DNA of 64,000 nucleotides from Thecamonas trahens ATCC 50062 (lineage: Eukaryota; Protista; Apusomonadida), in NCBI RefSeq assembly GCF_000142905.1, contig NW_013657646.1, positions 309,324 through 373,323 of the forward strand, written 5' to 3'. Under the pieces are notes generated by a model. The model had not been told where the DNA came from. It did not search any database and was given only the letters and a program-made list of their open reading frames with translations. Position numbers and translations under genes: made by a program. Of this stretch, positions 1 through 64,000 are shown one piece after another; position 1 is the stretch's first letter; every line of letters begins with the position of its first letter.

Positions 1-3000
1 TGCTCAGATCTGGAGACGTACCTCTCGTCGGGCAGGCCGACTGCGGCTGATGACTTTGGCGTCGTCCTCGACTCGGCCGAGCCGTTAGTCTCGCTTGACA
101 CCTGCCTCGCGTCCAAGCGCTACACCGCTACCGCCTCGTTCCACACCCTCCACGTCCGGATCCGCCCTAGCGTTGTCAACGCCTGGCTCGACGCCGCGGC
201 GCTTGTGCCCGACCTTGGCGGCGCTGCACATGCGACAGACCTGCCAGTACCGACCGAGACTGCAGCTGCGCTGGAAGCAGTCAGCACCACTTTGTGTTTA
301 CGGTCGACCAGCTCAAAGTTGTGTTCTACCTTCCGGATGACGAGGCGCAGCTCGCGACTCTAGACCTTGCCGCCTTTGAGCTCACCGTCGCCCGCCCGGC
401 ACCCAAGCGCTACCATCTCGAGCTCACCCTCGCCGACCTCGAGCTGACGGAGAGCATGACGGCTGCCGGGAGTCCACGACAGGTGCTCGCCACTCCGACC
501 GAATATGTCATGCGGTACACAGTATCGAACGTCGACGCCGTCGCACCAGAGCACTACACTCTGGCTGCGGTCCTCGGCCAGATCGTGCTGTCCTACGACG
601 GCCTCTTCATTGCCGCCGCCTCAGACTACTTGGCGACTTTTACGGCCCTCCGTACCTTCCTCTCATCGTCGGCCAACCTTGCGCTCGAGTCGACCGTACC
701 AGGTGAGAGCGGTGATGTAGACGATGCGCCACCCTTGCTCACTGTCGACCTGACCGTCCAAGATCCGGTGCTCCTGCTGGGCGACGAGTCGGGGGACCAA
801 GGCTCGTCTTTGACCTCGGCGTCACCCATGTCACCAACGTCGGCTCGGTCTACCATGTCGACGTCAAGCGACTCAACGCGACACTTTGCTCCACCACGTC
901 CGAAACCGACACCTGTTTGCTCGGCCCCTTTGACGTAGCTCTTGTTGTCAACACCTCGCCGATCCAGCCCGAGCCACTCGAGATCGCCGGCTACTCTGTC
1001 CCGCATATCCGGACCGTGGTCACCATCGCCACCACTACCGACGTTGTTCTCGACTCTTCGCTCGATGACCTTGTCACTGTACTCGGCCTTCTCTCTGCTA
1101 GCACACCAAGCTCGTCCCTGACGGCTCCACCGGCACTCGATCTTGCTTCCGGACCAGACGCTTCGCCAAGTCCCGACTCGTCTGCTTGGGTTGTCACGCT
1201 CGACATTGGTCAGGTCAATGTCTCGATTCGCGACGCGGTCTCGCTCTCGCTCACAGGCGTTAGGTACGGCGCGGCATGGCAGCTGCCGTCGAATGGCCCT
1301 GGCCCTGTCTCGGTATCGGGCGGCGCATTTTCCCAACTGGTCTTTGCGGCCTGCGGCAACGCGCCGCCGCTTCTCTCCTCAGCCACTGCCGAGCTGGTCA
1401 CAACCGTGCCGAGCTCGCCGGCAGCACCGGCGCGGCTCAAGATCTCGCTCGGCGACTCGACGATATCGGCGTCACCGGCTGTACTTGCTTCTGTCTCGCG
1501 CACACTCACTCGCCTGTTGAGCGCGCTTCAGCATGGTGTTCAAGATGTCAGCGCTCCAGCGGCCACCGAGGCCGCTCCTGGTCGCGGCATTGAGGCCTCG
1601 GCCTCGTTCGCTTCGCTCGAGGTTGAGCTTGCCGACTCGGCACCGTTTGCCAAACTCTCACTCGCGCACTCGGAGCTCGAGTATGCGTCGCGGTGCGGCG
1701 GAGTACTGAGCGGACACCTGCATGCACTCGCCATTGCCGACGTCTCGCGCCACTCTGGCCTGCACGTCGACGTTCTCAGTCTGCCCGCAGGTGAGGCGCT
1801 CGACTTTACCGTCGCTACGGCGTACGCAGCGTATGTGGCGGAAGCGTCGGACGAGGCACTTGCTTGCGGCTACGCAGTCGAGGACGGCGCAACGCCGCCT
1901 GACGCGCTGCTTTCTGTGTCTATGGCTTCTGCGCGCGCCACCATCCTGTACCGATTTGTCATGCAAATGCTAGCGTTTGCCTACGATGCAACGTCGGCAG
2001 TCGTGGCACCAGAAGGCGCATCTGCCGCTCAGTTCTCACATGGTGAGCCTCAGCCCGCGTTCCTCCTTGGCGTGCACGTGGTGCTCGCTCAGCCAGCCTT
2101 TGTACTCCCGCGCAACTGCAAGTCTGCCGATGCGCTCCTGCTCGAAGCATCGAGGCTGAGCCTGAGTAACTCGTTCCACGATGGTCGAATCACGACCGAG
2201 TGGCGGCTAGCTCACGCGCGGCTGTCGTCGACGCACCGGCCGGACGGGACCATCATCCAGCCGACCGCACTCACCTGGGCTGTTTCGTACGACATCCAGT
2301 CTGCAGCTGAATACGTAGCGTCGCCATCGCCCTGGGCTGAGACGCTCACGCTCGAGCGATCCGCGCTCGAGCTCGAGCTCACCGGTGCCGAGTACCTGCT
2401 ACTGCAGCAGTTTACATGGGAGAACATGGCCGAAGTCCTCTGGCTGCCGTCGGGCCCGAAACAGGCGGTCTCGTCCTCACGGCTTGCCGTCCGGGCACTG
2501 ACGCCGTTTGCCACCGTGCCGAACGCGCAGCTTGATTCTACACCCGGTGCTGCGCTCCAGTTGACGCTCCAGCTCGAGTCACTGTGCCTGCAGCTGCTTG
2601 ATGAGTCTCTTGACGGTCCAGTTCCGCTTGCGCAGCTCACGTTTTCGGATCTTGCTGTGGCGTACACCTCGTTCTACTCGTGGGATGCATGGACTTGGGT
2701 CTCGGCAGCGGGAGTAACAGTGCTCGACAGCCGCAGCGATGCGGCGACGCCGTCTGAGCTTCGGGCGCTGCTAGCACCACGTGGCGTCAGCGACCGGCCG
2801 CGCCTCCAACTTGCGCTCATGACGCTGCCGTTTTCCGAGGCGCATGGTCCCGGCGGCTCGTCGCTTGAGCTTCGGCTGGCACACACGAGAGTAACTTGTG
2901 TCACTGACGTGCTGGGACGGGTTGGTAAGGTGCTTGGCGCGCAGGCGACTCAGCCGCCGCCAGAGACAGCCGCCGCAGAGCACTTGATGCGGGTCGAAGG

Positions 3001-6000
3001 CACTGGGCTCGAGGCGCTGCTGGCATCGTCGTACACCGACGGCGCCTCACCGGCGCTTGTGTCCAGACCGACGTTGTTTTGTCGACCCTAGCCGGTCCGA
3101 GCGAGTACAAGGTAGTGGCGTTGAGCTCCGGCACAGAACTGGTCTCGGTTCTCCTCAACAACGTAACCGAGAGCGCCGTGACGATTGTCGAGGCGAGCAA
3201 AGTCTCGATCGATTGGACTGACCGCAGCGGCGCCGAGCTGACTGCTGTTGTCGATGTGGCCTTTGGCGAAGCCTTTGTCTCGTACACCGACTTTAAGCTC
3301 GGTCTTTGGGTCTGGCGCAACCTGTGGCTGCCGTCGGGCTCACGGCCTCTGGGCGACGCCACACCCGTGGCCGCCACGAGCGGCAGCACCGCTGTGACCA
3401 GCCCCGCATCGCGCGACGAGCGCCTGTTCTTCTCAGCCAGGCCCCTCGAGGCGACGCTTGTTAACGACGTGACCGGACAGAACGTGCCTGTGCTCCGAAC
3501 TAGCCTTGCAGTCGAGGGCACGATCGAGGCGTGGTCTCGGCCCGATGCCATGACGCTGGCAGCGGAGGTTGCGATTGGGCTGGAGTACTTTAACCACGTG
3601 CTCTCGGGGTGGGAAAGTGTTCTCGAGCCAACGCAAGTCACCTTGAGTTACGAGGGCTGGCGGTCAACGTTTGGGATCGCGGTCAACTCACCACTGGAGG
3701 TGACCGCATCTGCGCCGATGATTGAGAGTCTCGGCCAGTGCGCCGACGCGCTCTCGGTCGAGTACGACCAGCGAGCGGCTCCGCTGGCCGAGGGCGCTGC
3801 CGGAGTGCGTGCGGATGCCTTTGCACTCACCAACATGACCGGACTTGACGTCAAGGTGGCGATGCTTGACGGGTCTGGCTCGGTCACTGTGGTGGCGGCC
3901 GGAAGCCGCGCGTCACTGGCAACCGGCTCGTTTGCGCGAGTCCGACACCGTGTGCTGGACGTCGGCTCGATGTCTGCATCGATCGAGGTGCTTGGCGAGC
4001 CGGTCGGTCCTGTCCCGCTCGATCTTGTGGGCTCGTATGTGTTCCCCGTCAAGACGCACTACGTGTTTGCAGCGGTCTCGCTCAACAGCGATGGCTCGTT
4101 TGAGACACGTTTGTGGTCAGGCCTCGCAGTGACCAACACTTGCGACGTGGCGATGGACGTGGCAATTGCAGACCAGATGTCGTCCACGGCGTCGTTCGAT
4201 CATCTCGTCCACGTGCCTGTAGGTGCTACGGTTGGCCTCCCTGTCCATCTCGTGCAGAATGCGGCGGTCTACTTTCAACCGCATTTTGGCGAGGGTGGAC
4301 CCGAGTCGGACGACGATGGTTCGTATGATGGCGACGACGATGGCAATGGCAACGGTGGGGGTGGCGATGCATTCTCGGAGCCGCTCAAGTGGCGCGAACT
4401 CCCGCTCTTACAGGGCGAGGTGTCCGAGGGCGGTGGACCGGGCGTCGAGGTGTGGACCGGCGATGGGTCGTCGACGTCGGCAGCGTCGACGTCGATGCTT
4501 GGCACGTCGTCGGTCCGTGGCTCGACTGACGGACGCAGTACCGAGGGACGGGATAATGTGCCGGAGCGGCACCACGCGCTCGCCTTTGTTGGGGTCCGGC
4601 GGCCGGGAACCGTCATCGAAGACGCATTTCTGTGGTTTGGCGTCGGCTGCCTTCCGGTTGTGGCCGAGCTCGAGACGTTTGCGGCATGCCGGACGTATCC
4701 TTGCCACCGGATGGTCATTTCCCCGGCGTACCGGGTGACAAACACGCTGCCACTGCCTGTGCGGATGAAACTGGCGACGTCCGAGGCCGGGGCCAGCGTG
4801 CCCGAGGTAGAGGCTGAGGTGGAGGCTGGCGGCGTGGTCAATGTTCACCACTTTAACCCGTCGCAGCTTGCTGGCGTTGTGCTCTGGCTTCAAGTCGCCG
4901 ACTACGCATGGTCTGCGCCCGGAGTTGTACCGCTCGCACCGTCGCGATCTGCGTTCCTTCCTTGGAAGAAGAAGCACAAGCGTGCGAGGCGATCGGGCCA
5001 GATGGTACGACTGGCAAGCCAGGGGCCGTACCGGCTGCGGCTGTTTTTCGAGACTGAGACCGATGTGTTTGGCGGCTTGCACCTGTACCTGTTTTCGCGG
5101 TACTGGCTTGTGGATGCTACACCATGGAGCCTCGTTTTTGGGCGCGGCGGTGTCAAGGTGATCGGGACAAAGGAGCTGCCAGCCACCGTGGCAGCGCCCA
5201 ACTCGAGCCGGATCCTTCTCCTAGGCGAGACCGACAACGTCAACGCGGCTCTTCCAACCGGCCAGTGGTTGGCGTCGTCGGTCAATGTCGACGCAGCCAA
5301 GCTGCGATCGGGCGTCCGCAAGGTTCGGCTAGTTGCAGCGTCGGGAACTGCAGTCGATGTGGTGGTGTCGGCGAGCGAGACGGCGTCGCGGCGGACGCGG
5401 GCGATCCGGTTTGCGCCGGCGTATGTGCTGGTCAACTCGAGCGAGCGGACGCTGGCGGTGCGGCAGGTGACATCGCATGCGCGCAAGGGCAAGGGCAAGG
5501 GCAAGGGCAAGGGCAAGGGCAAGGGCAAGGGGCCTGATCGTGACGAGTCGTCTTCAGCCGAGGCACAGGCCGCAGTCCCGCTGGTACTGCCACCAGGCGA
5601 GTGTGCGCCGTGGGTGTGGGCAAACGGCGAGGCGGCTGACATGGTGGCCATCAAGTACGAGGATCCCGAGGCAAGCGGGTGGGAGTGGTCTGCGCCATTT
5701 CCGCTCTCTGCGCTGGCCGACTTTCCGCTCAAGATTCACAACAGCGTGAGCTGTGCTGAAGAGCTGATGCGGGTGCGGATGAAGCGTGCGAGCGGTGCGG
5801 TGAGGGTCTACCTCGATGGCACCGCCGGACTGACTCCGTACCGGGTGGTCAACGCGACGCCGTTTGACGTGACGGTGCAAGAGGCCGACTCGCCTTGGAT
5901 TCTGCACGCGGAGCCCGAGAGCCAGCTAGGGCTCGTACCGCGGCTTCGCGACGACGAGGGCCACTTTAACCTGACGCTCACGCTGGCGCTCGACGGGCGC

Positions 6001-8487
6001 GACGGCGAGGTCATCGGGTCGGTCGAGTATGGGCGAGACTCGTTTGTGGCGGCAGAGCCGCACATGGTGCGGCTGTGGAGCGAGGACGAGCGAGCGGTAG
6101 ACAAGGCTGTTTGCGGCAAGTTTATGGATGACGGCCCGTGCGCTGTCCTGGTGCTGGAGGCGGTGTCGCTTGCAGAAGCCGCGGAGCGGATGGCGATAGC
6201 ACGCGGAGAGCGGGAGGCTGCGGCACTGCGGACGTACGCGATCCAATGCTCTGTGGCTGGTATTGGCCTCTCGTTGCTGGGCATAGATGCGGTGGCGGGC
6301 GGAGTGCGGACCGAGGTGGCGTACGGGCGGCTTTCCGAGCTCAATGGCCGGTTTACCGTCAACGGCTCGCGAGCAAGCGGCGAAGTGACTGTGGAGAGCA
6401 TCCAGGTCGACCGGACGCACTTTGGAACCGAGTTTCCTGTCCTCCTACACTGCCGGCCGCGCAAGATGCGGGACCGACGCAGCCGCGGCGGCAAGGAGCG
6501 CAAGTACGAGCCGGCGCTCACTCTGTCAGGTGCATGGATTTCGGACCACCCGTCGGTGTACTATGTCGAGTATGTGGTTGTCGACGCAGCGCCGCTCTCG
6601 GTACAGGCGACGGTGGAGGATGTGCAGACGCTGACAGCGCTCGGGGCTACACTCGGGCGTGGAGGCGGGAGCGGTGATGGGAGTGGGAGTGGCGACGGCG
6701 CAGTCGGTGACGAGGTCATCGACGAAGCGGGGCCTGTTGATGCGCGCCCAGTCTACTTTTCGTTTGTCTCCCTGCCTGCCATTGCCGTGAGTGTGACGGT
6801 GACGTTTGCCGAGACGGACGCTGTGGCACGGAGCTCCGGACAGAGTGGGTCGTCGACGCCGCGCGGCGGCTCGTCGCGCAAGTCGCGGATGCTGTTTGCA
6901 CTGGGAGAGATGTTCTCGTCGATTGACCATGCTCCGCTGCGGCTCTCTGCGCTAGTCCTCGAGCGGCGGGTGGTCTCCCAGGAGCTCCTTTGGCAGCTCA
7001 TCGCGGCGCACTACCGGCACGAGGGCATGACGCAAGTGTACAAACTCCTCGGCTCTGCCGAGGCGCTGGGTAATCCTGTGGGCCTTGTAGCAGACCTCAA
7101 GACCGGGGTCAAGGATGCGTTCTACGAGCCGGCCATCGGGATGCGGCGCGGGCCCGAGGCATTTGCCTCGGGCTTGGTCCGCGGTGGCGGCTCGTTGGTC
7201 AAGCACACGCTCCACGGAGTGTTCAACACTTCGTCCAAGCTAATCCGGACTGCAGCACGCGGGGTGGGCGCTCTCTCGATGGACTCGGAGTACATGCGGA
7301 AGCGGCGGGCGGAGCAGCAGCTCAACGTGCCGAAGCATGTGGTGTCGGGGCTGGGGCTCGGGCTCAAACGGTTCGCGACGGGAGTGATCGGCGGAGTGAC
7401 TGGGCTCGTCACCTCGCCGTACAAGGAGACGAAGAAGGGCAAGGCGTCGGGCGGAGCCAAGGGCGCGGCCAAGGGCTTTTTCAAAGGAGTGGGCAAGGGC
7501 CTCTCCGGAGTGATCTTCAAGCCGGCTGGCGGAGCGCTGGAGCTTGCGGCAACGACGGTCGAGGGGCTGAAGAACACGACAACGGTGTTTGACAAGAAGC
7601 CGAAGGCTGCGCGGCTGGAGCGGCATGTGCCGGGCGGGGCGACCGTGGCGCCGTACGACGAGGAGAGCGCGCACGCACAGCATGTGTTGCGGCACTTTCT
7701 GGCGTCACGCAAGCAGCCGTGGGCAGCCGAGCCGCTGGTGGCGCACATTCCGTGTGCTGAGCGGGCGATGGTTATTCTCTCGGTGCTCCGGCTGGTGTGC
7801 GTAGTCAACGCGAACCCGGCCAAGCCGCGCAAGGTCAAGCTGGTCTGGTCCGTCCTTCGCGAAGACGTGGCACGAATCGAGTTTGACGACGCGAGGCAGG
7901 CTGCGCGGCTGCTGGTGCGGACGCGTGTGGATGCGCTTGAGGTTGTGGCGCGGAGTGCGGCGGCGTACGTGGCGCTGAAGGGAGCGCTTGGCCCGGACGC
8001 TGGCCAGCGGCGGATGCACGCGTTTGCAGCCGGCGTCTTTGTTCCACCGGATGGACTCACCATTACCGGTGCGGAGACGCGGCATGTATACCTTATGGAA
8101 GACGGGCAGCGGTGGCTGGTGACGGCCGCGGTGCTAGCGTACCGCGGCTACGACGATGCGCTCGCGGTTGTGCTTCCGGACGCCGAAGTGCTGCGGATCG
8201 CGTACGGCGGCGAGCGGGCGTACGTCGACGCCCACGAGCTCCCTCCAGATGGCTGCTATGTGGTGGTTGAGCGACGCGATCGCGGACGCAAGTGGCTCGC
8301 GCGGATGTCGCGCAAGAAGCGCAAGGCCAAGCCGGCCGAAGTTGTCGGTGTGTGGCGCATGGTCGACGGCGAGCGCGAGTGGGTCGGGGAGCAGTCCGAT
8401 TGCATCCCTCCCGAAGCTGAGCTAACCCGGATCAGCGAAGACGCACTTCGTGCCATCCCCACTGCTGGCAGAGCTGCACCACAATGA
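1..8487 (+). CDS. VPS13: VPS13-family bulk lipid transfer protein, 5'-truncated by the window edge; read through three apparent 1-nt deletions (~282, ~791, ~3060)
   Basis: Frame 1 is open from base 1 and joins ORFs 294..938, 917..3091 and 3079..8487 by -1 shifts. Repair at 791 gives [25 protein letters not shown], a typical VPS13 repeat. VAB repeats are present ([30 protein letters not shown]), as are the C-terminal [27 protein letters not shown] and ATG2_C-like [24 protein letters not shown], followed by a PH-like region. Confidence 0.9.
5485..5532 (+). repeat. (AAGGGC)x8 coding microsatellite encoding (KG)8 within VPS13
   Basis: Directly visible tandem hexamer. Confidence 0.95.
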
Positions 8488-8629
8488 AGTATGGTCATGG
8501 ATCGTATCCGGCTGTGGCCCAGCCCGGCCTTGCGAGGCGTCGCGCTGGTTCAAAGATGAGTTTTGCTGAGTGTGAGGCAAGGTTTCGAGGTGCGGCTGGT
8601 ATTGGCACCTGCTTCTCTCTCGCACCCGA

Positions 8630-10019
8630 ATGTCGAGACGTGCATTGAAGTCGAGCTCTTCAGAGCGCAAGCGCGGACGGACTCGGCAGCGGAAGATTTG
8701 CTTCGGCAACACATATGTACCCATTCGCAAGATTGGCTCGGGCTCCTTTGGCGATATTTACCTTGGTACCGACCTCAAGTCGGGTGAGGAGGTGGCGATC
8801 AAGTTGGTAGGTTGGTGTGGCGCGTTGGGGGGGGGGGGAAGTGGGCGGCTATAACTGATGTGGACTGGGTCGTTGGGCGCCGGGGTGGGTTTAGGAGCCG
8901 CGGCGGACGCGGCATCCGCAGCTGCAGTCTGAAATGATGCTGTATCGGATTCTGTCTGGCGGGATCGGGATCCCGCACGTGCGGTGGTTCGGGCACGACG
9001 GCGACTACAACGTGCTGGTGATGGACCTGCTCGGCCCGTCGCTGGAAGACCAGCACCAGGTGTGTGGGCGCAAGTTCTCGCTCAAAACGGTGCTGATGCT
9101 GGCTGAGCAGCTGATCACCCGGTTCGAGTACATCCACTCGCGGCATCTCATCCATCGTGACGTCAAGCCCAACAACCTGCTCATGGGGCTCGGCAAGCAC
9201 GCCGGCGAGGTCAACGTCATCGACTTTGGTCTCTCGAAGCGGTACATCGACCCGCGGACGGGCAAGCACATCAAGTACAAGGAGGGCAAGAATCTGACGG
9301 GCACAGCGCGGTACGCGTCGATCAACACACACATTGGCATCGAGCAGTCGCGGCGTGACGATCTGGAGTCGCTCGGCTACGTCCTGCTGTATCTGCTCCG
9401 CGGCTCGCTGCCTTGGCAGGGCCTCAAGGCAGCCAACAAGAAGCAAAAGTACGACAAGATTCGCGACAAGAAGCTCGAGGTCCTCGTCGACGACCTGTGC
9501 GCCGGTCTCCCCGACGAGTTTGTCAAGTACATCACCTACACTCGCTCGCTCCGGTTCGACGAGCGCCCGGACTACGACTACTGCCGCATCATCTTCCGCG
9601 ACCTCTTTATCCGCGAGGGCTACGCCTACGACTACGTCTACGACTGGACCGTGCTCGATGACGAAGAGGCCAGCGCGGCCACATCATCGGCGGCTCCCCC
9701 GGCCACGCCACCGGCTGCCGCCTCGGGCGCAGGCGTCTCCAACGTCGCCCGCAACGGCTCGGCCATGACCCCGATGACTTCGGACGGCCGCGCCCACGTC
9801 AGCCAGTCGCCGTCGTCGACCCGGGTCAACACCACCCCGGCCCGCGACCCGCGCTCCAGCTCCACCCGCGACAAGCGCCGCAAGCGCCGCTCCGACGAGC
9901 GCACCACCCGAGTCACCGGCGTCCCACCAGCCTCGTCCTCGTCGCCCTCGGCCCCCCCGACCGGCTCGCAGCTCCGGTCCGGCTCACGGTCGCGGCTCCG
10001 CGAGTCGCGGCGGTCGTGA
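8630..10019 (+). CDS. CK1: Casein kinase 1 (CK1 family); exons 8630-8806 and 8895-10019
   Basis: [13 protein letters not shown]...VAIKL, intron GTAGGT(8807)..TTAG(8894), then [44 protein letters not shown] and [13 protein letters not shown]. Ser/Pro/Arg-rich C-tail. Confidence 0.96.
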
Positions 10020-10076
10020 CCGGCTTGCCTTTCTCATTCTCCCCACACATCCGCACTCCTCTCTAACACACCGACC

Positions 10077-11039
10077 ATGTCGTGCGTCCCTCCCGAGTGG
10101 GAGCATGTAGCCGCCTCGGCCGGTCGTGTCGCCCAGAAGCTGCCGCAGCTTGCTGCCGTCTTGCGTGCGGCTGCGCGTGCGGCGGTGACCGCGTCGGCCG
10201 ACGCCAACGCCGCCTCGACCGCCAAGATCGCCGCGCTCACCCAGCAGCTCGAAGAGGCCAAGGGCGCGTTGGCGACGTCAAACAGCAAACTTACCGCGCT
10301 CGAGGCCGTCGTGGTAGCGGCGGGCCCGCGGCTAGCAGCGGTGGATGCTGCCGATGCTGCCCGCCTTGCCGCCGAAAAAGGTCGTGAAACCGCGCTCGCC
10401 GACGCTGCCGCCGCTCGCCACGACATCGCCGCCGCACTCGCCGCCGCCGCCTCCGCACGTGCCGACGCTGACGCTGCACGTGCTGCATCTACAGAGAAAG
10501 ACGTCGAACATGCTGCCGCCATGGCGGCCGCCACAGACTCGATCGTCAAGCTGGAGAAGGCCGTGGCGCGACTCGAGGCCAAGGAGCTCGTCCTCCTCCG
10601 CGCCGCCACCAAGGCCAAGGCCGCGGCTAGCAAGCTCCGCAAACAGTTGCGCGCCGCAAACGCCACACGCGGCGATGCTGGGGGCGTGACCAAGCGATCA
10701 CGCGCTGCGCGGTCGCCACATCCCGAGGCTGCTGCCCCAGCATCGCCTGGCCGTCCGCGGAAGCGGGTTCGCGCGTCGCGACCGGCGCGTCGCGCGCCTC
10801 CGGGAGCACCCGGCGCACCGTCGACCACCACACACGCGCCCACGCTTCCGCAGTCTCAGAGCCCCCGGGCATCGCGACCGCGCACCGATCTCGATGTTCT
10901 GGCCTTTGGCCTTCCGCCTCGCGGCGCAAGCGAGCCATCCGACAGCAGCAGCTCGAGCTCCGAGGTGGTGGAGTCAATCTCCGACTCGTGCTCGAGTTGC
11001 GGGGAGGCCTCGGACGAGCATATTCACAGCCCGAGGTAG
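10077..11039 (+). CDS. Hypothetical Ala-rich coiled-coil protein with basic, disordered C-terminus
   Basis: 320-aa ATG-initiated ORF with heptad pattern and coding-like GC3 bias, between the CK1 stop and the next gene. Confidence 0.6.
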   Translation: MSCVPPEWEHVAASAGRVAQKLPQLAAVLRAAARAAVTASADANAASTAKIAALTQQLEEAKGALATSNSKLTALEAVVVAAGPRLAAVDAADAARLAAEKGRETALADAAAARHDIAAALAAAASARADADAARAASTEKDVEHAAAMAAATDSIVKLEKAVARLEAKELVLLRAATKAKAAASKLRKQLRAANATRGDAGGVTKRSRAARSPHPEAAAPASPGRPRKRVRASRPARRAPPGAPGAPSTTTHAPTLPQSQSPRASRPRTDLDVLAFGLPPRGASEPSDSSSSSSEVVESISDSCSSCGEASDEHIHSPR

Positions 11040-11277
11040 GAAACCATCAAACACGGTAAGTGATGCTTCGAAGCCCCCAAGTCGGCGGATCCGCCAGGTG
11101 TGCAAGTGCATCGATCAGCCAGCTCTCCGAGTGGTGGCGGGCTTCCGACCGAGAGCCGACCCTTTCCCACCCGCCGCCGGCCAGACCGAGAGCGAGACCA
11201 AGACCTAGCGTGGTCCCCGACCCAGCACGACAACACCTGTCTTCCTCCGTCTTCTCGTGACAGCGCCCTATCTGCCC

Positions 11278-14200
11278 ATGGCGCAAGAGTGGCGAACCGG
11301 GGTGGCCGGCAGGCGACGGGTACGACTCTCTGTTGGCGACGGGACAGGCGGGACAGGTGGAGGTGCCAGCTCGCGGTCATGGTCAAGATCATCAACAGAC
11401 GACTCGGAGGAAAGCGGCGGGAGCGAGAGCTCATCGTCGACTACGGTGGGAGGACTGGAGCTCTCGGATGATATGTTCTTGGCTACCTCGCTCAAGTCGA
11501 TGGAGCTGGTCGGACTTCAGGTCGAGCTGGCTCGACAGCTCTCAACCTGGATCGATCTCGCCGCGCTACCTGGTCACTCGATCACGTACCTGCTTGGCGC
11601 GCCGAACTCGCTGGCAAACAACGTGATCATTCTGGAGACAGTGGCTGAAGCCATGGGTGTGTCGCTGGATTGGGGTCTCGACGACAGTGCGGGCGGCGAT
11701 GGGTCTCGACGGAGCTCGGCCGGCCCGCCGCCAAACACGCTCTCGCTCTCGGATCGGATCTACCGAGTGCTTGACTGCCTGGCGCGGGCCAACGACGAGC
11801 TTGTGTACGGGTGGACATCGAGTGACAAGATCGGGTGGACCAAACGACCGCCGATGTTTGCGCTACCGTTTGTAGACGAGGAGGATGCGCCGCGGGGCAT
11901 GCTCGTCTCGCGGCCGTACCTCCGGTCGGCGCTGGAGCGGCTCGGCTTTGTCTTTCCGGAAGCCAACTTTGACGACCGGTCGTTTGTTCATGTACTCATG
12001 CTGGAGATTCTGGTCGGCCTTGCCCAGGCGAATGACGGCGGCCACCGGCTGCCTATCGAGGTCGGGCTGCTCAAGGCGCCAGCGCACAACCCGGTGGCGT
12101 GGCGGGTGACCCGGCGGGCGCGAGAGAACTCGCTATCTCCGCGACTTGGGTTGAGGCGGACGGCGCCACCAGGCAAGGCGCTTGCGCCCGATGTGCTCGT
12201 TGTGGAGGCGCGGCACACCATCTTTGGGCGAACGACCGAGTCCCTCGCGCTGCACATGGAGGACATGGTAGATCTGAGTGCAGATGTGTTAGCCGGGCGC
12301 AGCGGATTGTCCGGCGTGGCCTCGGTTGCGCTTCTTCATCCGTCGGTCTCGGGCTACATGGCCCGAATCTCGTACAACGCGAGGTCACGGGCGCAGTTTT
12401 GCGTGGTGGTCTCGTCGTCTTCGATGGCCAATGCGGTGACGGTCAACGGTGCGTCGGTTCAGCTGGAGCCGGTCTCGCTGCAGGTTGGCGATGTTGTTGC
12501 GTTTGGCGCGGTCGCCTACCGTGTCGAGAGCGTGCGTGGTGTGGGCACACCACTGTACACCGGCAAGTACTTGAGCGGGCCGCTGGCGCCGGTGGCGATG
12601 GCTATTGCTGACCTCAAGTGGCTCGATGCGATGTGGAGTGCCGAGTGGGCGCGGCCGGGACGAGCCGGCCGTGCGGCGGAACCGAGGTTGTGGAGCGGTT
12701 CCTTGGCGTGGCGCTGGCGCCTGCGGTGCCCGACGCCGTCGTCTTTGTCTCTGCTCCGATCGAGACGTCGAAAGGCCGACTTGAGCTCCGTGTGCCACAG
12801 AGCGCGAGCGAGTGGCGAGCGGTGCTCGCTCGGCGTGACGGCCGCGGCAAGTCACTGTTGTGGTATGGCGCAGCGGCAGGCGCCCAGCTTCTGGTCGAGT
12901 ATCTTGTGGTGACGCTCCGGCCCGAAGCGCAGTCGCTCGGGCTCATACCACCGACACTCACACCGCGGTCGCCGCTCAACACCTCGCGTCTGGCGCGCGA
13001 TGTTCGGCACGGCACCGGCTCGGTCCTTTCGGCCGATACGACGCCGGCCCCGGTTCCCGAGAGCCTGCTCTTCGAGTCTCCGATGGCTGTGGCAGTAGCG
13101 CGTGGACATACGTGGACGGCCGAATCTCTGCTGGCTGGCATGTTGTCACAGCTCGCCAACGAGCATCCGTCGTTCCCGACGGTGTACGCGCTGATGGAGC
13201 GGACGCTGCACGCGGTGGATTGGTCGCGAACACCAGACATTCTGCACGCCGCCATGCTCCGCGACCACCAGCTAGTCATGCAGGTCCTGCTCCAGGCTCG
13301 GGTCATCGATGTGGCGGTGTGCGACAAGCGGACGCGGGCTACTGTGGTCAAGGCTGCACTCGAAGCTTCGTCGCTTGGCTGCCTCGCTCTGATCCTCGAC
13401 TCGATGATCCGTAGCTTGCGGATGGAGGCGATACCGGATCTGGACACGCTCACTCAAGCCGAGTACGACCGATATACCACAGTAGCAACGGCGAGGAGCG
13501 GAGTAGGAGGCTCAGTCTTTATGCACGCTTGGTTGGCGGAGACTGCGGCACAGCTTTTGCTGCGGCTCCGTGCGCTGCACTCGCTTGGTGATGACGCGGC
13601 GGAGCGTCTGACTTCTGCGCGCGATGGCAAGGGCGAGTCGCTGCTGCACTGGGCAGCACGGCTCGATTGCAAGTGGCTTGCCGAGATCCTCCTCCACCCG
13701 CGGGTGGGCATGCTGCCAGACGTGACAGCCAGCAACGGCGCGTCGGCATGGACGGCGGCAGTCGAGTCCGACTCGCTCGGCGTCCAGGTTGCGCTCTTGG
13801 CCGCGTCGACCGGTTGGCGGTGGGAGTCTGTGCCGGGCTTCCCATCTGCCCTGGAGCGCGACTCGGGTAACGTGCTGCATGCGCTCGCCGAGCTCGGGCA
13901 CTGGCCGGAGATGGCGTCGTTGGAAGGCGCACTGCGGGCCAACTCTGCGGCACAGGCTTGGACCAAGATGGTGAAGGCGAGCGACCGTGCCGGCAACACA
14001 CCGTTGCACCTGGCGGCAGAGCGCGGGGTACCGGTCCACCTCGCGGAGCTGCTGCTGGCGTCGGGCGCACCGGTCAACTGCCGCAACTCGGAGCTGCGCA
14101 CTCCGTTGGAGCTGGCGATGGAGCGGCACATTCGCGACACACGACTTGCTGTCCTGCTTTTGCGGCACGGAGCGAATCTAGAGGCGCTTGAGACGCACAT

Positions 14201-17200
14201 GCTCACGGTTCGGGCGCCAATTACGGGGCTCTCCGTTTTGCATCACGCAGCGAGTTCGGAGAAGAACTATGATGTGCTGGAGCGGATGCTTCCCAAGGTA
14301 GAATCGATCGACGTGGCGTCTCGGCCGTTGGCGCGGGGTGCAGCGGCGCGGACACCGTTTGAGATGGCGCGGACAGCCAACGCGTTGCGAGTGCTGGCGC
14401 TCTTGCTCAACGTGCCAGGCGAGCGCGGACTGGTGCTGAGTCTGGAGACGCTGCTGGAGCTCATCCACTTGCAGACGCCGCGCGGCAAGACGATCATGTC
14501 GTTTGCGTGCCAACTCGGGTTCGTGCACACGGTTGCGCGGCTGCTGGCGCCGATGGCACTGGATCTGGATCCAGACGCACTTGACGCTAGCCTCGTGAAT
14601 CGATTGTTTTCACCAGAGCTGACGCGTGTGCTCTCGCAGTACGTGGACGCCGCACTGCAGCATGAGCAGGTCCGCGTGGCGGTCAAGCTGCTGAGCGTCA
14701 TGGACACGTACGTGGCACGAGGGCGAACGGCCGATGACATGCGGGTGTTTGTCCACGCTCTGCGACTTGTGCGGGCGGTGCCTCACAACTCGAGCGGGAT
14801 TCAGGCGCGGAGCGGATCAGGGACGCTCGACGATGCTGCGGCGCTACCTGTGCTCCAGGCGCGGGCGACGCAGCGACTGGCGTTTGAGCGATGTAACCTG
14901 GCAAAGGAGCGCGATCATTTCTACGACGAGCTCGCGCACCTACAGCAGCTACGATCGCTCACGCTCCACGGATGCAAGATCTCGCGCAAGCCGCGGACTG
15001 AAGCGAGGCTTAATCAGCTCAGCTCGATGCTGGCGTGCTGTGTGCCAGGTAGTACTGACGAGAACGGATTCCGCGACAGTAGACCGCGGTTTGGCGAGTC
15101 GGGAAGCGACGACGACGGCGGCGGCGAAGGCGACGGACGGATGAGCGCGCGACAGGCAGGCCTGTTTGGTGATGAGATCCGGATTTCTGTGGTCCAAGTC
15201 GCACGCGAGGTTCGATCGCGATCTCGTGGCGAGCGCGGCAGCGGCGGAAGTGACGGCGAGGGCGATGACTCGCTCTCCGAGTCGACAGACAACGCACAAG
15301 AGTACACCGCTGTGCGAGTGCCGCACGGGGCAACGGTTTCGGCTGTAGTGGCGCGGGCAAAGGAGCTGTTTGGCAAGCCGGCTGACCAGTCATGGTCGCT
15401 GCTCTGCCTTGCGCCAGATCGCGAAGGAACGGTCAAGCTCGACAGCCACGTGACGATGGATGTGTTTCCGCGGCGATCGCGGTTCATTCTGCGGCGCGAG
15501 CACGCAGTCCGCGCCGGGAGCTATTCCATGGACCTGCTCTGCAAGGTCATCGGTGCGCGCCAACCGGGCTCGTTTGAGCTGAGAGTGACGCAGTGCAAGC
15601 TCGGGACGCTCGACGCGGAGGAGCTTGTTCATCTGCTTGGGCGACGCGGGCCTGGATCCGGGCAGGCGCTGACCAAGCTGCATGTGACAGCAGAGGAGCT
15701 GAACATTACGATGACGCGGCGGCTGCTTGCAGCGCTGCGCAAGCACAAGTACCTGCGCTACCAGTACGGCGGGCTGCCAGCGACGTTTGGAGCCGGGCGC
15801 GGGTTCAGGCACAATGGCTGGCGTCACTCGGGCTGTATCTTGTGTTTGGAGTGTACATGATGCTCCTGGGTTACTTTTCGATGCTGCGGCGTGCGCTGCG
15901 TGGATCTGTGGTCGAGTACTCGAACACGCTCAAGGCAGCGGTGTTTACGACGGACATATGGGTGCTCTTTCTTTCGACGGTGGTCTTTTCGTTCGTCTGG
16001 ATGTTCTCGATTCTTGTGCCGTGGGTCATTCTCCCACGGGCCGAGGGCTCCGCGTCGACGGCGCTGGCGTGCATCGGGCTGTTTTTGGGCGTGCTTGTGG
16101 GGTGGATGGGCGCGGTATTTTTGCTTGCGCTGCTGGACGTGGACGGAAGCTACGCGCGCGTGGACGCACCGGCGCGGAAGATCCAGTGGCTGCTTGCGCC
16201 AGAAGAGCTAACGTGGCTAGACGTGCGGTTGCCGTGCGCATCTGCGGCGGCCAAGGCCTCGCGGGCCAAGAACACGGCGTCGCGGATGGTCAACTCGCGG
16301 TGGTGTGTGGCGGTGCGACGGTTGAACTGGCGGAACGGGCTCGCGGTGCTCACGATCGGACTCGAGTTTGTGCAGCTGACGTCATTGGCGCTGCGGCCTG
16401 CGCGTGATGTGTACCCGTGGGCTGCACACCCGCAGCGTGTGGCCAAGTTCTCGCTGCTCGACCTTGATCTAGGGCGACGCGGGTACTATGCGGGACTGGG
16501 TGTTGCGGGTGCGGCGGCGCTGGTATGGTGGATCATTTCTGCTTTTCTGGGAGTGTTCTCGCTCCAGAACGCGGCGGCGGCGGCGCTGACAAGCCTGCCG
16601 ATGGTGGAGGATGTGTCTAAGATTCTCTCGTCGACGCTGTTTCTGCTTGTGGTGGTGCGGCTGCTCTCGACGCTCGACTGCACGTACGAGGGAGGTGGAG
16701 CGTTTCTGGACGAGTTGCCTGAAGTGGCGTGCTGGACAGGCTTGCACGCGCGATTGGCGTCTGTGGGCATGATCGGACTGGCGTACTACCTGTTCTCGGC
16801 GTCGTTCATTGGCATCCACTTTACCGAAGATCACTCGGGCAAGACCGACATCCAGTTTGCCGAGCTGTTCATGCTCCTGGAGCGGATTATCAAGGTTCTC
16901 GTCTCTGCCTTTATGATGTTCTTCTCGTCGAGTCCCGGGCTCGGGCTTTCGTTGCTCCTCTTTGCAGAGGCGGCGTTGGTGGTGGTGCTGTTCAAGTACC
17001 GGCCGTGTCCGTTCAGCTCGATCCTTGTGCTCAAGGCGGTCTCGTTCTCGATGGCAGGGTGGACGGCGCTCTGCTCGCTGCTGGGAGTGTGGTTTGAGAT
17101 CAGAGCGTCGTCGGCACTGCTCGCGCTTCTGCTGATCGGGTGGATGGTGATCCCGGCGGTGGCATACGTGGCATACTCGCGATTCTCTTCGGCGCGGTAC

Positions 17201-17473
17201 CAGACGCTGGCCATGGAGGCGGCGGCGCGGGAGTCGCAAACGTTTGTCGGGACAAGTTGGAGCAGTGACGAGAGCTACGACGAGTTGGCAGGCGCGCCAA
17301 CAGCGGAATCGGCCGAGGGAGCGGAGAGTGCAGGTATGGGTTGCGAGTCGTACTCTTACTCGACGCACACGCAGACGATGACAAGCGGCGGCAGCGAGAG
17401 AGGCGGCGACGACGACCGGATCTCGTCGTCGTCGTACTTTTCGTCGCTCTCTCTAGTGCTGGATGACATGTAG
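11278..17473 (+). CDS. Large FHA + ankyrin-repeat + ubiquitin-like + multi-pass transmembrane protein; two apparent -1 frameshifts (~12640-12690, ~15780)
   Basis: ORFs 11257..12912, 12618..15860 and 15593..17473 overlap in successive -1 frames. FHA motifs (IFGR, HPSVSGYMARI, NAVTVNG, LQVGDVVAFG), ankyrin motifs (GESLLHWAA, GNTPLHLAAERG, RTPLELA, GLSVLHHAA), a Ubl-like segment, and roughly 10 hydrophobic helices with DC..LDELPEVACW loop. Start codon uncertain. Confidence 0.72.
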
Positions 17474-17491
17474 GGAGGGAGCGTTTAGCGG

Positions 17492-18429
17492 TTAGGGGTT
17501 GGGCTGCGGCGGCTCGTCGTCCATGACGAGCGCCCAGTGGTTCTGCGGCTCTTCGGCCTTGTGTGTGTTGAAGAAGGTATGGACACAGACCTCTGTGGGA
17601 GCGCCCGGGGCGGTGGACTTGCCAGTGGAGGCGAGGCAAGCGTTGGTGGCGCAGTGGCGGATGATGACGCGGCCGTTGGCTGGGACTGGATGGCCCTCGG
17701 CCTCGTCGCGGAGGAGCGGGTCAAAGTGCTCGATGGTCCAGACAGAGGCGTGGGGGAAGGGCTGTGCAGCAGTGGCGTATACCTCCTGCAGATGCGAAGG
17801 TAGCGAGAATGTTGTCGGGTTCTTCAGCCGCGAGGCAAGGGCAACCGGCTGCGGTGCGTAAGCCTCGTGCGAGACGAGGCGGATCTTGTCGCCGTAGCAG
17901 ACGACCCTGTCCGAGGCGACGTACTTGTGAGCCGGAACGATCTGAAAGACGGAGCGCGCCCGCGGACCCTCATGGGCTACGGTTCCGCATGCGACCTCCA
18001 CGGCCGCCACAGCAGCATCACCCTCGTTGTGAGCCTTTGCCAGCGCCAGCGCGCCGTTGACGTCCAACGAGGCCAAAGCGCCCGAGTGCTCTGCGTAGAG
18101 AGCGAGATAGGCACCCCAAGCAACAGCGCCCTGTGTAGAGGCCGAGACACCCGCCGGAGTCAAAGCCGCAAGTGACTGCGTCAGCCGCAGCGTCCCGGCC
18201 TCCTTCTTGTCCAGGAACTCACGCAGTCGCAGCTGTGTTCACGTCCGCCAAGGGCAATGTGAGTGAGGGAGGCGAGAGTGACCAACGGCTGCAGGGGGTG
18301 GCGAGGAAGGGGGATGGGGAAGGGGAAGGGGGTGGGGGTGGGTGGGTGGGTGGGGGGTACCTTTTCCAGCTCAAGGTCCTCGGACCAGTTTCCGATAAGC
18401 ACCCGTGACGAGTACGTGTTTGCGGCCAT
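17492..18429 (-). CDS. CFAP161: Cilia- and flagella-associated protein 161; exons 18429-18361 and 18232-17492
   Basis: MAANTYSSRVLIGNWSEDLELEK, intron GTACCC..CACAG, then LRLREFLDKKEAGTL. Also ARSVFQI, YGDKIRL, WTIEHFDPLLRDEAEGHPVPANGRVIIRHCATN and the C-terminal EEPQNHW, matching the CFAP161 pattern. Confidence 0.88.
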
Positions 18430-19736
18430 GGTGTGTGGGGTGAGGTGGGTGGGTGGGGTGTGGGTGGGTGGGTGGGTGGGGGGAGTCGTTGGCGGGGAAG
18501 TCGCTGGATTTGGGGTAGACACACACGCACACTCACACACACACGCGCACGCATACATACATGCATGTATACATATACATAGATACATCAATGCGATGGC
18601 AACAATGGGTGGCATGGATGGCGAGTGTGGCGAACTTATCGCGTATCGGTTCGACTATTGCATGATGCTGATGCGATGGCCGATGACGGTCATCACACCC
18701 AGCACCAACCATAGTAACTGCACACAACATCGATACAACGACGACTATATATATGAAACATATCCAACCTTGATCCCCCCCCCCCCCCCCGGTCCCTCTA
18801 CCCCCTTTTTCTGCCCCCCAGCCCCAATCAGCTGCCGCCGTCCCGCCAGCCAAATGGCATCCATTGCCCGTCATTTCTGCTGAACTGGGCACACCTGTAG
18901 CCAGTTGCTCCAGACTGTGCTGCACCCATTCCCTGTGCGCACACCCCACGCCCCCCCCCCCTNNNNNNNNNNNNNNNNNNNNNNNNNNNNNNNNNNNNNN
19001 NNNNNNNNNNNNNNNNNNNNNNNNNNNNNNNNNNNNNNNNNNNNNNNNNNNNNNNNNNNNNNNNNNNNNNNNNNNNNNNNNNNNNNNNNNNNNNNNNNNN
19101 NNNNNNNNNNNNNNNNNNNNNNNNNNNNNNNNNNNNNNNNNNNNNNNNNNNNNNNNNNNNNNNNNNNNNNNNNNNNNNNNNNNNNNNNNNNNNNNNNNNN
19201 NNNNNNNNNNNNNNNNNNNNNNNNNNNNNNNNNNNNNNNNNNNNNNNNNNNNNNNNNNNNNNNNNNNNNNNNNNNNNNNNNNNNNNNNNNNNNNNNNNNN
19301 NNNNNNNNNNNNNNNNNNNNNNNNNNNNNNNNNNNNNNNNNNNNNNNNNNNNNNNNNNNNNNNNNNNNNNNNNNNNNNNNNNNNNNNNNNNNNNNNNNNN
19401 NNNNNNNNNNNNNNNNNNNNNNNNNNNNNNNNNNNNNNNNNNNNNNNNNNNNNNNNNNNNNNNNNNNNNNNNNNNNNNNNNNNNNNNNNNNNNNNNNNNN
19501 NNNNNNNNNNNNNNNNNNNNNNNNNNNNNNNNNNNNNNNNNNNNNNNNNNNNNNNNNNNNNNNNNNNNNNNNNNNNNNNNNNNNNNNNNNNNNNNNNNNN
19601 NNNNNNNNNNNNNNNNNNNNNNNNNNNNNNNNNNNNNNNNNNNNNNNNNNNNNNNNNNNNNNNNNNNNNNNNNNNNNNNNNNNNNNNNNNNNNNNNNNNN
19701 NNNNNNNNNNNNNNNNNNNNCCCCGTCCCCGCCCGC

Positions 19737-19767
<31 letters not shown>

Positions 19768-19774
19768 ACATACA
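19737..19774 (+). repeat. (CA)n microsatellite immediately upstream of the kelch gene ATG
   Basis: Directly visible. Confidence 0.9.
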
Positions 19775-19779
19775 CTACT

Positions 19780-22700
19780 ATGGCTTGGAGTCTCTCTCGG
19801 GTCTCCAAGAACCCGTTCCCCCGTCTCGGGCACCTTGCTCTGGCAGACGCCTCGGGCTCCACCCTCTACTGCTTTGCAGGCGGCAAATGGCACGAGAACG
19901 ATGACTCGGCTGCCCTCCTCCCCACGGCACCGCAGCATGCTGGGGCCATTGGCATCTCGCCTGTGCGCGTCTCAAAGCTCTCGCTCACAGGCCTCATGAC
20001 CTGGCTTCGCCCGGGCCTCATCGGAAAGAAGCTCCCGTCGCTCGTCGCTGCCGCCGCCGCATGCATCGGTTCCAAGTTCTACATCTTTGGAGGGGCGCTG
20101 GCAAAGCCATTGTCGTCGTCGTCGTCGTCGTCGGTAGCGGCGGCATCATCGGGGACAGGCATGGGTGCAGGATGGCTCTCGGATAAGGTCTATGTGCTGA
20201 CGTACTCGCATGACACGCCGACGTTCTCGGCGCCGAGGTTTGCGGGAAAAAACCCGAGCCGCGCATGATGCACTCGTTCACCGCTGTCGGCGACTCGATT
20301 GTGCTCTTTGGCGGTGTTGGGAGCGATGGCGAGGTCGTCGGAAACAGCACCTTTGTCTTTGACGGTGCAAAGTGGGCGGCTGCTGCGGCGTGCGACTCTG
20401 GGCCGGCGCGGAGGGCACACGCAGCTGTCGGGTGGAGCGCCATGGATGTGGTGGTCGTCTTTGGCGGCGCTGACGCGGCGGGAAAGCCGCTCGACGATGT
20501 CATGTTCTACGATGTCGGCGCTGATGCCTGGGTTGCGCCGGGCGTCTCGGGAACGGCGCCGTCGCCGCGATGGGGCGCCGCGGCTGCGTTTGCACCAAGC
20601 CTGCCGGTCTCGGGCCATGCCGGGCTCATTGTCTTTGGCGGGACCAACGGAAGCTCCCTGTTTGGGGATGCGTACGCGCTGGATCTCGAGGATCTGAAGT
20701 GGTCCAGGCTTACAGCCGACCGTGCTCCGGCGCCGCGGGCCTTTGCCACCCTCACCATCGTCAACGAGAACAAGGCCATTCTTCTTGGCGGCGCCATGGT
20801 GGCCGCGGAATCGTCGGTCAACAACAAAGTTGCAGTGCTCAACCTCGCCAAGCTCGGCGCTGAGCATCTCGGATCGAAGCCCGCGCCCGCGTCGGCTGCG
20901 GTTGCGGTCGGCTCCAGCTCGGGCACCCCCCGCGCAAAGGTCAGCGCGCCGCCGCCGACCGCCAAAAAGTCAGCTGCCGCGCTCAAGATTGCCTCGGCCA
21001 TTCGGCGGACGAAGGCCGCACCTGCGGCCAAAACCACGCCCGAAGCCAAGGCCACGCCCGCGGTCAATCCTGTGCCTTCTGCTACCGCTCAGAGTGGCAA
21101 CGCCAAAAGCGACGATGCCGAGATGGCGATGCAGCTCGCGATGCGTGAGGCCCAGCTCCGCAAGGTGGCCGTGAGCCTCAAGGAGGCCAAGGCCCGCGAG
21201 GCCGAGCTCGCGACTGAGCTCAAGGCAGCCCGTGGATTCGAGTCCAAGGTGAAGGCGCTCGAGCGACAGCTTGCGGATGCACAAGCTGCCGGAAGCGAAG
21301 CCGAGCTCAAGACCAAGCAGATGGCCAAGCTCGAGTCTAGGGTGGCGGCGCTCGAGAGCCAGCTTGTGGATGCACAGGCCGCCGGAAGTGATGCCGAAGC
21401 CAAGGCCGCCCAGGTTGCGGCGCTCGAGTCCAAGGTGGCGACGCTCGAGGACCAGTTGGCTGATGCAGAGGCTGCCGGGGCCAAGGCCAAGACCAAGGCC
21501 AAGCAAGTGACCAAGCTCAAGAAACAAGTCACCGAGCTGGAGGCCCAGCTCGCCGATGCAGCCAATGCCAAGGCCGTGCTGAAGAGGCGTCTGCGCTGAA
21601 GACCAAGGTGACGACACTCGAGAGCCAGCTTGCGGATGCACAGGCCGCCGGAAGTGACGCCGAAGCCAAGGCCGCCCAGGTTGCGGCGCTCGAGTCTAAG
21701 GTGGCGACGCTCGAGGTCCAGTTGGCTGATGCAGAGGCTGCCGGGCCAAGGCCAAGACCAAGGCCAAGCAAGTGACCAAGCTCAAGAAACAAGTCACCGA
21801 GCTGGAGGCCCAGCTGCCGATGCAGCCAATGCCAAGGCCGGTGCTGAAGAGGCGTCTGCGCTGAAGACCAAGGTGACGACACTCGAAAGCCAGTTGGCTG
21901 ATGCAGAGGCTGCCGGGGCCAAGGCCAAGACCAAGGCCAAGCAAGTGACCAAGCTCAAGAAACAAGTCACCGAGCTGGAGGCCCAGCTTGCCGATGCAGC
22001 CAATGCCAAGGCAGATGCTGAAGAGGCATCTGCGCTGAGGGCCAAGGTGGCAACACTCGAAAGCAAGGTCAACAGCCTCGAGTTGGACCTTGCAGCCAAG
22101 GACCGAAAGGTGGCGACGTTGGAGGAGCAGTCTGCGGGCATGGCTGCCCACGTTAGTGAGGTTGATGAGCTCAAGGTTGAGGTCACGCAGCTGAAGGCTG
22201 AGCTGGCCGAGACGATTGCCAAGACACAGGCTCAAGTCGATGACGCTGACGCACTGCGGACCAAGATAGCGGCACTGGAGCAGCAGCTGGCCGACGCCAA
22301 GTCTGCCGGCAGCGACTCGGCCGCCAAGGCCGAGCAAGCTGCTGCGCTGGAGAGCAAGGTCGCCGAGCTCGAAGCGCAAGTGGCTGCGACTAGATCGGCC
22401 GTCGCTAATCTTGCCGACGTCGAGGCCTCGCTTGACGCCAAGTCTAAGCAGCTGGTGAGCGTCAAGAAGGAAGCTGAAAAGCTGCGATTCCAGCTTGAAG
22501 ACGCGCAGGAGGAGGCCAAGGTTACAAAGGCGTCGGCAGCGGCACTCCAGTCCCGGACCGACAAGCTCGACCACGAGCTCGCCGAGCTGCGCGACTCAGC
22601 ACGCCACGCCGCCGCAGCCAAGTCATCAGCAGACAAGCTCAAAGCCCGAGTGGCCGAACTCGAGGCTGACCTGGCAGCAGCCACCTCAAAGGTGGCCACG

Positions 22701-23069
22701 CTGAAGAAGTCTTCGGCCGATGCTACCGCAGCCGCCGATCGTGTCGCCCAGCTCGAGGCCGAGCTCGCTGCCGCGCGCAACGAGGCCCGCCAGGCCTCTG
22801 CCTCAGTAGTCTCTCTCAAGGCCGAGCTCACCGCTGTTAAGAGTCAGGTTGCCACTGCCGAAGATGCCGAGGCCAGTCTTCGCCGCCAACTCGACGAGCA
22901 GCGCAACGCCGTGCATGGCGCCGAGCGGGCTGCCGAGCTGGCCGGCACCCGGCTCAAGTCCGCCATGGATCTCGTGGCAACACTCGAGGACGAGCTTGAG
23001 GATCTCGAGGAGCGCACGCTCCTTGCCGAGACCAAGTTTGCCGCCATAGAAGCATCGCTGGCCGAGTAA
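19780..23069 (+). CDS. Kelch beta-propeller plus long coiled-coil protein; four apparent 1-nt deletions (~20259, ~21576, ~21744, ~21815)
   Basis: Kelch repeats (PRLGH..LYCFAGG, FYIFGG, PRMMHSFTAVGDSIVLFGG, ARRAHAA..VVFGG, PRWGAA..LIVFGG, PRAFAT..ILLGG) precede a long heptad region. Deletions in the coiled-coil are shown by comparison with intact sister repeat copies. Confidence 0.85.
21270..22065 (+). repeat. Coding tandem repeat of 31- and 27-codon units (LADAxAAG...LEsQ) with near-identical higher-order copies
   Basis: GCCAAGGCCAAGACCAAGGCCAAGCAAGTGACCAAGCTCAAGAAACAAGTCACCGAGCTGGAGGCCCAG occurs three times (~21480, ~21745, ~21918). Confidence 0.92.
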
Positions 23070-23242
23070 TACGCACGCGCCCGTGTCGTGAGAGTTGAGC
23101 CTCGACAGCCTGCCAACTGTTGCCGATCGGAGAGTCGCCGAACGCGTGCCGACCCGGAATGACTCGACGTCGGCGGCGGCGGTGGCAAACAACACACGGC
23201 ACACGGCACACGGCACACGTCACACGTCACTCGTTCACCACC

Positions 23243-23871
23243 ATGGGCGCATCGCTGTCGACCGCACTCACGGGCAGCTGGGGCTTGCAATGCGGCTGGC
23301 TGACTTGGCTGACCGGCTGACTGGCTGGTGGGACGGGTGACTCGTGCATGTAGTGGGGGGGGGGGGGGGGGGGTTAGTGGAGGCGCGCGATGTGCGGAGG
23401 ATGTATCGCAGGTACTGTAGGCTCAAGGGCGGCAAGCCTGTACTGACTCGGGCCGATGTGCTCAAGGTGCCCGAGCTGTCCATGAATCCGCTCATCGACG
23501 TCATTCTCTCTCTCTTTGACCCAGAGGCGACAGACCGCATCACCTTTCTGTCGTTTGTGGAGGTGCTCTCGGTCTTCCATGAGCGGGCGCCGGAGGAGTC
23601 CAAGCTCCGACTGGCGTTCTCGGTCTACGACACGGACCGCAACGGATACATCACCCGGGAGAACCTGAAGAACATCCTCCGGCTCATGGTGGGCGCAAAT
23701 CTCTCGGACGATCAGCTCGATCAAATCCTGGTCAACACCTGCTACGAAGTGTTTGGCGCAGAGCCCGGGCCCGACAACGACGCGCTGCACATTTCGTACG
23801 ACGCGTTCGCCGACGCCGTCGCCGCCTCGGCCACAGGCGTCTCCACCAACATGACCATCAATTTTGGCTGA
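23243..23871 (+). CDS. Calcineurin B-like / CHP-type EF-hand protein; last exon 23378-23871, first exon from ATG 23243 with unresolved donor
   Basis: Myristoylation-type MGASLS start, then VPELSMNPLIDVILSLFD, KLRLAFSVYDTDRNGYITRENL and LMVGANLSDDQLDQIL. Acceptor TTAG ends at 23377. Confidence 0.85.
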
Positions 23872-25612
23872 GCAACGAGGCTGATGACGGCGGCAGCGGC
23901 ATGTGTTTGGCCGGAATCCGCTCGCCGTTGACGGTGGTGAGCGGGAGTTCGGCCCACCACGGCTGCGAAGCCTTGGCGAGGTCGCGGGCGTGCGCAGCAC
24001 GTGCCGCCGCGGACGTTCGCTGCCGCTCGGACACCTGCGGCTGCGCAGCGGCCATGGCCTGCAGTGAAAGCGAGCCGCTCAGCTCGGCAGCTGTCTGCGA
24101 GGCGGCGGCAATGAGCCCCGCTCGTCGCCGCTGGCCAGCAGCCACGATCGCAGCTCGGCGCTGGGCTGCACTGGTTGCGTCCTCGACCCGGACCCGCAGC
24201 TCGGCGAGCTTCTTGGCCGACGTCGGCCCAGAGACTGTCTTGTAGTGTGCGAGCTTGGTGCGGATGGCATCGTGGTGGGCCCGGAGCCGCTGCGCGGTCA
24301 GCGGCTTCCGAGTCGGGAGGCCGACGTCGGCCGGATCGGCCTCGGGCACCACGTTCTCGGCATCTGCGCCGTCACCTTCTCCCACGTCCGGCTTGTCTCG
24401 AGCGGCTCCGCTCGCCTGGGCCTTCCGCTCGCGGATGGCTTGAAGCCGCTTCCGCCACACCTGCTGGATGAGGATGGCGGCGCGGATTCGCTTCCACCCG
24501 CTCACCCTGTCGGCCGGAAGCTGGGCCACAAACTCAAGCTCTTCCTGCTTGCGCTTCAGCTCGCGCGCTTTGGCCTTGTGCTTGGTGGCAACAGTGGTCC
24601 ACTGCGAGTCACGGCCGCGGGCGGCAGCAGCGCGCGAGGCCTCGATGCGGCCGCGCAGCTTGCGCTGGACCCGCACCACGTAGCTCTTAAGGAGCTTCCA
24701 TGCCCGCCACGCCCGGTGGCTCCGCCACGCATTCTGTACAAGCCGAGCGGCGGCGGCAAGGTCGGCGAGCCGCTTCTTGGGCGAGTCGGCGGTTGTCACG
24801 TCGAGCAGCAGGCTCGCGTGACCCTCGACCTTGTGCGCGACCGCAGCGGCGGCGGCTGACACGTTGGCACGCATATAAAAGTCGCGCTCGTCCGACGAGG
24901 CCATGACGAGCGCGGTGATGACGTCGAGAACCCGCATGAGAACTGAGGGATTGTGCGACGAGGCTAGCATGTCAAGGAGCATCGAGTCGGCGCCACCGTT
25001 GGCGTTGACAAAGGCGCGGAGCGCGGCCGGCGACGAGGCCACAATCCGGCGAAGGAGGCGCAGGACGGCAGAGAGCGGAATCGGGTGGCGGAGGCGCGAG
25101 AGAAGCGATTCAAAGGCGCGTGTCGATGCAGCATCACGAACAGCATGAGTGCGGACCGGGCCGCGGCCGCGACCAAAGCCTAGCACGTCCGAGACCGAGT
25201 GGATGAGTGCGGTGGCGACGGCCGGGAGTGGGCAGTCGGCGACGAGGCGCATGAGAACGGCCCCAAGGCGGCGGTCGGCAAGGTAGGCCGAGGCACGGCC
25301 AAGACCCGAGATGAGCGTGCCAGCAATGTGGACGAGCCGCTGCGTCACGTCCCAGCCAGTCTCGCTCCCACGGGCCTCTGCCGCGTCGGCGACAGTGTCA
25401 AAGACCATGGCGGTGACGCCAATGTCCCAGGCCACCTGCCGCAGCCTGCGCATGGCCACAGCGCCAAGGCGGGCAAAGCCATGTCCGAGCACCTCCTCCA
25501 GCTCAAGAAGCGCATGCCGCTTAGTCTTGCCGCGGCGGCCACCCGCGCGCTGGCGGACAACTTCAAGCTCGCCACAGAGCGCATCAAAGGCAGAGGCGGT
25601 GGAGGAGGTCAT
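23858..25612 (-). CDS. IQCB1: IQ calmodulin-binding motif protein 1 / nephrocystin-5-like
   Basis: ARM-like helical N-half, IQ motifs (AARLVQNAWRSHRAWR, VVRVQRKLRGR, AAILIQQVWRKR), a coiled coil ending EFVAQLPAD, and C-terminal QPWW. Start taken as MTSSTASAF at 25612. Confidence 0.78.
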   Translation of the reverse strand: MTSSTASAFDALCGELEVVRQRAGGRRGKTKRHALLELEEVLGHGFARLGAVAMRRLRQVAWDIGVTAMVFDTVADAAEARGSETGWDVTQRLVHIAGTLISGLGRASAYLADRRLGAVLMRLVADCPLPAVATALIHSVSDVLGFGRGRGPVRTHAVRDAASTRAFESLLSRLRHPIPLSAVLRLLRRIVASSPAALRAFVNANGGADSMLLDMLASSHNPSVLMRVLDVITALVMASSDERDFYMRANVSAAAAAVAHKVEGHASLLLDVTTADSPKKRLADLAAAARLVQNAWRSHRAWRAWKLLKSYVVRVQRKLRGRIEASRAAAARGRDSQWTTVATKHKAKARELKRKQEELEFVAQLPADRVSGWKRIRAAILIQQVWRKRLQAIRERKAQASGAARDKPDVGEGDGADAENVVPEADPADVGLPTRKPLTAQRLRAHHDAIRTKLAHYKTVSGPTSAKKLAELRVRVEDATSAAQRRAAIVAAGQRRRAGLIAAASQTAAELSGSLSLQAMAAAQPQVSERQRTSAAARAAHARDLAKASQPWWAELPLTTVNGERIPAKHMPLPPSSASLLSQN

Positions 25613-25729
25613 GGCGTCTGGGTGGGTGCGGCGAGGAGTGATCGATCGGGCGCCAAAGCGGCAACGGCAGGAAAAGGTCGTGAATTTCAAACGGGTGCCG
25701 TATGGCGCCAAGGACGGCACCACGCCACC

Positions 25730-26323
25730 ATGGAGGTGACGTCGATCCAGGAGCGGGTTCCGCTTGCCCACCAGGACCCTGGCTTGTTCTATGCCTTTCT
25801 CCCCCTCCAAGTCTTGCTCTATATCCATACCCGCTACTCGGTAGCCTTTGGTATACTCACCCTCGCCCTCCTCATCTACAAGGGTACGTTGCTGGGCGTG
25901 TGCTGGCCAACGGCGCGCCGCGGGCGCAAGCGGTGTGCAGGTCACCAAGGGTGTGCAGCACACGACAGTACGATAACGACTCACACGTGTATGGAGTGGA
26001 TGTGGGGATGCGGTTGTGTAGCGGAGGAGCTTGTCTTTCCGGACCATGCGCTGGGGGGCGAGTCGTTTCTCTGGGTCCTGTTCCTCACCCTCGAGCCGCT
26101 GAGGCTGTACGCGGGGTACATGGGCAACGCGGTGGCATCGGGCAAGGCACTCTTGGCCTTTGATGGCCTCACACTCCTTGTTGCTGCCATGCATGTCTAC
26201 TGGCTCTGGTGGCAGGTCTGGGTCTTCCATCTCGACTGGATCCTCTCCTGGATTGCCATCACCCTTCTCTTCCTCGAGTTTGTCATGGCTTCAAAGGTCC
26301 TTGCCCAGGTCCAGAACAGGTGA
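25730..26323 (+). CDS. TMEM216: TMEM216/TMEM80/TMEM17-family ciliary transition-zone membrane protein; exons 25730-25883 and 26022-26323
   Basis: LPLQVLLY..Y...LLIYK, intron GTACGT..GTAG (138 nt), then AEELVFP...LEPLRLYAGYMGN...YWLWWQVWVFHLD...LFLEF, giving four TM helices. Paralogue assignment within the family is not certain. Confidence 0.82.
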   Translation: MEVTSIQERVPLAHQDPGLFYAFLPLQVLLYIHTRYSVAFGILTLALLIYKGTLLGVCWPTARRGRKRCAGHQGCAAHDSTITTHTCMEWMWGCGCVAEELVFPDHALGGESFLWVLFLTLEPLRLYAGYMGNAVASGKALLAFDGLTLLVAAMHVYWLWWQVWVFHLDWILSWIAITLLFLEFVMASKVLAQVQNR

Positions 26324-27084
26324 TCCATCCCATGCCTCCCACCTACCACAGACTATGGATCTTGCATTGAACATGTGTGGTGTGGTGTGTGTTGATCAGC
26401 AGCGGTATTTGATGTGATGTGATGTGATGTGATGGTGGGGCGTCGAGGGAGTCGGTTTGTTGTTGTCGCCAACGGGGCGAGGGGGAGTGGGTGCACTGGT
26501 GCTGGTGCTGGATGCTGGGTGGACGAGACACTGAACTCGTGCGCGACCCAAGGCAGCGACAATGCCTGTGACGCCCACAGCTCGGTATGGCCTTGGAGGA
26601 GGTGGGGGTGGGGGTGGGGGTGGGGGTGGGGGTGGGTGGGTGGGTGGGTGGGGGGGGGGAGGGGAGGTGAGGTGCGGGTCAAGGCGACAGGCGAGGCAGT
26701 GGCGGTTGGTGGCGGGTGCGAGCAAGGCAGAGAGACTGGAGACTGGATTGGGCGGGGACTTATGCGTTTGGGGCTGTGGGCTTGTGTGAGAGGGGATGTA
26801 GGTCGTCGGTGCGTGGGAGAGGAAGAGGTGCAAGGAGGGGAAGGGGAAGAGGCTCGGCTGTAAGTGGACGATGTGGTGCGCGCAAGGCATGGGAGCGGGG
26901 GGCCGCGAGNNNNNNNNNNNNNNNNNNNNNNNNNNNNNNNNNNNNNNNNNNNNNNNNNNNNNNNNNNNNNNNNNNNNNNNNNNNNNNNNNNNNNNNNNNN
27001 NNNNNNNNNGTTTAGGGGGGGGGGCGATGACTGACAAGAGATGATGGATGGATGGGGCGTGGCGCGGGTGGGATGTGCTGATAG

Positions 27085-27909
27085 TCCAAGCGCGGACGGG
27101 GTAGAGGTCGGGCATCGGGACTGCGGGCGCGATCTACAAAGAAGGCGACGATCGGAGGCAAGAAGTCGAGCAAGGCCAGGGGGCGGGGAGGCGGACGGGG
27201 CAAGCGCGGGACGAGCAGAAAGCGTGGAGTGGGCCGGAAGCGTGGGACAAAGAAGAAGCGCGGCGCGGCCAAGAGACGACGTGGTGCGGCGGCGCGGAGA
27301 GCAGCGGCTGCGGCGGAGCGAGCTGGCCAGGAATCGCCGTCGGCGCGGCCGCCTGAGCCGCAGAAGGTCGTGGTCGAAGTGGTGCAGCAGCCGGCGACGC
27401 AAGCTGCGCCGCAGGTGGTTCACGTCGAGCCAGGGCCCGCCACTGAAGTTCACCACTACCACACAACCCGTGAAGTGATTGCCTCGCCGAGCGGGCCGGC
27501 TGGCGCCGAGCTAGAGCCGGTCATCGGGCAGGTGCGGTCCGAGTGGCGCTCCGAGCTGCAAAACATGACTGCGGCGCAGGAGGCCGAGGCGCTGCGGACA
27601 CACTCGACAATGCGCGAAATGGTCATGTCGGCGTCGGGACAAGCCGACTCGCTCGCGCTGCGGCTCTCGCAGATCGAGCTCGAGTCCAAGATGCGGATGG
27701 ACGACGAGGAGGCGCAGCTGGAGGCGACCCAGCGCCAGGTCCGCGACCTCCAGACAGAGCTGCACAAGACTCACGAGGCAATGCAGGCGACCCAAACTGC
27801 CATGGTGGCGCGGGTGTCGCGGACCAAGCGTCTGAGCTGGACCCTCGCCGTCGCGCTCTTCCTCCTCCTACTCGCCCTCGCCGTCCTCACGTATGCCTAC
27901 ATCACATGA
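27085..27909 (+). CDS. Terminal exon of a tail-anchored protein with very basic N-region, coiled coil and C-terminal TM helix; 5' exons unresolved (possible ATG 26587, gap 26910-27009)
   Basis: Acceptor CTGATAG at 27084 is in frame with ORF 27229..27909. The exon reads SKRGRGRGRASG...KKKRGAAKRRR, then heptads, then LSWTLAVALFLLLLALAVLTYAYIT*. Confidence 0.7.
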   Translation, partial: SKRGRGRGRASGLRARSTKKATIGGKKSSKARGRGGGRGKRGTSRKRGVGRKRGTKKKRGAAKRRRGAAARRAAAAAERAGQESPSARPPEPQKVVVEVVQQPATQAAPQVVHVEPGPATEVHHYHTTREVIASPSGPAGAELEPVIGQVRSEWRSELQNMTAAQEAEALRTHSTMREMVMSASGQADSLALRLSQIELESKMRMDDEEAQLEATQRQVRDLQTELHKTHEAMQATQTAMVARVSRTKRLSWTLAVALFLLLLALAVLTYAYIT

Positions 27910-28048
27910 AAACAAAGATCCCTCCTTCCGGTGCTCAGCGACTAGGAAGGGCTCTGGCTTTATCGACCGTGATCAAACACGTGCTACAGCAGCAGTGGCT
28001 CAGCGGCTTGAGCCGGCAGCTCAGCTGAGCGGCTCAGCAACAGTTAAG

Positions 28049-28526
28049 TTAGTACGGATCGTCTTCATCGCGCCAGGGCAGGCCAGTCTGGAACGATCCA
28101 GTCGACTCAAACGGGCGGAGGACGCCGGCCTGAGCCGATGCCACAAAGTCGACGGCGTCTGCAGCCAGAATGTCCTCTGTTGCCCGCTCCCGCTGCGCAG
28201 CCGCCTCCTTGATGACCTTTTCCGACGGCGAGTACATAGTTGCGTTCTATACACCCATTACCTCACCATGTGTGAGTATGGCGACATGCTGTCCTTACTG
28301 ACTGCCATTGGCGCGCGCGGGGAGGGGGGGGGGGTTACGGCTGGCAGGCGTCCGTTGGCCGGACGGACGGGTTCGGGGGAAGGGGATGGAGGGCAGAGGA
28401 GGAGAGGAGGATGTGGATACGTACCGGAGGCATGGCAGCCATGGGCTCACGAGCAAGACCAACAGCAATGTTGGTGGTGACCTGGAACTTCTGGCGGATG
28501 TCGTCCGACACGGATCCCGAGGCCAT
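28049..28526 (-). CDS. Small 99-aa protein, possibly complex I accessory subunit NDUFA7/NUZM-like; exons 28526-28425 and 28246-28049
   Basis: Clean GTACGT donor, CTCAC branch and TATAG acceptor join MASGSVSDDIRQKFQVTTNIAVGLAREPMAAMPP to NATMYSP...TGLPWRDEDDPY*. The family guess rests only on loose N- and C-terminal resemblance. Confidence 0.55.
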
Positions 28527-29015
28527 GGTCGTCAGCGAGTTGAGTGAGTGCTGCTGTTGTTGGCAATTCGGGCGGCGCTCGGTCTCTGGCAAAGTGGCGC
28601 AAGAACAATGGTCTGGCACAACATCGGGGTTGTTTGAGGGCAATCCACGCGTAGTGAGGGGAGAGTGAGCTGTGTCTGATCGGTGCGCTTGCTACGGTGC
28701 GCTTACTACCGAGCAAGGCCATCACGATCAAGAAGATGGCCATGAGGGGTATGACGCCCGCAACCGCATGAGCAAGACCATTCTTGTGACTGATCGCTGT
28801 CTTGTTGGACGATGTGGACGATGTGCATGATGTGCGACTCTGATCTCAGCTGATGGCCAGCATGTGGTAGCCGTAGCAGCCATGATGGCACCCGTGGAGG
28901 CATTGCTGTGGTCAAGCGGGTCAAGTGACCGTCTGTCGGCGACCATCTTTCGGTCACTCACACCAGCTGAAGGGCCACTCCACGCCCGACCACACCACTT
29001 GCGACTCGACCAACC

Positions 29016-30202
29016 ATGCCCAAGTCCAAGCGCCAGAAGCTGTGTACGGTACATGGGAGAGGGAGGGAGGGGGAGGAAGGTGTAGGAGGGAGGGAGGGGG
29101 AGGGGATGGGGGGGGGAGGGGGGAGGAGGGAGAGGGAGAGGGAGGGGGAGTGGAGGATGGATTGGGAGATGGCAAGAGGTAGTGGAGACAGGGGGGGGCA
29201 TAGGAGGGGGGGGATGGGGGAGATGGGGGGGGGATAGGGGGATGGGGGGATGGGGGGATGGGGAAGGGACTTATGTATGTGGGGATTGATGGGTGATGGT
29301 GATGGGATGGCTGGATGGCTGGGATGGCTGGGATGGCTGGGGGGGATGGCTGACTGGCGGACGGACAACGAACGAATACAATGGAATGATAACAATGGTG
29401 GTGTTTGTGGTGGTGTTCATCGACGGCTATGATGATCATGGTGTCGACTCCTACTACACTGCTGCGACGACCGCTGCTGTAACTGCTGCTGATTGATGTC
29501 GGGATAACAGACTCGCTGACGTCTGTGGCCAAGGGCGGCCGCGAGGCCAAGTCCCAGCTCATTGATACCATCCGCGAGGCAGCGGGCAACTTCCCGCGGC
29601 TGCTGCTGGTGCAGGTGTGGAACATGCGCAATGCGTCGCTGAAGGAGCTCCGGATGCGGTGGAAGCCCGACTCGCGGTTCTTCTTTGGCAAGCACGCCGT
29701 GATGCGTGTGGCGCTCGGCCGGACGGCTGAGGAGGAGATTGCCGAGGGCATCTCCAAGGTTGCCAACGCTATCCGGACCGGGACTGGCCTGCTCTTCACC
29801 GAGAAGAGCCTCAAGGAGGTGCAGGACCACTTTGACACCATGCAGGAGGCGCACTACGCCCGTGCCGGCACAGAGGTCTACGACACGATCACCATCGAGG
29901 CCGGCCCGCTCACCCAGTTTGGCCACTCGCTCGAGCCGCGCCTCCGCCAGCTCGGCCTGCCCACCCGCCTCAACAAGGGTGTCATCGAGCTCCTCGAGAC
30001 CGTCGACCTCTGCGCCGCAGGCGATGTCCTCTCCTCGGAGCAGGCCGCGCTCCTCCGCCTCTTTGACCACAAGCTCGCCCTCTTCCGCATGCAGGTCGTC
30101 GGCGCATGGGAGGCCGAGTCGGGCAAGTTTGTCGACATCAGCCCCTCCCCGCCCCAGGTCACCCGCTCCATCTCTGGCCAAGCTGACATGGCTGAAGAGT
30201 AA
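29016..30202 (+). CDS. MRT4: Ribosome assembly factor Mrt4 (uL10 paralogue); exons 29016-29043 and 29511-30202
   Basis: MPKSKRQKLYSLTSVAK after splicing GTACGG..AACAG, then NMRN..LKELR..W..DSRFFFGK..VMRVALGRT..EE, GLLFT, YARAG and HSLEPRLRQLGLPT. Confidence 0.96.
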
Positions 30203-30284
30203 AGTCGTGATAACCCAGCCTCTTGTCGGGCGCCCTCCCTCCTCTGCCAGTCGCCCGCCCACGACACTTCTCTCGCTCCTCCTG

Positions 30285-32345
30285 ATGGCTGCAGGGAACC
30301 ATTTGACGATTGCGCGCGGGAGGAGCCACATCAATGCAGATCAGCTTCAGGCGTATCTGTTCGGATCGAGTGAGGCGGTGGCGGCGCATGAGGCGGCGGT
30401 GGCGCTGCTCGAGTCTTCCGAGCACTCGTGGATGGTGGACGACTCGCTGGTGGATGCCGACGTGGCGACGGTGCGAGAGGAGACGCTGCGGCGGATTGTG
30501 GCGGGGAACAAGCTGGTGAAGGAGCTTGGCGGCGTCGAGGCTGACGAGGGAGTGGCGAGGGCACTGGCTCGCTTGCTGCACATTACCGACGGCGCCCTGT
30601 CGATGCGGTGGGGCGTGCACAGCGTGCTCTTCGCCGAGGCTGTCCGCATTCTGGCCTCGCCAGAGGTGGCGGGCGAACTGGCGGAAGCCATAGCCGACAT
30701 GGATGTCATCGGCTGCTTTGCCATGACCGAACTCGGATGCTCGTCGTACCTTCGTGGCATTGCCACGGTGGCGGTCTACCATCCGGCTCAAGACGCCTTT
30801 GTCCTCCACACCCCGTCTCCGCTCGCCACCAAGGTATGGATCGGGATGGCGGGACAGAGTGCGACGCACAGTGTGGTGCTTGCTCGCATGGCAGTGGCCC
30901 AGCCTGGACGCAAGCTCGAGTGGCTGGGCCTGCAGTGGTTCCTCGTCCCCATCCGCGACACGGTGACCGGCGCCCCGCTGCCCGGCGCCACCATCGGCGA
31001 CATGGGTGCCAAGATGGGCCGCCATGGCCTGGACAACGGCACGCTCTCATTTGATGCGATGGTTCTGCCGAGCAGCGCGCGGCTTGCCCGGTTTGCCAGC
31101 CTTGAGCGGAGCAAGGATCCCGGTACACCGTCCGGTTGGGCCGTCCGCTTCTCGCCATCGCCGCTGGCGCAGATGGCGTATGCTGTCCTCATCACCGAGC
31201 GGGTGACGGCGGTGCGGTCAGCGTGTGACACTCTTGCCATCGGCGCGACCATTGCAGTCCGCTATGGATATCTGCGGCAGCAGGGCCCGCCTTCCATCGA
31301 CAACATTATGGCGTACCCGTCGTACGCCGGACGGGCGCTATCGCTGGTGGTTGACGCTCTCGCACTGCACGCCTCGGCGGCTCAGCTAGAGGCCGGTCTC
31401 GCGGCGCTAGACGCCATCCGCGAAGCCGACGACATGGCCATGTACGCCAGCGGTGTGAGTCTCCTGCACACATCGTCGGCGTGTCTCAAGGCGTACGGTG
31501 GGTGGCTGGCAAACGATGGGCTCGAGACTGCGCGCCAATGCCTCGGCGGGCATGGCTACTCTGCTTACAACAACGTGTCGACGCTCATCACTGACTGGGC
31601 CGTCTTTACCACTGGCGGTGGCGACAACACTGTCATGGGCCTACAGACGGCGCGATTTCTTGCCAAGCTCGCTCTCGACCGCGATCGCGCTCCTGACCGG
31701 TTGGCAGACGCCCCGGAGGTCCTTGCCGCGCAATACGCGTACCTGCTCAAGCCAGTGTGCCCGAAGCAGTTGGCCGACATAGGTGAGCATCTGAAGGCCG
31801 TTGCAGCTGAAGCGATTGTGGCCGATGGCTGCATGCTGGTGGCCTGGGCGGCGCAGATGCGGCTGGCACAACTGGCGGCGGCGCTGGCTCCCGTGGCACG
31901 CGACGAGTGGTGGGTGGAGTGCCAGATGCCGGCACTGGAGGCGGCACGTGCGCACGCGCGGGCGGTCATGACGATGGCACTAGCCGAGTGGGTGGCAGCA
32001 GCACCAGCAGATCTTGCACTTGTCCTTCACCGCTGCGGCGCGATCTTTGCCATTGACTCGATGCTGAGCGTGTTGGCGCTAGCGGCCGATGCCGGCGTGG
32101 TGTCCGGCGTCGAGGCTCTGCTCCATCAAGCTCGGGGGCAGCTGGTAGCGGATCTGGCCGACGATGGGGCCGTGCTCGTAGATGGCTTTGGGTTTCCGGA
32201 CTTTACTATCAAGTCGCCGCTGGCGTTTGCAAGCGGCGATGATGCATATGGCGCATACCTGCGGCGGATCGGCAAAGCAGCTGCCGTGCTTCCGTCGCGC
32301 GCCGAGTACTGGAGCCGGGTCATGGCGTCCAAGTCGAAGCTCTGA
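30285..32345 (+). CDS. ACOX: Peroxisomal acyl-CoA oxidase with C-terminal PTS1 (SKL)
   Basis: GCFAMTELG, FVLHTP..ATKVWIG, LVPIRD, PGATIGDMGAKMGRHGLDNG, AVRY..RQQG, RQCLGGHGYS, LVDGFGFPDF..KSPL, ending SKL*. Confidence 0.94.
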   Translation: MAAGNHLTIARGRSHINADQLQAYLFGSSEAVAAHEAAVALLESSEHSWMVDDSLVDADVATVREETLRRIVAGNKLVKELGGVEADEGVARALARLLHITDGALSMRWGVHSVLFAEAVRILASPEVAGELAEAIADMDVIGCFAMTELGCSSYLRGIATVAVYHPAQDAFVLHTPSPLATKVWIGMAGQSATHSVVLARMAVAQPGRKLEWLGLQWFLVPIRDTVTGAPLPGATIGDMGAKMGRHGLDNGTLSFDAMVLPSSARLARFASLERSKDPGTPSGWAVRFSPSPLAQMAYAVLITERVTAVRSACDTLAIGATIAVRYGYLRQQGPPSIDNIMAYPSYAGRALSLVVDALALHASAAQLEAGLAALDAIREADDMAMYASGVSLLHTSSACLKAYGGWLANDGLETARQCLGGHGYSAYNNVSTLITDWAVFTTGGGDNTVMGLQTARFLAKLALDRDRAPDRLADAPEVLAAQYAYLLKPVCPKQLADIGEHLKAVAAEAIVADGCMLVAWAAQMRLAQLAAALAPVARDEWWVECQMPALEAARAHARAVMTMALAEWVAAAPADLALVLHRCGAIFAIDSMLSVLALAADAGVVSGVEALLHQARGQLVADLADDGAVLVDGFGFPDFTIKSPLAFASGDDAYGAYLRRIGKAAAVLPSRAEYWSRVMASKSKL

Positions 32346-32567
32346 TCATGAGCTGCCCGAGTCCTGTGTCCGCGGATCGGCGACGCGCATGAAGGGGAAG
32401 GGCTTGCGCTTGTTGAGCGTGATGTCATCGTGGTAGAGCGCGTTGCGAGCGAGGATGCCGGCGCCCATGCACGCCGCGCCGGTAACGACCGCGATGAGCG
32501 GGTACGCCTCGGCGACGTTCCAGGTCTTGATGACTGAGCGAAGGGTGTTGGGAGCACGAGTAGCCAT
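32346..32567 (-). CDS. NDUFA4: NDUFA4/COXFA4 (MLRQ, B12D)-like mitochondrial membrane protein
   Basis: 73 aa with EAYPLIAVVTGA...ARNALYHDDITLNKRKPFPF, the family pattern of one TM helix followed by D(V/I)x(L/W)xK..P. Confidence 0.8.
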   Translation of the reverse strand: MATRAPNTLRSVIKTWNVAEAYPLIAVVTGAACMGAGILARNALYHDDITLNKRKPFPFMRVADPRTQDSGSS

Positions 32568-32741
32568 GATGAGCGAGTTGATCGAGTGTGTTAAAGCTGC
32601 GGTAGAGCTGTTTGGGTGATGTGGCGAGACTTATTCCGCTCCATCAGCCCTCGTCCCTCCAGCGTTTTATCCCTTCCTGCCCCAACCAAATCCAACCCAC
32701 TTGCTCTGCCCGACGCGACAGGCCACCCACAATTTTTCACC

Positions 32742-32783
32742 CACCGGGTCACCCCGGGTCACCCCGGGTCACCCCGGGTCACC
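32742..32783. repeat. (CACCCCGGGT) x ~4 tandem 10-mer in the divergent intergenic region
   Basis: CACCGGGTCACCCCGGGTCACCCCGGGTCACCCCGGGTCACC seen directly. Confidence 0.9.
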
Positions 32784-32812
32784 TCGACAAGCCAGTGCAG
32801 TCTGGTGCAGAG

Positions 32813-33142
32813 ATGGGCGAGGCAACGCGTGCGGGCTTGTTCGGCACCCTTTGTCTTCATTGGAGGCAAGTTGGTCCACTCCCCAGCGACAGCGAGCTAA
32901 TGGTGGGTAGTGCCCGCAACTCGAGCCCACGCGAGCGGCTGGCAAGTACGGCTGAGCGCGGCGCGGCTCGAGTCGACGACAGCATGGGCTGGGACGAGAT
33001 GGCGCTAGTGATGGGCTCGGTTGTGGTGGGATGCACACTGCTGGCCATCCTGGTGTGTGTGTACTTGTACTTGGCCGACGACTCGAGGTTCTTCCCACTC
33101 GCCTCGTATTTCTTTGATACCCGTGCCCTGCATGAGCTGTAG
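32813..33142 (+). CDS. Small hypothetical single-pass membrane protein (possible 45-nt GC-AG intron 32866-32910)
   Basis: ORF with hydrophobic ALVMGSVVVGCTLLAILVCVYLYL. A GCAAGT donor-like site, CTAAT branch and GTAG acceptor are present. Start uncertain. Confidence 0.4.
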   Translation: MGEATRAGLFGTLCLHWRQVGPLPSDSELMVGSARNSSPRERLASTAERGAARVDDSMGWDEMALVMGSVVVGCTLLAILVCVYLYLADDSRFFPLASYFFDTRALHEL

Positions 33143-33249
33143 GCCTTCCCCCCTGCACCTCATGCACCGGCACCGTGGCCATCGCGCGGCAGTGGAGCGA
33201 TGACTACACAGAACGGTGTGGAATGGTCACTGTCGCCGCAAGCGAAGAC

Positions 33250-33794
33250 TCAGCCAAACTTGGCAACCCGCCCCGGCGGCGGGGTGTAGGCGGGCGGGGC
33301 CTCTGGATGGGCTACAGATATGGGCGCAGCTCTGGCGGGGGCGTTTGCCAGCAAAGGCGGAGTGGCCGCCGCGTGTGTGTCGTCGGCAAGGGCCGCGAAG
33401 ATCTTGATGGCCATCAGCCGGCCGACTGCGATGAGCAGCAGCACAATGCCGAGACCGAGCGCCGTGTGACGCTGACCCGATGGCGCGGATGTGTATGCCA
33501 CTGCCAGAATGAAGAAGGTCAGCCCCCACGCGCCGGCCGCGCCCGAGATCAACCAGTCCCTCGTGGTCAGCTCGCCGTGGCGACGACGGCCCAGCCCGAG
33601 CATCATCATCACGCACAAGCTTCAAATACTGGCTCCAGCAATCAGTCCAAAGCCAGCGTACCACCTCGAAGCGTTGCAGAACTTATGTCGTAGCCAAGTG
33701 TGGTCTTCCGTCGAGGCTGACCGGCTTGGTTAATCCCTCCCTCTCCTGCCTACGCACCTGCCGCCTGCCGACGAGCTGGCGCCCGCACCCGCAT
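33250..33794 (-). CDS. Small multi-pass membrane protein with PPxY tail, weakly HRG1/SLC48A1-like; exons 33794-33758 and 33716-33250, in-frame TGA at 33624-33622
   Basis: A 41-nt GTGCGT..TCAG intron joins ATG 33794 in frame to ...RWYAGFGLIAGASI*SLCVMMMLGLG..., followed by two more TM helices and EAPPAYTPPP. Confidence 0.45.
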
Positions 33795-34351
33795 CTCCCC
33801 CCCCTGANNNNNNNNNNNNNNNNNNNNNNNNNNNNNNNNNNNNNNNNNNNNNNNNNNNNNNNNNNNNNNNNNNNNNNNNNNNNNNNNNNNNNNNNNNNNN
33901 NNNNNNNNNNNNNNNNNNNNNNNNNNNNNNNNNNNNNNNNNNNNNNNNNNNNNNNNNNNNNNNNNNNNNNNNNNNNNNNNNTGCCCCCCACCACACACAC
34001 ACCCTGACCACACCAACACACCACTCCACCACACCCTTCCGAGGCAACGTCTCTACTCACTGTTCTCCGAAGAGATTCCCGGGTATCACCCTTCATACTC
34101 CCCACCCCCCCCCCCCAACACCCCCCCCACCCTCTCTCTCGCGCTGCACTCAGCTTGCCGCTCACCTCTCCCAGTTCGCCGCACACCACAACCTGCTCGC
34201 CGCTCGCTACTCGCTACTCGCCACGCACCACTTACTCTCCTGCTGTCGCTGCCGTCATCTTGATTGCGTCGGCTCTGTCTGGGACAACGGTACTCACGTC
34301 AAGGTCTAGATCGCATCCACAGACGCCGCCTGAACTCGATCGTCGCAATCG

Positions 34352-37300
34352 ATGGTGCGACACGCCAAGGACATGTTTGTGGCGGTTGCTCACGGTGACA
34401 AGGACAAGGTGCTGGCGCTGGTGAGCAAGTACGGCAAGGAGCTACTTGATGTCCATGAGCCGACAAAGGGCACAGTCCCGCTACACTTTGCTGTCATCGC
34501 AGGAAAGCTATCAATGGCCAAGCTGCTCATCAAGCTCGGCTGCGACATCAACGCCACGGTACGCCCTCTCTTGCACCCCCCCCCCCCCCCCCTCTCCTCT
34601 CCTTCTCCTTCTGCTCCCCCTCTACACTCACACTCACCCATTTCCTCCCCCGCTGAATATGCAAAGTCCTCAACTGGCGACTCTGCGCTGCATCTGGCAG
34701 TGATGAAGGACAAGGAGAAGATTGCCAAGCTGCTGATTGTCAAGGGCATTGACGTGCACTTGGAGAACAGCGCGGGCAAGACCGCGTTTCAACTGCTGAA
34801 GCTCAAGCGAAAGGCGGCGGCCAAGAAAAAGGGCGCACCTACGAATCGCGAGCGCAAGGCCAAGCTGGGCGGCGGCGAGGTCGACATCGGAAGCGGGAGC
34901 GCCAGCGGCGACGGCGACAATGCGATTGGCAAGGCGGGCCGAGCCGGCGGCAATTCACTCGACGACGAGAGCTCAGACTCTGACTCGGGCGACGGCGAGG
35001 ACGACGAGTTTGCGGCGGCGCTCAGGGAGCGGTTTCTTTCCCAGTCACGGACAGGCCGGCGGATGTCTGTGCGCCGGCAGGGAAGCGACGACTTGCATGT
35101 CCGCGGGACGACGGCGATGGCGACCGACGACGACGAGGCCGAGGTGGCGCCTGGTCCCTACGAGGCGCCATACCCGGTTGTGTCGTCCGACGACCAGCCG
35201 ACGCCGTCGATCAAGCGGCTCCGGGCCAAGCTGGCTGGACGAGTCCGACAGTTTGCCGAGTCGTCACAGCCGCGGGTGTCAGACGCACCCAAGGTCATCC
35301 TCAGCATCCTCCTTCCGTCGGGGAGCCGGAAGAAGATTGCGGTCCCGTGCGACTACACCGGGCAGGAGCTGATGGATGTGTTTGCCAGCAAGATCAACCT
35401 CGCGGTCAACGACATGTTTGAGCTTGTGGTCCTCAACACCAAGACCGGACGGATCCAGGACTTTATCGACGCAGACCGGACCATCGAAGACCACGAGCTC
35501 AAGCCGTCGGACCTCATCTCGTTCCGTACCAAGTTCTTCAAGATGCCGGCCACGCCGGATCCGGTCATCCTCAACCTGCTGTATCTGCAGACGCGCAACG
35601 ACGTGACGTCGGGCCAGCTGGCGGTCTCGGAGCCGCTGGCAGTGAATCTCGCAGCGCTCACGCTGCAGATCACGCACGGCAAGTTTGACCCCAAGGTCCA
35701 CAACCTGGGCTTTCTGGACGAGTCTGCGCTCGACGACCTCCTCCCGCGGCACCTTGTCTCACGGTACGCGCTCTCACTGTGGCAGGACCGGATGTTTGTG
35801 GCCTGGGCGCGCAACGACCAGGAACTGACCGGCGACGAGTTGGTGCAGCAGTACCTGGCGCGGGCGCGCGAGGCGCCCGCCTTTGGCGGCACCCACTTTG
35901 ACGCCCGTGGACCGGGCTCGGTCCCGGCTTCGATTGCGGTGGTGGAGGACGGCGTTCTCATCCGGCACAAGGGCGAGCCGTACACCTTTTTCTCGCTCTT
36001 TCGGCGGACGCCGGGCTCGGACGAGAACGAACTCAAGTCGTGGCGATGGGATGCCGAGCAAGTTCTGTTCGACGTGGTAGAGCCGGCCAGCGGCGAGGGT
36101 GCGTCGCTGCTCTCGTACGCGGTGGTGGGCGGTGCTGACGCCGCACGGGAGCTGGTCGAGCTTATCTCGGGCTACTACATCCTGCTGGTCTTTGGCGACG
36201 CGGTGCCAACGCGTCCGATGCTGATGCTCGACGACCTGCCTGTTCCTTCCGAGCCGTTGCCGATGCGGACGGTGATGCAGCTGCCGCAGCCGCGGGCGCT
36301 CGACTACGCCGCGCCGTCGCGGCTTGCCCTCCTCCTTGAAACGTATGTCGAGGAGTGCGCCAAGGCCGGTACGGCACCACTGGCGTCGGTGCTGGCGCCG
36401 ATCCACGCCGCGCTCGATGCTGGCACCCCGCTGACGCTGCTCAACATGGGCGCGCCGCAAGCCGACTCGAGCCTCCATGCCACGGCGCAGATTGCGGCGA
36501 CCGAGGCGGCCCGTAAGGCCGAGCTGGGTCTGGTGGCAAGGGGCGGAGGAGCAGGGCCGTCTGGCGGCAAGGCCGGAGGCAAGGACTCTGAGGCTTGTGC
36601 GTTCTGGGCGCCGAACCAGGTCCTCGCACTGGCGACGGCGCTGCGCAAGACGCGCAAGGTAGAGGGCCTGCCTGTAGACGACGTTATGGTGAGCACGGTC
36701 TCGTTTGCACAATCGCGGTTTGGCGAGTCCAAGGCGTGTCTTGGAGCGGTCGAGCGTGTGCTCTCTGAGGTTGGCGACGCGTTCCGGGTGGAGAAGATGG
36801 ACCTAAGCGAGTGTGCGCTCACGACGGAGAAGCAGTGGATTGTGGTGTGCGCGGCGCTGCGGCACACCGCGCCGCTGACCGAGCTTGTGGTGAGCGGCAA
36901 CGCCATGCCGGCCAAGTCGATGCTGGAACTTGTGCGGACGTTCAAGGCCGGCGTGCATGCGAACCAGGTGTTTGCGGCAGCGGCGTGCTCGCTCGGCGAC
37001 GAACACGTGGTGCACCTCGGTAAGCGGCTGTACAACAATGCGTCAACGCTGACGGCGCTCGACCTCTCGGGCAACAAGATTACGGACTTTGGGCTGGAGA
37101 AGGGCATTCTTGTCAACATGGGCCGCAACACTGGCCTGAGGTCGCTGGCGTTCTCGCGGAACAATGTGACGTCCAAGGGCGTCCGGGCGCTGCTCGCGCT
37201 AGTGGAGGAGAAGCGGACGCTGACATCGATCCTCCTCTCCAACTGCCACATCTCAGCCAAGGAGTGCGGCGTGTTCTCGGCACGACTGAGCATCAACTCG

Positions 37301-37996
37301 GTGCAGGTACTCGCGCTTGCCGGCAACTCGCTGGGCAAGGGCGTGGCGACGTTTGCGCCACACCTGACCAAGGCATCGGGCCTGACCGAGCTCGACCTCT
37401 CAGACGTGTCGCTGGAGAAGCACGGGATTGCAGCGCTGGTGGAGACGCTGCCAACCGTCCGCAATCTGCGGACGCTCTCGCTGGCCGACAACGGCATCTC
37501 GACCAAGGACGGGGTGCCGCTGGTGGGAGCCATCGGGGCGTCACGCTCGCTGGTCACCGTCGACCTCTCCGGAAACTCGTTCAAGAAGGACTTTGCCGAG
37601 GCGCTCGGGAGTGCGCTTGCGGCGTCGACCTCGCTCCGCTCGCTCAGCTTGGCGAGCAACAAGCTGGGCGGTGAAGGCGCTGCGGCGATTGGACGGGCAC
37701 TGGCGGCTAACGGGCTTGCGCTCACCGACCTCTCGCTTGCAGGCAACAAGATCGGATCTGGCGTCGACGCCCTCGCCGAGGGCCTGACCTCCAACTCGAC
37801 GCTTATCTCGCTCTCGCTCGCCAACAACTCTATATCGGGCGACCACTTTATGGAGGTGGTCACGGCGCTCGAAGCTAATACCGGCCTGCGGCATGTCGAC
37901 ATGACCGGCAACCAGCGGTTCACGCCTGCCCAGATCGACACCATCATCGAGCCGCGCGACATCTCGTGCGAGATCTACGTTTCATTTGCGAGCTAG
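34352..37996 (+). CDS. Ankyrin + FERM + RNI-like leucine-rich repeat protein; intron 34559-34666
   Basis: Ankyrin motifs (GTVPLHFAV, GDSALHLAV, GKTAFQL), FERM motifs (LSILLPSG, FRTKFF, DPVILNLLYLQTRNDV, AVNLAALTLQITHG, YLARAREAPAFGGTHF) and many LxxLxLxxNxI repeats. The GTACGC..AAG intron is C-rich, 108 nt and stop-free. Confidence 0.9.
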   Translation: MVRHAKDMFVAVAHGDKDKVLALVSKYGKELLDVHEPTKGTVPLHFAVIAGKLSMAKLLIKLGCDINATVRPLLHPPPPPLSSPSPSAPPLHSHSPISSPAEYAKSSTGDSALHLAVMKDKEKIAKLLIVKGIDVHLENSAGKTAFQLLKLKRKAAAKKKGAPTNRERKAKLGGGEVDIGSGSASGDGDNAIGKAGRAGGNSLDDESSDSDSGDGEDDEFAAALRERFLSQSRTGRRMSVRRQGSDDLHVRGTTAMATDDDEAEVAPGPYEAPYPVVSSDDQPTPSIKRLRAKLAGRVRQFAESSQPRVSDAPKVILSILLPSGSRKKIAVPCDYTGQELMDVFASKINLAVNDMFELVVLNTKTGRIQDFIDADRTIEDHELKPSDLISFRTKFFKMPATPDPVILNLLYLQTRNDVTSGQLAVSEPLAVNLAALTLQITHGKFDPKVHNLGFLDESALDDLLPRHLVSRYALSLWQDRMFVAWARNDQELTGDELVQQYLARAREAPAFGGTHFDARGPGSVPASIAVVEDGVLIRHKGEPYTFFSLFRRTPGSDENELKSWRWDAEQVLFDVVEPASGEGASLLSYAVVGGADAARELVELISGYYILLVFGDAVPTRPMLMLDDLPVPSEPLPMRTVMQLPQPRALDYAAPSRLALLLETYVEECAKAGTAPLASVLAPIHAALDAGTPLTLLNMGAPQADSSLHATAQIAATEAARKAELGLVARGGGAGPSGGKAGGKDSEACAFWAPNQVLALATALRKTRKVEGLPVDDVMVSTVSFAQSRFGESKACLGAVERVLSEVGDAFRVEKMDLSECALTTEKQWIVVCAALRHTAPLTELVVSGNAMPAKSMLELVRTFKAGVHANQVFAAAACSLGDEHVVHLGKRLYNNASTLTALDLSGNKITDFGLEKGILVNMGRNTGLRSLAFSRNNVTSKGVRALLALVEEKRTLTSILLSNCHISAKECGVFSARLSINSVQVLALAGNSLGKGVATFAPHLTKASGLTELDLSDVSLEKHGIAALVETLPTVRNLRTLSLADNGISTKDGVPLVGAIGASRSLVTVDLSGNSFKKDFAEALGSALAASTSLRSLSLASNKLGGEGAAAIGRALAANGLALTDLSLAGNKIGSGVDALAEGLTSNSTLISLSLANNSISGDHFMEVVTALEANTGLRHVDMTGNQRFTPAQIDTIIEPRDISCEIYVSFAS

Positions 37997-38434
37997 CGTT
38001 AACGGTACGGTCGGTCGTTCGGGCGCGTTGTCGCGCGCCTCAAAGTGAACAACACATCACAGTACATGAGCAAGGCCTTCCACCCCCCCGCTGGCCTCGT
38101 ATGGCCGCGTGCCCGTGATGCCACCTGCAGCATGCAAGAGTTGCCGTCGCGGTGACGGGCCGAGAGGAGGATGGGCAAGGCGCGTGAGGCGTCGTGCGGC
38201 ACCGATCGAGGGGAGCGGCGCGCGAAGCTGGCGGAGCTTGTCGTTGACAACGGCAAACGCCACCGGATACTATGTCAAGACTGCGTCGACGCCGCTCGCG
38301 CCAAAGCCTTTGTTTCATTTGCAACGCCAATCCCCACGTCACAATGTCGCGAGGGATACCTTAGGGTTTGGCGCTGATGTCGTGTGCTGGAACGCGTGGA
38401 CAGACTACGAAAGGCGCGCAGGTGGACAAAGCCG

Positions 38435-39676
38435 CTACGACGACGCAGAGCTCGATGTCGAGCAGGTGTTGGCCGAGACGGCGGTGGTGAGAGCTGACGA
38501 GGACGACGACGACGACGACGGCGACGATGCGGTGGGGAGGAGTGTCGAGCCGGCCATGAGCCACGAGCGGACGCGGCCGACGAGTGCACCGGTGATGAGC
38601 AGCTGTAGCGGGTGGTAGAGGAGGAGCGGGATGGAGACAGGACCAGACTCGTCGTCGTCGTACATGAGCTGGATGAGGGTGATGCCGACAGCGACGGTCT
38701 TGTGGGCGGCGCCGGCGATGGCGGCGGCGGTGTCGGCGCGAGTGAAGCCAAGGAAAGGCAACTGTGAGGAGAGGAAGACAAGGAGCTGAAGGATGAGGTG
38801 CGAGGCGACGAGGATGATGACCAAGCCAAAGAGAGCGCGCCACGAGAGGTCAACGCCCTTGTCAAAGGTCTTGGCAAAGGTGAAGAAAATGATGATGAGG
38901 AGGACAACCTTGGAGATCTTGGCGTAGGGGATGGAGGCGCGAGCAAGTCGCTCGCGGAAGGCGTACTGCAAAAACTGGCCGATGACAATGGGGATGAGGA
39001 TGGAGATGACGAGGTCGAGGAGCAGCTTGCTCGCCGAGACCGAGCCCGAGTTGCCAAGCAGGACAACAAGGAGAAGCGGCGAGAGAATGACGCCGACAAG
39101 GTTTGTAAAGGTGGCGTTGAAGAGCGAGGCTGCATCGTTGCCGCCCATGGCCTTGGCAAGGACAATCTGGGAAGAGATGGTGGAGGGGAGGACGCCCATG
39201 ACGACAAGGCCATCCAGCAGATCCTCGTTGGAGAACCAGTCGGAGAGATCCAGGAGATAGCGGAGAGCAAACCAGGCGATGGGTGAGAAGACAAAGACCC
39301 AAACGAAAAAGTACAGGTTGTATTTCCAGTACAGAGCTGATTTGCCCAACTCTCGGGTCTTGAGCGAGAGGCCGGAGAGAAGAAAGATGAGGCCAACAGC
39401 GATGTACTTGACCGAGTACTGCGGATACAACGGAGCTTGATTCCGTCCAGCCTCAGGATAAATCGCCGCCAGGATGACGGCCAGCAGCATGCCAGACAAA
39501 AACCACTGTTTCATCAGCACCCGCTTGACCACTCGAAAGCTGTTGCCCGACACGGCCAAGTCCGCCTCGACTGCCGCCAGACTCGCCCGCAGCGCCGTAA
39601 GCTCTGCCACCAGCTGCTCCGACTGAGGCGTGGGCTTGTCATGGAATGACGGTTCCGAGTATCTTCCAGTCGACAT
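38435..39676 (-). CDS. SLC10A7: Sodium/bile acid cotransporter 7-like (SBF-like, Rch1 family)
   Basis: KQWFLSG, AVGLIFLLSGLSLKT, LPSTISS, GGNDAASLFNA, NLVGVILSP, AHKTVAVG and PLLLYHPLQL. Confidence 0.92.
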   Translation of the reverse strand: MSTGRYSEPSFHDKPTPQSEQLVAELTALRASLAAVEADLAVSGNSFRVVKRVLMKQWFLSGMLLAVILAAIYPEAGRNQAPLYPQYSVKYIAVGLIFLLSGLSLKTRELGKSALYWKYNLYFFVWVFVFSPIAWFALRYLLDLSDWFSNEDLLDGLVVMGVLPSTISSQIVLAKAMGGNDAASLFNATFTNLVGVILSPLLLVVLLGNSGSVSASKLLLDLVISILIPIVIGQFLQYAFRERLARASIPYAKISKVVLLIIIFFTFAKTFDKGVDLSWRALFGLVIILVASHLILQLLVFLSSQLPFLGFTRADTAAAIAGAAHKTVAVGITLIQLMYDDDESGPVSIPLLLYHPLQLLITGALVGRVRSWLMAGSTLLPTASSPSSSSSSSSALTTAVSANTCSTSSSASS

Positions 39677-39939
39677 GGAGGATGGGAATGGGCCGTGGGG
39701 GCTGGGGGGTGAGGTGGGGGAGAGCTTGGTTGTGGCCGTGGCCACAGCCGTGGCGGAGAGTGGCGGCCGAAGTGGTGGAGGGATCGGAGGCGGCGGCATG
39801 GAGGGGGGGGGGNNNNNNNNNNNNNNNNNNNNNNNNNNNNNNNNNNNNNNNNNNNNNNNNNNNNNNNNNNNNNNNNNNNNNNNNNNNNNNNNNNNNNNNN
39901 NNNNNNNNNNNNGGGGGGAGGTTTGTGAGGAGTGGAGGA

Positions 39940-42900
39940 CTACGGCTGGAAGAAGGCGAGGAGGCCGCCGCCCTTGGCCTTGGCAAAGACTGTGCCGGGC
40001 GGCTTGGAGGCGTGGGAGGCGTTGCGCGGGGCGATGGTGCAGACGAGATCCTTGCCGGGCTTCTTGATGGCGGACGGGTTCTTGGGATCGGCCACGCGCG
40101 AGTTGTTGAAGCGGAGGGCCTGCTCAAACTTGACGGGCATGACCTTGCCGGACTGGTCGAGCGACTCGTAGAGGACGGTGACGAGCTCGGAGACGTGCTC
40201 CTGACCGGAGAGGCCGACGTCGACGACAAAGTCGCGGAGCGGCGACTCCATGCGGATGACGACGACGGTGTCTGCAGCGGGTGAGACGGCGACTTCCTTG
40301 ACCTGTGAGATGGGCGAGGGCTCCTTCTTGATGACGTACTTTTCCGGGTCGTACTTGTAGATGGAGCGGTCGGTGACGATGAGGACGCGGACCTGTGGCT
40401 TGAGCTTGGGGTTGATCTTGACGACGCGGGCGGCGTAGGCGACGCGGGTGTCGCCGTATGTCTGGAAGAGGAGCTGGACAGCGTGGACAAAGTCCGGGTC
40501 CGACTCGAGGTAGTTGGCGTCAAAGGAGCGGCCGGGCGACCACGGCTTCTTGCCGGAGAACAGGTCCATGGCGAGGATTTTCTGGCGCATGCGGTACTGC
40601 TCCTCGGGGTTGAGCGAGGTGACCATTTTGTAGGCCCACCACTTGTGCCAGATCTGGTAAAAGTAGGCAAAGGCCTCGGAGAAGCGGCCCCAGGGCTCGG
40701 GCCAGCGGGTGTACTTGCCAAAGTACGGGTCCGAGGCAGCCGAGCCAAAGGCCTGCCAGACGGCAAAGACGTCGTTGCGGCAGCGGTAGTTGATGTAAGC
40801 ACGGACGATGGTGGCTGCGGCGCGGGTGAACTTGAGCTTGCGACGGAGCTCCTCGCGGTGCGAGAGGTACCAGCGGCGGGTGGCAAAGGCGCGCCAGTTT
40901 TTCTGGATGATGATGGCAATGTCGGGCATGACCTGGGCGCGGGTGGTCTCGAGATAGAGGAAGAGCTTGGCGTCCTTGATGAACACCTTTGTCTTGCCCA
41001 TGCGGTACTCGGCCGGGTCGATGCCGAGGTCGTTGAGGATCTGCAGGGTGCCGTCGTAGTCAGAGCCGTACCAGTTGGGCCAGGTCGAGGTGGTGAGGAG
41101 CTTGTAGCGGCGAAGAAAGTTTGCAAAGTGCATGCGCTGGCAGAAGCCGGCTTTGCGGACGCGGACGGTCTCGACGAGGTTGAGGTAAACGATCTGGTGG
41201 TCAACGCGCTCGCGGTTCATGTACAGGGCGCGCTTGAGGTCGTTCGACTTGATGCAACGGATGTAGTGCGGCTCGCACTGCTGGAGGGTGGAGATGAGAT
41301 CACAGACGGCGCGCTTAAACTGGAAGCCTGCGGTCTCGGGCCGCTTCTTGTTGTTGAGCAGCTTGTCTGCATCGCGGAAGAGGTATGTGACGAGGCGGTG
41401 CTTGGAGCCGAGGCAGGCCTGGATGAGGTCGACATTGAGCTGGTCGCGGTTCTTCTCGAGGAAGAGTTCGGCCGAGTAAACGACCTGGCCGGCGTAGTGG
41501 TGGATGCGGAAGTCCGAGGGGCCGAGGTGGCGGTCACGCGACGACGAGGCGGTGTCAAAGTGGTCGTGCGTGCCGAACGAGTTGGTGAACTTGTCGACGA
41601 GGTCGCGCGGGGTCGACTGGCCGACGAGGCAAGCCTCGTCGAGAAGCGGGATGAGGCCGATGCGGCGCTGGCCCTCGATGAGCGAGATGATGGGCTGGTT
41701 GTCAAAGTAGTCGATTTCGGTCCACTCGATGCCCTCACGGAGGTACTCCTCCTGCTCGGAGCGGAGGACGTTGTTGATGAACAGCTGCTGGAGCTTCTCG
41801 TTGCAGTAGTTGATGCAGAACTGCTCAAACGAGTTGACCTCGAAAATCTCAAATCCGTAGATGTCGAGGACGCCGATGCGGACCTGCGAGTAGCCCGAGG
41901 TCACCTTGAGCTTGTCGTTGAGCCGCTCGACAACCCAACCAAAGACGCGGTGGTAGAGCTCCTTGGCCAGCGCGTCGCGGGTAAAGACGGCCTGCGCGAG
42001 GTCGAGCTGGACGGTGATCTCATTCTTGCGCGCACCAAAGCCGGTGGTGATGGTCCGGGTCGTGAGCGCCGCATTGAGCACTGCTGGCGAGATCTGCAGC
42101 AGCTTGGCGACGGCCGAGACTGCAGACTTGTCGACAATCTCGACGCAGTCGGTGTTGGTCTGCTGCGACTTGGCCACGTCCTCGCGGTACTGCACGTTGC
42201 CGAGGTGAAGGACGGCGGCGAGGATCTGAGTGACGTAGCCAAAGTCTGCGCGGGCCCAGCCAAGCGTCTGCATGGCCTGCACAACCTCGTTGTAGTCCTT
42301 ACCGTCATTGATGGTGTTGACGGTGTAGCACGACGAGAGCGAGAGGTACTGGTACTGGCTCGGGTCTGCCACCAGGCCGAGCGACGAGAGGAGCGACGGC
42401 TGCGAGAGGATCTGGTAGAAGATGTGGAAAGAGCGCTCGCCGTCAGCCCGGGTCACCACCCGCGACTTTTCCAGCAGGTACTGTGAGATCTGCCCGCCGA
42501 GCGGGGTGCCGGCGTAGTCGAAATCAAGCTGCATGTACTTGCCGAACCGCGACGAGTTGTCGTTGCGCAGCGTCTTGGCGTTGCCAAACGCCTCCAGAAT
42601 CGGGTTCGACTGCAGCAGCCGCTCCTTGATGGCGTCGGCCTCGGCAGACGCCGCAGAAACGTGCGCAATGTACCGCATGAAGATCTTCGACGCCTCGGTC
42701 TTCCCGGCTCCGGACTCGCCTGTGATGATCACGCATTGGTCGCGCTTCGAGTTGATCATCGACCGGAACGTGTCCTCGGCGAGAGCGTACACGTGCGGCT
42801 GCACCTCGTACATGAACTTGTTGCGATAGTCATCCATCGACACAGTCGCCACAGGCAGGTCGCGCTTGAACGGGTTAACCGACACGACTTGCTCGCCAAC

Positions 42901-43670
42901 ATTGGTCTGTCGGCGGGAGGGGGGTGAGTGGCGAGGTGGGGTGGAGAAAAAAAAAGCTGTCCAGCAGAGATTACACGTGAACAATGTGAAAGGCTCAACA
43001 AAATAAGGTCAAGCCGCCATCCGCACCTGCCCCGCGCGACCACCTTTGGCAAAGGCAGCAGACTGCAAACCAGGCCAACTAACATCCATTGCCCTTCTCC
43101 AGCAGAGGAAGGGAGGAGGAAGGGGAGGGGGGGGGGGAGGGAGGGAGGGGGAAAGGCGGTGTAGGCGAAAGGGCAGAAAAAATTGCCCCCTTCACCGTTA
43201 TGCAGCCGGTCGGCAAAGCATTGAATGACGGGTGGGCGGAGGAGGCGAGGAGAGCGGGGGCGAGAGGGGGAGGTGGGGGGAGGGGGGGGGAGGGAGGGGG
43301 GAGAGAAGAGGGAGGGTGCGGTGGGAGGAGGAAGGAGGGGGGCGGGAGGGGAGGGAGAGGGGGGGAGGGTGCGGGGGGAGGGAGGGAAGGAGGAGGGACG
43401 GAGAGCGTGGGTGGTTGGCCGCTTGCTGGTCGCTGGGTGAGCTGCAAAATTGGGGAGGCAGTGCGGCGGGGGGAGGGAGGGGGAGGGGAAGGGGCAGGTG
43501 ATGGTGGACAGGGAGGTATGGGGAGAGGGAGAGGGGAGAGGGGGGCGTACATAGATGAGACCCTTCTGGAAACGGAGCTCGAGGTTGTCCATGAAGCCAC
43601 GGTGGGAGACATCGTCAAGGAGGGTGAAGTCGAACAGGCCCTCGCCCTCGCGGAACATGGAGGCGGTCAT
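39940..43670 (-). CDS. MYO1: Class I myosin, short-tailed (motor, IQ motifs, TH1); exons 43670-43551 and 42906-39940
   Basis: DFTLLD..NLELRF..GLIY, intron GTACGC..ACAG, then TNVGEQVVSVNPF, GESGAGKTEASK, LEAFGNAKTLRNDNSSRFGKY, DIYGFE, PHYIRCIK, IIIQKNWR and a TH1 tail (KINPKLKPQVRVLIVTD). Confidence 0.97.
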
Positions 43671-43764
43671 GGCCGGCGAATGGGTGGTGGTGCGACAAGT
43701 GGCAAGCATTGTGTACGGCAGTGGCTCAGAGGGGGGGCGAGCTTCAGATCAGAGTGTGGCAACT

Positions 43765-45226
43765 TTAGTCGAGCTTGGAGAGCGAGTTGCGGTAGAGGAT
43801 GGGGTCGTTGGGGATGGACATGCAGCAGAGGGCGCAGGTGGCGGCGAGGAAGACGAGGAGGAGGAAGATCGAGGTCCAGAAGGCGGCCTGCCAGATGCCG
43901 GCGCGCGAGGTGTCGTACGTGGGCGTGGTCGAGTTTCCGAACGAGGTGGCGCGCGGAGCAAGGACGGTGGCGTGCGGCGCAGGGCTCGTCGCGCAGGCGA
44001 TCGATGCCGGCGCCAGCTCGGCCGAGAGCGCCGACGCCGACGCGCAGAGCTGGTCGCGGGCGGCGGGCGGGAGCGAGCGGGAGACAAAGACGTTGGGAAG
44101 GGCCATGCCAAACGAGGCGCCCGAGGCCAGCGAGATGTCACCGACAACCTCGCGGGCGGCATCGGCGAACGCCGCAGTCACGCCGTACGCCGGAGTGGCG
44201 ACCGTGAGCGCGGCAGCGGCGGCGGCGTCGCCGGAGGCAGCGGCAGCAAGGTCGGCCGAGGCTGCGGCGGCAAGATCGGCAAGCGCGGCGGCAAGGCCAG
44301 TCGAGAGCGGTGCGGCCGCGCCGTGGGCGTACTGCGCCTTGGCAAGGCCGGTGAGCGCGAGCGCAAAGACGTCGGGCGTGTCGTCGGCAAGGAGTGCGGC
44401 GAGAGCAGGGAGCTCGCCGGCAGCCAGAGCGCGGGTGAGGCCCGCGGCTGCTGACAGCTCGGCGGCGGCGAGCGCGACTGCGGGATCGTCACTAAAGCGG
44501 GCAACGAGGTCGGCGAGCGCGTGCGGGACCGGCCCAGCGAGGACCGCCGACGGAACGAGCGACTCGTCCGAGNNNNNNNNNNNNNNNNNNNNNNNNNNNN
44601 NNNNNNNNNNNNNNNNNNNNNNNNNNNNNNNNNNNNNNNNNNNNNNNNNNNNNNNNNNNNNNNNNNNNNNNNNNNNNNNNNNNNNNNNNNNNNNNNNNNN
44701 NNNNNNNNNNNNNNNNNNNNNNNNNNNNNNNNNNNNNNNNNNNNNNNNNNNNNNNNNNNNNNNNNNNNNNNNNNNNNNNNNNNNNNNNNNNNNNNNNNNN
44801 NNNNNNNNNNNNNNNNNNNNNNNNNNNNNNNNNNNNNNNNNNNNNNNNNNNNNNNNNNNNNNNNNNNNNNNNNNNNNNNNNNNNNNNNNNNNNNNNNNNN
44901 NNNNNNNNNNNNNNNNNNNNNNNNNNNNNNNNNNNNNNNNNNNNNNNNNNNNNNNNNNNNNNNNNNNNNNNNNNNNNNNNNNNNNNNNNNNNNNNNNNNN
45001 NNNNNNNNNNNNNNNNNNNNNNNNNNNNNNNNNNNNNNNNNNNNNNNNNNNNNNNNNNNNNNNNNNNNNNNNNNNNNNNNNNNNNNNNNNNNNNNNNNNN
45101 NNNNNNNNNNNNNNNNNNNNNNNNNNNNNNNNGGGGGGGGGGGGGAGCGGGCGTACCGCAGACTGCCACCGCGAGGAGGCATGCTGCTGTAAGAGCAGCT
45201 GCAAGGGTACGCAAGTTCATGCGCAT
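43765..45226 (-). CDS. ATP6AP2: ATP6AP2/(pro)renin receptor-like V-ATPase accessory protein; first exon 45226-45157, middle hidden in gap 44573-45132
   Basis: Signal peptide MRMNLRTLAAALTAACLLAVAVC followed by a GTACGC donor. The C-terminal TM and tail WQAAFWTSIFLLLVFLAATCALCCMSIPNDPILYRNSLSKLD match the family W..(TM)..M...D.I.Y(R) motif. Confidence 0.75.
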
Positions 45227-45699
45227 GGTGATGGTGTGTATAAAGGCAACGGGGTGGAGCGGAGGGGTGGACGGTGGGGAGGGAGGAGAAAGGGGTGAGG
45301 GAGGGAGGGGGGGGGGGGGAAGATCGGAGAATATGGGTGTAGGTGGTGGTGATTGTGGCAGGTGGTGGACTGCCTGCGTGTTGTTGCATGGCTGCGTCAT
45401 GGTGACGATCGGGCCAACCAGCACATCGTTGTCGCAGTACGGTACAGCAGACCGTGGCGCAAAAGTCGGGGCCTGGGCAGTTGCTCATCCTACGTGGCTA
45501 CAGAACGAGGTTGCCCTCGCCGAGCTGGAGCTCAACGCCGTCGAGAACAAAGTCACAAGGTAAGGACGGCCCAACAAAAGAGAGTCGGCAAAGAGCCGTC
45601 GTCGACGGGACTGAGAGATGGCGTCCCATGCTCATCCAATGGGACAAGGGAGGCAGGCGCTCCTTGTCTCGCACAGCCGATCCGACCACCGGCGTAACC

Positions 45700-47150
45700 A
45701 TGAGCGGGAAGGTGAGGGGAGCAGGGGGGGGGGGGGGACCCCGAGAAAAAATACAAATGCGAACCCACGCGGAGACCTCGTCCCCCTTTTCGCGGAGAAA
45801 AAACCAGCACAGCACGTGTCCATTGCAGCAACAGGGCAGCCAAGCAGACACGACTACGACAACAAAGCAAAGATGCCCGGCTGGTCCATTGACATGATTC
45901 TGCAGCTCTCGCCTGTGACAGCGACGTATGCGGCCGAGGACTATCCCGCTGTGGTCTCACTCATCGACGAGGTGCTTCTGTTGGAGGCCGAGGAGGAGGA
46001 GGACGAGGCACCTGACCTTCACGAGCAGATCGGCGGGCATCCTGGATGCCTTGTTCGAGGCATTCGCGGCACTTCGCTGCTTCGGATGGGCAAGTATCCG
46101 GAGGCCATAGCCCAGTTTGATGAGCTCGTCGCAAAGTGGAACGAGATGAAGGGGCCCGACGATGAGCACACGCTGCAAGCCCGTGGCGATGCGCTGCAGG
46201 CGAGGTCTGAGGGCGGCGACATCATGGCTGCCCACAACGGGTTCAAGGAGCTCGACTCGGCGTGGGACACCTGGGCCGATGATCACGCCGACGATGTGAC
46301 TGAGGACAACCGGACGTTCTTTGAGTGGCGCATGCCGCTCGCAGAGAACATGCTCGCCCTCGGCGCCTGGTCCAACGTGCCGAAGCTGATGGAGAACATC
46401 CGCAACATGGCCGAGTACACTCCACTCACTCCCGACAACTCGCCGCAGCTCTTTCTTGTCATGGATCTGTACGAGGCCCGCGCCGCGGTCGCCGCCGGTG
46501 CCGACGGCGCCCTCGCCCGCCTCGACGCAGCCATGGCTGCTCTCGACGCGCTGGAGGAGATGCGCCAGTCGACGCGGAGCATGTACCTCCGCCTCGCCAA
46601 GATCGACAAGGCCACCGCCTTGATGGCTGCCGGCGACACCGCCGCTGCTGCCGAGCTGGCCGCTGCCGTCGTCGCCGACCGCGAGGCCCATGGCGTCGCC
46701 GGCGTCGCCGAGCACTTTGTTGCCCGCGCCATCGCCGCCGCGACCGGCGACTCGCCCGTCGACACCCTCACCGCTGTCATCGCCGATGCTGCTGCCGCCC
46801 TCCCTTCCCATCACCACTGCCTCCTCACCGCGCAGTATATGCTCGCCGACGCCACCGCCGCCGCTGGCGACGCGCAGGCCGCGCTGGCCCTCTTCCGCCA
46901 AGTCCGGGACGGCCGCCAGGCGGCCCTTGGCGAAGGCTCGCCGTACGTCTTCTTCGCCTCGCAGCGCGCCGCCGACATCATCGTCGCCCACGGCGACGCG
47001 TCTGGTGCCGAGGACCTCGACGACGCCCAGGACGCGCTCTCGCTCGCCCAAGCCATGCTCCGCGACAAGCTCGGTGACGACAGCCCGCACGTCGCTAGCA
47101 TCGCCGCTTCGCTTGCTGCAGCCAAGACGGCAGGCAGCGGCAGCGAGTGA
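45700..47150 (+). CDS. TPR-repeat protein (kinesin-light-chain-type TPR_10/12 repeats); likely exons 45700-45711 and 45906-47150
   Basis: Repeats KGPDDEHTLQAR, LPSHHHCLLTAQYMLA, ALGEGSPYVFFA and KLGDDSPHVASIA. A GTGAGG..CTGCAG intron joins MSGK in frame. Alternative start at 45873. Confidence 0.72.
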
Positions 47151-47357
47151 AGGAAAGCAGTAGCCAACAACAAACCTCACGTTGAACGTCCTGAATACGA
47201 TCGGCCTCACTCCGCCCTGCGTTCCCGCCTCAGATGATGAGACGAGCTCGGGTGGCTGACCGACGCCACACCCACCACCGCCACGACCCGTTTTCGTGCA
47301 CATGCAGGCCGCGTGTGATGGAGGCCCAGTACCGGTGCGGGCTGATCGAGCGTGTTG

Positions 47358-49016
47358 ATGGCGGCGAAGGGGAGTGGCAGTGGCGGCGAGGAGGCGAATG
47401 AATTGGCGTTTGGCGCGGAGAGCCGGAGCCGTGCCGACAGCCGCAGCCACGACGTCGGCCAGTGGTGGAATACCCAGCTCCAGGCCCAGGCCCAGCCACG
47501 TGCCCTCTCTGGTGACGAACGGGAGGTCGGAGATGAGCGAGGTCGCCACGCCGCAGAAGCAGCCCATGTCTGCCCTCCCCCGCCGACCCCGGCAGCTGTC
47601 CTCACCACTGCCATGGTGACGACGGCGACGCCGACTCGTTCGCTGGCCACAGAGACAGACTCGCCAGTCCCGGACTTTTATCTCCAGCCGTCGCCGTATG
47701 CTGTTCGCTCACGCGGTCTCTCCGACTCGCCCATGTCAGCTTTGGGCCGCAGGGGAGATCCCAGTCTAGCTGCTCACCGCTCACCATCGCCAAGCCGATC
47801 GCCGCCGACTCGGTCGCCGTCCCTGGCCTCGCAGCGGCCATCGCCGTCACTCTCTCCGCCGCAAGCCTCGTCGCCAGGCGTCCCGCCGCCGCAGATGTAC
47901 TCGAGCGCGTTTGTAGCCGAGCTGCAGGCGCGGTATGAGCGGCAGCTGGAGGACATGCGCGAGGCCGCGAGCCTGCTGGTGGCGGAGAAGGAAGCCGAGG
48001 TCGCGGCGGCGCGGCGCGAGGCGAGCAATGCCGCGGCTGCCCGCGATCCCGACGCAGTCGCTGCCGCGCATGACGAGGTGCTCGCGCAGGTTGAGGCGAG
48101 CAATGAGGCGCACATGGTCCGCGAGGCCGGACTCGCCGAGCTCGCGCAAGCACGGGCGGAGGCCAAGGCCGACGTCGCTCGGCTGAAGGAGGAGCATGCA
48201 CGCAAGCTTGCCGAGACCCGCGAGTGGTATGTGCAGCAGGTCCGGGACGCCGAGTCGGCGCGCGAAAAGGCGATGCAGGCGCTCGCCGCCGAGCGCGCTG
48301 CCGCAGGCTCGGGCACGGCCGCGGCCGTGGAGACCGTCAAGGCCGAGGCCCACTCGGTCATTCTCGAACTCCGCAACACGCTCGCCGCCGAGTCACAGGC
48401 GCTGGTGGAGGCGCGCGCCGCGCTCGACTCGGCCAACGCCTCCCGCAAGGCCGAGCTCCGCGTCCTCCGTAGCAAGTTTGACGAGTGCCTCCGCGTCCTC
48501 CAGATGAAGGAGGCTCAGTTCGAGGCTGCGCTCGCCCGTGCGGCCGAAGAGGCGCATCTTCGGGTGTCTGAGCTGGAGGACAAGCTCGCCGCCCGCGAGC
48601 GCGATGCAGAGCGCGCCGACGAGCTCCACGCCGCGCAGATCGCGTCTTACGCCACCAAGCTCGAGCGCTCGCAGGCTGCATTTTCAGACATGGAGCGCAG
48701 GCATGCCTCGCAGCTTGCGGCCGCCACCACAGAGCTCGACCGCCTCCGCACCCACTATGAGTCGGTTGCCGCCGAAGGCTCGACTGCCGTCGAGCGCGCC
48801 CGCGAGGCCGACTTTACCATCCGCAAGCTCCGCGACGAGAACGAGCTTCTCCTTGCCGAACTTGAGCTCAACGCCGCTGACGTCGAGCGGCTGCGCCAGG
48901 AGAACGCCCGCCTCGCCACTGAGCTTGAACGCATGGACTCGATGGTGTACGGCTCGGGCAAGAGCTCGCGCCGCGCCCGCTCTGGCACCGCCAAGCGCAA
49001 GGCTGGTCGTCGGTAA
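47358..49016 (+). CDS. Hypothetical protein with Ser/Pro-rich N-region and ~370-aa coiled coil
   Basis: Long ORF with a strong heptad pattern and coding codon bias. No family recognised. Confidence 0.75.
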   Translation: MAAKGSGSGGEEANELAFGAESRSRADSRSHDVGQWWNTQLQAQAQPRALSGDEREVGDERGRHAAEAAHVCPPPPTPAAVLTTAMVTTATPTRSLATETDSPVPDFYLQPSPYAVRSRGLSDSPMSALGRRGDPSLAAHRSPSPSRSPPTRSPSLASQRPSPSLSPPQASSPGVPPPQMYSSAFVAELQARYERQLEDMREAASLLVAEKEAEVAAARREASNAAAARDPDAVAAAHDEVLAQVEASNEAHMVREAGLAELAQARAEAKADVARLKEEHARKLAETREWYVQQVRDAESAREKAMQALAAERAAAGSGTAAAVETVKAEAHSVILELRNTLAAESQALVEARAALDSANASRKAELRVLRSKFDECLRVLQMKEAQFEAALARAAEEAHLRVSELEDKLAARERDAERADELHAAQIASYATKLERSQAAFSDMERRHASQLAAATTELDRLRTHYESVAAEGSTAVERAREADFTIRKLRDENELLLAELELNAADVERLRQENARLATELERMDSMVYGSGKSSRRARSGTAKRKAGRR

Positions 49017-50261
49017 TGAACCGCCACGGCACGCAGTCAAAGGCGCGGCCGTGCGCGATACGATGCGCTTTGGCTTGAGGTGATCAACTGACAATACAAC
49101 ACGTGGGATGGCTTGGGATGGGGCGGTGGGGTGGTGGGGTGGAGAGGTGGAAGCATTTGATCACTCATTGCTGATCGCATAAATTCCCACAGTCTATGGA
49201 TGGTGTTCCATAGGGAGTTTACTTGTGACCTGGGGATTTTTCAACTTGTGATCGCTACGATGGGCTCATGGATAGATGGCACATTGTCCCGCAACCGCTA
49301 ATCCTCCATCGATATGCTTGTTGCGAGGCGGCGATGTGCCGTGGCCGACACTTGCGTGCGTGTGGCGACGAGGTAGCGGCGGCGCGTATTTTTTGTGACA
49401 GTTGTCCAGCAGGGGCCTCGGCCAGCTCAACTTTTCCCAAGAAGCAGAGTGTGAGAGGACGGCCACATCGTCTCCCTTCTCGGTGCTCTTTCGAGTCGGG
49501 CACGATGGAGCACGAGCTGGTGCGGTAGACGGTGATGCCTGATCGCCCACAGCGGTGGACGCCACAGTGGGTGTTGCAGCGGTACTACTAAATTTCTTAC
49601 TATCACCCACTGCTCCCCGTTTTACACGCCCAGGCGTGTACGTACCCCTTGCTCCGACGAGAGCCTGCGAGCGACAAGCCGCAATGACGACGCCGTCTGC
49701 CGCAGCGGCCACCACCGCACTCTACCCTACACTCCTAGTACGCCCTCGTCCACCTCCTGTTCATTTCACCACCCCCCACCCTCACCATTACATTCTCCTC
49801 CCCCTTCCCACGCTAACCCCATGCACCCCACGCACCCCCGCTATTAAGCCTTGCCCGCACGTGCGAGTTGGCCATGGCTAGCCCCTCGTGCCGGTTGCCG
49901 CCACCACCACCAACTCACATGTGCGACTTGGTCACTCCCCGCAACCCCCTCCCCCCGCAACCCCCGCCCCTCGCACACACATTGCCTCCCCCCCCCCCCC
50001 CCCCCCTTGCCTGTGGCACAGAGTGGCCATTCCGCAGGTAGTGGGTACGGACCATACGGTGGTGTAGCAGTGGGAGAACGTGAGCAACCGTGGTTGGCAC
50101 TCGAGGCGCAGCATCCGTTCAGCACACCCACAACAACAACCACAACCACAACCACATCAACATCATCATCGTCATCATCACTGACAACAGCGTCGTTGTT
50201 GACTTCAAGCTCGACAAAGGCAGCAGCAGCGGCGGCGACATCAGCAGCATTGACAAGAAAC

Positions 50262-51212
50262 ATGCTTGATCTCTCGGCGCAGAATGGATGGGCCATTGGC
50301 TTTGCTCATCTTGACTCGACCTCGCTCGAGCCCATGTCGATGACTGGCGGCTTTGGCTCGAACTCGGGCACGGCTGGCGGAAACGGAGCTGGCAACCATA
50401 ACCAGGGCCATCTCTCGGCAGATGACATGATGGACGGTTTCACGCTGGTGGACATTGTCAATCAGGCGCCGGTTGCGTTTGACTTTCGCACCCGGTCGAT
50501 CCGGCTCTCGCCGCCGCCAGCCGAGGCCGGCTCGAGAGTCATCGACGACGAGCCGTTTGAGCTCATCGACTTTGTGCCCAAGCTCGAGCAGGGCATCGAG
50601 GGCCTGACCATGCTCTCGGCAGGCTCGCACCACGAGGGGCAGGCAGCGGCGACACCGACGTCAGGGGTGCCTGTCGGGCTTGCCGGCATGAGCGCGGCTC
50701 CCGCTCTGCAGGCGGCGCCGATGCACGTCGCAGCGGCGGCGCCAATCGTGCCCTTGGAGCTTGGCGTCGCGGGCGGGAGCTCGCGCAAGCGCAAGCGCAA
50801 GCGATCGTCGAGCAAGCCGACAACACCACAGAGCGTTGACGCGACCCGGGCACGCGTGCGCGCTGCTGCGTCGCAGGTTCCGGGCGTCACTTTTGTGCCC
50901 GACGAGATGCCGGAGCTTGACGTTGCGCTCGCATCGTCCACCTCGCTCGCCAACGTCCGCATCTGCACAAGCGACCTCTCCAAGAAGGACGCCGACAAGT
51001 TGCGCAAAAAGAAGCATAACGACGTCGAAAAGCAGCGCCGCGTCCGTGAACGCATCGTCATGTCCAAGCTCACTGACCTTGTCAGACCGTTCCTAGGCCT
51101 CAACCCCACCGCCAAGCCCATCAAGCTTGACGTCCTTGAAGGCGCCGCAGACTTTATCGAGCAACTACTTTGCGAGCTACCACCGGCCAAGCGGGCACAT
51201 CTCCTTCAGTAA
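50262..51212 (+). CDS. Basic helix-loop-helix transcription factor (class B basic region, no zipper)
   Basis: C-terminal RKKKHNDVEKQRRVRERIVMSKLTDLV..KPIKLDVLEGAADFIEQL and an NLS RKRKRKR. Start at 50262 is inferred. Confidence 0.85.
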   Translation: MLDLSAQNGWAIGFAHLDSTSLEPMSMTGGFGSNSGTAGGNGAGNHNQGHLSADDMMDGFTLVDIVNQAPVAFDFRTRSIRLSPPPAEAGSRVIDDEPFELIDFVPKLEQGIEGLTMLSAGSHHEGQAAATPTSGVPVGLAGMSAAPALQAAPMHVAAAAPIVPLELGVAGGSSRKRKRKRSSSKPTTPQSVDATRARVRAAASQVPGVTFVPDEMPELDVALASSTSLANVRICTSDLSKKDADKLRKKKHNDVEKQRRVRERIVMSKLTDLVRPFLGLNPTAKPIKLDVLEGAADFIEQLLCELPPAKRAHLLQ

Positions 51213-51531
51213 GCCACAGCAGCCACAGCAACAGCAGCAGGTTTATGACGTGGAGCAGTACACTTGCCGATGTGCGCGCTGCCCGCCATGCATCCCCACC
51301 AACCGTCCTTACGACCCCGTTCATGCGCGGTCCCCCTTGCAAGTTAAAAAATAGGAAAAATGACCCAGTCCAGGCACCCACCCAGCCAGCCACCTGATCA
51401 GCATGTGCGTGCTACCGCCACGCAACAGCGTGACCTACCCCCTCCCCTTCCTCCTCCCCTGCGACGACGGCGACGGGCACCAGTCACACCCCTCGCAGCT
51501 CACGCTTATCAACAAGAACAGCCGTGGGAGC

Positions 51532-52668
51532 ATGAACATGGGTACCTCCACTGTACTTGTGACACTGAGCATGGTCCTCGTCATGGCTAGCCTCGCCTCG
51601 GGACATATCTGTGCTCTGCACCCGGTCCAGCGTGGCGGTGCCAACGTGAGCATTCCTGGGGATCCGAGCTGCTACAAGCGGACAGCTCCGTGTGGTGCGA
51701 CGAGTCATGGCCCACCTTCGGCTACGTATGCACCGGGTTCTATTGTCGAGGTCAACTTCCAGCAGGCGCTCAATCATTGGTACTACGAGAAGCCCGGCCA
51801 TCTGGATGTGGCCATCGCCAGCGGCAACTCGCCGTCAGACTCGGCCTTTACCGTCATCGGCACCCTGCCTGACTTTCCTGCTCATGATCAGGTGTGGCAG
51901 ACCAACTTTACCATGTCGGTCACCATTCCGGCGAGTATGTCTCCAGGCGCTGCGGTGATGCGGTTCCGGTATGTGGCGAACAACCCGGACGAGGCTGTCA
52001 AGGGCAATCCGGACGCCATCTTCTACAACTGCGCCGATGTGCTCATCTCAGCTGCTGCGGGCAAGACCCAGGCCCCGGCTGCTGACGCCCGTCTGGCGGA
52101 GCTCCTTGCCGACGGTCAGCCTCTGGCGAGCACCGCGACGCCTACTGGATGCGAGGCGCCGAAGCAATTTGAGGGCGTCTCGATCCAGGCCGAGGGCACC
52201 GGCGCCATTCTCCGCCGCGCCTACGCCTATGACGCGGTCAACCAGCGGGTCTTTGTCGATCGCCGCGGCACCATTGCCTCGGACAGCAACATTGTGCGTG
52301 AGGCAACGTGGACCGACTACCACGCCATGAAGCAGTGGGTCCTCTTTGAGTACGCCGACTCGACCCCGTCGGTCTGCGAGCTCTACGGACCCGATGCCTT
52401 TTACGCGTGGACATACGGCGACAAGCCCGAGTCGGCCGGGCAGACGTTTGAGGAGCAGGTTCCGGTCGGCGCCTCGCTCGCCAACGTCTGGTCCAACGGG
52501 GTCTTCTGGTGGGCCTCCGAGGCCGAGTCCTGCCTTCCGGTGTGGAAGTACCACCTCAATGGCGCGATGGAGCTCTTCACCAACACTTCGATCGGCATTG
52601 CCGACCCCTCGGTCTTTGACATCCCGTCCATCTGCAACGGTCTCGTTCAGATGAAGCGGTGCTCGTGA
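51532..52668 (+). CDS. Secreted histidine-brace (LPMO-like) domain fused to an ependymin-related (EPDR) domain
   Basis: Signal peptide ending LASG is followed by His1 (HICALHPVQRG), PCG, NH and FYNCADV. The second half carries ependymin motifs CEAPKQFEG, YDAVNQR, CLPV and GIADPSVFDIPSIC. Confidence 0.85.
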   Translation: MNMGTSTVLVTLSMVLVMASLASGHICALHPVQRGGANVSIPGDPSCYKRTAPCGATSHGPPSATYAPGSIVEVNFQQALNHWYYEKPGHLDVAIASGNSPSDSAFTVIGTLPDFPAHDQVWQTNFTMSVTIPASMSPGAAVMRFRYVANNPDEAVKGNPDAIFYNCADVLISAAAGKTQAPAADARLAELLADGQPLASTATPTGCEAPKQFEGVSIQAEGTGAILRRAYAYDAVNQRVFVDRRGTIASDSNIVREATWTDYHAMKQWVLFEYADSTPSVCELYGPDAFYAWTYGDKPESAGQTFEEQVPVGASLANVWSNGVFWWASEAESCLPVWKYHLNGAMELFTNTSIGIADPSVFDIPSICNGLVQMKRCS

Positions 52669-52788
52669 GGCCCCGGGTTTCTTCACCCACCTCCCCCTCT
52701 CCTACGCCGGTACAAACCCCCGATTTTCCCGCCTTCCCAGCCAGCCACACACCATCACCCCCCCCCCCCCCCCCCGTCCACCCACTTC

Positions 52789-55700
52789 ATGGACATGGCA
52801 AGCATGTCAACCAGCAATCTGATGAGTGGAGTGCACCTGGCGGGACTGTCGAACCAGGGCGCCACGTGTTACCTCAATGCCCTCCTCCAAATCCTGTACC
52901 ATACCCCACCGCTGCGGAATGGGGTGCTCAGCCTCTCGCTCGAAGACATGGGTCACACCTCGAGTGAGTACCTGGAATGGCTACTCTCGAACGATGCAGA
53001 GGTGTGGCAGGCAAAGTATGGATCGCTGACGGAGGAAGAGGTCAAGGCTGAGAAGAATGGTGTCGGCGGCAAGGAGATCAAGTCTGGCGAGGACGCTCTT
53101 GATCTGGCCGCCGCTATCGCCGACTCTGAGCCTGTCATGGCAGAGGTGCTGGCCATGGGCCTCGGGCTAGATCCCGAGCTGGTGGTGTACTGTGTGGCAA
53201 AGCATGTACAGAATGCTGCCATTGCTTCGGCTTGCGAAGAGTCGTACGACTTGTTTGCCCTCGGCGGCGCGGATGACTCGAGCGATGACGGCTCCGACGG
53301 GCTCGATGCTGCCGAGCTGACTGCACAGTCGCTGCTGGACATGTGTCTGGATACCGAGTACGCCGAAGAGTACGCCGAGGATGTGGCGGATGGGCGCTGG
53401 GTCGATCCGCGGACGGTGGCGCCGGTGTTTGTGGCCGGAAGTGGGAGCGCCGAGCCCGAGAAAGCCAAGTTCGTGCCGCCACCTCCGGCACCAGACCGTA
53501 TCCGGACCATCCCGTTTGCGCTCCAGCGGCTCTTTGCCGCGCTCTCGCTCCACACCGCAGTGTCGGGCGGGCATGGCGCAGTGACGACCCACTTTCTCAC
53601 CGCGGCCTTTGGCTTCTCAGGGCGCGATGCCGGGGTCCAGCACGACATTGCCGAGCTGACGCGGCTGCTACTGGATGTACTCCAGCGGCAGCTGGTAGGC
53701 AGCGCCATCGAGGGCCTTGTGCCTGGGCTCTATCGCGGCGTGGCAAGTCGGCGCATCTCATGCCTGACCTGCGGCGGATCGCGGTCGACGGAGCAGCCGT
53801 TCCTCGACCTCTCGCTTCCGACCGCGGGGGCAGCATCGCTCGACGCCGCCCTGCTTCAGTGGGGCATGCCCGAGCTGATGGACGGGGCCAATGCTGTGAG
53901 CTGCGAGGCGTGCGACTCGCGCCAGCCGTCGACCATCCGCAACGTCCTCACTCTGCTTCCGCCCGTCCTCACCATCACCCTCAACCGCTACGCCTGGACC
54001 GAGTCTGGCCGCGTCAAGCTCAACGATCCGTTTGCCTTTCCGCTCACGCTTGATATGGCGGCTCTGCTGGACGGCGAGAGCCTTGCGCCCGACGACTCGC
54101 TGCGAGCTGCAGCCGCCGAGCTTGCGGCGACTGGGAGCAGGTCAGAGACGAGCAGCACTCGAGCAAGCGCCGGCGCGGGCGGTGATGACGGCGATGACTT
54201 TGCCTTTTCGTCGTTTGGCCTCTTCTCCGACCCGGCGCCTGTGGCGAGCCCTGAGCCTGACACTGCCGGCGAGCTCTTTGTCTCGCGGCTTGGCGACGCT
54301 GCTCGTGGCGGCTCGCCTGCCGAGTACGAGCTGTTTGGCGTGGTCCTCCACGCCGGCGGCGCCCACGGCGGCCACTACCACGCGCTCATCCGTGACGCCG
54401 AGTCTGGACAGTGGTTTGACTTTAACGACGCGTCGGTCAAGCCCATGCCGCTGGGACAGCTGGTGCGGTCGTACGGGGTCTCGGGCTCGTCGCGCGAGTC
54501 GGCGTACATGCTGTTCTACGCCGCGAGGCTTCCGGACGGGAGCCTAGCGATTGACGTACCGATCATCGACCCGGCGCCTGCACCTACCGCCATTGAGGCA
54601 CATCTCTCGTTCTGGCGGAAGCACCTACGAGCTGCGGCAAGCGCGGCTGCGGCGCGCGAGGCCGCGGAGCGTGCGGCTCGTGGCGAGCGTGCGGCTGCCG
54701 CCGTAGCCGCCCGAAGCTCGCGCGAGGCCACTGCAGCGGCACTGCCGATGCGGCCGGCGATGCGTGTCGTTGAGCGGACGCCACATACGCTCTGCTTTCT
54801 GGTCTACGACGCCGAGTCGGGCGCCATGCTGCCCCCTGTTGTCGCTGACGCGCACAGCCTCGTCGGCTCGCTGGTACAGGACGGCGGCTGGGCGTTTGTG
54901 GGCGCGCTTGTACCGTCGCTGGCCGGCGGCATTGTTGCAGCTGCCACTGATGCAGTCATCGACACGACTTTGTGCGTGGGCGAGTGGCGGCTGGCTGCGC
55001 TCGCCGAGTTTGGTCTGCACGCAAGCATCGGGTGCGCGCTGGCGCATGTGGGTGCGCTTGTTGTGGCTCCAACCGTCACCGACGGCACACCGTGCTTTGC
55101 CGCTGTACCGCAGCTGGCAGCGCGGCGGACGGAGGTGACTGTCTTTGCGGCCGGCAACGGGTTCCGGCTGGCGATGCCGTGCATGCTCTCGATGCACACG
55201 CTCAAGTCGCTGATTGTGGGCTGGCTCAACGACGAGCTCGAGCTCGGACTCTCGCCGCATGCGGTCGGCATTTACGCTTGCAGCACAACTGCAGCACCAG
55301 GCTACTCGGTGGCATGGGCGCTAGAGAGCGGGTCGGATCCGCTGGGCGTGGCGCCAGCGCTCGAGGCTCGCGGCGGCGCAGTTGAGCTCGTCCTGCCGCT
55401 GCTGGCTGACGGCGTGTTTGTGGCCGAGCTCGATGACGTCGACGAGCCGCTGGAGATCCGGGTGGTGGCGCGAAGCGCGGCAAGCCGTGCCAGCGTGTCG
55501 CGCACCGAGCTGGAGGGGGCGATGACGCTGACGCTCTCGTCGATGACGCCGCTGCAGGAGGCGATGTCAAGAGTGGCGGGCGCAGGCGCAACAGACCTGC
55601 CCTCGTTTGTGCTCCGACCGACCGACGCGGGCCTGGTTCCGAGGCCAGACCGCGAAGTGTTCGTGTCGCGAACGCGGGCACTCTCGATGTACCACATCCG

Positions 55701-56508
55701 GCCTCACACTGTGCTTGTGGCGGAGCCAGGTCGTATTGTGGCGCTCGGCCAGATCACGGTCAATGTGGTGCAGTACGCGGGCTATCCCAGCAGCGAGGGC
55801 GGGATTCTCGCGTTTTTCTCACCGGCATACTACACCGAGAGCATGGACGCGCGCGCCAAGGACCTGTTCTCGCCGGCTGCCTCGGTCTCGATCGGAGCCA
55901 CGGCGACGGTTGACGCGCTTTATGATGCTGTGGCGAGCGCACTCTCGGTCGGACCCAACGAGATCCGGCTGTGGGCAACCGGGGCGCGGCTCAAGGGCGG
56001 CTCGACCGGAAACCTCAAGACGGTCGGCATCCGCGACGGCAGCGTTGTGGTGGCACAGGTCGGCGTCGCGCAGACGGCTGGGTCCGACGTCATCCTCCCT
56101 CTCTACGAGCGGAGCGGAACCGACACGGTGCACTTTACCTTTGCCCGTGAGCTTGTTGTTGCCCGTGACGCGGCCAGCGGCGCCATACTCGCATCCGTCG
56201 TCGAGAGCGTCATCGACAGTGCTGCATCTGGCTGCCGCCTCGCCAAGTACGACCAGTATGCCAACACATGGGCTACGATCCGCAAAGCCGACGTGTCCGA
56301 GTGCGAGCCTGTCTTTGCTAACGACGGCGATGTTGTCGTCTACGACGGGCCGAGCCTCGGCGCCGGCATCGGGGACGACGCAGAGCCAACGGTCCCGCTC
56401 CCGCAGCGGGTCCTCCGCTCGAAGAGCGGCTACGTGTTCCACGACATGCTCGCGCTGCCGACCTATCGTGAAGAAGCCGTCTTGCGCATTGATGCTGGCG
56501 GCTGGTGA
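52789..56508 (+). CDS. Ubiquitin-specific protease (peptidase C19, USP40/USP47/USP7-like with C-terminal Ubl-like regions)
   Basis: Cys box GLSNQGATCYLNALLQ, IPFALQRLF, QHD, two CxxC pairs, LPPVLTITLNRY, His box HAGGAHGGHYHALIRD and WFDFND. Confidence 0.93.
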   Translation: MDMASMSTSNLMSGVHLAGLSNQGATCYLNALLQILYHTPPLRNGVLSLSLEDMGHTSSEYLEWLLSNDAEVWQAKYGSLTEEEVKAEKNGVGGKEIKSGEDALDLAAAIADSEPVMAEVLAMGLGLDPELVVYCVAKHVQNAAIASACEESYDLFALGGADDSSDDGSDGLDAAELTAQSLLDMCLDTEYAEEYAEDVADGRWVDPRTVAPVFVAGSGSAEPEKAKFVPPPPAPDRIRTIPFALQRLFAALSLHTAVSGGHGAVTTHFLTAAFGFSGRDAGVQHDIAELTRLLLDVLQRQLVGSAIEGLVPGLYRGVASRRISCLTCGGSRSTEQPFLDLSLPTAGAASLDAALLQWGMPELMDGANAVSCEACDSRQPSTIRNVLTLLPPVLTITLNRYAWTESGRVKLNDPFAFPLTLDMAALLDGESLAPDDSLRAAAAELAATGSRSETSSTRASAGAGGDDGDDFAFSSFGLFSDPAPVASPEPDTAGELFVSRLGDAARGGSPAEYELFGVVLHAGGAHGGHYHALIRDAESGQWFDFNDASVKPMPLGQLVRSYGVSGSSRESAYMLFYAARLPDGSLAIDVPIIDPAPAPTAIEAHLSFWRKHLRAAASAAAAREAAERAARGERAAAAVAARSSREATAAALPMRPAMRVVERTPHTLCFLVYDAESGAMLPPVVADAHSLVGSLVQDGGWAFVGALVPSLAGGIVAAATDAVIDTTLCVGEWRLAALAEFGLHASIGCALAHVGALVVAPTVTDGTPCFAAVPQLAARRTEVTVFAAGNGFRLAMPCMLSMHTLKSLIVGWLNDELELGLSPHAVGIYACSTTAAPGYSVAWALESGSDPLGVAPALEARGGAVELVLPLLADGVFVAELDDVDEPLEIRVVARSAASRASVSRTELEGAMTLTLSSMTPLQEAMSRVAGAGATDLPSFVLRPTDAGLVPRPDREVFVSRTRALSMYHIRPHTVLVAEPGRIVALGQITVNVVQYAGYPSSEGGILAFFSPAYYTESMDARAKDLFSPAASVSIGATATVDALYDAVASALSVGPNEIRLWATGARLKGGSTGNLKTVGIRDGSVVVAQVGVAQTAGSDVILPLYERSGTDTVHFTFARELVVARDAASGAILASVVESVIDSAASGCRLAKYDQYANTWATIRKADVSECEPVFANDGDVVVYDGPSLGAGIGDDAEPTVPLPQRVLRSKSGYVFHDMLALPTYREEAVLRIDAGGW

Positions 56509-57101
56509 ATGAACACTGTTGAGTACTTGGAACCGCTTGTTTGCCGCATCAGGCTTTTGGCGCGACTTTGTTCCAGCACCGCCTCACGGGGGCATGCCCT
56601 CGCCAAGGCCGTAGCGCACGATTTACGCACGGAAATCATCCCAAAGTAAGGAAGGCTATGTAGTACTAGTTGGGGACACGTTTTGCTTGACAAGGAGTCT
56701 TGTATGACTCTTGAGTCTCTTCTACGGGGAGGGGGGGGAGGTGCGTGTGCGAGGGTGGATGGGAAAAATGAGTGTTCGTCCATCGAAGGTTCCGGGCTGT
56801 GAAGGCTCACCAAGGCCGTTGATGGGCTAGAAGGCCGATGTGAGCAAAGCGATGAAGACGGGCTTACGAAACATGTTAGAGATACTCCGCGGTAGGATTG
56901 GATGGTGTGTATCTGGTGTGCATGATGGCGTGGGGCGTTGCAGACGGCGCGTGGGTCTACGGGCGCGGGGATGGCTGTGGGATGGTAACCGTCGCTTTTT
57001 CTTCGCCAATTTTTTGGGGGCTGGCCGCCATAAAACTCGGCTCGTTTTTGCGGTTGCGAGTCGAAGTCTTGTTTTCCGTACCCCTCTCGAAAACTATCAT
57101 C

Positions 57102-58129
57102 ATGAAGATTGTCGCTTTCCTGGCCATCCTTGCCATCACTTTCGCCATCGCTTCGGCGCACTTCTCCATCTCTTCGGTCTCGACCACCGCGACCGGCACT
57201 GAGACTGTCGGCGTACGTTCCACTTTATGTGTTCCTCTTGCACTCCCTCGAGTCTCTAGTTGTCTTTGAGCTTCTCCGTCCCCCCCCCCCCAGAACGTTG
57301 CATCGTCTCGGGTCGGTCGTTTTTCTGGATGGCGAGATTTTTTGGGGTCGGTCGCCTTGGGCTGCTCTGACCGCCTCTGTCGCCGTTCCTCCCCCCCCCC
57401 CTCCTATCGATTACCTTTCCCCTTCATCCACCCTCTTAGCCAACACCTGCAGTCCGTGCTCTTTGTGGACGCACAACTGTATTGGCTGCATTGCAGCTTG
57501 GCTTTGTCTTGCTCCCCTTGCGGCTCAGCAAATCAGGGTGTCGGGCCAACGGCTGACAAACGTTGCAACCATTTTCGCGCCAGCTTTTTTTCCCATCCCC
57601 CCTTCTCGCCTTCCACTCACCATGCACACCTCCATCCTCCTCTTGCAACCTACAGCTCCGTGGCGGCGGCGACATCGGCTCCGGCGGCAACACCGACTTC
57701 TGCGGTGTTGGCGCTGCTGCCAACGTCTCGACCACCCGCTTCTCCATCGGCGCCGGTGCCACTGCTTACGTCAAGGGTACTGTCGCTAACTCGCACGGTA
57801 ACGCCACCTTCACTGCTCAGGCTGCCCAGGGTGCTTCCCCGACCTTCAACGCCCAGTCCGATGTTATCTACACCGGCACCATGACCTACACCTCCGGCCA
57901 GGCTTTCTCGGCTGACGTCGTGATCCCGACCTCCATCTCTGGTGACGCCACCGTCCAGATCAAGATGGCCACCAGCCTTCCCCCGCAGACCAGCTACTAC
58001 CAGTGCGTTGACGCCACCGTCACCGCCGCTGTCTCGACTGGCTCGTCCTCGGCTGCCGCCACCGCTGCCCCGACTGCCATGATCGCCGCTGTTGTCGCGA
58101 TTGTTGCTTTCGTTGCCGCCCTCCTCTAA
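57102..58129 (+). CDS. GPI-anchored histidine-brace protein, X325/Bim1 (LPMO-like) type; exons 57102-57212 and 57656-58129
   Basis: Signal peptide MKIVAFLAILAITFAIASA is followed by His1 (HFSI). After the GTACGT..TACAG intron come RG, FCG, SH, ATVQI, YYQCVD, a Ser/Ala omega region and a hydrophobic C-terminus. Confidence 0.85.
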
Positions 58130-58433
58130 GTGGATCTGCAACTGCTAAGGTTTTTCCCTTGCACAGGAACGCTCGTTTGCTCTTGTGCGAATGAAATAAT
58201 CCGCGGTCCTGAAAGAACAAAGACCAGTTCATTTTCCGACCTCCGCCACCCCCCCCCCCCCCCCTCCCCACCCCCTTCCCCCTCTCTCTCCTCTTGCCAT
58301 TTCTGCTCATCTCTTCCCCTACCCTTCCATGCCGTGCTGTGGCCACAGATATCCAGCCGCCTCTCTCTCCCACCACCAGACCATTCAAATTCATCAGCGG
58401 TGACATGGTGGTGGCATGGTGGCATGGTGGCAC

Positions 58434-58445
58434 GTTGCCGGCAAC
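58434..58445. promoter_or_regulatory. Perfect palindrome GTTGCCGGCAAC matching the RFX X-box consensus, upstream of the LRR/coiled-coil gene
   Basis: Fits GTNRCC(N0-3)RGYAAC with zero spacer. Function is not shown. Confidence 0.4.
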
Positions 58446-59117
58446 CGAGTCGCCGTTTCGGCCCCAGCCGCCAACCGCCACCGACCGCCACCGACCGCCA
58501 CCAACCCCTTCCTCTCACCACCCCCCACCCCACCTCACCCCACCTCACCCCACCCCATCCCCCCCCCCCCCCCGGNNNNNNNNNNNNNNNNNNNNNNNNN
58601 NNNNNNNNNNNNNNNNNNNNNNNNNNNNNNNNNNNNNNNNNNNNNNNNNNNNNNNNNNNNNNNNNNNNNNNNNNNNNNNNNNNNNNNNNNNNNNNNNNNN
58701 NNNNNNNNNNNNNNNNNNNNNNNNNNNNNNNNNNNNNNNNNNNNNNNNNNNNNNNNNNNNNNNNNNNNNNNNNNNNNNNNNNNNNNNNNNNNNNNNNNNN
58801 NNNNNNNNNNNNNNNNNNNNNNNNNNNNNNNNNNNNNNNNNNNNNNNNNNNNNNNNNNNNNNNNNNNNNNNNNNNNNNNNNNNNNNNNNNNNNNNNNNNN
58901 NNNNNNNNNNNNNNNNNNNNNNNNNNNNNNNNNNNNNNNNNNNNNNNNNNNNNNNNNNNNNNNNNNNNNNNNNNNNNNNNNNNNNNNNNNNNNNNTCACC
59001 CCTTCCCTACCTAACCCCAACCCCCCAACCCCCACCCTACCCTACCCCTACCCTACCCACCCCACCCCACCCCCCCCACCCCCCCCCCCCCACCCCCCAC
59101 CACACACACACTTGTCC

Positions 59118-61257
59118 ATGTCAGCGCAGGGAAGCGGGAGCGCGTCCGAGGCGCTGTTGGACCTCTACGCGGCGCGGTGCAAGGACACTCACGCGACGTT
59201 CAAGCGTGACGACGCAGCGCATTGGCGGGAGATGATGTTCAAGCGACTGGGCGGTGCGGTGTGCAACCTCCGTGGGCAGCTGCTTGGCGTTCACTCGGCG
59301 ATGGTTCTGGCCAAAGTCTTCCGCAATGCAGAGTATGCCGCCATGGACTTGTACGGCAACGTCCTCCGCGATGCCGGCACGGCCTCCATCTGCAAGCTCG
59401 TGCTGGACAACCCGAGGATCCGCGAGCTCAATCTTGGCTGCAACGACCTGACCGACAAGTCGGGGAGGGCTATTGTGGACATGCTCAAAAAGTCGACCTC
59501 GCTGCGGGTCCTGCACCTCGGCCGCGAGCCGAGCCACTACCACGACAACAACCTGACGGCGGCCACAGGCATCGAGCTCGCTGCTGTCCTCGCCGACGGC
59601 AACTCGTCGCTCACGGCGCTGACGCTCAACGGCAATGCCATCGGCGTTGGGCCGGACGGCCTCTCTGCCATCGAGGAGATCGGAAACATGCTGGTCTCGA
59701 CCACCAGCCTCGCCACGCTGCACTTGGCTGAGAACGGTGTGTCTGTCCAGGGCGGACTGGTTCTTGCTCAGGCCTGCTCGCGCAACAAGTCGCTAGCGGA
59801 GCTGGACTTGCACGGCAACGCGTTTTCGCCCGACGTCGGCCTCGCGCTCGCGAATGTGCTGGCGACAAACACGACGCTCGCGGTACTCGACCTGGCGCGG
59901 TCAGGCATCGGCACCCGCGGCGGAGTGGCGCTTGCTGCGGCGCTCCGCGACAACGAGGCCCTGGTCTCGATCAAGGTCGCCGGCAACGACATTGGCGACG
60001 AGGGCGCCCAGGCATTTGCAGTTGCGCTCTCGGAGAACGACACGCTCACCATGCTCGACGTGGCCGACAACGGGATCCGAGTTGAGGGGGGGTGCGCTTG
60101 CGTCTGCGCTCGCTATCAATCCAGTCCTCATCTCGCTCAATCTTGCGGGCAACGGCATTGCCGACGCGACGGCAGAGCCGCTTGCGGCCTCGCTCGCGCA
60201 GCACCCGTCGCTCACCAAGCTCAACCTCAACTCGACCAAGATTTCGGACGTGGGTGGCGTGCTTCTTGCGCAGGCGCTTGCCGATAACCGAGTCCTCAAG
60301 ACGCTCATGCTCAACGACAACTTTCTCTCCGAGACGGCCGGGCAGGAGATGGCGGCGGCGTTTAGCTCGAACGCGTCGATCACCAAGCTGGTGCTCTCGG
60401 GCAACCAGATTAACCACAACACGATTCTGGCGTTCCGCCGGCTGTGCGAGCGCAACCGGTCAGACATCAAGGCCACCCAAGTCCGCCCGCTCAAAAACGA
60501 GGTCATCCGGCTGCTCGGCCAGCAAGAACGACTGTGGGATGCCCAAAAGCAACTCAAGGCGCTGCAGGACGAGCGGGTCGGGCTCCAGCAGGAGATTCGG
60601 ACCATCGAAGCCGACATGGCGTCGCTCAAAGCCGACGAGGACATGGCGGTCAAGATGCTTCAGAAGCAAATTGACCAGCAGAACGCCATCCTCAAGGAGG
60701 TCTCCGAGTCGGTGGCCGAGAAGGAGGCTGAGATTGCGTCGATCGACGACGAGTACGCTGTCAAGATCAACGCCGTCCAGTCGGACCTTGACGAGACGCT
60801 TGCCCGCAAGGAAAAGCTGACAACCGAGCTGGCAACGGCCGAGGCGGACGTTGCCGCGGCAAAGACCAAGCTTGTCGACGACGTCGCCGCCATTAAGCAG
60901 GCGATCGAGGATGCCAAGGCCGCACGCGCTGCCGCGCTCGAGGCCGCCGACGCCGCTGTCGCGCAGGCGCAAGAGTGGAAGGACGCACAGGCCAAGGAGC
61001 TCGAGGAAGCGCTTGCGGCCGAGGCTGCTGCTGCCGCCGAAAAAGCCGACAAGAAGGAGCGCAAGAAGCGTGCTAAGAAGGACGCCAAGGCCAAGCGTCT
61101 GGCAGAGAAGAAGAAGGCCAAGGAGGAGGCCAAGCGCAAGGCCGCCGAGGCCGCCGCCCGCGCCGCCGCCGAGCGCAAGGCCAAGGAGGCCGGCGCCGAG
61201 CTCTCGGAACGCGAGGTGCTTGAGACAAGAGTCGACGAGCTGCTCGGGCTCAAGTAA
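59118..61257 (+). CDS. RNI-like LRR + coiled-coil protein (LRRC45/LRRC74-like layout); frameshift in the G-run at ~60086-60092
   Basis: About 13 repeats of LxxLxLxxNxIxxxG continue across ORFs 58416..60287 and 59854..61257, followed by heptads and a K/E-rich tail. Confidence 0.82.
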
Positions 61258-61372
61258 CACGTAACGGTACGCTCACCCTACCGCGCTGTTGCGCCCCCTC
61301 ATCGTCGTGGTGCTGCCTTTGGTCGAATCTGTCCACTCGGTACCTTTACGGACTAAAACACAGCTCACTTGA

Positions 61373-62949
61373 CTACGCAGCCGGGCGCTTGATGACAAGC
61401 GCCGACGCACCGCCGCCGCCGTTGCAGATGCCGGCAATGCCGACCGACTTGCCCTCGCGAATCAGGGCGTTGAGCAGGGTGACGACGATGCGAGCGCCGG
61501 AGCAGCCGAGCGGGTGGCCGATGGAGACGGCGCCACCGTAGATGTTGACCTTGGCGTCGTCGAGGCCGAGCAGGGCCATGTTGGCGAGGGCAACGACGGC
61601 AAAGGCCTCGTTGATCTCGACAAGGTCGGCGTCGGCGAGCTCGATGCCGGCTCGCTTGCAGGCGACCGGGATGGCATGGGCCGGTGAGGTGGTAAACTTG
61701 GCCGGATCCTGCGAAGCGTCGCCCATGCCCTCGATGGTAGCGTAAACGGTGAGGCCGAGCTCGGCGGCCTTGGCCTCCGAGGCGAGGATGACAGCGGCGG
61801 CACCGTCTGAGATGGTCGAGGCGTTGCCGGCGGTCACGGTGCCGTCGCGCTTGAAGACGGTGCGGAGCGAGGGGAACTTGGCCGGGTTGAACCGGGCCGG
61901 CTCGTCATCGGCGTCGACCACGGTCTCGCCCTTGCGCGACTTGATGACGACCGGCACAATCTCGTCGGCAAAGACCCCGCGTCGGCAGCCGCGCGGGCAC
62001 GCTCGTACGACTGGATGGCGTAGGCGTCCTGCTCCTCACGCGAGATGCCGTGCTCCTCGGCGCACTCCTCGGCGAGGCAGCCCATGGCCTGATCGCCATA
62101 CGGATCCGTGAGCCCGTCCGACGCACACGAATCGCGGAGCTCCGAGTTGCCGTAGCGGAGGCCGCCCCGGGTCGCGGCAGGGAGGAGGAACGGCGCGCCG
62201 GTCATCGACTCCATGCCGCCGGCCACCACCAGATCGGACTGGCCGATGAGAATGGATGCAGCCGCCACGTGGATGGCCTTCATGCCCGACGAGCAGACCT
62301 TGTTGACAGAGGTGCACGGGACAGACGGCAGGATGCCGGCCTTGAGCGCAGCCTGCTTGGCAGGCGCCTGACCCACACCCGCCGAGAGCACATGGCCCAT
62401 GTACACCTCCTGCACGGCCTCGGCCGCCACACCAGCACGCTCGAGTGCACCCTTGATCGCCACCGCCCCGAGCTCGGGAGCCGTCTGGGACGCAAGCGAG
62501 CCCGAAAGCCCGCCCATCGCCGTCCGGGCGTAACCCACGATGCAGACTGTGAAGGGGGGGGGGTGAGTGGGGCGGGGGAAGAGAGGAGAANNNNNNNNNN
62601 NNNNNNNNNNNNNNNNNNNNNNNNNNNNNNNNNNNNNNNNNNNNNNNNNNNNNNNNNNNNNNNNNNNNNNNNNNNNNNNNNNNNNNNNNNNNNNNNNNNN
62701 NNNNNNNNNNNNNNNNNNNNNNNNNNNNNNNNNNNNNNNNNNNNNNNNNNNNNNNNNNNNNNNNNNNNNNNNNNNNNNNNNNNNNNNNNNNNNNNNNNNN
62801 NNNNNNNNNNNNNNNNNNNNNNNNNNNNNNNNNNNNNNNNNNNNNNNNNNNNNNNNNNNNNNNNNNNNNNNNNNNNNNNNNNNNNNNNNNNNNNNNNNNN
62901 NNNNNNNNNNNGGGGGGGAAGAAGGGGGCTTACCCTTGTTGGAAGCCAT
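61373..62949 (-). CDS. ACAT: Acetyl-CoA acetyltransferase (biosynthetic thiolase, ERG10/ACAT type); exons 62949-62934 and 62546-61373, 1-nt deletion at ~61976
   Basis: MASNK, intron GTAAGC..CACAG, then VCIVGYART, GQAPAKQA, VNKVCSSGMKA, VAGGMESM, TAGNASTISDGAAA, EINEAF, GHPLGCSGARI and ICNGGGGASA. Confidence 0.96.
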
Positions 62950-63183
62950 TTGTGTGGTGGAGTACTGTAGTGGATGTAGCAAAGTGTTGGTGTTGGTGGT
63001 GGTGGTGGAGGTGGAGGAGGAGGAGGAGGTGGTGTGTGTGGGGGGGGGGTGGGGGTGGGGGTGGTGGTGGTGGGGTTGTTCGGTTGGGTCGCATTGTCCG
63101 CAGGTGGCCACGTCACGACGCCAGGTGCACACCGGGATTCAGACGCGGGACATGACGGGGCGGGAAGGACTAAGATTTGGGCT

Positions 63184-64000
63184 TTACCGCGGGCGATGCT
63201 TGCGGATGAGGTTGAGGGCGGTGAGAGTGGCGCGTTGGTTGCCGGAACGGATCTTGTTGACGAGGACAGGAATCGAGGCGTAGCCGGTGAGCAATGGCAC
63301 ACCGATGCCGGAGAGATAGTCGACGGCGGCCGAGATGTTGGCGTAGTACTCGGCGTCAGTCGAGGGCGCGGCAAAGAACTGAAAGACCTGCGACTTGACA
63401 AATGTCGGGTAACAGAACTGGACCACGAGGTTGAGCACAACGCCCGAGGTGTAGTCCGAGGCCGGATCGTCGACCCGCAGGCTGGGCTTGCCCATCGAGA
63501 TGAACAGCTTGTTGGTCCACTTGGTCATGACCAGCATGGCCTGCGCCTCGACCTGCCGAGCTGCAGCGGCGGCGGCGGTTGCGTCGTCGTCCGAGTCGTC
63601 GTCTGACGAGGAATCGTCGTTGTCGGCCGGAGTCGGGGCCGGGGCTGGAGCCGGAGCAGGCGCAGCGCTGTTGGACGGCGACGACGGCGCGGGAGACGGC
63701 GACGATGGTGACGCCAGCGGCGAGGCCTCGACCGGCGTGCGGACGACAAAGAGGCGGGTCGAGTCCTCAAACGAGGCAAACTCAAACGGGGCAAAGATGC
63801 CATGGTCCATCAAGCTCTGGCAGTAGAGGGTGACAGCGCGGCGGTCGGGCGTCTTGAACCTGCCCACAAAGTAGTTGACAGCGTCCATGCCGCGGAAGAG
63901 CCGGTGCTGCTTGACCGACAGCGTCTCGTCACGAAACGTGACTGAGAGACGCATCTTGTCGATGAGGCGGAAGAGCTTGTCGCCAGCGGGAATGCCATCC
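63184..64000 (-). CDS. 3' part of a DEP-domain + calponin-homology (CH) domain protein, truncated by the window edge
   Basis: DEP motif FRGMDAVNYF..RRAVTLYCQSLMDHGIF..FEDSTRLF and CH motif KWTNKLF..VDDPASDYTSGVVL..ANISAAVDYL..GV..IRSGNQRATL. Confidence 0.75.
   Translation of the reverse strand, partial: DGIPAGDKLFRLIDKMRLSVTFRDETLSVKQHRLFRGMDAVNYFVGRFKTPDRRAVTLYCQSLMDHGIFAPFEFASFEDSTRLFVVRTPVEASPLASPSSPSPAPSSPSNSAAPAPAPAPAPTPADNDDSSSDDDSDDDATAAAAAARQVEAQAMLVMTKWTNKLFISMGKPSLRVDDPASDYTSGVVLNLVVQFCYPTFVKSQVFQFFAAPSTDAEYYANISAAVDYLSGIGVPLLTGYASIPVLVNKIRSGNQRATLTALNLIRKHRPR

Follow-up and report, generated by a model that had tools for sequence, protein, structure and literature searches.

The question raised by positions 51532 to 52668 (+ strand) of the window (the whole 64,000-nucleotide stretch of Thecamonas trahens DNA that was analysed) was whether one gene joins an LPMO-like domain to an ependymin-type (EPDR) domain, as an earlier note had proposed from the sequence, and what such a fusion would do. 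The segment was a single 378-aa ORF, stop-free inside upon translation and holding both halves, and the encoded protein was T. trahens AMSG_07381 (100% identity). AMSG_07381 displayed the order signal peptide, His-first LPMO-fold domain, variable linker, and EPDR (LolA-fold) domain, and its product is a soluble two-domain protein, secreted or endolysosomal; a hydrophobic C-terminal tail or GPI signal was sought in the protein, which ended with VQMKRCS, and was absent. The segments were as follows:

51532..51603, + strand: signal peptide, precursor residues 1–24, with predicted cleavage after Ala-Ser-Gly (hydrophobic presequence, -3/-1 rule)
51604..52053, + strand: LPMO-fold histidine-brace-like domain, a beta-sandwich of mature residues 1–150 (AlphaFold, Foldseek, and Pfam)
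52054..52143, + strand: Ala/Pro-rich linker, precursor residues 175–204, with a short predicted helix (model)
52144..52665, + strand: EPDR (LolA-fold) domain, precursor residues 205–378 (sequence, fold, and Cys pattern)
52666..52668, + strand: stop codon (translation)

The ORF extended upstream as far as an ATG at 51403, which is the start of the NCBI model of AMSG_07381 (396 aa, with a predicted intron). The Met at 51532 was favoured as the start because the orthologues had few residues ahead of the His (11–42 aa with a median of 20 in 122 Met-starting relatives), and the choice between 51532 and 51403 left the cleavage site unchanged. It is scarcely credible that the fusion is an artefact, in which two adjacent genes were merged or a chance resemblance was mistaken for homology: T. 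trahens gene models are imperfect and the 5′ end of the NCBI model is doubtful, but the ORF was continuous, with no stop and with no assembly gap (N run) found inside AMSG_07381, the identical domain order was present in 77 relatives, assembled transcripts included, and AlphaFold modelled both halves with high confidence. A merged gene was rejected on the single gap-free ORF and the same fusion in relatives. No further copies of AMSG_07381 were found within the window.

According to the earlier note, cleavage leaves a His at mature position 1, and the family agreed with this. The presequence of AMSG_07381 (ending with ASLASG) placed A-S-G immediately before His25; all of the complete domains started with His (134/134), and His1 was present in 57/57 aligned relatives. 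The signal-peptidase -3/-1 rule held in 122/122 Met-starting relatives, with A, G, S, or C at -1 and a small or aliphatic residue at -3. Signal-peptide cleavage, as predicted from these sequences, would expose His1 of the LPMO-fold domain.

The N-domain alone was modelled by AlphaFold at pLDDT 95.8 and pTM 0.89, and the full-length protein at pLDDT 92.3 and pTM 0.88. All best 50 PDB matches listed by Foldseek for the N-domain model were LPMOs (probability 1.00). Among the matches listed, AA11 was the best (AoAA11 4mai/4mah, AfAA11B 9exj, and 7p3u; E 8e-6 to 1e-4, the value for 9exj being 8.2e-6, and TMq 0.55–0.60, with 0.60 for 7p3u), and it was followed by AA9, AA10 (2bem at 6.6e-5), AA15, and AA16, while X325 was absent among these best 50. 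The LPMO-like nature proposed for the N-terminal half was thus borne out by 50/50 listed fold matches and by the conservation of His1, of another His, and of a Phe on a late strand; by fold, the domain lay nearest to AA11, AA9, and AA10.

The sequence comparison gave matches below or near thresholds. AMSG_07381 scored 22.1 bits against Pfam BIM1-like (PF20238; threshold 27) and 18.5 bits against AA9 (threshold 27.8), both below threshold, and had no match to LPMO_10 at E≤1. An N-domain-only profile searched against PDB found no LPMO and only chance matches, and deeper profiles gave marginal PDB matches to AA10 7okr (0.0022) and AA15 5msz (0.39 and 0.82); the family profile lined the F-Y-x-C-x-D motif up with FYNCSD of 7okr at that same E of 0.0022. 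Since it passes no Pfam LPMO-family threshold, the N-domain was separated from the known families: it is an LPMO-fold family of its own, outside AA9, AA10, AA11, AA15, and X325.

Three known systems were compared with this domain. AA11s, which are fungal chitin-active enzymes, shared with it a small, secreted LPMO beta-sandwich with His1 exposed by signal-peptide cleavage (a predicted feature in the N-domain), but identity was only 18–20%, sequence profiles detected no AA11 chain in PDB, and the axial Tyr of AA11 (Tyr140 in AoAA11) had as its counterpart Phe140 in AMSG_07381, with Ala two residues before. We know of no AA11 that carries an EPDR partner. AA10 (CBP21 2bem and AsLPMO10B 7okr) resembled the N-domain in having Phe as the axial residue and a terminal strand with the F-Y-x-C-x-D motif, but the long L2 region of AA10 was shrunk in AMSG_07381 to ~33 residues with one Cys pair, and the motifs H-[ILV]-C-x3-P-x-Q-R-G and QQNLNH were specific to the AMSG_07381 family. 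X325/Bim1 likewise had a small LPMO-like domain with His1 and a second His and without a proven polysaccharide substrate; however, Bim1 has a GPI anchor where AMSG_07381 has an EPDR C-terminus, and X325 is reported from fungi whereas the AMSG_07381 family is found in protists.

The candidate copper-site residues were located as follows (mature number = precursor number minus 24, such that His1 = His25, His58 = His82, and Phe140 = Phe164):

51604..51606, + strand: His1 (precursor His25), proposed brace ligand via amino terminus and side chain (conservation)
51775..51777, + strand: His58 (precursor His82), proposed second brace ligand in the QQNLNH motif (conservation and spacing)
51871..51873, + strand: Asp90 (precursor Asp114), invariant carboxylate (72/72 sequences)
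51991..51993, + strand: Glu130 (precursor Glu154), invariant carboxylate (72/72 sequences)
52012..52014, + strand: Asp137 (precursor Asp161), third ligand of X325 type according to the earlier note (Asp in 32/69 only)
52021..52023, + strand: Phe140 (precursor Phe164), proposed axial residue under the copper in the F-Y-x-C-[AS]-D motif (conservation)

His58 belonged to LNHW (from residue 80), where the second His had been placed, and it was present in 67/68 sequences, in the loop following strand 47–54 of the model. Phe140 was found in 72/72 sequences, at the start of modelled strand 139–148; PDAIFYNCADV, given as the end of the domain, was indeed present, but the position of ~52047 assigned to it was slightly late, the motif spanning 52009–52041 with FYNCADV from residue 164 (52021). 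The spacing His1/His58/Phe140 was close to that of the AoAA11 site His1/His60/Tyr140, the corresponding CBP21 site being His28/His114/Phe187 (PMC5094447). Tyr123 was also kept in 72/72 sequences, and aromatic residues adjoining His58 and Asp90 were conserved. Asp90, found in the context D-[FYW]-P-A, could either belong to the second sphere or act as a fourth ligand; Glu130 may correspond to the Glu/Gln that LPMOs typically have in the second sphere; and Cys3 and Cys143, which adjoin site residues, are probably disulfide-linked, which would make the copper site stiffer. Alongside His58 and Phe140, an N-terminal His directly behind the signal peptide in all 134 domains makes a metal site hard to avoid. 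Asp161, three residues before the Phe, was rejected as a conserved X325-type ligand, since the position was elsewhere Gly, Gln, Glu, Asn, or Ser. AA9, AA10, and AA11 often carry Gln or Glu two residues before the axial residue; the Ala found there in AMSG_07381 counts against an LPMO-type reading.

A site of this kind might serve a Bim1/X325-like copper carrier or scavenger, in which the brace plus a carboxylate would bind Cu(II) tightly and stay redox-inert, so that the protein would collect or hand over copper, with the EPDR domain docking it on membranes near a transporter and replacing the GPI anchor of Bim1. We consider this unlikely, although it carries appreciable weight. BIM1-like was the most frequent Pfam family match among the 72 fusion-family members at E≤0.01 (41/72, best E 7.3e-9), LPMO_10 being matched by 16/72, and this commoner likeness to the non-catalytic BIM1/X325 counts against an LPMO-type reading; one animal protein of the sister clade (see below) exceeded the BIM1-like threshold (27.8 > 27), and either of the invariant carboxylates, Asp90 or Glu130, could provide a fourth ligand and close the site as in X325. 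X325/Bim1 proteins combine a His brace and an Asp without polysaccharide activity (PMC7529816; PMC7924993). However, the best 50 fold matches listed were catalytic-type LPMOs or AA16, with no X325; AMSG_07381 itself fell under the BIM1-like threshold (22.1 < 27) and had no GPI signal; Asp161 was poorly kept (32/69); the Asp that forms the fourth equatorial copper ligand of X325 is located on a Gly-rich loop (PMC7529816), whereas Asp90 is located in D-[FYW]-P-A; and the invariant axial Phe and F-Y-x-C-x-D motif look AA10-like.

The Ala/Pro linker described earlier was found at the expected place; it was modelled at a pLDDT of ~70, mature residues 160–169 forming a helix, and across the family the last N-domain Cys and the first EPDR Cys were separated by 13–89 residues (median 37). 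The motifs listed for a complete ependymin-type domain, CEAPKQFEG, YDAVNQR, CLPV, and ADPSVFDIPSIC, were all present in the translation (TGCEAP from 52144), and the domain assignment was supported at two levels: (i) by sequence, phmmer against PDB matched EPDR1 6jla at 5.1e-8 over residues 203–371, and the family profile matched EPDR1 at 1.7e-14, each of the four Cys pairing with its counterpart in the alignment; and (ii) by fold, Foldseek matched the EPDR half to EPDR1 at 3.6e-11 (TMt 0.63–0.70), followed by sponge EPD-BCP1, VioE, RseB, and LolA-superfamily proteins. The domain contained precursor Cys207, Cys282, Cys334 (with Pro336), and Cys368 plus an extra Cys377, and mature Cys183, Cys258, Cys310, and Cys344 were conserved at 96–100% and Pro312 at 98%. 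This pattern, including the Cys-x-Pro, equals the EPDR1 pairs C42/C172 and C113/C210 (PMC6363788) and McDougall profile 1 of EPDRs (PMC6280359). The C-terminal half is securely a genuine EPDR domain by sequence and fold. Pfam PF00811 (Ependymin) stayed below threshold on AMSG_07381 (19.4–20.7 bits < 32.3), covering the last ~40 residues only, and matched 11/72 members of the fusion family at E≤0.01; a word-index homology search with the EPDR domain alone returned no relatives. Known EPDRs, represented in the comparison by human, mouse, and frog EPDR1 and by sponge EPD-BCP1, are described as ~200-aa proteins that stand alone and bear a signal peptide of their own, and another T. trahens EPDR listed in the McDougall survey, XP_013758084.1, stands alone (PMC6280359), whereas in AMSG_07381 the EPDR domain follows another domain and takes up the C-terminal half of the 378-aa precursor.

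Whether the pairing is peculiar to T. trahens was addressed by an exhaustive HMMER search, which yielded 540 family representatives at E≤1e-3; word-index searches gave six full-length relatives and three for the N-domain alone and understate the family size. The HMMER profile had 399 positions and kept the EPDR half of P0003, since fragment rows count as missing data (two-exon models in L001 and L005 entered the alignment exon by exon, as separate rows), and the HMMER matches were therefore sorted by domain afterwards with jackhmmer. About 77/165 collected relatives displayed the LPMO-fold plus EPDR architecture (75 with a single N-domain match and two with a split match), which answered the architecture search across protist proteomes that had been suggested. 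The carriers included Amoebozoa, euglenids, diplonemids, and Chromera, and the fusion was found in transcriptome-derived sequences (Vermistella, Entosiphon, Rhynchopus, and MMETSP) as well as in a Chromera velia gene model. The LPMO-fold/EPDR pairing is an old conserved family spread over several eukaryotic supergroups. Prokaryotic or viral relatives were not found by a QQNLNH pattern scan, which detects only carriers of that pattern.

A sister clade (grouped together on the N-domain tree with an SH-aLRT of 98) had the same arrangement of a signal peptide followed by a His-first domain with the same invariant residues, but its C-terminal partner was not EPDR but another region of ~350 aa, for which no Pfam or PDB sequence match was found; the partner changed only once on the N-domain tree. 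This clade included animals, with Owenia fusiformis CAH1799035.1, Sycon ciliatum XP_065183233.1, and Ancoracysta twista among its members, and two scores of its proteins exceeded the LPMO_10 threshold (27.0 and 26.3 > 23).

The best explanation of the fusion, held tentatively and at a little short of an even chance, is an oxidative LPMO-type copper module directed by a putatively lipid-binding EPDR domain. Copper binding, catalysis, and lipid binding by members of the AMSG_07381 family are inferred properties. His1 (through its amino group and side chain) and His58 would hold one copper in a histidine brace, with Phe140 beneath the copper in an AA10-like manner; the copper domain would be reduced and would then, most likely, attack a glycan with O2 or H2O2. 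In its hydrophobic groove, the EPDR domain may bind either a membrane surface or a lipid, free or as the anchor of a glycan, EPDR1 having a LolA-type fold with such a groove and binding anionic-lipid liposomes (PMC6363788). The EPDR domain would bring the copper site to substrates in envelopes or bound to membranes, in a role like that of a carbohydrate-binding module but for hydrophobic ligands, with prey digestion or cell-surface remodelling as possible roles. Prey digestion is not a general explanation, because the nameable members include the photosynthetic Chromera and not only phagotrophs.

The copper site might also act on what the EPDR domain binds. A new histidine-brace enzyme, in which the copper is held against the protein's own EPDR groove and the oxidised substrate is a lipid or a lipid-anchored glycan instead of crystalline polysaccharide, seems rather improbable. 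A copper (per)oxygenase with rigidly packed domains would act on a hydrophobic molecule that sits in its own EPDR domain, the copper site facing the groove and the substrate being a lipid, sterol, carotenoid, or lipid-linked glycan; this we rate as a shade less probable again. The full-length pTM of 0.88 despite a low-confidence linker suggests, at the level of a model, a defined inter-domain arrangement, the LolA-fold matches include the enzyme VioE and the carotenoid binder EPD-BCP1, and the pairing was strictly conserved with its one change on the N-domain tree; against this, the linker length ranged over 13–89 residues, and we know of no histidine-brace enzyme that acts on lipids.

A non-catalytic binding or adhesion protein, in which the LPMO fold would only bind glycans, whether or not it carries a metal, and the EPDR domain would serve as in extracellular ependymins, is improbable to a slightly greater degree. 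LPMO-fold proteins were originally described as chitin-binding proteins, the automatic UniRef name of AMSG_07381 and its Chromera orthologue is "Chitin-binding type-4 domain-containing protein", and the conserved aromatics next to His58 and Asp90 would suit such a role, but the 134/134 His-first domains with His58 and Phe140 are hard to account for without a metal site. The LPMO-type module directed by its EPDR domain was kept as the preferred reading.

The LPMO-like/EPDR fusion appears to be previously undescribed. Literature searches on ependymin plus LPMO, histidine brace plus LolA, and Thecamonas plus LPMO found no paper, in agreement with the earlier note, whose view needs qualifying in that UniRef already names the protein as chitin-binding type-4. 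Short-word searches and Pfam thresholds make this large family appear rare or unannotated; it comprises protists from at least three supergroups, and its sister clade reaches sponges and annelids. So far, views on what histidine-brace copper sites do have shifted with every family added: LPMOs gave a transformed picture of biomass degradation, and X325/Bim1 brought a part in copper uptake to light. To our knowledge, decades of work have yet to settle what ependymin-related proteins do biochemically; their conserved covalent tie to a probable copper redox domain offers a testable hypothesis for both halves, whereby oxidative chemistry would be aimed at hydrophobic or membrane-bound substrates. 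Should oxidation in the protein's own groove prove true, the ependymin fold would gain a role in substrate delivery, and the family, with the animal-containing sister clade, would form an uncharacterised branch of LPMO-fold copper proteins that spans the eukaryotes.

In the window, AMSG_07381 was neighboured by genes for a bHLH factor and a USP hydrolase, which were uninformative on function. One orthologue adjoined a cathepsin-type protease gene, a weak hint.

Nucleotides 51532-52668 of the window (forward strand) formed a single uninterrupted ORF of 378 codons, whose product was 100% identical to Thecamonas trahens ATCC 50062 AMSG_07381, automatically named "Chitin-binding type-4..." in UniRef. 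The positions read in the earlier note were right, with the His25 codon at 51604 and the His82 codon (in LNHW) at 51775; FYNCADV ran from 52021 and TGCEAP from 52144. The G+C content of this eukaryotic window was 61-68%, and several assembly gaps were present, none of them within AMSG_07381; these N runs explained why parts of the composition profile seemed low in G+C. No second copy of the N-terminal domain (N-domain) or the ependymin-related (EPDR) domain was found in the window, and the two flanking genes, both apparently intron-free, were uninformative and unrelated to the fusion. The features of the window were as follows:

49851-51212, same strand as AMSG_07381: flanking gene for a bHLH DNA-binding protein (HLH, E 2.2e-5)
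51532-52668, forward strand: AMSG_07381
52789-56508, same strand as AMSG_07381: flanking gene for a USP-type ubiquitin C-terminal hydrolase of 1239 aa (UCH, E 2.3e-43)
18963-19720, 26910-27009, 33808-33981, 39813-39912, 44573-45132, 58576-58995, and 62591-62911: assembly gaps (N runs)

The ORF remained open further upstream to an ATG at 51403, and the NCBI model (396 aa) started there, with a predicted intron removing part of the leader and 18 extra hydrophilic residues placed ahead of the signal peptide (window 51403-51531). Met 51532 was the likelier start, because 11-42 residues (median 20) preceded the conserved His in the relatives; both starts gave the identical predicted signal-peptide cleavage site.

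The N-domain of AMSG_07381 alone gave sub-threshold scores (BIM1-like, 22.1 bits; AA9, 18.5 bits; PDB LPMO9F, 2e-3), and the sequence evidence for LPMO likeness from this one protein was weak; the family context altered the picture. When 1.84 billion representatives were searched exhaustively with a profile, 540 matched at E<=1e-3, of which 110 reached E<=1e-30; in these matches the N-domain opened with H-[ILVM]-C-x3-P-x-Q-R-G immediately after the signal peptide. His was the first residue in 134/134 complete N-domains, and among 122 Met-initiated relatives only A, G, S, or C occurred at position -1 and only small or aliphatic residues at position -3, matching the signal-peptidase rule; AMSG_07381 is a secretory-pathway protein. 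Conservation in mature numbering (His1 being precursor His25) was as follows:

His1: 57/57
Cys3: 55/55
His58, in Gln53-Gln54-Asn55-Leu56-Asn57-His58: 67/68
Asp90, Tyr123, Glu130, and Phe140: 72/72 each
Cys143: 71/72
Asp145: 68/71

The N-domain was modelled separately from 115 sequences (pLDDT 95.8), and its best 50 listed PDB fold matches were all LPMOs, headed by AA11 (9exj, 8.2e-6; 7p3u, TMq 0.60) and followed by AA9, AA10 (CBP21, 6.6e-5), AA15, and AA16; X325 was absent among these 50. A deeper profile aligned the F-Y-x-C-x-D strand to FYNCSD of the AA10 LPMO 7okr (E 0.0022). The invariant His1/His58/Phe140 compared with the active sites His1/His60/Tyr140 of AoAA11 and His28/His114/Phe187 of CBP21 (PMC5094447). 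Because of fold, spacing, and conservation, we take His1 and His58 to be the predicted brace and Phe140 the axial residue, in agreement with the LPMO-like domain and two His residues recognized in the earlier note. Asp161 (mature Asp137), which that note had proposed as an X325-type third copper ligand, was rejected: Asp occupied this position in only 32/69 sequences, and it was not a conserved ligand.

The N-domain exceeded no Pfam family threshold, shared 18-20% identity with AA11, and had signature motifs particular to its own family; it thus constitutes an LPMO-fold family of its own, outside AA9, AA10, AA11, AA15, and X325. In X325/Bim1 proteins a Gly-rich loop carries the Asp ligand (PMC7529816), and there is a GPI anchor; neither feature was evident in AMSG_07381. 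Pfam matches at E<=0.01 among the family were to BIM1-like (41/72), LPMO_10 (16/72), and Ependymin (11/72). The similarity to BIM1-like, together with the invariant carboxylates of the N-domain (Asp90 and Glu130), favors a Bim1-like copper carrier, an alternative that we consider unlikely, though less so than the other rivals.

The C-terminal half was compared with EPDR1 in three ways: (i) phmmer against PDB matched residues 203-375 to EPDR1 of mouse, human, and frog (E 5e-8 to 5e-6); (ii) the fusion-family profile matched EPDR1 at E 1.7e-14 with 4/4 cysteines aligned; and (iii) the full-length AlphaFold model (72-sequence alignment; pLDDT 92.3; pTM 0.88) matched EPDR1 structures at 3.6e-11 (TMt 0.63-0.70), followed by sponge carotenoprotein EPD-BCP1, VioE, RseB, and LolA-superfamily proteins. 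Cys207, Cys282, Cys334 (with Pro336), and Cys368, conserved at 96-100% in the family, corresponded to human EPDR1 C42/C172 and C113/C210, two disulfides kept across EPDR clades (PMC6363788), and fitted the four-cysteine "profile 1" of EPDRs with Cys-x-Pro (PMC6280359). By these sequence and model matches, the C-terminal half is an ependymin-related domain, as first read. The Pfam Ependymin model scored below threshold and covered just the last ~40 residues, which is probably why the domain was overlooked. McDougall et al., surveying EPDRs, listed one from T. trahens, XP_013758084.1 (PMC6280359), a stand-alone gene different from AMSG_07381, which their survey missed. A fifth cysteine, Cys377 (window 52660-52662), lay close to the C-terminus, after the last EPDR cysteine, and was present in 35/54 relatives; if unpaired, it could join two chains through a disulfide, a kind of dimer that has been reported in fish ependymins (PMC6280359).

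Among 165 collected sequences sorted by domain, 77 had the N-domain followed by EPDR, ~45-48 were long proteins with a different ~350-aa region after the N-domain, and short fragments were also present. Fusion members included Vermistella antarctica (Amoebozoa), Entosiphon sulcatum (euglenid), Rhynchopus euleeides (diplonemid), Chromera velia (A0A0G4GIE3), and MMETSP transcripts; those named spanned Amorphea, Discoba, and Alveolata. Several were assembled transcripts, supporting a single mRNA. The one-gene fusion claimed in the earlier note is real, old, and widespread, its domain pairing is conserved, and an artefact is extremely improbable. Between the final Cys of the N-domain and the first one of the EPDR domain lay 13-89 residues. 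No bacterial, archaeal, or viral relatives were found in a pattern-based scan. In the marine-metagenome orthologue L001, the exon encoding the signal peptide and His1 lay upstream of an intron (L001:2559-2805) that combines a CA-type dinucleotide microsatellite with a pyrimidine-rich tract; translated in frame, these give His-Ser repeats and a proline-rich stretch, and for this reason exon 1 was left out of the automatic gene call. Exons of L001 and of the relative locus L005 were entered as separate, unjoined alignment rows.

In the N-domain tree, the alternative architecture formed one clade (SH-aLRT 98), and one change divided the two architectures. These sister-clade proteins (470-570 aa), such as P0099 of Owenia fusiformis (CAH1799035.1), P0165 of Sycon ciliatum (XP_065183233.1), P0067 of Ancoracysta twista, and L005:4025-5971, had a signal peptide, a His-first N-domain, and the unrelated region, with conserved motifs including YVNF-x-W, G-x-EN, SPGL, and DP-x-TG and with no Pfam or PDB sequence match; the animals among them were a sponge and an annelid. 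Three further relatives, P0084 (461 aa), P0128, and P0120, carried the LPMO-like domain internally or C-terminally, that of P0084 following a PA14 domain with "His1" at residue 319; an internal "His1" could make a brace only after proteolytic processing, or alternatively these layouts are gene-model errors.

No paper in the literature searched connected ependymin to LPMOs or the histidine brace to proteins of the LolA fold, and to that extent the novelty claimed earlier for the fusion stood; the LPMO likeness was not wholly new, because automatic annotation already labels the N-domain "chitin-binding type-4". What appears new is an LPMO-fold family with a conserved new partner domain.

EPDR1 has a hydrophobic groove and binds anionic-lipid liposomes (PMC6363788). 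In the likeliest model, one copper ion would be held by His1 and His58 over Phe140, the N-domain would perform oxidative LPMO-type chemistry, and the EPDR groove would bind lipid, lipid-anchored glycan, or membrane, bringing the copper site to substrates that belong to an envelope or are associated with membranes; we place this whole model slightly short of an even chance. That the two domains were modelled together with high pTM suggests an enzyme whose substrate is the ligand bound in its own EPDR domain, a reading that is quite unlikely, and a non-catalytic binder is very unlikely. As for the cellular setting, the fusion orthologue P0011 (L007:3001-5322; GCA_027487435.1, JAIYDP010000152.1) was followed on the same strand, after 88 bp, by a cathepsin-type cysteine protease gene (Propeptide_C1 plus Peptidase_C1, E 1.4e-55), which may point weakly to an endolysosomal, lysosomal, or digestive context or may be chance; the membership of Chromera argues against a purely phagotrophic role.
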